Below are positions 1-64,000 of a stretch of 64,000 nt of DNA, piece by piece. The number at the start of each line of letters is the position of its first letter. The first letter of the stretch is position 1. Source of the DNA: Hydrolagus affinis (lineage: Eukaryota); NCBI GenBank assembly GCA_012026655.1, contig JAAILG010001142.1, positions 1 through 64,000 on the forward strand, given 5' to 3'. The notes beneath the pieces were generated by a model, which ran no database searches, was not told the DNA's origin, and was given only the letters and a program-made list of their open reading frames with translations. Made by a program: the position numbers and the translations under genes.

Positions 1-672
1 GATGTGCGGAGGCGCTGGCTTGAGCCAATCAGGAGGGCCTCAGTCTTGCTCACGTTCAATTGGAGGAAGTTGTCCCTCGTCCAGGACTCGATGTCGGACA
101 GACATGCTGTCAGAACATCGATGGTCTGGGGGTTGAGGGATGAGGCGGAAAGGTACAGTTGGGTGTCGTCCACATACATGTGGAAATTTACCCATGTTTG
201 CAGATGACATCGCCCAGAGGGAGCATGTAAATGGTGAAAAGGAGGGGGCCGAGGACAGAGCCCTGGGGGACACCATGAAAAACTGCGAGGGTTGAGGAGA
301 AACCGTTGGAAGATACAAAATGTAGGCGGTGGGTCAGGTAGGAATGGAAACAGTCAAGGACTGTGCCTTGAGGGTTGAGGTGGGAGGAAAGACATTGGAG
401 GAGGATGGTGTGATCGACTGTGTCGAACGCAGCAGACAGGTCAAGGAGGACGAGGAGGCAGAGGGAGCCCTGGTCGCAGGCAGTTAGGATGTCGTTTGTG
501 ACCTTAACCAGGGCAGTTTCCGTGCTGTGAGCAGGGCGGAAACCTGATTGGAGGAGTTCAAGGAGTGAGTGAGTTGAAAGGAAAGAGCGGAGCTGGGAGG
601 CAACCACTCTTTCAAGGACCTTGGATAAAAACGGGAGGTTGGAGATGGGTCGGTAGCTTGATGGCTGCGACG
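1..672 (-). mobile_element. L2-clade LINE, 5'-truncated RT fragment (family A), runs off the window start
   Basis: Minus-strand ORF with [52 protein letters not shown]; frameshift before the YxDD motif. Confidence 0.93.
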
Positions 673-3600
673 CACCAAGGGATACATTATATTCTGTGAA
701 AAGCTTTGGGATACATTCCGACCCGAAGAGCACAGGATTGAAATAAAACAAGAATAACCAGCTGGATATTCATTCTGTGGGGTATATAATAGTTTGAACA
801 TCTGTTAAATCTAGCAAGACCCAGTTTGAAACCTTCTCAGCTATCAGTTCTCTCGAGGTATGGGGAAAGTGTCAGGATTGTAATGTAGTGATATCTCCCA
901 TTTGTGTGGCATTGTTTGAGCCATACTGTCAAATCAGATGTTAAGGAATGGTTCTTTTTGGATCTTTGCCTGTGTGGTGCTTACCTCATCGTAACTCCAC
1001 AGAGCAAGTTTGTCGAAGCTGACTTGATTTGGTGTAGAGGTGGGGAAGGAAGGGAGATTGACAAACCAGTAGCAATTCCACAGATGTCTCATCAAAGACA
1101 AATCTCTGTCTATGAGCTGACTTGGTAAAGCTTTCCAATTGCAAGCGAATGCTAATGTAAGTGTGACAGTGATTTAGTGATAACAATTCACATGACAAAT
1201 CTGTGATGTTCTGAAAAGCCTTTTTGTAAAGAAAAGAAGTGTTACAATGGACTTTTAAACTGAGTATTCATTCTGCAGCAATGCCAACCCTATTTGGAGT
1301 AAGTTTCAATCATTATCATTGTGGCTGTTTCCATTGGTTTATACTTCAGAAATGATGTATCCTTAAATTGCTTGCACAATTTTAAGTTGCATATGCTTCT
1401 CATAGCTCATCTTTCTACGGGACAACCTCCCGACATGAAAGGCGCTCTACCAATGCAATTTTGTTGTTGTATTTTGTTGTTTCTAGGTGTGTAAACCTAA
1501 TGCGTTATAAAGATTAATTCAACTGTCATTTTCAGCTCATTGTGGCACATAGAAATATAACATTATTCTTATAAAGCAATTAGAAACATTTGGCCTGATT
1601 CATGGCCCTATCCTGGTAATTGGCTGACTCATCAGAATACTTCCCAGAAGTAGTTTCCAGTTCCAACACAGAGAAACACAGTCATTATATCTGTGGGAAG
1701 TGTTTTTCTTGTGTTGCTTCGTTACTCAACACATTATCAAAGCATGACTTCATCTGTGAAATGTTATACTAACCAGCAAGCTTGCATAATGTTACTTTTT
1801 GATGAGCATACTTGCAAGATTTTCTGCACGTTTTATCATAAACGGATGATAATGGCACCTGTGAGTATTTAGGTTGGAATCTCATGCAACTCATATGGAC
1901 TTGGATGGACTTTAAAGATCCCTTGGCACTATTTCAAAAGAGTAGGGAATTTTTTCCCAGTGTTCAGGCTAACAAAGCCTCAAATACAATTAGTCGTACA
2001 CTACTTGGCTGTTTGTGGGACATTGCTATGTGCAAATTGGCTGCAACGCTTGCCACAAAAACAAAGTCACTACACTTTACATTATGTTCTGTGAAAAGCT
2101 TTGGGATGTACTCCATCCTGAAGAGCACTACACCAAATGTTAGACTTAGTAAATAGTAGTAGTTGTGTGGAGGAGGGAGGGAAAACATTTATATTCTGTA
2201 CCGTTCAGCGAGCCAGTCGAGTATTTATTTGCATGCTGTGTAGGAAGTGGAAAATTGAGCGGTTTCACATAATATGGTTCGGGAGTGACATCATGTGTAG
2301 TGTCAAATTTCAATTCATGCTGCAGCACTGACAGCTGGGATGCTTTATTTCACTGTTGGGGCAGAACAGCACTCACTGCAGACTCTCTTCAAAAAGACGA
2401 GTACTTAGTAAACGCTGCAGCTTGGCTGATGTCTGGGTCTGAGTAGAAGGGGTGAATTACGGAAGACTTTGAAATCTAAATTCAGTTTTCACCTCGCTCC
2501 AGTTGCTGAAACTGAGCTCTACCGTGACTCTTAATTAATAGTGTGAGTATTATGATATCCATTTGCTGTTGCAGACTTCTTTTGGAGTAGTGTTACATTG
2601 CTGCACGTGCTGTTTTTTTTGCTAAATTACTGTGCTTTGTTCAGTGTGTTGGCTGACAATTTACTATAAATACAGTTCTGCTTCACTGTGGCATTCGGTG
2701 GTTCCTGCTTTTACTTTGGTTTCTGTTTTTAATGTGAGATTCAGTGTTTTCTGCATTAACTTTGTGATCATACTATAGCCGCAAATCTGGAAGTTAAAAT
2801 TGAGGTACCTTGAACTAGTATGTATTATTTGTAAGAAAAAGATATGTGCTTCATTTTATGTTATTTAAAGAAACAAATAATATTTATTGCATACTCACGG
2901 ATCAAAATGCTAAATGCTGGTAGAGAGAAACCTACAACCCTGGCCAGTTAAACATTGCTTCCTTCATATCGCTGCTTGCAAGAGAATTATACTTTTCAAC
3001 ATTCTGGTTAAATGTGTAAGATGTCATCTCAATTGATGAGACTGGAAAAAACTTTACTCAGACCAGAAACAGATGAGACTAAACCTGCTCCCTATGCAGT
3101 TGTCAAATTTTCTATGTGATTTGCAATCCAAAGTGCAGCTTGGTATCTACTGTGATATTTATTTAGGTTTTTGTTTGGCTTGCAGTTTCTCATGGCAAAT
3201 TGATATAAGAATAATAATAATAATCATCCTTGCATTTCACCTTATCCTGTCTTCGCAACTTCTAAAGTGCTTCACAGAATATACTGTAAATTGACTATAT
3301 TTTGTAGGTGCAACATGGTAGCCAATTACAACAGCCGAATAATTATATGTACAGAAAAACTTGCTTCCCTTGTTTGCAGGAATGCTTTCCAATGACTCTG
3401 AAGCCATAGTAGAAGCCAAATTAGACCTCATTGTAAAGCAATTGATTTTATAAAGTTCCTTGCAGTAGACTGAAAAGTGCAATAAAATGCTGAAAAATCT
3501 TGAGGCAAGTAGTTTTTAACCAATTGTAATGTGTGAACAACAACCAAATTACATTTATAGGGCGCCTTTCACGTCGGGACCTCATGTCAGGAGGACAAAG

Positions 3601-4552
3601 GTTTAAATCACAAGTGCCTGCCAACGTTGTTATCGGATTGGTCTCGCAGTCAGAAAAAAATCTATTTTTTAAAAAATGTTCTCATCCTCTTGGGGAGGCA
3701 AATTCCTCTTATTCCGTTTGTCCTGACTGCCCTTTGGCGCAGGAGGCTCACTGTTCTTCATGTGCAAGTCTAAAGAGTAATTGTTAGGCTTGGTTCACAG
3801 TTGAGCAGCTTACTATCAAAATGCAGTTCAATCCTGCCCTTACCTGACACCCACGCTTGGGCATCTTTGTGCCGGTGCAAAAAGCGTGGGTTATTTGGTT
3901 TTGTTTTTCTTCCCCCTCACATCTCGGGATTTTAGAGCCCTGCTGCCTTAAACTAAAATGAGATCAGATAACGCAGAATTGAATCTGGGACCTTCTTACT
4001 CCTCATTGCACCACACCTCGTAAATTTAATTTACTCACTAAGCCATTGGGTGATGAAGGGTGCTTTTGACTTTTTTTCAAATTAAAGTTGTAATATTTTC
4101 CGATCTGTCAGTTTCATTACGTTACAGCCAAATTATCATATTCCTCTTGATTGCCAGCATTCCCCAAGCTCCTAAAACAGCAGCCTGTTGAATTTTGGAT
4201 TACCATAAAGCCTGTAGGATCTTATGTTTTCTTCCTCCTGACAGTTATTTCAATATCACTGGCGGTTTCTGATAAACTCCCCTCTCTATATATCAAATTG
4301 CCATTTTTTGATCCAGCTGTCAATCAGTGTGTCTCGATGATATCACTTGGCACGGTTTTGCATGATTCATTCCTGAATTTCCCCTAAAATCTGGATTTGA
4401 TTGGGCTGCCCTGGAAAATAACATTTCCAACAATTCAAGGGTATGGAGTCTTAAACAATGTTGAGCAAACTGGTTTATGCTTTAAAAGATGGTGAGCATG
4501 AAAAAGTGGCAGAAGGTTGAGAGATGATGGTGAAATTAAAGTGTTTTAACCA

Positions 4553-5072
4553 CCAACAACAAAATTACATTTGTATCGTACCTTTCACGTTGGGAGGATG
4601 TCCCAAGGCACTAGAGCCAGGACCAACCCACCATTCAAAACCTTCTTCAAAACATTACTTTGATCACGGCTTTCTCCAATGCCCTTAAATTCTCTTCATG
4701 GCTTTTCAGGCCTTTCATGCCTTGGCACCGCCCTATCTTTCTGACCTACTTTCTCCCCACTCCACTGCCTGCTGAGATGCCGTTCTGTGTAGAGGGCGCT
4801 CTATAAATCCAAATCTGCCTCTCTGCATGTCCCTCTTTGACTCCAATCCAGCATTTGCAGCCACACTTTCAACACTACATCCCAAAACTTTGGAAGTCTC
4901 TCCCCCAATATCTCCACCTTGCCCTTTTTTAAATCACAACAGAAGACATTCCTCTTCCATCAGTCTTACGGTCACCTCCCTCCGGCTCAGTATCAGGCTC
5001 TGCCACTGTTAAACACTCCAAAGCTCTGCCCTACGTGAAGGGTGCTATACAAATGTAAATTATTCTTGTTGT
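4553..5072. mobile_element. Cluster of degraded L2 3' fragments in both orientations
   Basis: Tail motifs at 4553-4615 (-), about 4790-4810 and 5030-5072 (+); ggcaccgccctatctttctgacctact is LAPPYLSDLL-like. Confidence 0.6.
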
Positions 5073-8000
5073 TTCTTATTTGTGTAAAGTTCTTCAAGAT
5101 GCTCATCCTTTATGAAAGGTGCTAGTTACTTCTCCAGGTTTATCTAAATGCATCATGCAGCATTATGAATTTCTTTAACCTGGAAATTTATTATTTAAAA
5201 AACCCATTGGTCCTACGTCTGTGTCCCTCTAATTGATGGCTAATACTGTACTGAGTGCCTTCCTCCAATAATATGTTGGAGTCTTTTTAAGATTTTTTTT
5301 CCTCTGCCAATTTTCCCCCAACCCTTCCTCTTTTCAAGAGGAGGGAGATAAATAAAGATCTAATTCTCAGATTTGCTTTGGGGATGTCATGGGTAACAGC
5401 TGTGCCTTTGGTTGGAGAAGATGAGTGTTCTAATATTGGTGCCAACCAAATTCTTTCATTTGGAAAATACCAAAATATAGCATTAACACTTAACCCTAGA
5501 ATATTTCAGTGGAACACAGAGCATATTTATGTGATTTTCAGACACTTGACACGGGTCTCACAGCAGACACTGGTGAACTTCTGCTGACAAGCACCTGTTT
5601 TGTGGATCAAAGATTAAAATTGCTATTATAATCGCAGTTGTAATAATGTGATGTGTTCGAACTTCTGCTACATTTTTGGTTGACAAAGAAATGTAATTTC
5701 AGCCCCCGTGTAGTGTAATTTCAACCTCAGCCACCAACGTTCCAACAAGGGTCTAGGTCTGTGAATACAAGGCTATCCATCACTCCATAACTGTTTCTGC
5801 CAATATCCAGCACTGCAAATGAACCCTCCCATGTTTAATCTTGTGATGGTTATTAAATCTGCAATTGTTACAGTACATGATTGAAATGAACAGCAAGATC
5901 TATACAAAGACCAGCCAATATAGAAATAAGCTTGTGAAATTGGGAGTGTGACTTGAATAAATTCTGCAGCTGACTCACGCTCATGTTTGCTGCACAGTGC
6001 TCCCACACAATTTTGGCACTGACTCATGCTCTCTGCTCTGCTCCCCCACACAGAGATGTTTTTTCAGGCATTTTAAAATCTGACAGTGAGAACAAGGTAA
6101 CAGATTTTTTTTCTGAACGTTTGTGAACAATGGTAACTACAGTAGACCACTGATTTCAGCCAGCAACGGTCGTAATAAAGCTTTAATTTTCAGCCCTGTA
6201 ATGATTAGAATCGTTGTAGAGTTATGCTTCACTTGTTACTGGCTTGAGCAAAAATATAAGGGGATCTTTGTATTTGACTAAAAGAGTGATTTATTTGCCT
6301 TACAGGAGCTGTATTCTCTGTAAGGCTATGTAAGGCTTTCTCAAGTTAAAGGTATGGCTGGAATTTTCCAAAAGCATCAATTTCAGCAGCTTTGTAAGAT
6401 ATGCTGTTTATAAAATGTGACTGTGCTGTATGAAATGCATAGCCCAGCTGTTTGGCACTTCTGATTCCAAAATGGCTTATGTGAAAATGGTAGTTTAAAA
6501 AAAATCACAACAGCTTTTTAAAAAAAAAGGATTGTTTAGAGAGAGCCTAGTTATATCAAATAACTGGAGCTTTGGAGATTTTAATGATAGAAATGTCTTT
6601 GATCCATACAAATATTATCTGCAGTTAAGTTATTAATAACTCGACCTGTTGATTCAATAGAGCATGAAACAGAACTTATCCCCCCTCCAAAATGCACTTA
6701 GTCTAATGTTTTGGTTTTTTGATTTTGTGGGTTTCTTCATATTTGCATATTTTCAAGATCTAAGAACCTGCTTTAATTGTGACTTCTCTCTTTCTTTCAA
6801 ACCTCTTTCTTTGCTCTTCATTAAGATGAGCACAAGGCTATTTGAGAATAACTTCCTTCATCCTCTTAAATCTTCAAGTACATTAAAATAATTGGTATCC
6901 TATTGTAATCATGGGTGAATTATGTATGCCTGCACGTTTGACAGCTGGTTCTAATGAAGTTGCCTGTTGGCATTGCGTGCTTTGAAACTGTTCATTGATA
7001 TTTTTGATGTGAAAGCGATTTTTTTCTGAGATATTCTGTATCAGTTAAGCAGATTGTTTACCCATTTTATGATTTTTTAATGTACAAAATTTATCATGAA
7101 TAAATTAAATCTTAACATGGAATAAGGAAAACAATCCAACAGTATAATACTGTATTTGTGTGGAATTTACAGGAAATTCCTGGTGACATTCTTAAAAACA
7201 AGAATTTATACAACATTATACGTATGTTCTAAGCACTAATCACTACGTGAAGGTCACAATACTTCACAAGTTGTAGAATAGGCTTGTCTTGACATTCAGT
7301 ATGCAAATAGTTAATAAAATAGTCCAATTGTAAACTTAAGTGGCTTACTGTAAGTTTATGTAGTGAGGTTATAAAGACATAAACAGTGAAACCTTTTCTG
7401 GTTTACGTGGTCCAAACACAAATTATTATACATTGTGTCGTAGCCAGAATGTGAATAGCAATTTATGCCAGAGAATGAATTGAATTTGCCATTGCTTGGG
7501 TTACAGGTTCATGAATTCAACTTTTGTAAATCTGGTTTTTGCAGTTTATCTATAAATTCTGACTGGAATGCCCGTTTAAAATATGACATATTATATTCAG
7601 TGAGCAAGCAAACTGTTGTGATATTGCCTACGGTGCCTTAAACAGTTACGGTAATTTATTCCCAAGCACAAGAGAGTTTTCTATCAGGTATAGGGCATCA
7701 ATTTTCTTTTTGCATTCCAGGTATTAACATATTCATGTAAAGCATTTTGAGATGACACTTTAGCTCCTTGCCTCACCAACGCTCTACAATGGAATCAATC
7801 TCGTGGGTGTTAATTATTCAACACACTGGATGTGCTGGAGGGCAAACTCTTTCACCTACTCCACCCGCTCCACCCACCGTTCATTGCATTGCTTTCCCAA
7901 TCCAATAGTTGAGCTATCTTGCTGATGTCTGTGAAGCTAAGTTTGTGTAGTATTGAGCTTCTGGTGTGTGGCTTCTGACTGCCACCAAACCATTCCGCTT

Positions 8001-8149
8001 GTTGGTCAGCATGTCAAGAGAAACACTATATTTCTGAGGTTGGATTGAGAAATAAGGGAAGGATCCTCTTTTTCTGAGCCTTGTTTGAAATATATCCAGG
8101 AGAGATTGAAAATCTTTCCCATATTATCAGTATTCAAGTCATAAAGAGA

Positions 8150-8680
8150 GAGATTTTATAGATATGTGAGTTATTGAATGCAAAATTGTTTGGTATGGAA
8201 GAGAAACCCAGCTTTCTTAATGGAGCAAATGTGAGCTTCCTTTTGCATTTAGATGAGGCCGCAGATGAATAATGCTGAATATTGAAAGGAGCATTGGAAT
8301 TAAGAGGTGGTGTTTTTATTTGGCCTTGGAAGAAAAGTTGAAAGAGGAGTTTTTTCTGCCTTCCGAAGTGCATTGATGAAATCAAAGATTAGTGATTCAG
8401 CATTAAACCACGAGAGGAATGAAGATTGCATGCAATGAGATCATTAAAACTGAATCAAGTTGGTGAATGTAGAGTGGAATCATAGGAGAACAGTGGGTAG
8501 ATATGGATATTGAGTCATGGAGATCATTGATAAATGAACCTTGATCAATGAGCAGAAGAAAAAGTGGGAAAGAAAGCAAAGCATTGTGGAGCCCTTAATT
8601 TGATGGAATAAGCCATAGAATGAACCATTAATTGCAGCTCACACAAATAGATATCCAAGAAGAAACTAGGAAATACCTCC
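8150..8680 (-). mobile_element. Highly degraded non-LTR RT remnant
   Basis: Minus strand around 8510-8600 gives PT.FLL..FINDL-like residues; many indels. Confidence 0.35.
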
Positions 8681-8904
8681 ATAATAAAAAATTAAACTGT
8701 TTTTATACCATTGGGTTTTGCATATTATGAGAAAATATTTGAATTCTAAGTTGAGCTATTTCGTGAACAATTAATTCTGTTTGATTTTATAGCTGACGAT
8801 CGAATGAAACAGCTTGTGTTGTTCATGTGGGGTGAAAATCGGGGAGGAATTAAAACAACCATTGAGTGCACTGACCAGGGAGAATTAAGGATGTTGAGCA
8901 GCAT

Positions 8905-9290
8905 CAACAACAAAATTACATTTGTATAGCGCCTTTCACATGTCCCAAGGTGCTATACAGTTAATGTTTCAGACCCGAGCTGGTGTCGGAATTGGGGAGG
9001 GTGGAGGGGAGTTGGGTTGTCCAAATGGACCATCGAAGAGGAGGGTCTTGAGGCGGGATTTCAAGGAGGCCAGGGAGGGGGTGAGGTAGAGAGACTGCGG
9101 AATGGAATTCCAGAGGTTAGAGGCAGAGTGGCTGAAGCTTGCCCACTGACGGTGGGGTGGGTGGGTAGGGGGACATCGAGCAGGCCGGAGCGGGCATGTT
9201 GGAAGCGGGCATGTTGGTAGGGGGCTAGGAGTTTGCAGAGGTAGGGTGGGGCAAGGCCATGGAGGCTTTTGACGATGAGTTTTGTCAAAG
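8905..9290 (-). mobile_element. L2 3' fragment (family B)
   Basis: Minus strand KSLHGLAPPYLCKLL..; (CAA)n tail followed by aaattacatttgtatagcgcc on the + strand. Confidence 0.85.
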
Positions 9291-10648
9291 CGATGCATTT
9301 CTAACAGCATTTTGAGTGGAATGAGTAAGGGTTAGGGTTAGTGAGGTATCATAAAAAATATTGAATGTATTAATCCCTGATAGATAGTAGTGAACTGGAA
9401 GTTGGGATCTACTTGTGTAGATACAGCTGTAGGACTGAGTGCAACATGAGTTAAGTCACTATTACCCACGAGTTCCACATGACAGTGAGTATTGGATGCT
9501 GCAAAAAAAAAAAGACTATAATAAATTGGTCATTTCAATCCTTGACTGTTTGTGGGACACTGCTGTGCACAATTAGCTGCCACTTTCGCCCACAAATATA
9601 CAGTCAATTTGCTCCACCCCCCCACCCACCCTGTCCTCAGCTCGGTCTGAAGCAGTAACTGTCCAGCGGCTTGGGACGTCCTACTGACGTGAAAGGCGCT
9701 ATATAAATGTAATTTTGTTGTTGTTGTTGTTGTAGCAAGGAGAATATATTTGTGAAGTCTGTGACATAATTTGTAGGCAACAGGTATTCAAATTGTTTAT
9801 AGCCTTTCTGACGTGAAACAATAAGTTGTAGATTTTCTCTCTGGCTCAGTGCATAGGAAAATAACAAGATAAACTTGTTTGGCACCCTTCATATTGGAAA
9901 GATGTCCCAGGGCGCTGGGATAGCAGCTTGCATACCATTTTATCCATCCATAAATCATAAAAGATCCTAAACACAAAAGGCCCTCAAAACTAATCCAGTC
10001 AAGTTTACGATTGATCATCACACGCTTTTGTAACAATCATTTTACCTGTTCAGTATGTCCGGCCAATCTGTACTGTTGTTTTATGTAACCAAGCAATATG
10101 GCCTGCCCTGCAGTTGATAATGTATGAGCAATGTGATGAGCATGGGTGATAAAGGACTTCCTTGGTATCAGGACCTGCATAAGATATAATAATAATATAG
10201 TATTGTGAGCTGACGGGAAGAAGGAAATAATCTTGTTTTTAAACTATTTTAAGAGAGTCATTCTGCTGTGGTAAGGGGTTGTCTCAAGACCATGCTTTTA
10301 GTCATCCTTCCCCTTCCCACCACCTTGGTTCCCACTTGCACTTGCACTCCCACTCCCACTTGGGTTCTCAGCCCAGCCTACATCATTCTGAAGTGAAAGG
10401 CTGCATATAAATCTAAAATTGCATTGCAAGTTGTATTGGATCAATCCGGTTGATGCCAGGTCATAAATATTAATACATCAATAGCACATTGAGGAGGATA
10501 TGTCAGTGATAATAAATAATCCTTGCATTTGGTATCAAAGCCTTTAAACACTGAGGTATCAAAGTGCTTCACAAAGTTTTCTGATGAAATATGGTGATTG
10601 TATTTGAGGTATTAAATTGGTTGAGATTCTAGAATTCTCCACGCCAGC

Positions 10649-10706
10649 CGCTCGCTCGCTCGCTCGCTCACTCACTCACTCACTCACTCACTCACTCACT
10701 CACTCA
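10649..10706. repeat. Compound microsatellite (CGCT)n(CACT)n
   Basis: Read directly. Confidence 0.95.
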
Positions 10707-11081
10707 ATGCTTTCAAAACCTTTCGAAAAACAAGTCTCTTCAACTGCGGCTTTGGTGAACTCCATCCTAATTTTCTTTCTCCTCACCCCCCCCCCCCCCC
10801 CTTTCCCATCTTGCTCAGGTTACAACTTCATCTGTATGCAGGAGTTGATATGTTATTACCCCACATGACAGATACTATGGAAAGCACCTTGTTTTCAAAT
10901 TACAGATGTGTTTCACGTTAGGGTTGTCTCAAAGTTCGAGGTAGTCACAAATGTCTTTCTTTGACTTTGTCTCATTGTACCTTTGCCACAGGTCAGGCCA
11001 AACAATTAAAAAAAATTTAGTACATTTGCATAGTATCTGTTTCTTTGTCCTATTCCTTTTTATTAAAAGTGTAAAAAATAG

Positions 11082-11373
11082 TTGTTTCTCAGTGGTTAGA
11101 GCACTCGCCTTTCAAGACCTGGGTTCAATTCCAGGCAGGGTGAAACCTTAGGCAAGTTTCCTTACTCCACACACCTGATAATAATTCCTCAAAAAAAATT
11201 GGTCATTTCAATCTACAACTGTTTGTGGGACACTGCTATGCACAATTGTATGCCGTGTTTTGCCCACTTTTTTTTTTTTACAGATAATTCACTTCACAGT
11301 ATATTCTGTGAAGCTCTTTGAAGCGTCTAGAAGACGTGAAAAGCGCTATATCAAATGCAAGGATTATTATTAT
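11082..11373 (+). mobile_element. tRNA-derived SINE with Deu-like core and L2-type tail
   Basis: A-box-like ctcagtgg, B-box ggttcaattcc, core gtttgtgggacactgctatgcacaattg, tail gcaaggattattatt. Confidence 0.88.
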
Positions 11374-11537
11374 ATAATTGATGCAACTTGACCATTTGCT
11401 TAGCAATTAATAATGAATGGATGGTCCACTTTGTTTAAAAAGAGCGCATTGTGGGACAAGCACCATATTATACAGTAGACCTAAACTATTAACTTCCTTT
11501 AACTCTATTGGACATCCTCCTGATGTGAAAGATAGTA

Positions 11538-13771
11538 CAGGTAAGCCTTGATTAAGGACGCTTCTATTTAGGACAATTCAATTGAACAAACAATTTTTTA
11601 ACACCTCTTTATCGATATAGGAAACTTAGTTTTGTTTTAACGAACAAAATTATTTTTTGCGCATGCGCAGTACATACTTTGAATATCGCAGTCGTTTTTG
11701 GCGCGTCCTTTTTGTCCATACACACAGTCCATAGTGTATTCGCGGGTAAATCGTGCTCATACCTGATATCGTGTATCCAAGCATTTGAGCTGGCCAATAG
11801 CTTGTCGCTATGTAATTGTTTAAAAGCCAGCCTATTTTGAAGCGACACCACGCCACATCAGTATTACAGTCATTTCAAAACATTCCCGAGCAACTTCGAG
11901 CAATTTACAGCCTCTACCGCGCTTCTAGCAAGTTGGGAAAAGAGAGCAGTAAGTGAAATGAGCAGCGGTAATACCACTAGCGGCAAGAGACCCTGCAAAG
12001 TCATCATTTTAAATACTAAATACAGCACGGAAACTGCCCTGGTTAAGGTTACAAACGACATCCTAACCGCCTGCGACCAGGGCTCCCTCTGCCTCCTCGT
12101 TCTCCTTGACCTGTCTGCTGCGTTCGACACTGTCGATTACACCATCCTCCTCCAACGTCTTTCCTCCCACCTCAACCTTCAAGGCACAGTCCTTGACTGT
12201 TTCCATTCCTACCTGACCCACCGCCTACATTTTGTATCTTCCAACGGTTTCTCCTCAAACCCCCGCACAGTTTTTCATGGTGTCCCCTAGGGCTCGGTCC
12301 TCGGCCCCCTCCTTTTCACCATTTACACGCTCCCTCTGGGCGATGTCATCCGCAAATATGGGGTAAATTTCCACATGTATGCGGACGACACCCAACTGTA
12401 TCTTTCCACCTCATCCCTCAACCACCAGACCTTCGATGTTCTGGCAGCATGTCTGTCCAACATTGAGTCCTGGACGAGGGACAACTTCCTCCAATTGAAT
12501 TTGAGCAAGACCGAGGCCCTCCTGATTGGCTCAAGCCAGCGCCTTCGCACATCGGGCACTGCCAGCCTCAACATCCAAGGCTGTACTCTCCACCTCACAA
12601 AGCCAGTCAGGAACCTCGGCAACACGTTCGACCATAAACTCTCCTTCCTCCCCCAAATCCGTGCCTTGACCGGCACCGCTTATTTCCACCTACGCAACAT
12701 TGCCAGGCTCCGCAACTATCTCACCCCCCACGCTGCCGAAACACTCGTGCACGAGTACATCATCTCACGGCTGGACTACGGAAACTCTCTACTCGTTGGC
12801 CTCCCCAGCTCCTCCATTCACAGGCTGCAGGTCATCCAAAACTCTGCAGCCCGTGTACTATCCCGCACCCACCTCCGCGACCACATAACCCCCACCCTCG
12901 CCCGTCTCCACTGGCTCCCCATCTTCTAGAGGATCGAGTTCAAGATCCTCATCCTCACCTTCATGGCCTTACACGGCCTTGCCCTGCCCTATTTATCCGA
13001 CTTACTCACCCCCTATAAGCCCACCCGGACCCTCTGTTCAGCAGGACTTGGCCTGCTCCAAGCCCCCTGCCCGAACCGCCCCACCATCGGAGGCCGGGCC
13101 TTCAGTTTCTCCGCTCCCACCCTATGGAATTCTATCCCCCAATCCCTCCATTTTGTTTCTTCCCTTTCCTCTTTCAAGGCCGGTTTGAAGACTTTCCTCT
13201 TCGACCGTGCCTTTTGTTCCCCCCCGAATTCTTCGACCTCCCCTACGTGTTTCACCCCTTCCCGAACACTCCCCTCCCAGCTCGGGTCACACGCCTCCTG
13301 TGCAGCGCCTTGGGACGTCCCCCCGACGTGAAAGGCGCTTTATAAGTTGTTGTTGTTGTTGAATTGGAGGTGATAAAGCGCATCGAGTCCGGCAAAAAAG
13401 GTACAGACGTCGCGAGGGCCTTAGGGCTAACTAGATCGACGGTGGCTACTATAAAACAGAATAAGAACAATATACTGGCAAGTTCAAGGTGTGTTACAGT
13501 TACAGGTGCAAGCAGATTATCAAAACATAGGACTGTATTAAAGTTTGCCAGTATTAAAGTGCAATACTGTACAGTTACCCCGAGTACCCCTTCTTGCCTG
13601 TGTGTGTTATTTTGTGTGTTTTGTGTGTTATTTAGTGGGTTGAAGGTCCGGAAATTTTGTGAAAGGAACGCATCTCAGGTTATATAATGGGACCGTGTTT
13701 CGATTTAGGACATTTCAATCAGAGAACCGTTTTTCAGGAACGCAACCCCGTCCTAAGTACAGGTTTACCTG
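11538..13771 (+). mobile_element. TcMar Tigger/pogo-like internally deleted transposon (about 894 bp without the nested L2)
   Basis: TA TSD at 11536-37 and 13772-73; imperfect 23-bp TIRs caggtaagccttgattaaggacg / cgtcctaagtacaggtttacctg; split CENP-B-N-type HTH: KRPCKVIILNTK | LEVIKRIESGKKGTDVARALGLTRSTVATIKQNK. Confidence 0.88.
12022..13361 (+). mobile_element. L2-clade LINE (family A), 5'-truncated, nested in the Tigger-like element
   Basis: RT motifs [46 protein letters not shown]; 3' hairpin and (TTG)n tail; one frame with two TAG stops. Confidence 0.95.
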
Positions 13772-14439
13772 TATACAAATGTAATTTGTTGTTGTTCTTC
13801 ATACCTCAGGGAATTAAAACCTGAAATGAATTGTCCTATGCTTTGAGCTTACATTGACACCTGAACTGCATTTTTAATTAGTATCTTATTGAGGATATTC
13901 CATGAACTGATAGGTTTTTAATCACTTTGAAATCAGGAAAATCTATTTATTTATACCGTATATTAGAATCTGTTCATAGAAAGATCTGTTTTTGAGTAGT
14001 GATAGGGAGCAATAATTACCCAAATTAAAAGGAATTGAGAATCCCATTCAGATTTTTTTTACATGATCCACTGTGTAAAGTCAGGCAGCCCTTTTCAAAG
14101 TTTTCATGCAAAATAATTGATGCCCTTTTATTGATGCAGTGCATAGCGCTTGAGGCAATACACAGAAGCGACACAACTGGGAGATGGAAAATTCTAAAGA
14201 AAACTAGATGATGCTGCAGGAGCTTTTATCTCATAATAGCAAGTCTGCACAAAGTCTAGATTGTTCAAGACAAAACCCCCAAAGTATATGAGTTTGATGG
14301 CATCATTTTTTTTTATAACATTCTTGAGAAATACCTTAAAATATTGAGTGCAGGCAGCATTAGCAGATTCTTTTGATCTGTGAATTGTGTGCAATGATGG
14401 TATGTGTGCAATAAGGTATCATATTAATGAGCATAAATA

Positions 14440-14608
14440 TAAGACCCTCCTCTTCGACAGTCCCATCTGTCACCTCTCGTCCCCTCTTTTCCCTCCACCC
14501 TCCCCATCCCCGACCCCAGCTCGGATATGAAACAATGATTGTCCAGCGCCTTGGAACATCCTCCTGACGTGAAAGGTGCTATACAATTTTAATTTTGTTG
14601 TTGTTGTT
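14440..14608 (+). mobile_element. L2 3'UTR/tail fragment (family B)
   Basis: Near-identical to 15270-15432. Confidence 0.85.
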
Positions 14609-14999
14609 TTGGAGGCTTGGCTTCACGAAGGTGGGATGATTTAATGAATCTCCATGTACGATCCTTTTGTACAAAAAAGGAACTTGCATTACATTTATAA
14701 TGTTTTGTATGTTACGCTTGAAGCTTCATTCCTTTGTTGGATAAGCTGCTTTAATGTGAAATACACATAGCAGGTGTTCAGCCTTGAGCAAATGTAATTT
14801 TGTATTCTATAACTCAGGAACATTTAAAATGGGGAATTATACCAGTTTTTTTTTGCCTGTGCAAAGAATATTCGCCTATTCAAACTCTTGTACACCAGTT
14901 GAAAAATTCTTGCGAATTAAGGAAAATATTTAAATATAGGAAACATTTTTCGCAAAGTTCGTAAATGTTTATTAAATTGTTTATTTCTATGTTTGTTTT

Positions 15000-15432
15000 C
15001 AATTCAAGATCCTTTCCTCACATTCAAAGCCCTACATGGCCTCACCCCACCCCACCTCTGCAACCTCCTAACCCCCTACCAACTTGCTAACCCCCTACCA
15101 ACTTGCCCACCTCCTTCGCTCAGCAGACTCCGGCCTGCTCCACGTCCCCCGCCCCACCCGCTTCACCATTGGCAGACGAACGTTCAGCCACTCGGCCCCC
15201 AAACTCTGGAACATCCCGCAATCCCTTCTGCCCTGCCCCCTCCCTAGCCTCCTTCGAGTGTCGCCTCATGACCCTCCTCTTCGACAGGTCCATCTGTCAC
15301 CTCTAATCCCCTCTTTTCCCTCCACCCTCCCCATCCTCGACCCCAGCTCAGATCTGAAACAATGATTGTCCAGCGCCTTGAAACATCCTCCTGATATGAA
15401 AGGCGCTATATGATTTTAATTTTGTTGTTGTT
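15000..15432 (+). mobile_element. L2 3' fragment (family B)
   Basis: FKALHGLTPPHLCNLLTPYQ..GRRTFSHSAPKLWN; ends gaaaggcgctat..ttttgttgttg. Confidence 0.88.
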
Positions 15433-16670
15433 TTCAATACAAATTCATTCCATTTTTATTTGATCATGAGATATATGTTTATGGCTTCATCAAACTACTC
15501 AGCACTGGAATGACATTGTCAAGCTTGTCAGATTCTCAGCTTGTTTATGAGAACAATACATTTTGTTGTATGCCAAATTGATCTGAATGAATTTTCACAT
15601 AAATGCTAGAGAGAGCTTGCAAAGATGCATGACAAGCATGCATGTATTGAGGCTATTTTCTCCATTGGTTTTCCAATTGAAGAGCTGCAGATGGAGATCC
15701 CTCTTTTAATTTGTTGTGTCAGTTGAACAAGGCTAATAAAACTTCTGTGGGGTGGGGGGGTGGGACAAATGACTGTCAAAGTAGACAAACAAACTGACAG
15801 AAAATGAAGGAATTCCAATTTGAAGGTTGGTTATGGAATTTAAAGTGGCAGGTTCAATGTGTTGCTCTTGGAAAGGGTTGGGAAAAGATAGTGAAAGGGT
15901 AGAAAAATATTGACCGGTTGAAATCACAGGCAAAGCATCATCAATCTCAAAATACTGCTTCTGAGACAAGTCAATTATTGAGTTGGCAAACAATACCAAA
16001 GTACCAACAAAATACTTTGTAATACCAAAGTACCATCTTGGAGAAGATATACTGGGTGCAAAATGATCACTTTCAGCTCCCATTTACCAGCCTTTTAACA
16101 GAGTTGAGTGTCATCAAATCAGGCAACAATTGCTGAAAATCTAGTTCCCTAGGTAAAGTTGAAAGGTTAGAGTGAACTGCACAGAAACATAGCTTGAGGC
16201 CTCCACATACTGGGTGAACTCCGTGACATACATCTCTAATTAGAGCAGTAAAACAGTTTGCCAGGGTCTCCGAGCAGGAAAGAAGCCAATAAAGTTTCAC
16301 TTTTTTTTGTAGTACTGTATAAGATTTGAATTCACAAAATAAATGCTTATTGCTATCAAGATAGGATATTGGTTAACATCAGTTCATATGATCAGATAAA
16401 ATGTTTAATGTTAAAGGCGTGACTGTTGCAAGATTTTATTTTAATGGACCTTGATCAAATGCAATGAAATGCCCATGAATTTTGTTTTGCCCACAAATAG
16501 ACAGTCAATTCACTTTTCAGTATATTCTGTGAAGTGCTTTCAGACATCTAGAAGATGTGAAAAGCACTATATCAAATGCAAAGATTATTATTATTTATTA
16601 TGATGAAAATAATGAATATTAAGTGACTCCTACCCTTTAGTTTTAGATGTGTCTTGATGAAAATATAATA

Positions 16671-16887
16671 CTGTAAAAGCCTGTTTATCCGGCACCCTCG
16701 GGACCTGGCCAATGCCGGTTAACGCGTGTGCCGGATATTTGGCCGAAAACACACCACATTTTTTTCTATTTAAAAAATAATACATTGTGCCGGATAAATT
16801 CCGGTTAATCGAAGAGGGATTTTTTTTGAGGTGCCGGTTATACGGAAGTTACGGTTGATCGGTTCACAGATAAACAGGCTTTTACTA
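16671..16887. mobile_element. Tigger-like MITE, CAGTAAAAGCCCGTTTATCC family, shortest copy
   Basis: TA flanks; TIRs ctgtaaaagcctgtttatc / gataaacaggcttttacta. Confidence 0.85.
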
Positions 16888-17539
16888 TATTTTGATATGG
16901 TTAAAGTTGAAATGGGATTAATAATGTTTTTTTAAAAAAAAATCTGAGTAGCAGCTCAGCATCAATACAACAATTATTGAAACTGGCACTAAATCTAAGT
17001 TTTGTTCATCTCTATGACTAGATGTATGTCATGAAGGCCATTGAGAGGTTGGAGTGGCAAGTTTCCAAAGATCACAGATGGTGAGGTGGAGAGTCACAAA
17101 TAGATCCTGGAATGTATACCACTGTTTTAACCAAATACGCTGCAGTGAGGCATTTGTTGCTTCCCTCAAAGCCCTGAGTAGTAGGAGACAGATGCTAAGA
17201 GACAAATCTGAAGCCCTCAGCCCCAGTAGTACTTTTCCGAATTAAATAAGCAGGATGTGTCCCTCCAATTAGAGAGTGTGCATTCCATTCCAAAAATCTA
17301 CTTCTGGAATTTCCATGTGTAGTTGGGATGCATGGCATTCTCAGTTTGGTTTGGATACTCTTAAGCGCGAGTACAAAATGGATGCTATTTGCCTACTTTA
17401 CAGCATGCACTTTACAGTTTTAGCGCTCTAGGACACTATCCTGTGTCAGGGGTTTATAAACGGAAGTTATTGTTGCTGTTATAGTATATTCTGTGAAGCG
17501 CCTTGAAACGATTCATTGATTTGAATGAATCCACAATAT

Positions 17540-17769
17540 TTTTATCTTGTATCTTGTATCTTAATAATCCGTCCAAAAAAACACACAATAATAAAATTTG
17601 TCATTTCAATCCACGACTGTTTGTGGGACACTGGTGTGCGCAATTGGCTGCTGCATTTCGGCCACAAATATACAGTCAATTCACTTTACAGTATATTCTG
17701 TGAGGCGCTTTGAGACGTCGATGAGATGTGAACAGCGCTATATCAAATGCAAGGATTATTATTATTATT
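17540..17769 (+). mobile_element. Same SINE, 5'-truncated
   Basis: Core and tail match other copies. Confidence 0.85.
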
Positions 17770-17854
17770 TGTTTGTTAGATTGTTCAAAATGCTTAGAAT
17801 GACTTTCCTTCTGAGAGTCTATCTTCTAACTGTACTTTGTCTCATTTGTATGTA

Positions 17855-18800
17855 CAGTAAAAGCCCGTTCCGGTACCCTCGGGACCTGGCCAGTGGCGGA
17901 TAAACCGTGTGCCGGATATTCAGGCGGCCAGCTGCCGAAAACCCAACACAAAAAAATTAACTTTTTTAAACATACCATATTAATAATAGACTAAATAATA
18001 ACAGAATATTTGATGGATACTTACCAATAAAGCAATAAATATTGATTACAGTCTATAAACACAGCACACAATCACAAAGCAAACTTCTACAATGGCGGAC
18101 GAAAGAGCTTTTTTTTGAAGGGGACCTCTCTTAAGGGGTAATGTCGATTTTGCCTTTCTTTCTCTCCCTCCTTCCCCCCCTCTCTCTTTCACACACACAC
18201 ACACACACACACACTCAGTCAGTCTGGCTCCAAACCCCCTCCACTCCTCTCATTTTCCATCTAAATTAATCAATTCACCCCCACTCTCTCTCTCTCCCCC
18301 CTTCNNNNNNNNNNNNNNNNNNNNNNNNNNNNNNNNNNNNNNNNNNNNNNNNNNNNNNNNNNNNNNNNNNNNNNNNNNNNNNNNNNNNNNNNNNNNNNNN
18401 NNNNTCCTTCTCTCACCCCATCCCCACCAAAACAGTGTGTAAACCCATGATATCGTCAGGCTACACAGGCAATGTAGTATCCGGCAGAGAGAAAGGGAAA
18501 GAAAGGGGAAGAGATAGAAAGAGAAAGGGAGAGATAGAGAGGAAGGAAGGAGAGGGAGAGAGAAAAAGAAAAAGAGGGAGTGAAAAAACAGTGCTCCTTC
18601 AAGACCAAAAACTGGGAGTGCGCTATCGGCAGCATTCAGAGCTAATCATAATGTACGCTCCTGCGACAATCGACTCATTAAAGGTGCCACTGCAATTGTG
18701 CCAGATAACATCCGTTTATTCGAATGGGGACCTTTTTTTTTAGGTGCCGGGTATACAGATGTTACGGTTGATCGGGTCACGGATAAACGGGCTTTTACTG
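17855..18800. mobile_element. Tigger-like MITE, same family, long copy containing a gap
   Basis: TIRs cagtaaaagcccgtt / aacgggcttttactg; left TA intact, right flank reads ca. Confidence 0.87.
18305..18404. other. Assembly gap (100 N)
   Basis: N run next to a CT-rich tract inside a MITE. Confidence 1.
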
Positions 18801-19571
18801 CATGTGCTCAAGTATTGTAGCTATGATGTGTTTTAACAAACCACACTGGGTTTGCAAGTTTTGAAAGCTACAGGTTGATGGCTAATCATTCTCGAGTTGA
18901 ATTGAAATACTCAGCATTGAAGGTGAGTGTATTATTTGTCCACTTGCTATCGAACACTTGACAAGGGAGCCTGACTAGGGAGTTCATTATTTTAATTTCA
19001 TTATTTCAGTACACAATATGATGTATTCTATCTGGAATTGACACTGACCTCAAGAACTTGGGTGATCTTTAGTAAAAGAAACTGAAATTGCATTTATAAA
19101 AAAAAGTGTAATTATTGTTTCGTACAATTTGAACAGGAATGGGGATATATGATGTGGACATGTAATGCAGACAATGAGAATTTTTCCCTACAGCTCAAGC
19201 TTCTAGATTGTAATGGTGAAGGTTCATATTCAGGGCCTGATCATTTGCAAGCAATATTCCATCTATCTCAGATTTGCCCGTTGGAGCATATAGATTCAAA
19301 GAGATGTACAACACAATAGGAAGCCATTGGTGTCGGTATTCGCTCCTCCAAGAATTTATTCATCGTGAATCTAATTCCCTGCTCTTTCCTCACACCCTTG
19401 CTCTGTGTGTACTTGTCCAATTCTTTTTAAATACCTCAATTGATTCTCTAACCTCAATGCATATATGGAATGTATCTATCATGTCATCCTGTAGCCTTCT
19501 CTGCTTCAATTGGGAAGAGTCCTAACCTTTTCAGCAACTTCTCAAAGCAATGTTTGTACGTCTCCAGCATC

Positions 19572-19905
19572 TTAGAACATAAGAACTTAAGAATTAGGAG
19601 CAGGAGTAGGCCATTCGGCCCCTCGAGCCTGGCCCGCCATTCAATAAGATCATGGCTGATCTTCTAATCTAACTGCCCATCTGGCTGCCTTATCCCCATA
19701 TCCTTTAATCCCTTTTTCCTTTTGTCGATAAGAAATCTGTCAATTTCAGATTGAATATGTTCAAAAACTGAGCATCTATAGGCTTTTGGGGTAGAGAATT
19801 CCATCTTCAATATCTTCCCTGTGAACTTATGCTAAACTCTTTCCAAAGTTCCAATATTCCTTCTATAATATAATGTGGCACCCAAAACTGCATACACGAT
19901 TCTAA
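19572..19905 (-). mobile_element. CR1-type LINE 3' end. Other CR1 tails lie at about 19290-19520 (-), 20430-20507 (+), 25020-25170 (-) and 55985-56080 (+)
   Basis: agaacataagaa..ggagcaggagtaggccattcggcccctcgagcctg is the reverse complement of the chondrichthyan CR1 tail gggccgaatggcctactcctgctcct. Confidence 0.8.
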
Positions 19906-21244
19906 CTGCAGCTGAGGCAATGTCTTATACAGACTCGCTCAACAGGTTAGATGTAATTAAAGTAAACAACTGTGCCAGATTAATGTTCATATTACTGCAA
20001 ACAGGTGCAACCATTCGTATGATGCAGAATGGCCTGCCATAACCATGTTGTGATGTTGCTCTAGAGCTTTATTGTGCACATTCACCAGAGTGATCTTATT
20101 TTTGTTATCATTCAATTTTCTTTCCCCTCTAGCGAACTAAAATGAGCTTGGTTTGGTTCTTTTGAAAGATTCCCCCCCACCTCCCCACCAGTTTGACTTA
20201 ATATTTTCACAGGTATATTGTTCAGCATTATTTGAGTCCAAGTAAGGGGGGGAAACTTTGTTGAATGGTTTTCAACACTGGTTGTGAGATTCCATTTTTT
20301 TACAAAAAAATGTAGTCATTAGACCATAATAGCTGCAGCCGAGTTAACGTCTTATACAGACTCAACTTGTTAGATGCAACTAAATACTATTAGATTCAAT
20401 TCTATTGGGTTAGATTTAGCAATACTATGAGGAGTGGGGTTGATTTAGACAGCTGGCACAGACACGATGGGCCGAATGGCTTCCTTTGGTGCTCTATGAT
20501 TCTATAGTTCTGTTCTGAATCATTTAAAATCGTCAATTTTTATGGGAAATGTTCCAATGTTCCTGGCTGACTCCATGTTTTCACTTTATATACAACCTCT
20601 ACACTCAGTTTTCCAATTGACTACACTGATTAGTAAAGGAAACTACATACCATGCATGTGGAAATAGTGCTCACTATATTTGCTGCAATGTATAGCAACA
20701 TTATTAAGCTTTAGCACATTGAGATATTTAACTATGTGAAGTGAACTATATTATTGGCAATTGTTTGTCCATGTAGTCGATGCCCACCATTGATTCTAAA
20801 CAATTCATTTTCTATGTATATGTGTTGTTTTTAACATGCGGACGATGTCTTTAAAATATAGTAATCTATTTAGAAAACAGTCTAATAAATGTGATCTTCA
20901 TGGTACAATAATAATTCAGTATGTATAGGGTTGTATTGTAGAAAATAAGGTTGTACTAATTGTAATTGATTTAACAGTTTTATATCCTTTGACTTCAAAG
21001 CAACCAGTGTAGACACAAAGCATTGCCATAGACAATTGCTTTGTTCATTTGGATTCTATTTCACAGAAAATAGACATTGTGAAAACTAGCTAGACAACAA
21101 CAAAATTACATTTATAGAGCGCCTTTTATGTCAGGGTGAGGTACAGTACAGCTTTTACTTAACAATTCAATTTGGATAAAATAGGATTCATTTCTACGTA
21201 TTATGTAAGTATTTCACCGAAGATCTGTTCAATAATAAATATAG

Positions 21245-21530
21245 AATAATAATCCTTGCTTTTGATATAACACTTTTCACATCTGCTAGGCGTCTCAAAG
21301 TTCTTCGCAGAATATATTGGAAAGTGAATTGACTGTAGGCGAAATGCGGCAGCCAATTGCGTACAGCAGTGTCCCACAAATAGTCGTGGATTGAAATGAC
21401 CAATTTTGTTTTGGAGGGATTATTATTAGGTGTGTGGAGTAAGGAAACTTGCCCAAAGTTTCACTTGCCTGGAATTGAACCCAGGTCTCACGCTTGTAAG
21501 GCGCTTGCTCCAACCACGGATGTACAGGTC
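21245..21530 (-). mobile_element. Same SINE, near full length
   Basis: Reverse complement of the consensus. Confidence 0.85.
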
Positions 21531-24500
21531 TCTGCAGTGGGCTTTCAGTAATTGTACCAGTTCAGCGCATCAGTCTTTAGGACTCGCTCATTCACCTAAT
21601 CATTTGGCAATTGTTCATCTTAAGTTACACTGCAAGTAGCTGTCCATATATCAACTCCCCACAGTGATAGATGATATTCAGCACGAGTTCTAGACAAGTG
21701 TAAAATCTGTTCAGGAAAAATTGTTCTGTGGCACAGTCCTAATTAGATAAAAACTGCAGTTGAACGAATACATTTTGATGTTTATATATACTGTTAAGTT
21801 CTTTCATAAGTACGTTAAAAATGACAGTGTCAGAATAAATTTAGATATTAAATATTGTGCTGAGCTACTGACACAACTTGCATACATAATCATGATTCTG
21901 TGGGTCATTTTGGTCAGTTGGTGTATTTTGAACTGTGCTTTAAATTATTAAATATCCTCTCAACTGGATGGTCAACCATCCATGTATATTTATATATTAA
22001 ATATATACATTATATTTAATGTATAACTTAAATGCATTAATTTTTAAAAAAGGACATTCACAAAAGATAGAATATAGCAAATTTAGGATGGAGTATTCAT
22101 AGAACAGGAATACTAATATACTATATGAAAAGCACAAGTTGTTTCATTGTTCCCAATTAAAATTCAAGAACATATTATTTGAGCTGCACAGAATTATATA
22201 ACAGTGTTTTCCTTATAAATGTATTGCAGCAGGACTGGAACAGATTGCTATTCATTGAACAAGTCAAATTCGCAAGCATTGTAAAAGAAATAATGCTGTT
22301 TTCCCTTTTTCTTAACATTACTGCAGAGTAGCAACACATAGAATGCATTTCTGCTCCGGCTATGGGTAAATGTATGGGGATAATTGGAGAAAATCTGTGT
22401 GATCAATGCAACGGATCTTAAAATGGCATAATTTAAAATGACAGACATAAAATATGCATACATCAGATGTTGAGAACATGGTGGTTCGATTTACCCCCCT
22501 CTACCCCCCCCCCCCCCACTCCACCACACCCCATGCTCAAGTCAAAATGATTCAAATATAGAGATCTGTATGAAGATAGGTGTATTGTTAACACATTTGG
22601 TTATATAGAACTGCTTGTCGATTGCATGAGATGCATCGACAAAATGGATGATATCGCTGCTTTGTGCAGCAATTCAATGTTAAAGTAAAATCTGCAGGTT
22701 TAAATATAGTTGATGATTCCTTCAATAAATTGTTTCCCTCAAAGTGCTACAGTGCCCAAAGCCAGTGGCCGAGCATATTGCACAGACAAAGTCTGTCTAC
22801 CTCAAAGCAGTATATTTAATCTGCTTTAACACTTTTGACTGAAAACTAAAATCGGTGTTAGTTTTTTTTTGTCCTTCAGCTGCATTTATCTTGACAATAG
22901 AATTCTATTCCCCTTTCCCTCCCATCTACCACATTCTAAGCTGCAATTGAGTGCTATCCAATGTTCAAATCTCTATAAGTGAACAGCAAAACAAGCAAAC
23001 AGTTCAGTATGTGAACATTACATTAAAAATAATAATCGTTACATTTGATATAGCACCTTATCACATCTTCGGGATGTCTCAAAGCATTGGACAGAATATA
23101 CTGTAAATTGAATTTACTGTATATTTTGTGCATATTAATTTCCCCGCAACCACCCTCCCCTATAATGCTGTTTTTCAGCTGAGAGGCTGGTGACCTTGAA
23201 CAATCTTTACCAGTGCTTTTCGGAAAAGAAACTGGAAATGTTGGATGTCTCTTAGCAGGTTGATGCCTTCTCGTGGCTTGTGTGCACAATGTAAACTCTT
23301 GTTACGCTGTGCCAAAGGTTAAAGCTTATATTCTATATACAGAAGAGTATATATCTGTACAAAGATTTTGCCATGATGTTCTGCTGCAGTTTTCCTGTTC
23401 CTGAGTGCTTTTGACGGGCGGAATTTAGTTTTAGTCCAGTATCTCAACAGAGGCTTCCTTTACATTCTACGGCTGATCCTGGTAAAGGTTTTGCATAGAT
23501 ATTACTGCATAATAGCACTTTTGTTGATCTACTTCTCATTGGCCATGAATCATGATCGATGAATGAAGCTTTATATCCTGCACTGTTGGATGGGGATGTA
23601 CTTGTGATTAGAGCATGACAAATGCAAGCGAGAGCAATGAAGCTTGAACATATTTTTGACCTATCTATAGGAAGAATTACCCGACTTCACAGCCCTGAAT
23701 TATGGTGATAATGCTCAAATTTAGGTTTGGTGAGTTAAGTGTGTTAAGTTTTGTTTTATATTCAAAACAAGTTGCATGCTTTCATTGCTGACCATGTTAG
23801 AGTTCAAATTGATGTTTTCCTAATGGCTGTGTTTTGTGCCTTCTTTTCACATTGTTTAGCGTTTTGTTTGAACATTTGTTGCAAGTTACATCTGGCATTT
23901 ACTCTTTTAGATCATTTACATCTGACATGTACTTAGTCTTACATTGTAGAAATAAAGTTGAATATACTCTTGTAAATGTATCAGACAATTAGAAAACGTA
24001 ACTAATAAAATTAATTCTCTGCATTCAGTGCAGCTTTGTTGCAACTTATAGGGATCAAAAAATTGGTGGGACGAAGGAATATCTTATCAAAGCTTACATT
24101 TCTATTGGGACCAAGGGAGCTTGGTGAGGCTGAAGGTGGAGAAGATGTTTGTTGAGGAGTAAATTCTTGAAAACATTCAAATTGTTTTTTTTCTAAAAAT
24201 ACATTGTCATTAAATCGAAAGATGAAATGATAGGTCAGACCAGGAGAATTTCTCTAGATTCTGTTACCTAGAAATCTGTACATATTTCAAAAACTTATTG
24301 AATTTTTGTTAGTTTTTTAAAGTTTGTTTTTACTTTTTAAACAACGAATGAACGATTTCCTCACATGAAATATATATTGAGCTGATATATTGCAGCTTTG
24401 TAAAGTGATGGAATACAGTATTCTGTCAGTAGGCTCAGTGTTCAAACTGTGGGGATGGAATAACTAACTAATTATAAGGTGCCCTACTTTTATATTGCAG

Positions 24501-25228
24501 ATTTATTTAGCCTTCTCCACAGTTAGTTTCAACTCCCTGTGAAGATCAGATGCTACATGTGTAAGCAATTTTGTGAGGGAAGGGAATGTGGTGGATGAGA
24601 GTCCCATGCTGCAGACTAAACATATGAAGAAGATGTGGTGACTTGTTTATATTGCTATCCTCTTAATTAACTCCAGCCTAAAGCTTATTTCAGAAGTGAT
24701 TGTATCTGAATTTAAGGCCAGTTCGCAGTGGGATTTGGGAAGTTTATCCTGTTGGACAGATATTGGCTTTCATGATTGATTAAGTCTTGACTGGCTATTA
24801 GGTTTGGGGCTTCCAGTGTAAATCAGGTCAAATTCTATTTTTAATTTTCAATTATTGTGGGTGGTGTATTGAAGAAGAACTGATCAATTTTTAACTTGTG
24901 TTTAATTAAAACTGTATTCCTTAGCCATGTTGAATTTTTTTTTCCAAAATAAGTTCTCGCTCTTCCAGATCAATATTCCCAGTCACCGAATTCAGGCAAG
25001 TAGTCTGCTCCCGTGCTCTTAGAATCTTGCAGCACAGAAGGAAGCCATCGAGCATCATGCTCGTGATAGAGCTTTAAAAGAGCTAACCGACTAGTCCCAC
25101 TCACCCGCACTCATCCCATAGCTCTGCAATGTTTTCCTGTTCAAGTACTTATCCAATTCCCTTTTGAGTCAAGGATGCTCTGTTAACTATTCCTGTAATT
25201 GTGAGACTTGTGGTCCATGGGTGAAATC

Positions 25229-25573
25229 TAATAATAATAATAATAATAATCCTTGCATTTAATATAGCGCTTTCCACATCTTATCAACGTCCCAAAGCGC
25301 TTCACAGAATATACTGTAAAGTGAATTGACTGTATATATTTGTGGGCGAATCGTGGCAGCCAATTGCGCACAGCAGTGTCCACACACAGTCGTGGATTGA
25401 AATGACCAATTTTATTATTGTGTGTTTTTGGAGGGATTATTATTAGGCGTGTGGAGTAAGGAAACTTGCCCAAGGTTTCGCCCTGACCTGCCTGGATTCG
25501 AACACAGGTTTCCCCAGCTTGGTTTCCCCAGCTTGCAAGACAAGTGCTCTAACCACTGAGCCACAGGAGCTCC
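25229..25573 (-). mobile_element. Same SINE, full length, with a 14-bp internal duplication (ggtttccccagctt x2)
   Basis: Reverse complement of the consensus; (TAA)n tail; followed by (TA)n at 25579-25608. Confidence 0.9.
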
Positions 25574-25577
25574 ACAA

Positions 25578-25615
<38 letters not shown>

Positions 25616-26269
25616 GTATATTCTATAACTCTATTGTACAGCACTTTGGAATCCCAGTGCACTGTTACTTCCAGTATATTCATACATTTAAACATAAATA
25701 TTTAAATAAGAAGCCAAGCATCAGTGCATATTATCTACAAGTATATGGAGTTCTGTTTTATGCTTGTCCTTCCATAAATGAACTCATCTGCAACAGAATT
25801 TTTTTTAAACATTAAAAAAAATAAACGGGGTAACAAGATATTGTGAAGAACATACACTAATTCTAGACACAACTGGAGAAAAGGAGTATGATAATGATAG
25901 TAAAGTAATGCCAGTTGGTATAAATCTTTCATGTTGAAGAGTATACTTAATAAAATTCTAGTGTTGAGATAATTTTACAGTGTTTGCAATAGTGCGTGGA
26001 TTGCAATTTGGTCATATATTGTCATCTTACTGTGAGATTTGCTACAGGTATTGAAGGCTTCAATTTCAAGAAAATGGCAGGTGGGTGTGAAAATGTTCAC
26101 TTTAACGGCCTGAATTTTGATGCTTTGAAGTTGTGTGCTGTGACAACTACAGAAATAGTTTCATAGACGTGTTACATTTTGCAAGGCTAAAGGAAATTAA
26201 TTCCAGTGAATTATAAGGACTGCAGGAAATTTGGCATTTCTTTTTAACTCTTGTTTTCTTTTTCTGCAG

Positions 26270-26353
26270 TCATAATGAGCGGAAAGTAACCTGCAAACAT
26301 CCAGTGACGGGACTTACATCACAAGAAAACTGCATATTTGTCATGAATGAAGA
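26270..26353 (+). CDS. PLEKHA5: PLEKHA5 coding exon (about exon 4; end of second WW region), 84 nt, phase 2-2
   Basis: Acceptor tttttctgcag, donor gtaagt; translates HNERKVTCKHPVTGLTSQENCIFVMNE, matching vertebrate PLEKHA5 HNERKVTCKHPVTG..CIFVVNE as I recall it. Confidence 0.93.
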
Positions 26354-26516
26354 GTAAGTCTTTCCGTTTTGCATGTTCGCTCCGGCATATTTTTACATGC
26401 TCTGTCCCCCTAGAAAGAGCTTATGTGGTTTTTTAAATGTTGAATATGCCATTGTAGAAAACACAGAATAAGTTTATCACTTGCTTAAAGTTCTAAATTT
26501 TAACTTCTATGGAGTA

Positions 26517-26873
26517 CCGTAAATACCCGCGTATAAGGCGCATCCCCCACTTTTGATCTTTTCTTTGTGAAAAAAAATTGAAGCATTTTCGATGATATTG
26601 CCGGCGGGAAAAAAATTTCTGCTGGAAAAAAACATCCATCGGCGGTGTAGTCCAGCATTACAGTGAAGTAAGAATTACCAGGCATCGAAGGTGAGTGGCG
26701 CCTGGTCTGCGTTGCCGATCCTGGAGAGCGGCTAGTCGTACTGGCGGTGCAGCTTGATGACGTACCTCTGGGGGCTGGTCATCTTTTCCTTGTATCTGCA
26801 TATAGGGCGCACCCCCAACTTTCGAGACTTTCCAACGTGAAAAAAAGTGCGCCTTATACGCGGAGATTTACGG
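26517..26873. mobile_element. TcMar (Tc2/pogo-like, CCGTA termini) MITE, 357 bp
   Basis: TA TSD; 26-bp TIRs ccgtaaatacccgcgtataaggcgca / tgcgccttatacgcggagatttacgg with 2 mismatches. Confidence 0.9.
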
Positions 26874-27772
26874 TAAATGTCAGTGTGTTTTACAAAACGA
26901 TACCTCACTATTAATCTTTAATAATAATAATCCTTGCATTTGATTTAGCACTCTTCACGTCTTCAAGACATCTCAAAGTGCTTCCCAGAATATGCTGTAA
27001 AGTGAATTGACTGTATATTTTTTAGGCTTGGTACCACAAAAGCACCACACAAAAACAACAATTGAAGCCAATCATTTATGCAAAGCATTCAGCCAGATAA
27101 CAATAACTACATCCAGATGTTCATCAACGTGGCCTAATCCAATTTCCCTAATCGATCGGCCATCTTTTGTTTAAAAAGTTTATACAAAGAACATTGAGAA
27201 CCTCTTGAATAATGTGTTGAGCCAAATTTTCATCTAATTAATTGGGAAACCAAATGAAAGTATTTACATTAATTCCAGTTGGCTGCAGCATGTTGTACTA
27301 AAGTGCCCGGGAGCAAAAGTAACCCATCTGTTGTAGCAGGTTCATGTTGGATGGTGAGGAAATTCAGCCGTTACTGAGTGCTGCACACAGTAGCAACATG
27401 TTGTGCAAAATGCACTTGTTCAAATAATGTTATTGATATTTATAATACTTGTGTGGTCCAGAAATGAGGGAATTGTTCCTATGAAAATGACTTTATTAAA
27501 GTAATCCGGTTGCTTATCTCATCCAACAGTCTTATTTTCCAAATAGATTGCAATCAAAACTTGTTTGTGGAAATAATCTTCCAAATTGTATTTGTTGAGC
27601 ACTGTAGCCAAATGGGAATTAGTCATTTGGTGGGAGGGGGTGTTGGTACGGGAGGCACTCCTGGTGCCTGGGTTCATTTCAAGGTCTTGGTCTCAACTGC
27701 CATTTAACCTTGGTCTCTTACTGTCTTTTTTTAAATAAAGTTGCATCAACATGCTTCCTAATGACCATTTCC

Positions 27773-27911
27773 AAAATAAAAACACAAAATACTGCAGAGG
27801 CTGGAAATCTGAAACAAACAGAAATGGCTGGGAACACTCAGCAGGTCAGGCAGCATCTATGGAGAAAGGAAAAGTGAGTGAACGTTTCGGATCCACAACC
27901 CTTCGTCAGGA
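27773..27911 (-). mobile_element. Penelope-like terminal repeat fragment with a minimal hammerhead core
   Basis: ctggaaatctgaaacaaacagaa..ctcagcaggtcaggcagcatct is a common shark repeat as I recall it; the minus strand reads CTGACGA-A-GGGT-TGTGG-ATCC-GAAA-CGTTC. Confidence 0.65.
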
Positions 27912-28356
27912 TCTAGCCACAGAGGCAGTCTGTAGAGAAACATACCTCTCTCCCGGTAACTTACTGACTAACTGTGGGCAAAGAGGATTCAGAAATTATA
28001 TCCTTATACTCTTGGAGAAAGCATGGGAATTGTCCCAAGGCTCTGCTGATGAACCAGTCATTTTAAATATGCAAACTCTCATAATCACTGAACACTAGAA
28101 GTAAGTGAAAAAAGGTGTGATACCATTTAGGCATGTTTTATATGGTGGCTTTTGACACTGTCCAGAACCGTTTCCCGAGGCTTAGCAACAGTTTTAATTA
28201 TGATCAACATATGCCCGTTCCACGTAAATTTCATTGAGTAAATCTGGTAGCATTGTATTTATGTTGAGAGTGTGCTGTGGGTTAAAAAAGAAGTATTGAA
28301 TTGTTATGAGTTGATTTTAGCAGGCAAGGAGATGCTTATGAACGGCTGCCAATATA

Positions 28357-29143
28357 CAGTACAAGCTCGTTTATCCCTCGGGACCTGGCCAGTGCCGGTT
28401 AAAGCGCCTGCCGGATATTCGGCAGAAAACCCAACACAAAAAAATTATTAATTTTTTTTAAATTTCATTTTTTAAAACATTGCATATTAATAATGGACTA
28501 AATAATAATTTATATGATAATATAATATATAAATAATAATTATAATCGTTTTACACATAGCGACCAGGCAGTTCAGAGAGATCTTTCAGCTAGTGCAAAA
28601 GTTACATGTCTGAATTATACTGTTCTCATTGGGGTCAGAAGAGAGGAAAGCTTGTGTTATTGAGAAAGCAGAGAGTGAGCGGCGGCCGCTTAGTTCAATT
28701 AACTTTCTTTCCAAAAAGCCTTGTGATGCCTGTGTGTGTGTGTGCACTAACTTGAAACACTGCACTCTGTAAAACGAGCATTGCAGGGATGAGTCTTTTT
28801 TTTATTAAAATAAAATAAAATGATTTGATCTGCAAGCTTTGCTCAGGGTGGGTGTGTGTTTTGCTGTTTTGTGGCTAAACTAAATCTAAATTAATCAACT
28901 CACCCCGCTCTGCCTCTCAAAGAGTACACTACGGAGAGTGCATTGCTTTACAGTACCGGCAACATTCTGAGCCAGCACCACCATCAGGCACCTAGTAGCA
29001 GCATTCTAATATACTGTCGCAACACAAAACATCCCAAAAAATTCTGGATAGATTCTGGTTTATCGAATGCAGACCTTTTTTTTGCAGTGCCGGTTATACG
29101 GAAGTTATGGTTGATCGGGTCATGGATAAACGGGCTTCTACTG
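28357..29143. mobile_element. Tigger-like MITE, same family
   Basis: TA TSD; cagtacaagctcgtttatcc / ggataaacgggcttctactg. Confidence 0.87.
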
Positions 29144-29774
29144 TAAATGGTTTTACGTTTGTTGCACATGGAACAGTAGGTTGCATCAATAAAAGCTCTT
29201 CAGTTTCCATGGGAATTACAAAGCTTACCAGCCCAGAGATATTGTTTGACTCAGCCTCTCAATATCTGTTTTGAGTTTAGCAAATCCTGGAAGGCATAGC
29301 GGTGGGTGGGTGTCTTGCGTGGAGGCAGAATTGCCTTTCTCCCAAACAAACATGAATCAGTCAGTACCAGAATCTCTTCTGTGATACGAATCTCAAAGCA
29401 AATAGCTGACATGAGATGCCAGATCTAGCTCAGTCTAGTTGTATGCAAGACATGCTTTCATATCTAAAGTAATTTACACAGTGGTACTGACTGATTCATG
29501 TGAAACTTTATGCTCTACAGATAAAATGCTTATTTTCAGGTGAGGCAAAAGATTTGCAAAGAAATTTGTGTGTGAAAAAGCTCTATATCAAATGCAAAGA
29601 TTATTATTATTATAATATTTGCTTACATTTTCATTATCATATTATCTTTCCGATCCATATTGCAGAATAATTCAGTTCTAAAGCAGGAATTTATGAGTTT
29701 GTCCACTCTTGTTTCTTGGATCTAAATTATTATTTCACACGAACAATTAATCTATAAGCACTTTGAGATATCAG

Positions 29775-30150
29775 AGTTCTGTTGCTCAGTGGTTCGACCA
29801 CTCGCCTCGCAAGCAAGAGATCTGGGTTAGATTGCCGGCAGGGCAAAATATTGTTCAGATTTCCTTACTCCTCATGCCTCTGCTTATCTAGCAATCAGTA
29901 GGAACCTGGTTGTTAGTTGATTGTTGGATTATTTTTCCACAGGGACTAATTCTATTAAGAAAATAATAATAATAAATTTGTCACTTCAATCCCTGCCTGT
30001 TTGTGGTACACTGGCACGATTGGCTGCTGAGTTTCGCTCACAAAATATAGAGCTGATTCACCTTAAAGTATATTCGTGAAGTTCTTTGAGGCGTCTGGAA
30101 GATGTGATAAGGCGCTATATCAAATACAAGGATTATTATTTATTATAATA
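29775..30150 (+). mobile_element. SINE, older long-body variant
   Basis: tRNA head, extra segment ctctgcttatctagcaatcagtaggaacctggttgttag, then core and tail. Confidence 0.8.
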
Positions 30151-33100
30151 ATAATAAAGTACTGTAATATAATAAATAATAAAAGTGGCTATTTCGTGCC
30201 TCCTGCCTTATTATTATTATCATCTTTGCAATGGGAAAGGCTATGTCAAATGCAAGAAATATTATTTATTCTCTATCCAACCATACTTTACCTGATTTAG
30301 AAATGCTTCACATTGATATGAGTTTCTCAAAATGGGAATGCCCTTTTCTGTGTTCAAACATTCTTCATCTTTCTGTCCACAGGAATTCCTAGAGCTTAAT
30401 TACAGCTTCATTTTAGGGAATATTGCAGCAATTATCTTCACTTCTCTGCCCCATCCAGTAATTATGAATCCATGTCTATAACTATCACTGGCAAGTTGTC
30501 TTTGAATGTGCAATTCAGTAATGCACTCCACTTGTAATGTTCAAGTGATATAAGTCTCAGTACTGAGTCTGTCTGCATTTATTTCAACCCGCAAGGATGC
30601 CTAAATGATGATTGAATTCCAAGATGCAGTTTTTTTTAAAAAAACCCTCAAGGAATGTTGTACTTGTGACTGTGAGCCTTGCTAGCAGTTTGGTAATAAA
30701 CCAGGATTCAGTTTCAGCCAGGCTGACTTTCCAAAAATGTTTACTGCAAGGTCGCTCACACTTTCTAAATAGTATTTCAATTGTGTGAGTTGTAAGCACA
30801 TCTATGCAAAATGTTTTCATGTAATTGGGAGTTGTGAATTAATTTTTGATGAGGAAAAGAGTTCTGCTACACATTTTTGAATTAGCTGATGCAATTCGTA
30901 TCTGCACAAGATATTTTTTTATTGGTGGAAATTTGGTCTGGTTATGAGGGCTCATTTTTGATTTAAGCCATATTGTTAGAAGTGACTTAATGGTGTGCAG
31001 TATGAAGAAAAGTAGAAATTTGAATTGAAACTGTGCCTCTCTTCTTTACCCCAAAATATATAGTGATTTACAGTTGAAATTTAGAATATTAATGCCTTGT
31101 AAAGCTAAACCAAATCTGCTTTAGTTCTGTGTTTTTGATGATAGAACTTGGTGCGGTTGAGGAATAGACTTACTGAATTTAGTTTGTGAAGAAGAAAGGC
31201 AAATTGAATTTACAGCGCTACAGTTTGCATGTGTTTTTTAATGTGATTAGACATTTTCTAAAATCACTTAAAACTAATTTGTATGCTATCGGCAAGATGT
31301 GCAAATATATTTTTTGTCTGCATTAAATCAATTGTAAAGTTAATTGATGAAAGGGAATGCACAATTGCAAAGGACAGCTATCAAGCTTCAATCCAAGAAT
31401 TGTAGATGGCAGGCGTATATAGGAATGTGTCTGGTTTGGATACTGTTATGATGGGTTTAGGCACCTGGCTGACCCCACAAAAACTCTTCAATTTATAAAT
31501 AACCTTAAATGCCTAAGGATTATGACAATTTTTCCATGCCATTATTGAGTTTCTGTAGCCTTAGATTAAAATTCTCTGAATTGTTCACTGTTCAGGATTT
31601 GGATGATGAGTTTCAGTCATTGTTTGGTTACGTATATATAGTATATGCACACAGCTGTTTTTTACACTTATGGCAGTTAACCAGTGTATGAAGTTTATAC
31701 ACACATCTTAGAAAAGATGAACAGTATTTGTGGATCATTAGATCATTATGAATACCAGCTGGTTTATTTAACCCACTTTCTGACTTTAATTATTAAGAGA
31801 ATCATTCTGTTTTTATTGAGCATAAAGCCTTGGAAATATTTTGAGCTGTCAAAACAATTTCTGCACTGGTTCAGATAGCATTTCCACAGACCTTTTCTTG
31901 ATGTCTCAGGTTCGCAATTCAACCAAACCTTTTGACAGAACCAAAGGTTTTAAGACAGAAAACTTTATTGTAGCCTCGAATAGAGCATTTTCTTGATCAC
32001 GAGGAAACATTAGAGGAAGGAAAGTAACAAAGGTTTAGAAGCTATTAAGTGAGCAATGCAATTTCCTTTCCAGAGTTATAAAATCTGATCTTGCACAAAT
32101 TTGAATAACATGCAGTGCAGTGTGGTTGTTAGAACGTATATTGTTTTATTAGTTGTAGCAAAAACTCTTACATGGCATATATGTGTAGTGCTGACTACAT
32201 GTTTCTTAAACTGTACATAATTCTCCTTCTGGCAGTGAAAAATTACATCCAGGGACTCTAGAGTGCTGCGGTTGGAAACCTTTAAACAGACCTGTGCTAT
32301 GTTCATTAAATTTTCAATTTTGCATGATACCAAAGTTTTTTCATACAGTTGTCGATGGCATGCCAAAAGTGAGCTCATAAAATCTAGTGTTTTAGAGTTC
32401 AATTTTTCATTTTTTTTTAAGGAAAAGTATTTATTGCTTGACTGCTTTTGTGGTTTATGGTTTTAGTCACCAAAAAAGAAGCTGAATATAAATCCTCAGA
32501 GGTGCCCTCATGTCTAGCCCTATTTCATAAAGACATAGGGGATGGGGGAAGCCTTAATTGAGATGTTGTTGGGATCTTTATTGACCATGGGGAAAAATAC
32601 ACATATCGCCAAATAAATCTGTTCTGGAAATTGCGCACACAACCCACAAAACAGCTCCTGTCAATCAAAACCCATTCTGGTTAATTAAATGTTCTAGTTG
32701 AGCCTCAAAGACAGCTCTGACCATTGCACTCTGACCATTGATACCATTCACCAACTCACAGGGACAGCCATCTTGTACAGTGGTACCGACTGTACCGTGC
32801 CGAGCCCCCAGCTTATAAACCATTTTAATATTTTCCCACATGATGGGAGCATGATAAATGTAAGTTGTTGTTAAAGACCTGCAATAATTGTCTCCCAATC
32901 TAAAATTTTCTCTAATTTGGCTCTGTTGAAAACTTTTTTTCAAACAGTTTTGAAAGCACTTCAGACGAGACTGAATAAAATCTGTCCTGAACATGCTCGG
33001 AGCCATGGGAATTATTGTGGTCAAGGTTATTTGTACGGATTGCTAGGAACCACTTCGATGTAGGTTTATTATTGTAGCACCAAAATATTGTGTGTCTGAT

Positions 33101-33484
33101 CTCGACTGTCAATTGAAAATCTTCACTACCAGAGGTCTGATGCTTCCCCAGTGCAGAGGAGAGGAAATTAGATAGCTCTTCATGCACCATTTAGAGGTCA
33201 GTATCAAGGGCACTGTTGGTGGAAACCTGGGAGTTGGTTGCTTTCTGTTAATGGTTTGTGGCTGATGGAGACCCAAGTTAGGATTAGAGAATACATTATT
33301 CATACATTTCACTTCAAACCAGTTACCTGTGTGTATAACGGTGTTGCTATACTATTTGGGACTTATTTTATTGTACAGTAAAACCTCGATAATCTGACAT
33401 TCTAAAAGCCGGCAACTCCCTACAACTGGCAAGATTCAAATTACATACAGTATTAGGTTTTTTCCAATGTTCAGCAAATTGTGT

Positions 33485-33792
33485 AGTTCTGTAGCTCAAT
33501 GGTTAGAGCACTTGCCTTATAAGCAAGAGACCTGGTTTCAATGCCAGGCAGGGCGAAACCCTGGACAAGTTTCCTTGCTCCATACACTTAATAATAATTC
33601 CTAATAATAAGAAAAATAAATTGGTCAGTTCAACCCAAGACTGTTTGTGGGACACTGCTGTGCACAATTGGCTGCCATGTTTCGTCCACATATTTACAGT
33701 CAATTCACTTTACAGTATATTCTGTGAAGCGCTTTGAGACATAGGCTAGAAGCATGAAAAGCATTATATCAAATGCAAGGATTATTATTATT
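33485..33792 (+). mobile_element. Same SINE, full length
   Basis: Head, core and tail all present. Confidence 0.9.
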
Positions 33793-33908
33793 AAATATCT
33801 CAAAGTCCGAAACAGCTGCTTACAGTTCCCGGCGTGGCCGCTCTGTTACCCAGCGCTGTGGGTGGAGCTCAGGGATTGTTTGGCTTCAGTGCTGTGTTTG
33901 CAGCAAAC

Positions 33909-33946
33909 ATGGTGTATGGGGCGGGGCTTCACCAGCTATTTCTAGG
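33909..33946 (+). CDS. Candidate alternative first coding exon (MVYGAGLHQLFLG)
   Basis: gcaaacATGG Kozak context; 38 nt open to AGG|gtaggt donor; phase 2 matches the exon at 45262; locally GC/CpG-richer. Confidence 0.35.
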
Positions 33947-35404
33947 GTAGGTTTCTAAATATTGTCAAACTCCGAAATCCGCAAAGTGAGTGGGACCAAC
34001 AGTGACGGATTATTGAGGTTTTCCCAGGTTTTATTGAGGTGAGAGTGCGCATTGAAAAGTTATGTACGCTGAACAGTTCTGGGTGCATAGACGGATATCT
34101 TGTAGTAAATTTGTAAATAAACATTGTCACTGTGTTTGAGGAATTACGTGAAGGTGATGAGAATAATTCTATGATCATTTATTTTATTTATATGTTAAGC
34201 CTATTGATTGATTGGAATAAAAAACTATTACATTTGCTGTCATAAGGATCTCTGATAATGTCCTTGATGATTATCACAGCTGCAGGCATTACATCCAAAC
34301 AGTTACTGCGTGACATTCCCCTTCCCGATCTTCGGCAACTTGATTTTCTCGTGTTTGTGACACTTTTCACTTGTAATCCAATGGAGGACAGCATTTGGGG
34401 ATCTTGTTGTGGAATACCAGATGGATTAGCTCAGTCATTCATCTGAAAGTACTTAACAACTCAACTTACACCTATTACAATTCTACGATTGTCTTCATTT
34501 AGAAACTCCCAATTTTGTTCGTTCTTGCTGCTCAGTGTAACTGGCCGATTTCAACACCTTAACGTTCAGGGTTGTCTTATGAAAAGTGGCGAGTTTAAAT
34601 GCTGACACTCGTCAACTTGAACACGGGTCTTTGCAGAGTCTCTTGAATAATGAAAGGCCTAAATCAAATGTACTCAAGAAGCCCTTTAATACGAGACTCC
34701 CATCATATTCTACTAAGAATAGCTCAATTATAGTAGGGTTAGAAGTTAGGAAGTCAGTCATTCAAACATAAATAGTTTCTTAATTCTAGCTATTTGCTTG
34801 AAATTCAGAATTACCAACTCTGTAAACATACTGGATATGTTCCTTATAATGTGTGCAATTATTTCAGGTTTACATGATGCATATATATTACTGCTTCATG
34901 CATTTCCAGCGATTGTATGTATTAATGTGATTTTCTTTCATATTTAGTTGAATTGCACAAGTGCTGTGTGAAAGACAGTTTCAACATTGATTGGGATTTT
35001 GGCTCATACAGTCTTTTTATATTAACATCCAGAGGAATGCAACATGAAACTAAGTATGTTTACTATACCCTAGGCCAATACTGCAATTAAGTTGAAGTTA
35101 CTGTAATTTTCAGAGAGACTATCTCTGCAGAGAATGCCACTTATGATTAAAGTAAACATTACCCGAAAGGCTGGAAGGGAAGGGCACGTGAGTAAATAGA
35201 GGGTTGGTGGTGAAAAAGACTAGGAGCATTTCAAATAAATAAAAATAAGTATTTGATTGTTTGAAAGGTCAGTTGCATAACTGTAAGAACAAATTTAAAA
35301 GTACTGACATGGTTGTCTCAGCAGGAGGGATCGCCTAGCATGCATTCTTCAGCCGAGGATCCAACATAGGATTCAACCTGTTTAAATACTGAATGATAGT
35401 ATAA

Positions 35405-35765
35405 TGTAGCTCATTGGTTATAACTCTCGGTTCGCAGAGAGAGGACCTGGGTTCAATACCCGGCTTGGGTGAAATGTCGGGCAAATTTCCTTACTCCACA
35501 CCAATTGTGTACCCCATTGTTTACCTAGCAGTAAGTAGGTTGTTGGTCAATTGGGGGATTGCTTTTCCAGTGGATAATAATCGCTTCAAAAAGAAATGAT
35601 TTGGTCACTCCTATCAAATCCGTTTGTGGGACACTGCTGTGTGCCATTAATTGGCTGCCACAATATGTACAGTCAGTTCACTTTACAGTATATTGTGTGA
35701 AATGCTTTGAGACATCTCAAAGATGTGACAAGGGGCTACAATCAAATGCAAGGAATATTATTATT
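35405..35765 (+). mobile_element. SINE, older long-body variant
   Basis: Contains the gtttacctagcagtaagtagg segment. Confidence 0.8.
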
Positions 35766-38700
35766 TTACCACAGGTACTGGTATGGAGTGACAGGATATT
35801 AGCATTGTATGCGACTGGGTGTTGGAGTTATGATGGGAAATAGCACCAATGATTTGAGACTTTAAAAAAAATACATTCCAGCAAAGTTAATTAAAGTCAA
35901 ATCTGAGATAGGGTTAAAAGAGAACCTGCATTGTAACTGAAGGATGATAAAATGTCACAGTTTATTACATTATTACTTATATCAGTGACAGTCGCAATAT
36001 TGCTGTTAGATTTGAGTAACTACCTTTTCAAATGTTAAATTTATCCAAACACATTGTTTAGGTTTGTGTTTTGGTCATCTATTTTACTCATTACCTGCAA
36101 ACAAATGGTCACTACATTCACATTACTTATAACTATAAAAATATTGAGTTTTTTGTTAGAGATGTGCCTAGGATTTTAGAATATTGAAATTACATGGTTA
36201 TAATACTTTAATCAAATCTCAATTACCCAGTGGGGGCAGAGATTCTTCTTCACTCGGCTACGGTTAACTCTGCATGCTAAAGTCCTAATAGAGTAGAGCC
36301 CTGGGACTCCTCAATCAACGCTGGGGATGTGTTGTTGAAAAGTGCGATTTTAAGTAAAACAACGTATATAGCAAAAGCTAAATTACCATAGGCCCTAATG
36401 CTATCAATAGGGGTTACATTCGTTCAGTACTTTTCTGGTCTAAATTTTCTAATACTAATATTAAATAAAGACCCAAAACAATACTACTAGTATTGAAAAT
36501 TAAAATAAAAAGTTTTATAAATATATAAGTAGCATAAAAACACAATTAAGAGAACACTCACTGGAGATGGTCAGGCACCTCTGGGGATCCATACAACAGG
36601 CAGGTAATCCCACCCCTTCATCTGAATGACTGAGCCCCTCCCACTGACCACATCCAACCTTCTCCACTAACTGTTCTCTTAATTGTATTTATTATCTTAT
36701 TTATATATTTACTAAACAACTAATATAAAATGTAATCAGCTAATATCCCTTCAATTAATCCAATTTACTAATTTTTTCTCACTATTTATTAATTCATTAC
36801 AACGTATAATCGAAACAACTTATATTGGGACCAGAAACTAGACTGAGAAACTCACTCAAATAAAACTCTGCTGCCTTTGAAAAGAGGAGACTTTCTTTCT
36901 ATTTGTCTTGGCTAAATTTGATCGCACCAAGATGCCGTCCGGCGTGAATTATAATATGAATGCTAATTTTTGTTGTAAATCCACACTTTTATCCCAGAGA
37001 TTGAGTGACTGTATTCCAGCTACAGTCACTAATTGTGATGCAAGTTGCTAGTGTGGATCAAAGCAGCTGAGGTGGGGGGTGCTGATTTTTTAACTCCTAT
37101 CTGGTAGGGGAATGATTATTTCTATTCCCGTAGCCACAAATTACACATTCAAAGTTTCAGGAGACTATTTTTAAGTTCAGATTGTTTTCCGTTTTGGAAA
37201 TTTTTAAAGTTCTTTTGCAGAAAAAATACAAACGTTACAAAAGCACGGCAATAAAATCCAGCAAATGAAAGGAAACAAACTGGCCAACTTGGAGATTCAC
37301 ATGCTATTCACTGCAGAATATATTGGCTGTGACAAGAAAATGCAGGCGTTTCAGAAATTTAGCTCATGCTTCCCAACCTAAAACATTTCCGCTAGAGTGA
37401 GTTCATATATAACAATCCACAAGGTTTTTTTTAACTTTAGTTCATTCAAACCTACATTCGGCTATGGAAATATACAATTCATACCCATATATGTAACCAA
37501 TACCTTGTCTTTCAATTTCTAACTGGAATGGAACATTGAATTAAAGAATGAGAAATACTAAAGACAGTTCCACCTAACCCTTCAGAAAGAAGCCACTGTC
37601 AAAAAAAAAGTAATTTTAATTAAATTCTGTATTAGTATTAAAATCATGTGTTGTGTATACGGGAGTAGAGTTCGAATTGAATTGCACTGAAGCTGTTATA
37701 CTGCAGCAGAGTGAACCCAAATACTGCAGAGACCACTTTAAGTCGAACTTGGCACAGAAATACTGTATGATTAATTTCTACACTGCTCAACAAGATTTAT
37801 ACTGCACTTTCATGAAAAGTATTGTGTAAACGCAGGTCAACTTTTTTCAGGTTCCAAAGGTTGAATAATACTGTGTAACACAGTGCAGTATTCACCTCCG
37901 CCCACCTGGGAAATTTGTACCTTAATGAAGATTGAATTACTGTTATTTTGATACAGTTATAATTTAAAAACTTTGACACAAATTTAGTATCGTTTGCTTT
38001 CAAATAATGGAGTATACATATATGAGAACTCTACCTTTCTGGTTAATGAATTTGCAGAAACAAAATGTTTCTCTTAAATATGAGCATTGCAATTTGGACA
38101 TGTGAGGTTAGCCTTGTTTCTTAAATAAAGCACTTAAATATTTATTTAAAATAAAAATTCACTTATATTGGTTACAAACTCTAATCCAAATAGCTATAAC
38201 TTGAAAGAATTATGTTTCAGCATGGAATAGAAGCACATTATAAATTTAGTTGATCTGACAGTTATTCATTAATTGGAGTGGAATACTGAAATGCTGCTTA
38301 GGAGAACTGGAATTTATTTATTTGACAAGGTGGAAATCCTAGTCCAATAGCTTGCTCTTAGCAAAAAAAACTCAAATTAAATATTCAATGTTATTCTCAC
38401 AGTGTAAGAATTTAAAAAAGGAATAGTTGTTCTTTTATATTTTATATATGCCTAAAGTTGGCATAATGTTTGCATAATTTATTTTTATGGTACATTATCT
38501 TAGTTTTGAATTTCTCCTTTCAAATCAAGACTAAGATAATGCGCAATAAAAATAATGATGTAATGTTGGCTAGATTTTTACTAACATCCATTGAAATTGT
38601 GTCTAGCATATCACTCTGACACCTTTTAATACTGAATGATTTTCACTTCCATTAGCTGGAGTTCACATCAAGCAGTATTCCTGCAATCCCATTATATTTC

Positions 38701-38822
38701 ACTTCATCCTTTCAAATAAGATCTCTTGTAATAATAATCCTTGCATTTGATATTGTGCCTTAACATGTCTCAAGCAGTCTCAAAGTGCTTCACAGAATAT
38801 ACTGTAAAGTTAATCAATGAAG

Positions 38823-39124
38823 AAGTCCTGTAGCTCAGTGGTTAGAGCATTCACCTTACAAGCATGAGACGTGTTCGAATCCAGGCAGGTCAGGGTGAAA
38901 CCTTAGGCAAGTTTCCTTACTCCACACGCCTAACAATAATCCCTCAAAAATATTTAAAAATTGGTCATTTCAATCCTAGACTATTTGTGGGACACTGCTG
39001 TGCGAATTGGCTGCCGCGTTTCGCTCACAAATGTATAAATGTACACTTTATAGAGTATTCAGTGAAGTGCTTTGAGATGTCTAGAAGACGTGAAAAGCGC
39101 GATATCAAATGCAATGATTATTAT
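38823..39124 (+). mobile_element. Same SINE, full length (an inverted tail fragment at about 38729-38812 lies just upstream)
   Basis: Head, core and tail all present. Confidence 0.9.
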
Positions 39125-41256
39125 ACTTTTATAATATAAATAAATTGCATTTTTATAGCAATTTATCACATCCCAACATCGCAACATCACAAAGTGCTTC
39201 ACAGATAATTGTTATCAGGTGTAGTGACTGTCTGTAGGTAAATCTGCTGCCATTTGCCCAGCCAGGTCTCACAAATGGTCATGAGGCGAGTAACCAATTC
39301 TCAATCTGGAGAATTGTTGGCCAGGACATGGAGAAACTTTATTTTCTATTTGAATAGTGTCTTGAGATCTTTGACGTATACTGGAATAGTCAACATTTGG
39401 TACCACTAACAATATAATAGCTCTGCACTCCACTGTCAGCTGAGAGATAAGCTCTGGCTTTGTTCGTCAGTGTCCTCTTCACTCTATCCCTGGCTCTTCA
39501 CTTCACAAACATAATCCTATTCACAATTTCCCTGTCAACAAGTCCTGAACTTCCATTGCACTAATAATGAAAATTCTTCAAAGTGATGGGCTACTAACTG
39601 GTGTGAGTAGCTTTGCTTCGGAGATTCTTTAATTTTCTGGGAATTTGAAAGAAAACTGACTTGTATGAATTGTTAGAAATTAAACTCTCACAAAATGAGT
39701 ATGATGGGCTGAATTGCCTCCTCTACTGAAATCCAGCAGTCCACACTGTCACTTCCAAGACTCAATCTTTGTTCAGCCTTTGAAACCTTTTGTGCTCGGT
39801 CTGAAGCCTGTCAGGATTTACTCAGTTTTGCTAAATTTTGATCACTTTGATGTCCCTTTGATAATACAACTGAAATCTTGTTCAATTCTTTGAAGAGTTT
39901 CTCCATACCTCTTTAAAGTTCAATCAAGTTCAGTAGAAGTGAGCTACTGGGAGCAGACACGGCAATACAGTACAGTACAGCTATTGCACAGTGGATTCCC
40001 CCATTACTGTGCAATAGCTGAAATGCATAATAAATTCTAGCTTGGATATAGTGGAAAACAATTCTTGGTTAGCATTTTCACATTCACTGAGCATCCGTGC
40101 AGAAAGACAAAATGGCAGCTGCATTGGGGACACCGAATTGGCTGACTTCCAGGTCATTAGATCACTGTCAATAGCCCTTCCATTGTTGCAATGCACAAAC
40201 AAGCGTGCTGGGTCTGGCTCCAAATTCGATCCCTGCACAAGCGCGGCAAGAAAGTTGGACTTGAGCCCTCCGAGTATCTGCGTTCTAAATGAATGGGGTC
40301 ACATTGTACTTTGTGAATAAATCCCTGTGTCTCTTCTTCTCAGTGCCCCTCACTATCACAATGTCTCCCTGTGGACTTGGTCTGTATGTGTCACTGTATC
40401 TGTCTCTCTGGTCAGTCTTCCTCAAGAGTTTGCCTCTCTACTTTTTCAATACTGCATGGCACACACTTGTTCTTTCTAACAACATGGATTTGTATAAAGT
40501 CCTTCATGTAGTCTAGGCAGAGCATGATGCAGAGATAGTGCTGGACACTGATCAGGGGAATTTGGCTGCTACTCTCTCATATTAGTTTCTCTTGCCCCTC
40601 TCCTTGTTAAGAGCGGTGGTGATATCTTGCTGTTGTATGCGGTGACTTTTGAGAGATATTCATGACACTTGTGATCCAATGAATAGATAAACCCACTGTT
40701 CAGAATATTCTTTCAGAAAAATGCCCGAAGCTTTGAGTTGTCAGTTGTGGCAAATAATGTCACATAGACAAATGCTTCAGTTAGAAGATTTCTAGCCTCA
40801 CGGCTTTGTCTGTCGCTGAAAGTTTTAACATTTATTGCTTTTTGACCATGTCTCTGGATTCACCGATATGTATTTTCTGTGCAGTAGGAGTTTCAATTAC
40901 ACATCAATTGCTTTCCTGAAATGAATGGTTTGGCTATAGGTTAAGAACAGAGTTACTTACCCTGCATGGTCAGAGTAAGATTTTTTGCTTTGGGCGGTGC
41001 CGCTTGCAGTCTGTAGCTGAAAAGTAGTCTCAGATATTTGTTTGAAAGGTTGATGTGTATTAACAATGGCACAGTGATGGATTGACTGGACCAGACTAAT
41101 CGCCAAATATGCTAAGCAACTTGCATGTGTCTCGAGTCTTCGGTTGGCACCAAGAACATGCATAATAACATTCCCAAGCAGAAAGTGCATTGTTATTCAA
41201 CTAATTCTTGCTGTAAATGTAATTTGGGATTATTTCTACAATATTCATGTCATTAC

Positions 41257-42006
41257 CAGAGCTGCCAACCAGTACGTTTTTGCCGTATTTAGTACGGTAA
41301 ATTGAAATAAATACAGCAGTACGATTTTTCTTGTTAAAATACGTTTTTTTGGAAAATGCGAAATGTTCCATNNNNNNNNNNNNNNNNNNNNNNNNNNNNN
41401 NNNNNNNNNNNNNNNNNNNNNNNNNNNNNNNNNNNNNNNNNNNNNNNNNNNNNNNNNNNNNNNNNNNNNNNNNNNNNNNNNNNNNNNNNNNNNNNNNNNN
41501 NNNNNNNNNNNNNNNNNNNNNNNNCTGTCTGTCTCAGTCACGCTCTCTCTTTCTCTCTCTCTGTCTCTCTCTGTATCTCTCTTTCTGTGTCTCTTTCTCA
41601 CTCTCTGTTTGAGTCTCTGCCTGTCACAATCTTGCTCATGGTCTCTCTCTGTCTCTGTCTCAGTCTCTTTCTCTATAATTTTCTCTCCCTGCCTTCAATA
41701 GCAGTGCTACCTACCTTATGCTGTCGCTGGTACACTGTAAATGTCAGTGCTAGGTACTAGGCTAGGCGCAAGGCATTATTGGGAACGATTTTTTTCATAT
41801 ATGGAAACACAGTAGGGACCTCCCGCTTAACGCAATTTGTGCTCAACGAGGAGTTTTGAAGTCCCATTTTACTTGGCATCTTTTCGCGCTATAATTTTTT
41901 TGTTAAGTACCGGTAGGTTCTGGGGAAAATACTTTTTTTTATTACAAAATACTGTTTTTAGCTTTCAGGAGTACGTTTTTTTGTTAAAAAAAGGTTGGCA
42001 GCTCTG
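41257..42006. mobile_element. Non-autonomous TIR DNA transposon with a 6-bp TSD
   Basis: Perfect 14-bp TIRs cagagctgccaacc / ggttggcagctctg; cattac on both flanks (41251-56, 42007-12). Confidence 0.85.
41372..41524. other. Assembly gap (153 N)
   Basis: N run next to a CT-rich tract inside the 6-bp-TSD element. Confidence 1.
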
Positions 42007-43035
42007 CATTACACCTTACTTTTACTTGGTACAAATGTATGGAAAAATGTGATTGGTGGCCACTTCTAAAAGAATAGTAAAGTAGTGATGATAGTACCTT
42101 GAAGCAGTAGTGTGCATTTTACTAAATTGTTACTAATCCTAAATGTTGTATGAAAACATTTGTGTCCTTGTTGCGGTTGTAAGCTAACAATTAGGTTGAA
42201 AGCATTTGGGTTCCTTTTCATCCACCTGAATTATAAGGCAAACAGAACCTAAACTAATAGCACAGTCAATAAATGGGATCAATGGGATGAATGACAAAAG
42301 ATGGAAGTTTGATTCTACAAATGGTCCCCACCCACTCCTTCCTTTCCTGTTTCACAAAACCTTCCTCAGTTCTGAGGCCCTGCTTTTTCGGGGTAGCAGT
42401 AGTTTCAATACTTTGATTGTGCTCTTGGTCACAGATTTTGTTCTTGCTTGTACACCTACATTTTAAAGATCATTTGGGTGCGTTTTGACGTTTCAAAATT
42501 GTCATGTTTGATTATACATAGGACCAACTCTGTAAGTTCTTGCCAACATTATAGCCAAGGGAAATGTTTCCTATTAGAATGCTTTAGTTGAATAAGCTTG
42601 TCTTATTTACGCATGGCAGCTTGTGCTAAATAGCTTTCTCCAGTTGAAAGAACTTGAAGTTGGTGGAGAGGTCTTCTGGATATCTTAAGATGTAGTGCGT
42701 CCTGCCTGAAAATTCCTGCCTGAAAATTCCTGCCTAAAAGAACAAACTCAGAATAATCTGGCCATAAAATGCTGCCATCTATTTGCTCCTGATACTTACG
42801 TTTGAACTCTTATCCATGGAATTTGCTCTTGGTTGACCTTATGATTCAGCCTGGCTCAATTGATAGCATTCTCACCTCTGGGGCACAGGTTCTCCTGATG
42901 TTCTCCTATAGATTCTCCTATACAAATTGTATAGGTTCTCCTATACAAATGTAATTTTGTTGTTGTTATCCGTTCAAGCCCCACATCAGGAGTTTTTACT
43001 CTTTGTCTGGGCTAATGTTCCAGTGTAGAGCTTTT

Positions 43036-43345
43036 TTTTCCTTGCATTTGGGATATAGCGCTTTTCACGTCTTCTAGATGTCTGAAAGTGCTTCACAGAA
43101 TATACTGTTAAGTGAGTTGACTGTATATATGTGGGCGAAACACAGCAACCAATTGCGCACAGCAGCGTCCCACAAACAGTCATGGATTGAAAATGACAAA
43201 TTTTTACAGTTGTGTTTTTGTTTGGATGGATTATTATTAGGGGTATGGAGCAAGGAAACCTGCCCAAGGTTTCGCCCTGATCTGCCTGGATTCGAACACA
43301 GGTTTCACGCTTGTAAGGTGAGTGCTCTAACCACTGAGCTACAGC
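43036..43345 (-). mobile_element. Same SINE, full length
   Basis: Reverse complement of the consensus. Confidence 0.9.
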
Positions 43346-43572
43346 TTGCATTGTTGGAGTTACTGGGATTGTAACCAAGATAATTTCTGCCTGTTAAGGT
43401 GGACGTTCGTTAAAGATCCCATAACACAATTTCAACAAGGAGAGGGAGTTTCTCCGGATGTTGTGGCCAACGACCCTCCAGATAAAAATGTCCTTTCACT
43501 TCATGGTTATTTGCAGGACATTGCTATACAGTCTGTCTCATTGAACCTTTCTCATAATATCACAGGAGGTAA

Positions 43573-43683
43573 CCCTTGTAAAAAAAAGTACCATGGTAAT
43601 GGTGGTAGTACCAAGGTAGTACCATGGTTATGATAGTACTACCATGGTACTACCACCATTACCATGGTACTTTTTTACAAGGG
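43573..43683. mobile_element. 111-bp palindromic MITE with CCC..GGG termini (EnSpm/CMC-like)
   Basis: Arms cccttgtaaaaaaaagtaccatggtaatggtggtagtacca / tggtactaccaccattaccatggtacttttttacaaggg; aa on both flanks. Confidence 0.75.
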
Positions 43684-44546
43684 AAAGCTTGAAATGCCAG
43701 TTAGTCTTAGTCCATACCACCATATTATAATAAAATTTAAGATGTAGTACAATTGTGGAAAATTCTTAAATCTGGTATTAGGTTGGCAGCTGGTTCTTTC
43801 TTAAGATATGCAGAAAACCAGCTCTCAGTTTAATAGCTGTCTCAAATTAGATTGCTGCCTGTAATTCTCTACAATTTATTCTGTGTGTGTTTTTTTTCTA
43901 ATACTGTATAGTTACTTTTAGTCAGAATATTAATTAACCTTGCGAAAGATTTGCATAGTCTCAGCTCTCGGAATCCTCAGAACCCAGGGAGCTGGATAGA
44001 CAGCAGCAACTAACAAGCACAGGGCTGGGCTGCCACGACTGTCACATCACCCCTCATCAGTTAGTAATGCTCTTTGCTGCTGCAAGATGCTCCCAGGTTC
44101 CCATACCTTCACCACTCCTGAAAAAGACTCCCGGCCAATTCCTGTTCCTAAAGGAAACATTGTCTGTCTCAAAGTTTTATACTCACTAATGTCATTTTGA
44201 TGTTGGGCTTTGCTGACTTTGGTACTCATCATTTCCCCAGCCATGGCTTTTGGAAATGTACAATTGCTATTGTTCACAACAAATTTGGTTTGTAGTTTTG
44301 TCTCCAATTTAAGTCTACGAAACCCTGTCACACTGAGGACATAATCCTATAATGTAAATTAATTGGCAGAATTCACTTTCATTCAAGAAGGATAAAGGAG
44401 AAAGTGATGTTATTTCTCCACAACATTGTGGAGCTAAGATAATACTTGCAACAATTTCAATATCAGATTTGTTAACTGTGACTGTATTATAAACAATAGT
44501 GTTAGTTTAAGTGAATAGATCCTGGCTCTCGCTCTAACCATCCCAT

Positions 44547-44844
44547 GGAGTCTTGTAGCTCAGTGGTTAGACTCACCTTACAAGCAAGAGACCTGGGTTT
44601 AATTCCAGGCAGGGTGAAATCTTGGATAAATTTCCTTACTCTACACACCTAATAATAATATGTCTGAGAAAAGAAATTGTTCATTTCAATCCGCGGCTGT
44701 TTGTGGGACACTGTTGTGCGCAATTGGCTGCTGGGTTTCACCCACAAATATACACTCAATTCATTTTACAGTGAATTCTGCGAGGCGCTTTGAAACATCT
44801 AGAAGACGTGAAAAGCGCAATATCAAATGCAAGGATTATTATTA
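44547..44844 (+). mobile_element. Same SINE, full length
   Basis: Head, core and tail all present. Confidence 0.9.
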
Positions 44845-45261
44845 GCAGTAGTATTAATTTCTGTCTATAATGAAATGTTTAAATTAATATCTGGCCTTTA
44901 ACACCTGATATATGGTTTTCCTCATGCTTCTGGTTTCACATATCAATTATTGCTTAAGCAAGAGAATTTTGCTAGATGTTTAAATAGGAAAACGAACGTT
45001 TAAATTGTGAGGCAAGTCTTTTTTGGAGGCATTGAAATGTAAAAAAAACACTGCTGGGTGAAATGGTTAAAGTAAATGCTTTCGACCCACATTTGTTCAT
45101 TCCGCTTGCATATTCTCATGAGAACCCAGTTTTGTTTTCTGGTGAGGAATGTAGAAAATAGGATGTGGCTACAAAAATGACAAGGGAGCATATCTATTTA
45201 TATCTGTCCCCGTTTACAGTTAGCCGTGTGCCTTCATCGTATCCCCACTTGCTCATTTCAG

Positions 45262-45376
45262 GGCTGCTGCGATATCTCAAGAAAGGAAAGAGCGACCAGT
45301 GAGTGTGGTGAGTGAGGTTTCAAACTACACCATGGCATCAGAAATGACACTGCTTCCAATGAGCCCTGCAGGCAGG
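45262..45376 (+). CDS. PLEKHA5: PLEKHA5 coding exon (linker), 115 nt, phase 2-0
   Basis: ctcatttcag / gtaagt; AAAISQERKERPVSVVSEVSNYTMASEMTLLPMSPAGR resembles PLEKHA5 ..KKERPISMINEASNY..PMSPVGR; phases fit both neighbouring exons. Not in the ORF track in this frame. Confidence 0.9.
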
Positions 45377-45626
45377 GTAAGTATAGTACTAATGGTTCTG
45401 TATGATGACTGCTTCTGAAATCTACTGACATTAAACTGTACATGCTGGCATTTTAACTTCAATTCCACGTCGTAGTCAATAATTGTTGAAGTACAGCAGT
45501 GTTCAGATTGTTATGTCTTTTGGAAGCCAAGTTCAGAAACTCAGCTTTCAGTTGGTTACTTTGGACGAACCGTGCATTTTCATTTCACCCTCATACAGCA
45601 ATGATGCCTTGAAATACAACAAGCAT

Positions 45627-45800
45627 AATAATAATCCTTGCGTTTGATACAGTACCTTATCATGTTATTGAGACGTCTCCAAAGTGCTTCACAGAATGTC
45701 GTGTAAATGTCTGTATGTTATGTGGGCGACACGCAGTACACCAATCGCGCAAAGCAGTGTCCCCCACAGTTGTGGATTGAGTGATGAAATTATTATTATT
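45627..45800 (-). mobile_element. Same SINE, diverged 3' half
   Basis: aataatccttgcgtttgatac..aagtgcttcacagaat..gcagtgtcccc. Confidence 0.75.
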
Positions 45801-47685
45801 ATGTATTTACTCAAAAGGTAACGATTGATTTTAAAAAAAATAAATTATGGAAATAGAAATGCAGCAGGTTGTGCTTAATGAGCATTGACAGAACCTTCAG
45901 CTAATCAGTCATTACCAGCTTTGAGATTCTGTTTTAATATTCAGGTGTTATTTGTTTTAATCAAACCCTTCCACTGCTCCTTTGTCAGGACTGAAGTTTA
46001 TTGACTGTCCATTAGTGTACATTGACGTATGACTTCAGTTACATAAAATTATGTATGTTATTAAAAGCTTTTTTGTTCAGAAAAGGAGGTAACTTGTTGT
46101 GCTTTCAACATGAGAAAATTTAATGTGTACAAAACGGTGCAATGGATATTTCCTGGCCGTGTCCATTCCTTTTAAAGACTGGTATCATTTTTCTTGATCT
46201 TTTCTGCAATGAAACTCCAATCAGTTTTGTCAGCATCACTCATTCTCTGCATTTAGCTTCTGATTTTTACTGTTTCCTAAACCATCTCCAATATTAAGTG
46301 CCGTGTTCTAAACATAACAATGCTAGTGAGTTTACAGTGGACAAATAACAGGGGAATTTCATTTCAATCAACCTTTGAGTTCCCAACAGCTCAGAAGCCA
46401 TGTTAGAATCAAGGCCCTTTTTCCACCAAAAAGAAAAGCCTACTTCCAGGATGCCATGTGATGTGCAGGAAACTAAAGTGACAGCATCACTTGCTGCATA
46501 TTGCCTGCTTATCGTATCGTAATGTTGGAAACTTGTATGTCACTTCCAATTAATGTGGGTCGACAGAATGTCAGAGCTATACCAAAGGGAGTTATAATAG
46601 AATTTCTCTCTGTTTGGCTTTTAATCAATTGTGGTGAGAAGGAGGCTCCCTGCATCCCCTATACTTTATTAGCTTTGTCAATAGCTTTGCATTCATTTAC
46701 TGGATGTTTCCAGATATGAGATTGTTTTTCTCCTTCACGTGGGCAATAGGTATCCATGCATTCTAAGTCTCTTCAGTGTCTCCGCTACCAGTGTACAAAA
46801 ACTTGTTTTCACCTGTTCATGTATTATTCAGGTCATCTACCCTTTAGTTATGACTCGGAGGCGAGCATGCTCTCACTGAAGCACGATGACCCATTATCAT
46901 TTTATACATTAGACAGTGGATCCAAAATGGATCATTTTAGAAAATTACCATGAATTGACATCCAAGCCTTTTCCATTTAGCACTCTTCCCCTATTGGATG
47001 GACAGCTTTTAATCCAGCAAAGATATTTTCTACCATTTCAATTGCTTTTAGATGGCAAATGAATTGGAGAACTTTATCTAATCCAAACTCTTATGAGGAC
47101 GCCAGCATACTTCCTGTAATTCAATCGCTGTAGATTGAAGAGGCATAACCTTTTTTCACCACGACTGTTGTGTAGTCTTAATATTTTTTGTGCTCTCTAA
47201 ATGAACTTGAGAAGTGTCCTGTAAAATGCTCTTGTTCAATTTCCTGACTGTCTCTTAACCAAACAGTCTGTCACTGATTAATGTTTCATTCCTTTACAGA
47301 ATTTAAAAGGGGAAAAAGTTCACTGCACTATATGTGCTAAAACACAAGCCTATTAAAGTATTAATTAGAACCTTACATCTTTCCCTTAGAATCATAGGAT
47401 GCCATCCTGTTTAGATGTAGACATCTAACCTATTTGGTTCCTTCATGGCAAATAACCTACTAACATTTAGATTTTGCTATCCTCCAGAATGTCTCCAATG
47501 AATTGGGTCAAAATGATCATCTTACATTTTTGCCTGTTTTTCATTTTGTTCTTGTCCAACGAGATACAGAATTTATTGAGCAGTATTACATTTTGAGTGC
47601 CTGCCGCTTGTGGGAGTCACCCATTAGCAGACCATAGACATGCTGGTAGCCTTTTTAAAATTAGATAGGCTTGAAGTATGCTGCA

Positions 47686-47990
47686 GAGTCCTGTAGCTCA
47701 GTGGTTAGAGCACTTGCCTTACAAGTGAAAGACCTGGGTTTGATTCCAGACAGGACGAAACCTTGGACAAGTTTCCTTACTCCACACGCCTGATAATAAT
47801 CCCTCAAAAAATTTTTTTTAAATTGGTCATTTCGATCCATGACTGTTTGTGGGAAACAGCTGTGTGCAATTGGCTGCCACGTTTCGCCCACATATATACA
47901 ATCAATTCACTTTACAGTATATTCTGTGAAGCGCTCTGAGACATCTAGAAGACGTGAAAAGCACTATATCAACTGCAAGCATTATTATTA
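47686..47990 (+). mobile_element. Same SINE, full length
   Basis: Head, core and tail all present. Confidence 0.9.
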
Positions 47991-50277
47991 GAAGTATTTC
48001 AGAAGGCATTGAGTGTAGTATTTATAGTCTTAAAACCTGTTTTACAACAATATGTTGGTTCTTCCATATTACTCAGTAGATACTAGACTTCAGTTATTCC
48101 CCTCAACGCTATCTTTCTCCAGAGATCTGGTAGTCCTCAAGCAGTTGACTTATTCTTTCATTGTAGTCTGCTCCAGATTGTTCCACTTTTTTGTCAGTAC
48201 TCCCAATAGCTGTTGAGCATTCATTAGAATTTTTACGCACTGGGCTGCCGAGTACCAGGAACATTCCATTAAAAGTCAAACCAAATAACTCGTTGGCTTG
48301 TTTGGTGAAGTTTAATACCTTCATCGTGATCAATTTCAGTGAAGATAGAAAAAAATGACCCATTTTGTTGTTCACGTAGATCTGAAGCGTTGTCAAAATG
48401 AAGCCTCTTGGCATATGTAAGAATACATATTTCCTTTGACTGGCAGGATGCTATTCAAATAGATTTTTTTTCCTCTGCATTTTACCTTGACAGATGTTTT
48501 TCTTTTCCTTTTATTTTTTTCAAACCAGTCCAAACTAAATTCAGCTAATTCAGCACAGACTCCAGTGTTACCCGTTTTGTATTACAAAGCTTGATTAACT
48601 GGATAATCTAGCTGAGCAATTGGGAGAGCCTTGCGTCATGTGAAGTGGACAGGCTCGAGTAAGAGAAAGCCAGAAATTCAAGGGGATGGAATAGATGAAA
48701 ATCTATTGACTGAAAGTTAGTTGGATAGAATTAAAACTTTTAAATAAGGGATGCATCAATGGATGTCTAAAATCACGAAACAGCAGAATAGCAAAATCAC
48801 AAAATTTAATAGTTTTTGTTTTGAAAGTTCATAACCAATAATGTCTATCACAAAATAGATGCAATTTTAGGGAATCTTGATGTTGAATCATTTCAGAGAT
48901 AAAGAATTATAGCTGATTAAATACTTTAGTCATTCGCAGAGTAAAATTAGAACAGTGAAACCAAATCCTTGATGGAATGTCAATTCTGATCAGTAATATG
49001 CTTCATTACAGCAGCTGTAATGTTTTTCAGAGGTGGTTTGATCTTTCAAATATTTCAGGGGACATTAATTAAGTGAAATACAGTACAGCCTATCTAGGAA
49101 GTGACAATGTGCCTGAATGCAAATCCAATTGAAAACTGAAAAATTAGCATTGAATATGGTCAACGATTCACACTACTGTAACAGTAATATCAAATGATAC
49201 AGTTAAGAATTCCAGATTTTGTGAATTCTAGATTTAAGCATTCTTGAAAACTGGATTCCATCAATGGACCACAGCAACACCTGTTATAATTTAACTTAAT
49301 TATACTATGAGTTTGCTTCAGTGCACTTGACATTCACTTAACCCTCAAAATATGTGTGGCAGATTAATCGTGTCTTAAAAAAGCTGGCAGTACACAGGAG
49401 GGATGTCGATGATGAACTGATGATTTAGAAGTACAGCCATTTTGAAGTACTAATGGAGTGTGGTGGCTTTGTGCGTGCATTGTAATAATAATAATAATAA
49501 TAATAAATGTGAAGGCATTGACTGCCGATTGGGCTTTTATAAGTGCCATGGGTTTTCACTGCATTATATGGGCTCATCTTAAAAACAAACCTTGTTCAAA
49601 TTCAGCACCAATGCTGTTTAACTGTCATAATTATATTTTTTATATATATATATATATGGTTCTCACATTCAGAGTGCAGTAAATCTGTGGTGATAGACAC
49701 CCCATTAAAGATAAGCCTGATAACTTAATTATATTAAATAGAAACATTGCCCCAACAACTGTCAAACGGATATCTATACAGTGAATAGAAAGTATGACAT
49801 CTTCAGCCTAGATTCTGTACAAATTGTCCTGTACTTTCTTAAATAGCAATGGTACTTAAGTTATAAGTGGAAGCCAACCTGTCAATGTGTTAACCTTGCC
49901 AAAACAAGGTTTATTTGATTATAAGGACGCTTTCTCAGTTCTCTATATGAACAGATGCTGTTCATTGGATGCCATGTAAAGCTGTGTGAGGCTAAACTTA
50001 AAATCTGTTTTTACACTGAGCTTCAATTGGAACCGTAAAATTAGGCAATTTATTGTTGGCTTCACCAATGTACAATCCTGTATAGAATAATTGGGGTCCT
50101 TTGCTTCAATGCAACATTGTAAAATATAGTATTGCGCAGAAAACTTGACTACTGAGTTGATGTGTGTTGTTCATGGTTTTTCCAAATATATATATATCGA
50201 TGCATTTGTTAAAATCCATTCTGTTTTTTTTAATCAATTACACAACTAAATCATTTGTTCATTTTTTTATTATTCAG

Positions 50278-50382
50278 TCATCAAGATCTTCAAAGAAAAT
50301 TCACAATTTTGGCAAAAGGTCAAACTCTATTAAAAGGAATGCTAATGCACCGGTTATAAAACGTGGCTGGCTATACAAACAG
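50278..50382 (+). CDS. PLEKHA5: PLEKHA5 coding exon (start of PH domain), 105 nt
   Basis: tattcag / gtattc; SSRSSKKIHNFGKRSNSIKRNANAPVIKRGWLYKQ. Confidence 0.96.
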
Positions 50383-51262
50383 GTATTCCAGAAAAATATT
50401 AGTTGAGTACAGTTTTAACTTTGAGATGTTTACTTTGTACATATTTATTTGGAAAAAAAATCCACTTGATGTATTTGAAGTGCTGAATTGTTATTAAAAA
50501 AAAGTATTTACAAGGGCAGAGATTAACAAAAAGCATGAAAATTCTAGTTATATTTGAGCCATTTCATCTTGTGTACAATTCAGAGGATTTTGAATTCATA
50601 GATGCGATCAGCAATATTGTACAGTCAGCTGTCAAACTTGCTTGTGGCTTGGCACCTGAGCACATAAAGACATGTCATTTTTCTTAAGGGATGTGTCTGA
50701 CTGATTCTAAATCTAGCGGACATAACCCCAGGGCAAACCCAAACGAAGAAAAACTTGACAATAACAATGTTTTCCAACTCATTTCCTCCTGACCCCAAAC
50801 TGCTATCTCCTGCTACTCTGTCATACAGATATGATTGGGTTCAACATTTCAGCTCCTAAGGAGTTGCTGATAAGTATTCAGACTTTCACACCATGCCGTT
50901 AAATTACATTTCCATGTTCTCGTGCAGACATTTTCAACCTGACAATGGATTTCAGAAGATTCCCTTCTGTATTCCTAATCTTCCTATATGTCACCTGATA
51001 TTCTTTTCATATCTGGTAGTATTGACCTAGTATAGTGCTCAATAATGTTCATTTTGATCCCTTTTAAATACTTATAATTCAAAGATTGAGTTAATGGCAT
51101 TAAATTTGATAAATATAAATGATTTTGCTGCATTATTTCCTTTTATATTAAGATTTAGCAAAATTGTCTAATTTAGAGAAACTTGAAAGTCTGTGAAAAC
51201 AGTAATTCAAACTACAAGTCTCATCATTACCTGATGGAAAAAAAATTGTAATTATGTTTCAG

Positions 51263-51335
51263 GACAGCACTGGTATGAAACTCTGGAAGAAACGATGGTT
51301 TGTGCTTGCAGATCTGTGCTTGTTCTATTATAGAG
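51263..51335 (+). CDS. PLEKHA5: PLEKHA5 coding exon (PH domain beta1-beta2 basic motif), 73 nt
   Basis: tgtttcag / gtaaga; DSTGMKLWKKRWFVLADLCLFYYR. Confidence 0.96.
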
Positions 51336-51421
51336 GTAAGATAACAACCGCAACTTGCATTTATATAGCACACTTCACACCGGATGGCGTCTTGGAGCGC
51401 AAGTGAGCTGAATAGGTCATA

Positions 51422-51640
51422 AGCAAGTTTCCTTACTCCACACGCATGATAATAATCCTTCCAAAAAAAATCCACAATAATAAAAATTGGTCATTTCAAT
51501 CCACGACTGTTTGTGGGACACTGCTGTGCGCAATTGGTTGCCACGTTTCACCCACAAATATACAGTCAATTCAGTTTACAGTATATTCTGTGAAGCGCTT
51601 TGAGACATCTAGAAGATGTGAAAAGCGCTATGTCAAATTC
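51422..51640 (+). mobile_element. Same SINE, headless, ends at an assembly gap
   Basis: Core and tail match. Confidence 0.87.
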
Positions 51641-51898
51641 NNNNNNNNNNNNNNNNNNNNNNNNNNNNNNNNNNNNNNNNNNNNNNNNNNNNNNNNNNNN
51701 NNNNNNNNNNNNNNNNNNNNNNNNNNNNNNNNNNNNNNNNNNNNNNNNNNNNNNNNNNNNNNNNNNNNNNNNNNNNNNNNNNNNNNNNNNNNNNNNNNNN
51801 NNNNNNNNNNNNNNNNNNNNNNNNNNNNNNNNNNNNNNNNNNNNNNNNNNNNNNNNNNNNNNNNNNNNNNNNNNNNNNNNNNNNNNNNNNNNNNNNNN
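51641..51898. other. Assembly gap (258 N)
   Basis: N run at a SINE tail. Confidence 1.
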
Positions 51899-53410
51899 TG
51901 CTCTTTGCATTTTGTGTGATTTATAGCACTTACGTTGTGTCTGCAAGCATATTCATCCAGATAATATGTATCGTTTTACAAATGCCACAATATGATGATC
52001 ACCGTTTGTAATGTAAAAGGTCAGAAATAGTTGTATGATTCAAAATGACTCCAATAATTGATACTTTCTTGAGCTTCCGTGCCCTAAATTCAATATATTT
52101 TCTATTTAATGAGAGGCTACCTACCTTAACAGTATCATTTTTACTGAGATTTCACAGCAGCCTAATAAGTTTTGAAAATCAAACGTGATGAAAACCAGTT
52201 CAAAGATAAGTCTAAATTTGAATACGATTTAATAAAATGCATTCTTTACCGAGAAACTGAAATAGAACCAGATTAATTAAGTTCCATTTAACAAGTTGCA
52301 CTAAATAAACACAATTGATGGAAATATAGTGAAAAATTAATTGCATAAAATATTATAAATCTTCAAATCCTAAATCTTAAATACATTTTGGCATTTAAGT
52401 GTTCCTTGAAATATTACATGAAACTTGACAGTTGTCTGGTCAACAAGGAACATCCGACCATCATTAGTGATTAGTTTTATACAGTTAACAGGCGGCTGAA
52501 ATAGGAATAGTCCCAGAACATGCACTCCTCCCAAGTTCTGCTAACAAGGCAGGCTGACTGATGCATCATCACTAATGCCCTGCAGTACTGCAGGCTCAGG
52601 TCCCAGAGCTCTCAGACTGCCAAGGAGGATTAAACTCCTTTACAATCTCCCATTGTTTGTCAAGCCTGTCACCTTAGAGCCAACTCAGCCCCAAGGAGAC
52701 CCCATTTATTTTCTTTCCTCCCCCTCCCCTTCTCACTCCCCACCCCACGTGAAGAAGAGACCTGCTGCACCAAGTCTTAATAATTGAGAGTTGAAGGAGG
52801 GGAAGAAATGGAATGAATTATCTCAAAAAGGGTAATAAAAAAAATGCATAAATTCAAGAAGGTCTTTTTAATTTTGCCTCCACAGTTATTTGTCAGGTTC
52901 CCCCTTTTGCAATAAATCTGCTCTTGTTAACTGGAAAACCATTTGTATAAACCTAATCTCCCAATGGGGTGAAGTTTGAGTGTCATTCAAGACTTCTTTG
53001 AAGTATCAATAGTTTATTTGTTGACTGACTGGTTGACTGGCAGAAGAGAGAATTTGAAAGGACTGAGTTAAGAAGGCTGTTCTTTTGTCTCTGGTACCTA
53101 CTTTCAATTGGGGGCTCAGTGATGTCAGCAGTGATCCTTGTAAGTCTGATAGTAATCGTGACTGCTTTATAACACACCCCATTTTAACACCGTCTTGTTT
53201 TTTATAATAGACTTAGTCAGTGTTTTCTTTGCTATAAAACTGATTCATTTGCTGTGATTACCTTAAAGTTGCTTATTAACAGCATTTTTATAAAACATCT
53301 CTTATGGATCATTGAATGTAATTGTTTAAGAATTACTCTTTGGAATTTCTGCTGACGATCAGTAGAGAAAGAAAGAGTCTGCAAAACCTGACTGAATTAC
53401 AGTAAAAGTA

Positions 53411-54117
53411 CAGTAAAAACCCGTTTATTTGGCACCCTCGGGACCTGGCCAATGCCAGTTAAAGCGCGTGCCGGATATTCGGCCGAGAACACACAAAAAC
53501 ATTTTTTTGAAATAAAATACTTTCATTATATTTTTTCAAACATACCATATTTGGTATAGGCTAAATAATAACAGAATATTGTATGGATACTTACCAATAC
53601 AGCAATAAATATCGGTTACAGTCTATAAACACAGCACACAATCATACTCTCTTTTTATTCTTTCTCTTTCACGCGCATACACTCAGTCAGTCTGGCATCT
53701 CAATGGCTCCAAACCCAACCCCCCTCCATTCCTCTCATTTTCCATCTAAATTAATCAACTCACCCACCCTCTCTCTCTCCCCTCCTCTCCCCCACTTCTC
53801 TCTCCCCCTCCCACTCTCTCTATCTCCCTCCCGCCTCTCTTTCCCGTTGTCCCCCCCGCCATCCTCTCCCTGTCTCTCTCTCAAACCAGGAAGTGCACTT
53901 TGGCAGCATTCAAGAGGTAATCGTAGTGTACTCTGAGGGGAAAAAAACGGCAGTGCACCTTCAGGCACTAGTAGCAGCATTCCGAAATACTGATACAAGA
54001 GAAAAAAATGCGATTGTGCCGGATAAGACCCGGTTAATCAAATGGGGACCTTCTTTTGAGGTGCCGGTTATACGGAAGTTACGGTTCATCAAATCGCAGA
54101 TAAACAGGCTTTTACTG
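53411..54117. mobile_element. Tigger-like MITE, same family
   Basis: TA TSD; cagtaaaaacccgtttattt / agataaacaggcttttactg. Confidence 0.87.
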
Positions 54118-54591
54118 TACCTTGAAGCTCAAGTTTTATAGTCGTGGCCTTTTCTGCTGATGAGTGTTTACCAGAAATGTTTTAAAGAATAGTATTAACT
54201 TTGTAGCTTGTCACTGCTGTTTTTTTATACCTCGCACTCTTACTCCTGAGGGCTGACTGAAATTGCAAGTTTTTTTTGATGGGTCGTCAGATTAATGTGC
54301 TGGAGCATTAACGGGGTTTTCTAACTGATTTGATTGTAAATCGTTGTTTTTGGGGAGAAAAAGTGCTTGTGAAGTGCTTTATATTAATGTTCAAAAGATG
54401 TTTGGATCTGCGTAGCACCAGATTTTTGCATATCTATCTTTCACCACTAGATGTTGGTTTGAATGAATTTGGATGAAGACAAATATCATTCCTCAGTTGA
54501 GCAACCCAAATAGGGTGCTATAATTAGCCGGGCTGAACTGAGCTAGCCGGCTGCTTGCATGTGCAAGTGAAACTAGCTATTGGAATATGAT

Positions 54592-54910
54592 ATAATAATA
54601 ATCCTTGCATTTGATACAGCGCTTTTCACATCTTCTAGACGTTTCAAAGCGCTTCACTGAATACACTATAAAGTGAACTGATGTATATTTGTGGGTGAAA
54701 TGCGGCAGCCAATTGCGCACAGCAGCGTCCCCACAAACAGTCGTGGATTGAAATGACCAACTTTATTGTAAGTTTTCTTTTGGACGGATTATTATTAGGC
54801 ATGTGGAGTAAGGAAACTTGGCCCAAGGATTTGTCCTGGCCTGCCTGGATTCGAAACACAAGTCTTATGCTTGTAAGGTGAGTGCTCTAACCACTGAGCT
54901 ACAGGACTCC
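54592..54910 (-). mobile_element. Same SINE, full length
   Basis: Reverse complement of the consensus. Confidence 0.9.
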
Positions 54911-55238
54911 ATAAGCCAATATAAGGCTGCTTGGGGTTTTATGGATCTTAACTACAGTCTTATAATGAGACACTATATTTTGTACAAACAAAGACTTTTT
55001 TTTAAAAGGGCGAGGCTGGGTTGGTTTCATAGCAAACGTCAATGTGGACAGATTGAGATAGATGACTGAATAGACAGAATAGAATTTTCAAAAGTATTGT
55101 ACAGTCGTTCATGTTACTCCCAACATCAAAGTAGCTTCTCCAGTGTAATTGTGAAAGGTATCTCGCCTAGGGAGACAGGAATTTCACTAAACTAGTTGAC
55201 GTCCTAAGAGCTACACTTAAACTGACCTTTTTTTTCAG

Positions 55239-55339
55239 ATGACAAAGAAGAAGGCATTCTGGGGAGTATTCTTCTGCCGAGTTTTAAGATAAGTCCAGTT
55301 TTACCCGAAGATCATATCAACCGAAAATATGCATTCAAG
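55239..55339 (+). CDS. PLEKHA5: PLEKHA5 coding exon (PH domain), 101 nt
   Basis: tttttttcag / gttagt; (D)DKEEGILGSILLPSFKISPVLPEDHINRKYAFK. Confidence 0.96.
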
Positions 55340-56380
55340 GTTAGTGAATTTCATATGATATGGCTCCTTTCTATATGAAATATGCTGTCATTAAAAAGCC
55401 ATAAGTGAGGTTTGTTCAAATTGCAATTCGCATTCATCCAAATATTTACTTGCCCAGATTTTGATTTTTTTTAGACCATCTGTTTTGAAGAGATTTTCCT
55501 GGTTACTTTACTGGCTTCCTCAAGATGTTTTATTTCTGTATCTACCAAGGTACCAGAAACAAATGAAGTAATTTCAGAAATATTTTCCTAAATTTTAAAC
55601 TTTTATTGAATTATTCATAGAAATTAATTTTTTTCAAAAAAAAGTGCAACGTTTAACTTGTTTTCATTGTCTCGTTTACAAATATTTGAAGGAACTAATA
55701 ACTGATTGTCACATTGAGGTCAACTGATTGAGATTCCACCTTCTTTGTCATTTTCTTTCTTTCTGTTTTCAACATCCAACCATATATCTGAGCAACTGGT
55801 GGCCTTTTTGTGGTGTTTCAGAGCTGCTGTAAATACACTTAAAGCAACAAGGCAAGTATGTTTATGTTTGTACTATGAATGTATAGAGAAATGGCAGTTT
55901 TGTGAAACCAGCTTAAAGTTTAAGCTTCCATTAGATTCCCGTTACTGCAAGAGAGGGAGGGGACCAGAGCGGGTGGAATCAGGATAGGGAGAGAGTATTA
56001 GAGTGGGTGGAGGCTCATATGGAATTCACTGGCTTGAATTAGTGGAGCCAAATGGCCTGCTTTAGTGCTGTACAGTCTATAATTTGGTTTCTGCTTTGCA
56101 GCTTGGATTTTTGTTTTTACAAAAGGTTAAACATTTAATATTTTCTGGGAGAGTTGGATATTTTATATTAGAAGGATTAACCTAAAATGCTGGATTTATT
56201 CCAGTGGCACAAAAAGCTCACTGGCGTTTACTGCGGCAGTCAATAATCAATGTAACTGAGCATTTAAAATGTTTGGTCTCCATTTTGATGTGATTGTGGT
56301 GTGGTAACTATATATTTTTCTTTTCTCCTTTTTCTTGCAGGAGTCATGTTCCCTTAATAACGACTGTCATTTCTAATCAG

Positions 56381-56496
56381 GCTGCTCATCCAAATATGCG
56401 GACTTATTACTTCTACACGGATACAGCCAAGGAAATGGAGTCCTGGATGAAGGCTATGATTGAAGCTGCCCTTGTTCAAACCGAACCTGTGAAGAG
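56381..56496 (+). CDS. PLEKHA5: PLEKHA5 coding exon (PH C-terminal helix), 116 nt
   Basis: ttctaatcag / gtgaaa; AAHPNMRTYYFYTDTAKEMESWMKAMIEAALVQTEPVK(R). Confidence 0.95.
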
Positions 56497-57809
56497 GTGA
56501 AATTGCTATTTGATTTCCAAAGAAAAAAAATCATAAATCTAGCGCCAAGTATAGAAGATGTCAGTTGTTTCAAGTGCAATCATGACTTATCAGATGGGGG
56601 GCTTTGCACGGTGGCAGAGTGCTGCACTCAAAATCGTGAGGCCAGAGTTGAACTCCCTGCGGTTATTACCATTCAAAGTAGATTGCCCTCAAAGGGTGAG
56701 ATAAGTGAGCTGTTAGCTTCGCCAATCCCTGAGAGGATGCCCTCTGGCCGGAAAGAGCGGAAACATTAGCAAAGCCAATTGCACTTGTGCATCTTGCTGT
56801 TCCTGATTCAAGTGGCATTCGAGGCAATGCTGACTCTCCCAGCCTGAAACAGGAAGCATAGTCACAAATGGAATCGAGTGGCAGTCAGGCGGAAAATAGG
56901 GATTTTATCTTCAGATCAATGGATAACATCATTTGATACTTTATTAATAAGGAAATGTTAATCAATGCACATGTAGATTTTGAATTCCTCATAAGAATCC
57001 AGTGTTTAGCCCTGTTTAAAACCTTTGAGTTAGGTTGACAGTGGAGAAACAGGATTTCGCTGAAACTTAATCTTGACTTGAGATGAAGCGAATTTTCCAC
57101 TCACTTGTTTTATATTTAATTTTAAGCTGTGGACAATCTTTTAGAGTTGAGCATGTAATTTGTAATTTCCATCAACCTCAAACTTGCCAGTGATGCAAAA
57201 CAGATTTTTTTTAGTTAGCTTCATGAATACTTCAAACGCTTTCTGGTGGAGCTGAGTGGGAAACGCAAATGCAAGGACTTTTGTATATCACAAAGCCACC
57301 CACTATACTCTCTATAGATCTGCTAGGATAAAGCAAAGACCCCAAATTAATTCTAAAACGGTCTCCAAATTGCTTGCACTCTTCATCGGGAATTGAACTC
57401 AACTCCCAAAGAAAGACAAGCTTGTAATGTTTAAAGTGGACATCCTCCTGACATGAAAGGCAATATATAAATAAATTTTGTTATTATTGTTGTTTCATTA
57501 AGTCAGATTTCTGTACACATGGACTTCTGTACACAGCCATGTGATCTGTGGCCATGATATGTATGTCTTGAGAGTTAGAATTTTATAGACCCACCTATTA
57601 CCTTATAACAGGTGCTGTAACTGGTAACATAAAGTGTTTACAAGTGTAGTATAAAGCAGTGGCTGTTGTTGTTATACCGCATGGGGGACATTTGTGGCCT
57701 CTTTCCCTTTGATCTACTGGATCTTAACAGACGTGCGGCTCTGTACCTCTGATCTCTATTTGCGATATTAGCTGTGATTTACATTACCTCTCACGTTCTT
57801 GCTTTCCAG

Positions 57810-57815
57810 CGACAG
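57810..57815 (+). CDS. PLEKHA5: Candidate 6-nt microexon (CGACAG) of PLEKHA5
   Basis: tctcacgttcttgctttccag|CGACAG|gtaagg; frame-preserving in a phase-2 intron; TGC inside the pyrimidine tract. No transcript evidence. Confidence 0.5.
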
Positions 57816-58763
57816 GTAAGGGAGTATGATTAAGAGGCCAGGTTATCTCAGCTTCCGTAAAGTAATCTCTGTTTTCAGTTCAGTTTAATGCAATCATTGT
57901 TTCACAGCTTCTTTGCTCTTCCTGTACATTAAGTCCCTCGTCTCCTCTTGGCAATTGCCACAGTGGTTTGATTGAAATTGGGAGCTCACAATGCAAACCA
58001 GTGTCCCTTCCCCCCTGTGGTGCAGTGATCTGGCGAATCAGCCTTGAGTAAGACAATTGTTGTAATTGTGGACCACACAAAAAAATGACTAAACCACATT
58101 CATTTAAGATGTTGACAGTAACTTTGTTTGTCAGCTAAAATAAATATCCCAATTTTACAGTTCTGAGTCTCTTCCATTGCTGAAGTCTTGTGTCCTAATA
58201 CTATGGAATGCCGAGTACTGGGGCATGACTGTCCAGGCAATCTTGATTGTTTTTCCAGAGAGAGAGAAAGAGAGATAAACATAATTTGCGAGCACAAGGA
58301 CCTCTCAAAGATGTGTGATGAGAGGACGCTGCTTCCCACAATAGTGTATCAGATTGCAGAGACTCAGCTGTCACAATGAATGAGAAAGACAGCTGTTCGA
58401 GGTCTTAATCCTAATTTGTCTACAACACAAATGGGTTGCATGGGTTGCATTGATGAACATTGTGAATGTGGACTTTTATATCTTTCTGTTATACCACATA
58501 TAAGGATCCCGAAAATCGACAGTTCAGTGTGCAAACAAGCCAATCCACTTTTTTTTGTCTGTGTGTGTGTTTTAAATGTTGCCTGTGGATTTATTTCTTT
58601 ATTTTAAGATATCAAGTACTAGTGCATGAATTTGTTCCACTATTGCTAGTGTGATGTGTGTGTGTGTCTCTGTGGTGGGTGGGGGGGCGCACCCTGGATC
58701 AAACGTCATTGGGAAATGCTGCCTGGATGAGAAACATTCACTTGCTCTGTCTTACACCAACAG

Positions 58764-59267
58764 GATCGAAAAAGTAAAATCTGAAAATTTGCCCCTACAA
58801 GAGGCTAATAACCATATTGTAAATCCCAAAATGTTAATGAAACCTGAAGCTTCGAACCAGAAAAGTAAAGATCCTACTTTAAGTCTCCAAACAATAGACA
58901 ATAGTAACCTGAGTCACGCTGACAAATATGGTTTTGACAAAGACAGACTGGACAAGCCTTTGACTAAGATTAATAGCATCAATTTGCACTCAACCAAATT
59001 AGAAAATCCAAATGTGGTGTCAAGCAAAGGTACAAGCAGCATGCAGGCTGGACAGTACAAACCTACTCGTGTGAACGGTTCAACAAATTCTGCAACTTGT
59101 CTGGCTGGTGCTATCAGTGCTCCTGTGGATGAAACGGACGCAGGAAGAGAGAGGCTGGTTTTCCAAAACAGCAATGGAAGGGGAATGCAGAGGACTAATT
59201 CTATGGTGCAACTTGAGCAATGGGTGCGAACGCAGAAAGAGAGGGGACAAGAGGATGAACCCAGAAG
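58764..59267 (+). CDS. PLEKHA5: PLEKHA5 large post-PH coding exon, 504 nt, phase 2-2
   Basis: accaacag / gtagga; IEKVKSEN..ADKYGFDKDRLDKPLTKINSI..MQRTNSMVQLEQWVRTQKERG, conserved PLEKHA5 motifs. Confidence 0.93.
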
Positions 59268-59626
59268 GTAGGAGGCTAATCTACTAATGTTTTTGTTTCA
59301 AGCATTGTATGATTTTTGTGAAAGTATGTTCACATTGTTGTTTCAATGCTACATGTTGGATGGGATTTATGTGTTCAGGGGGCTTGATGGTGTGTTGTTT
59401 TTCTCAACCAATGCATTGTCTGCAGAAGAGAGAGAGAGAGCGAAAAAGATTGCTGACATTAAAACTAGGAGTCTTCCAATTCTAAATTCTTTATCAACAT
59501 TTAATCTGCAGTCTTATTATTTTACAGATATCTGCAGTACTAGAAAATGGAATTGCACAATAAAATTTGCAATCTTACTTCAGATCCGTATTTATCAAAG
59601 TGGTTTTCTTGAAGTTTTTTTTCGAA

Positions 59627-60000
59627 ATAACAACAAAATTACACTTGTATAGCGCCTTTCACATCAGGAGGACAATCATTGTTTCAGACCCAAGCTGGGG
59701 ACGGGGTGCCATGGGAAGAGGGAATGGAAGGCGGGGGATTAGGAGTTGCCGATGGGTCCATCAAAGAGGAGAGTCTTGAGGTGGGACTTGAAGGAGGCCA
59801 GGGAGGGGGCGAGGTGGAGGGACTGCGGGATGGAGTTCCAGAGGTTGCGGCAGAATGGTTAATGGCTTGCCCACCAATGGTGGGGCAGGTGGGTCGGGGG
59901 ACATGGAGCAGACCAGAGCCCGCTGGTCTGCGGTGGGCTGCTTGAGGGGTGTGCTGCTTGGTTGGGGGTTAGAAGGTCATGGATGTAGGGTGGGGCGAGG
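59627..60000 (-). mobile_element. L2 3' fragment (family B)
   Basis: Aligns by eye with 8905-9260. Confidence 0.85.
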
Positions 60001-61764
60001 CTGTGGATGCTAAGATGAAAAATAAAACATGGTCGCAATCTGGTATAAAAGTGTGATACGATTCAGGTTCTGGATGCCACACAGGGCTTGCTTTAACATT
60101 ATCGTCAGAGAAGATGCTGAAGATGGACCCGGACTGCTTGATAGAGGGAATGAACCCTGCACAGCGGGGAAACCTGCCCCATCTCAGCTGCTGCAGTATA
60201 ACTTTCAACAACTGGTTCGAGATTAGCATACCAAAGGTCTGATAGCTGTATAATTCTATTTCAGTTTACAAAGGATACTCTTTAAGCAGGGGTTTCCATA
60301 TGTGTCTTGACACTCAGCTGAACCCACCTCTCCCCACCCACCACCCAGTGGCAATCAGTACTATGACTGTACCACTTACACAGTGTGATTATATATAGCA
60401 TATTCAGAAATCATGTGTGCTTGTTTTATGGTAACTTTCCACCTTGTTGGATATACAGAGTAATGTACCCACTGGCAATAGTAAGTTGCAGTGCAAATTC
60501 TTAGAGGCTTTATTGATCACTTCACACTCATTTGTGGAGACTGAAGAGACTTATAATGTGGCAATACCATCCTCTGAATTGCACTGATTGAAATTGCATA
60601 TATTAGATACTTGTACTTATTACAGGGTTTTAAGCCATGAATATACATTACAAATCCATTACAGATGTTGGACTTGAATTTTTTTTCGGCTCCATTTATT
60701 AGTCTTAACTGCCGCAAAACGTTGTGTAGCCAATCTGATCTCATGTGTATACTCTTGAACGTAAATCAGGCAAGTCTTATTTTGACGGCTGTTATTTAGA
60801 AATATAATATGTTCTCACTTAATGTAATTTTTCTCACCTTCAACCTTGGGGGAAAAAAGTGTTCTAAAATTACGAGCGTGTTCCAAAGAAAGGAAACATT
60901 AAACTATGAATGATGATGTGAAAGGCAGACAACAGCAATAACCTTTGAGTAGCAGTCTTGCTGTAACCATTATTTAATCTCATATATATTCCAATTATAT
61001 ATGAAGATTCTGGATGGCTGCATTATTTAATTTAGTTTTCAGTAGGCATCCAAAGAATCTTAAGTGAAACTTTAATATGATCTTAATTTGTGTTGAAAGG
61101 ATTTCAGCAGGTTGTCATCAGGATCTGTTAGGAACTTCACACGGGTAAATTTATAAAGATACACACATTATATAGCATCTTTTCTTTTAACTAATAATAA
61201 TCCAGTCACATTAGAAGAATGCATATTAAGCTATAGACCTTCATATGATTTATCTGTAATCACAATATTTGAAAGGAATGCTTCATCAAGGCATTAATTC
61301 CCCCAGTGTTTCAGGTAATATATGCTGAGGTCAGCGATAAAGTGGCGAGGTGAAGTAATGCTGTAATGCCTTAAGGAGTTACTTCAATTATCTCAAAGTT
61401 GACATTGAGTGGTTGGATATAATGCAATAATAATCACTTTCAGATATTATTTGCGGGGAATGTAAATACAATAACTAAAGTTGATTTTTAAAGAAAGAAT
61501 TATAATAAAGACTTGACAAGGAATTGATGGATCCATGTTAATATTTTCAGACCGGTTAAGAAAATATTGCATATGGTTCACTCATAATGACTAAAGCTAT
61601 AGATAGATAGCACCATGTAGGAAGAGGCTTGCACTTTTACACAATCTTTAACATGGGATAAATGTTTCAAGTAAGAATTAAGGATGTTGACTGAAAGCAC
61701 AGTTAAAATACTTATTTTAACTTCTTTAATAGTTTTGAAATTAGCTGGGAGGATGTGAGAAGTG

Positions 61765-62103
61765 GAGGCCTGCAGCATATTGGTTAAAGCACGACCTCGT
61801 AAGTGAGAGGACCAGGATTCGCATCCTGGGCGGGACAAAACCCAAAGGAAGTTTCTGTGCTCCACACACTTCTGTTTACCTGGCAGTAAGTAGGAACTTG
61901 GTTGTTAGTCAATTAGACAATCGCTAACTAGTTGTGTAAACTCAAAAAATTTAATAATTTGGTTATTCAGTCCATGCCTGTTCATGGGCACGTTTCTCCC
62001 TCACAATATACAGTCAATTTACTTCTCAGTATATTCTGTGAAGCACTTTTGAGATGTGTCGACACCGTGATAAGGCGCTGTATCAAATGCAAGGATTATT
62101 ATA
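61765..62103 (+). mobile_element. SINE, older long-body variant
   Basis: Contains ctgtttacctggcagtaagtaggaacttggttgttagtc. Confidence 0.78.
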
Positions 62104-62167
62104 TATTAAGATGAAGCGATTTGGTAAGAGTTGCAGAGACAGGGCATAGATACTGAACATGGTCACT

Positions 62168-62352
62168 AATAATAATAATAATAGTAATAAACCTTGCATT
62201 TGATATAGCGTCTTCTAGACGTCTCAAAGCACTTCACAGAATATACTGTAAAGTGAATTGACTGTATATTTGTGGGCGAAATGCGGCAGCCAATTGCACA
62301 CAGGAGTGTCCCACAAACAGTCGTAGATTGAAATGACCAATTTTATTATTGT
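62168..62352 (-). mobile_element. Same SINE, 3' half
   Basis: Reverse complement of core and tail. Confidence 0.87.
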
Positions 62353-62703
62353 GTACTTGATTGCTGGAGGTGCTGCCATTCATTCAAATGAAGCTGAAGT
62401 TAAACTGTATAGGTGGTGTAATAATGATAATAATTATTATGATAATTTTTAGTAATCCTGGGATGCAAGGAGTGAAGCAACAGACAAGAATCACAACAGT
62501 GTAAGGCATGACATGGCTGGAGTGTAGAGCTGCAAACTATTGCATAGATTGGAAATGGAGAGACCACAACTGTGCTCAGATAATAATAAGTATCTTAAGA
62601 GTTGATTGCATTGAGTTTTCAAAAATTGTGTCAGGATCTTAAACTATGAGAATAGGAAGAAACAAAACCTGCTGCAAATCAGTCTACGGTTTTTCTGCCA
62701 ACA

Positions 62704-63024
62704 GGAGGTCCTATAGCTCAGTGGTTAGAGCACTCGCCTTACAAGCATGAGACCTGTATTCAAATCCAGGCAGCTAAGGGCAATACCTTGGGCAAGTTTC
62801 CTTACTCCACACGCCTAATAATAATCCGTTCAAAAAAACCACAATAATAAAAATTGATCATTTCAATCCACAACTGTTTGTGGGGACGCTGCTGTGCACA
62901 ATTGGCTGCCGCATTTCTCCCACAAAATATACAGTCAATTCACTTTACAGTATATTCTGTGAAGCGTTTTGAGACGTCGATAAGATATGAAAAGCGCTAT
63001 ATCAAATGTAAGGGTTATTATTAT
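62704..63024 (+). mobile_element. Same SINE, full length
   Basis: Head, core and tail all present. Confidence 0.9.
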
Positions 63025-63809
63025 CTGCGAACATTGTCACCCCAACTAGGTGTGGAAGTGCCCTATTGATTAAATGAGTGTAGACTAGCTGCTATTCTGT
63101 GAGCAATATTCTCTGAATAATTAATGCTAGTTGTATCTGTTTATCTCAACCTTTCTCGTGTGGAGGCTCAGTATATTTTGTTATTGACAGAAGGTTATTA
63201 TTTGAAAACTGCTTTTGAGTGGGCACCAAACACATATTCTGAAAGGTTTAGAAGTACAGTAATAATAATACAGTACTTACATTAGGCATAGTAGTGCCTT
63301 TCATGTTGGGAGGACATCCCAAAGCCTTTCACAGATAAAATGGCATAGTGCCATAAGTGTGCTTGTAGGAGCCATAAATAAGTGACTATTTGTGGTTCAA
63401 GATTCAGGTGTGCGTTCCATGAAACTTAAATTGCAAATCTGCCCTTCCAACACTGAAAACATTGACCTTTAAAGATTTCACTATCTCCACAAGAATTATA
63501 CATCTGAGAGCCTCTCAAGGGTTGACATTCTGGTAATGAGAATAGAAACATACTGTTTTGATCATAAATTAAAATGACTTTGGTGCTCATTAAATATTTG
63601 TATTCCTGATTACATTTGGTTGAATAATACAAAGATAATAAAAAAAACATAATCTTTATGAATTGATCACCAATATCAATAGTCGTTGATATTGGTCTAC
63701 AGCAACCTTTTGGGTTAATTTAAAAAAAATTGAATTGAACTTTTCTTCATTGATGTGCTGTGCCATGGGTATCACAACTCCGTAGCTATTGGAAAAAAGG
63801 TATTAATAT

Positions 63810-63927
63810 AATAATAATAATCCTTGAATTTGATATAGAGCTTTTCACGTCTTATCGATGTCTCAAAGCGCTTCACAGAATATGCTGTAAAGTGAATTGA
63901 CTGTATATTTGTGGGCGAAACGCAGCA
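63810..63927 (-). mobile_element. Same SINE, 3' fragment. Further short fragments lie at about 2005-2140, 3208-3345, 9520-9610, 16485-16595, 23025-23125 and 26920-27022
   Basis: Tail and core motifs. Confidence 0.8.
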
Positions 63928-63929
63928 GC

Positions 63930-64000
63930 AGCAACAACAACAACAATTTAAACTTATAAAGCGCCTTTCACGTCGGGAGGATGTCCCAAGGTGCTGCACA
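63930..64000 (-). mobile_element. L2 family A 3' tail, truncated by the window end
   Basis: Reverse complement resembles 13298-13361. Confidence 0.85.

Follow-up and report, generated by a model that had tools for sequence, protein, structure and literature searches.

A six-base exon-like site behind the PH domain of chimaera PLEKHA5 is probably an unused look-alike of a neural microexon

A PLEKHA5 intron of the chimaera Hydrolagus affinis contains six bases, CGACAG, placed between an acceptor-like and a donor-like sequence, which an initial annotation had proposed as a neural microexon dependent on SRRM3 or SRRM4. Our analysis favors the view, with a probability of roughly 70%, that the intron is an ordinary one and that these bases form a pseudo-exon, a look-alike that is not used. 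In the RNA sample examined, the PLEKHA5 intron was spliced out as one piece. A look-alike of this kind would have arisen by chance, through a run of pyrimidines resembling an acceptor and a word resembling a donor ending up with six bases between them. Exons of 6 nt do not reach the length that normal cross-exon definition needs, and with neither a strong distant branch point nor a spacer at hand, the spliceosome would pass over the six bases in all tissues, so that the protein would retain Lys-Arg after the PH domain.

The window, that is, the whole 64,000-nt stretch of DNA analyzed, is the start of contig C1142 of the host genome assembly (G000), and all coordinates follow its numbering. PLEKHA5 is a cell-junction adaptor gene. 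All gene-named proteins among the 120 matches listed were PLEKHA5 or PLEKHA5-like. Among the matches listed, the protein encoded by the exon at 58764–59267 was 90% identical to PLEKHA5 of Callorhinchus milii and 47–60% identical to the proteins of sharks and rays. The C. milii protein P0122 maps exon by exon and in order, from the window to contigs C9094 and C23074 (tblastn-like match), and the best structural match of protein P0121 is PDB 2DKP, a human PH domain. Judged by its best matches and its PH domain, the host gene is PLEKHA5, a WW-PH adaptor. The matches listed and the exon order on P0122 thus agree with the gene name given in the initial annotation, and the nearest protein among these matches, from C. 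milii, points by its identity to a holocephalan, in agreement with the cartilaginous-fish lineage that it had proposed. Contigs with PLEKHA7-, PLEKHA6- and PLEKHA4-like PH exons (paralogues) also exist in the assembly; these names, like those of GIT1/GIT2, PUS7L and SRRM4, are assumed from Pfam matches and the human proteins. The features of the locus are as follows.

55239–55339, + strand: PLEKHA5 exon, mid PH domain; matches P0122 and is joined to 56381 in 5, 19 and 29 reads
56381–56496, + strand: PLEKHA5 exon closing the PH domain, whose last two bases open an Arg codon (phase 2); RNA joints and P0122 match
56497–58763, + strand: host intron, 2,267 nt, GT..AG, phase 2; skip joint in 4 + 6 + 17 = 27 reads of runs X2–X4
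57772–57809, + strand: AG-free stretch and candidate acceptor; AG at 57808–57809, 14 of 17 pyrimidines at −20 to −4
57800–57802 (−10 to −8), + strand: TGC (UGC), read directly; a motif linked to SRRM3/4 in the available part of 10.1101/2024.09.17.613571
57810–57815, + strand: candidate 6-nt exon CGACAG, which by sequence and translation would add Ser-Asp
57816–57821, + strand: candidate donor GTAAGG, agreeing with the consensus at 6 of 7 non-GT positions; best donor-like site of the intron
58764–59267, + strand: 504-nt PLEKHA5 exon after the PH domain, a low-conservation linker; identity to C. milii, read depth 10–35

Both flanking exon boundaries (56496 and 58764) are supported by RNA joints. 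In the C. milii protein, the PH domain occupies residues 168–263 (Pfam), and the match to human 2DKP runs up to residue 270. The host-intron junction falls at residue 274/275, which is 11 residues past the Pfam domain and 4 past the 2DKP match. The site does therefore lie directly after the PH domain, as first described, in a linker 4–11 residues past the domain end.

The described layout of pyrimidine tract, AG, CGACAG, donor and TGC was recovered by direct reading. Like SRRM3/4-dependent neural microexons, the candidate has AG and GT at its ends and a strong 5′ splice site; genuine PLEKHA5 donors score 4–6 on the same scale (one of seven left out). Its length lies within the microexon range of 3–27 nt, is a multiple of three and brings in no stop. 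Translation across the junction confirmed the claim of a phase 2 intron and an in-frame Ser-Asp: the frame stays open with or without the six bases (0 stops), and Lys-Arg becomes Lys-Ser-Asp-Arg upon inclusion. Upstream of the AG are two weak branch-point-like words, TTTAC with its A at 57781 (−29) and CTCAC with its A at 57793 (−17), and a TCTC at 57789–57792. The surroundings had been called non-repetitive, and indeed the 201 bases around the candidate match only themselves in the assembly in a search that skips very common words. Elsewhere in the host intron, positions 57437–57494 hold a short, highly repeated element found on >1,000 contigs, to which hundreds of reads align, and tRNA-like SINE copies, recognized by eye, recur across the window. 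RNA folding of 57730–57870 was not unusual (z = −0.45), and counts of YCAY and TGCATG near the candidate did not exceed those in the rest of the intron.

RNA evidence came from three raw-read runs of one sample (X2–X4) and was accompanied by a contig set (X1) whose sequences continue through the introns. About 27–30% of the reads of each run aligned, and the threshold for a joint was 3 reads per run. The RNA source is a very close relative of the chimaera, since the 504-nt exon shows four differences common to X2–X4 and X1, with two more in X1 only. The joint from 56496 to 58764, which skips the candidate, was found in 4, 6 and 17 reads. Joints into or out of the candidate, or its inserted letters, were not found in X2–X4 at 3 or more reads per run, and read depth over 57666–57939 was 0–1.1, the same level as in the remaining intron. 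Constitutive use of the candidate is excluded by these RNA data.

Two exon-like sites elsewhere in the assembly were used for comparison.

L018:8554–8534 (contig C2280), − strand: DCTN4 21-nt exon-like site; CTAAC at −46, three TGC
L017:5570–5596 (contig C1241), + strand: GIT1-like 27-nt in-frame exon-like site; CTAAC at −46, TGC at −19

In zebrafish, dctn4 carries a neural microexon of 21 nt that is conserved, and git1 a 27-nt event (PMC12626424 supplement file 6, as far as available). The first site is likely, by gene, length and signals, the counterpart of the dctn4 microexon, and the second is likely that of the conserved git1 microexon. In the same three runs, the DCTN4 site was skipped in 11, 23 and 12 reads (46 in total), and no inclusion joint was found for it in X2–X4. 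Since this control is skipped, the sample would be one without the neural programme, apparently a non-neural tissue, and the RNA is silent on neurons. The 27 skipping reads, with no inclusion joint, favor a look-alike, and they are also what would be expected of an exon skipped outside neurons; that the DCTN4 control is skipped as well counts against a look-alike and in favor of a neural microexon, which would show the same skipping.

Fewer reads span the downstream junction than the upstream one (27 versus 53). We considered hidden inclusion reads as the cause and rejected them: five constitutive DCTN4 joints already span a range of 37–79 reads, and the relative differs at two bases 33–34 nt into the downstream exon, which costs short overhangs. 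The last six bases of the intron differ from the candidate at one position, and an inclusion read could align there with one mismatch; the joint expected from such misplacement was absent from X2–X4. A conservation signal in X1 was likewise rejected. Positions 57712–57863 are unchanged in X1; with a divergence of only about 1% (24 changes) across the intron and six longer unchanged stretches within it, however, the unchanged segment is no evidence. At the preceding intron, a long pyrimidine run within 56310–56380 ends in an AG at 56339–56340, 40 nt before the RNA-used acceptor at 56381 (53 reads). No joint to this upstream AG was present in the RNA runs, and its use would break the frame.

The acceptor of the candidate departs from the typical architecture of neural microexons. 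According to the available part of 10.1101/2024.09.17.613571, SRRM3/4-dependent microexons have stronger branch point and pyrimidine signals that lie farther from the AG, a bipartite UCU/CUC...UGC enhancer fills the gap before the AG, a UGC lies between branch point and AG in 74–79% of dependent exons, and highly sensitive microexons have a more compact UGC architecture. In human, the branch point of neural microexons lies at a median distance of 45 nt, compared with 34 (PMC12871342). At the DCTN4 and GIT1 sites, pyrimidines make up 20–21 of 25 bases at −45 to −21 and 10 of the 17 bases adjoining the AG, whereas the candidate has 15 of 25 and 14 of 17, with an AG at −40. A simple yTnAy word search, used in place of SVM-BP, found neither CTAAC nor CTGAC in its AG-free zone, and the words at −29 and −17 fall short of the human median. 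A distant strong branch point and a displaced pyrimidine tract, typical though not strict traits of the class, are thus missing from the candidate, whose tract abuts the AG. Its donor is better than those of both comparison sites. With two comparators, the candidate acceptor looks like an ordinary one that happens to hold a TGC.

The comparison covers two exons, neither with inclusion reads here, obtained from two of the seven genes tried. The PUS7, EMC1, HOOK and EXOC1 loci were rejected as further comparators, being fragments or other family members in which no exon could be assigned, and no 6-nt exon was found in the GIT2-like intron that was read. Pfam detected two SRRM_C (eMIC) domain matches in the assembly, L002 (C122898) and L003 (C8682), which is in keeping with a microexon; L003 ends in a Ser/Arg-rich terminal exon, which we take to resemble that of SRRM4.

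How often such a pattern arises by chance was estimated with a strict definition: at least 13 of 17 pyrimidines, an AG-free tract, a TGC at −15 to −5, a length of 3–27 nt divisible by three and a GTRAG donor, rules that were fixed after the candidate had been seen. When the intron was shuffled 2,000 times, the pattern appeared in 0.7% of the versions; shuffling the window gave 0.225 occurrences per 64 kb. A genomic background drawn from other contigs (40 pieces of 10 kb each, 798,200 bases, both strands) contained 1 match, or 2 with a looser donor rule. Resting on these 1–2 matches, the background rate is 0.003–0.006 per intron of 2,267 nt or 0.08–0.16 per 64 kb, and the look-alike rate is 1.3–2.5 per Mb per strand. 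The lone strict match in the background (L028:7303–7320, + strand, contig C700) is 18 nt long with a TGC and a GTAAGT donor; no host gene was seen in the surrounding 10 kb.

Donors as good as that of the candidate numbered 232 in the background, or 0.66 per 2,267 nt. A TGC at −15 to −5 was present at 105 of 674 acceptor-like background sites and at 2 of 12 constitutive acceptors (2 of the 12 read one base off). The TGC at −10 is therefore a weak point in favor of a microexon, and how common the motif is at ordinary acceptors argues against one. On the window's + strand, the candidate is the sole TGC-bearing match of its class, and the − strand has none. A second acceptor–donor pair in the host intron, at 58026–58047 (22 nt, TGC, GTAAGA donor), would shift the frame and had no RNA support in X2–X4; its presence shows how easily such pairs arise. 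The pattern is unusual for one intron, and its rarity on that scale (0.003–0.007) together with the kept frame counts against a look-alike. It is not unusual for a genome scan, which would meet many, and a 1.1-Gb genome would hold many hundreds of intronic look-alikes.

Related proteins were taken from the best 120 or 150 matches with up to 15 members per cluster, a set in which teleosts and mammals are thinly sampled. Of 212 listed proteins from the first search and its clusters, 210 reach the end of the PH domain, and no insert at the junction was found among them. An insert was present in 0 of 99 listed chondrichthyan proteins from 14 species, 19 of them from C. milii, and in none of the listed proteins of birds, crocodilians, squamates, coelacanth and sturgeon. 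A Lys-x-Asp-Arg insert was absent from the 543 proteins compared, and in a 50%-identity library none of the 12 proteins with a PLEKHA5-type PH end, among the best 150, carries Ser-Asp. With regard to conservation across jawed vertebrates, the orthologous intron DNA compared was that of the one relative diverged by about 1%. Short-read gene models often miss 6-nt exons, so absence from the proteins is weak evidence.

A six-residue insert exactly at the junction is present in four mammalian-type proteins: P0218 and P0219 (whale), P0340 (seal) and P0352 (guinea pig). Human P0341 and rat P0376 do not carry it. The initial annotation had named a short alternative exon at this junction in human PLEKHA5; this holds for mammals, through the four proteins, and not for the human protein P0341 itself. 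P0340 and P0219 diverge right after the insert, which suggests that it is a cassette exon. The mammalian insert resembles the candidate in its junction directly after the PH domain, in being alternative and in keeping the frame. It differs in its length (18 nt versus 6) and unrelated residues, and it is outside the SRRM4 inclusion list in the available files of PMC7935315. Homology between the two was rejected, as the best coding stretch in the chimaera intron matches 3 of 5 residues and has no splice sites. The insert nevertheless counts against a look-alike, as it indicates that the site tolerates and uses short exons. At another junction, in window positions 45230–45260, a pair of additional residues occurs in almost every shark and ray protein but is missing from a Heptranchias isoform (P0134) and from C. 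milii. The last six intron bases in the chimaera would encode such a residue pair; sharks and rays may therefore have an additional acceptor, located six bases upstream, that is absent from the chimaera.

PLEKHA5 has a conserved neural splicing programme, which also counts against a look-alike. In zebrafish, 708 neural exons include 246 microexons, many microexons being lineage-specific (PMC12626424, in the part available). Four plekha5 exons of 54, 81, 120 and 168 nt (DreEX0056205–0056208) are given in supplement file 6 of that study, in the available portion of which no plekha5 microexon appears among the 708. They depend little on SRRM3/4 (dPSI_eMIC −1 to −19), and human counterparts are HsaEX0048254 and HsaEX0048257–0048259 (both PMC12626424, same portion). 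The brain-type PLEKHA5-L has 32 exons as opposed to 26 (PMC12066752, available text). In the chimaera, PLEKHA5 exons of about 40, 18, 27 and 60 codons at L004 and L005 (C9094, − strand) match these long zebrafish and human neural exons. The long exons belong to the same gene as the candidate, but they are 54–168 nt in length, lie far downstream, are present in public gene models and show little dependence on SRRM3/4 (PMC12626424, in part).

In the 18 of 19 supplement files available for PMC7935315, the SRRM4 inclusion list has no entry for PLEKHA5, while it does contain the 6-nt HOOK3 exon HsaEX0030349, and PLEKHA5 is flagged MICROEXONS FALSE. The gene was also not found in the available supplements of PMC7821500 (8 files, whose tables may give coordinates only), PMC12868881 (1 file) and PMC9303857 (12 of 18 files). 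Literature searches linking PLEKHA5 with microexon/micro-exon or SRRM4, and searches for conserved 6-nt shark microexons, found nothing relevant. A human PLEKHA5 'exon 10' (PMC10548223) and a mouse event (PMC3041816) could not be placed at the junction from the available parts of these papers.

The stronger of the two alternatives, which seems to us unlikely, is that the site is a genuine neural microexon dependent on SRRM3/4, probably one confined to holocephalans or cartilaginous fishes. In neurons, SRRM3/4 would bind the UGC at −10 and assist the loading of U2AF and U2 at the acceptor, with U1 occupying the strong donor. Inclusion would insert Ser-Asp a few residues past the PH domain, within the flexible linker, where the basic Lys-Arg patch might gain a negative charge and a phospho-serine. 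In its favor are the in-frame 6 nt, the donor of 6/7 and the UGC preceded by TCTC, a layout like that of the bipartite enhancer (10.1101/2024.09.17.613571, available part), the rarity of the pattern per intron and the mammalian insert, as well as the compact UGC layouts of highly sensitive microexons and the numerous lineage-specific microexons of zebrafish cited above. On the other side, inclusion evidence of any kind is absent, down to the chondrichthyan proteins listed, and neither the available zebrafish neural list nor the other vertebrate proteins listed contain a counterpart. A probability grid that combined assumed priors of 0.3–3% per intron, an assumed sensitivity of 3–20%, the look-alike rate measured above and, optionally, a penalty for negative evidence gave values of 0.01–0.67 for a real microexon, most cells being <0.3.

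Use of the donor at a low level or in another tissue, yielding either a rare 6-nt exon or a longer frame-breaking exon that would lead to nonsense-mediated decay, is less likely still. In its favor, no donor-like site in the intron is better, several AGs lie upstream, the exons of 44 nt (from 57772) and 85 nt (from 57731) that would use the donor at 57816 shift the frame or contain an in-frame stop, respectively, and the steady-state level of mouse Plekha5 is NOVA-dependent in one table row of PMC3552424, but the available passage of that paper names no Plekha5 exon, the upstream acceptors are weak (9–11 of 17 pyrimidines), and the intronic read depth is at background with no joint to or from the site in X2–X4.

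We therefore return to the unused look-alike as the preferred reading and consider what each outcome would mean. The candidate shares with the SRRM3/SRRM4 (eMIC) microexons of jawed vertebrates, such as the 6-nt HOOK3 exon (PMC7935315, available files), its 3–27 nt size, kept frame, strong donor, UGC near the acceptor, skipping in apparently non-neural RNA and position in a linker beside an interaction domain; events of 6 nt are also given for zebrafish git2a and dock9b (PMC12626424 supplement file 6, in part). It differs from them in the absence of a strong distant branch point. If used, the candidate would work like an SRRM3/4 microexon that tunes the linker beside the PH domain. It is doubtful, though conceivable, that chimaeras or all cartilaginous fishes gained an unannotated 6-nt neural microexon and mammals independently an 18-nt exon in the same intron. 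Were this true, a short switch directly behind the PLEKHA5 PH domain would have been gained repeatedly. A real exon would be a new case in a well-known class, with two lineages carrying different short exons at one PLEKHA5 junction, and hence a testable case of repeated microexon birth with no new mechanism. If the six bases are a look-alike, as we think probable, the combination of a UGC with a good donor and an undisturbed frame would be insufficient to call a microexon in a genome scan, and the look-alike rate obtained here would be a usable yardstick.
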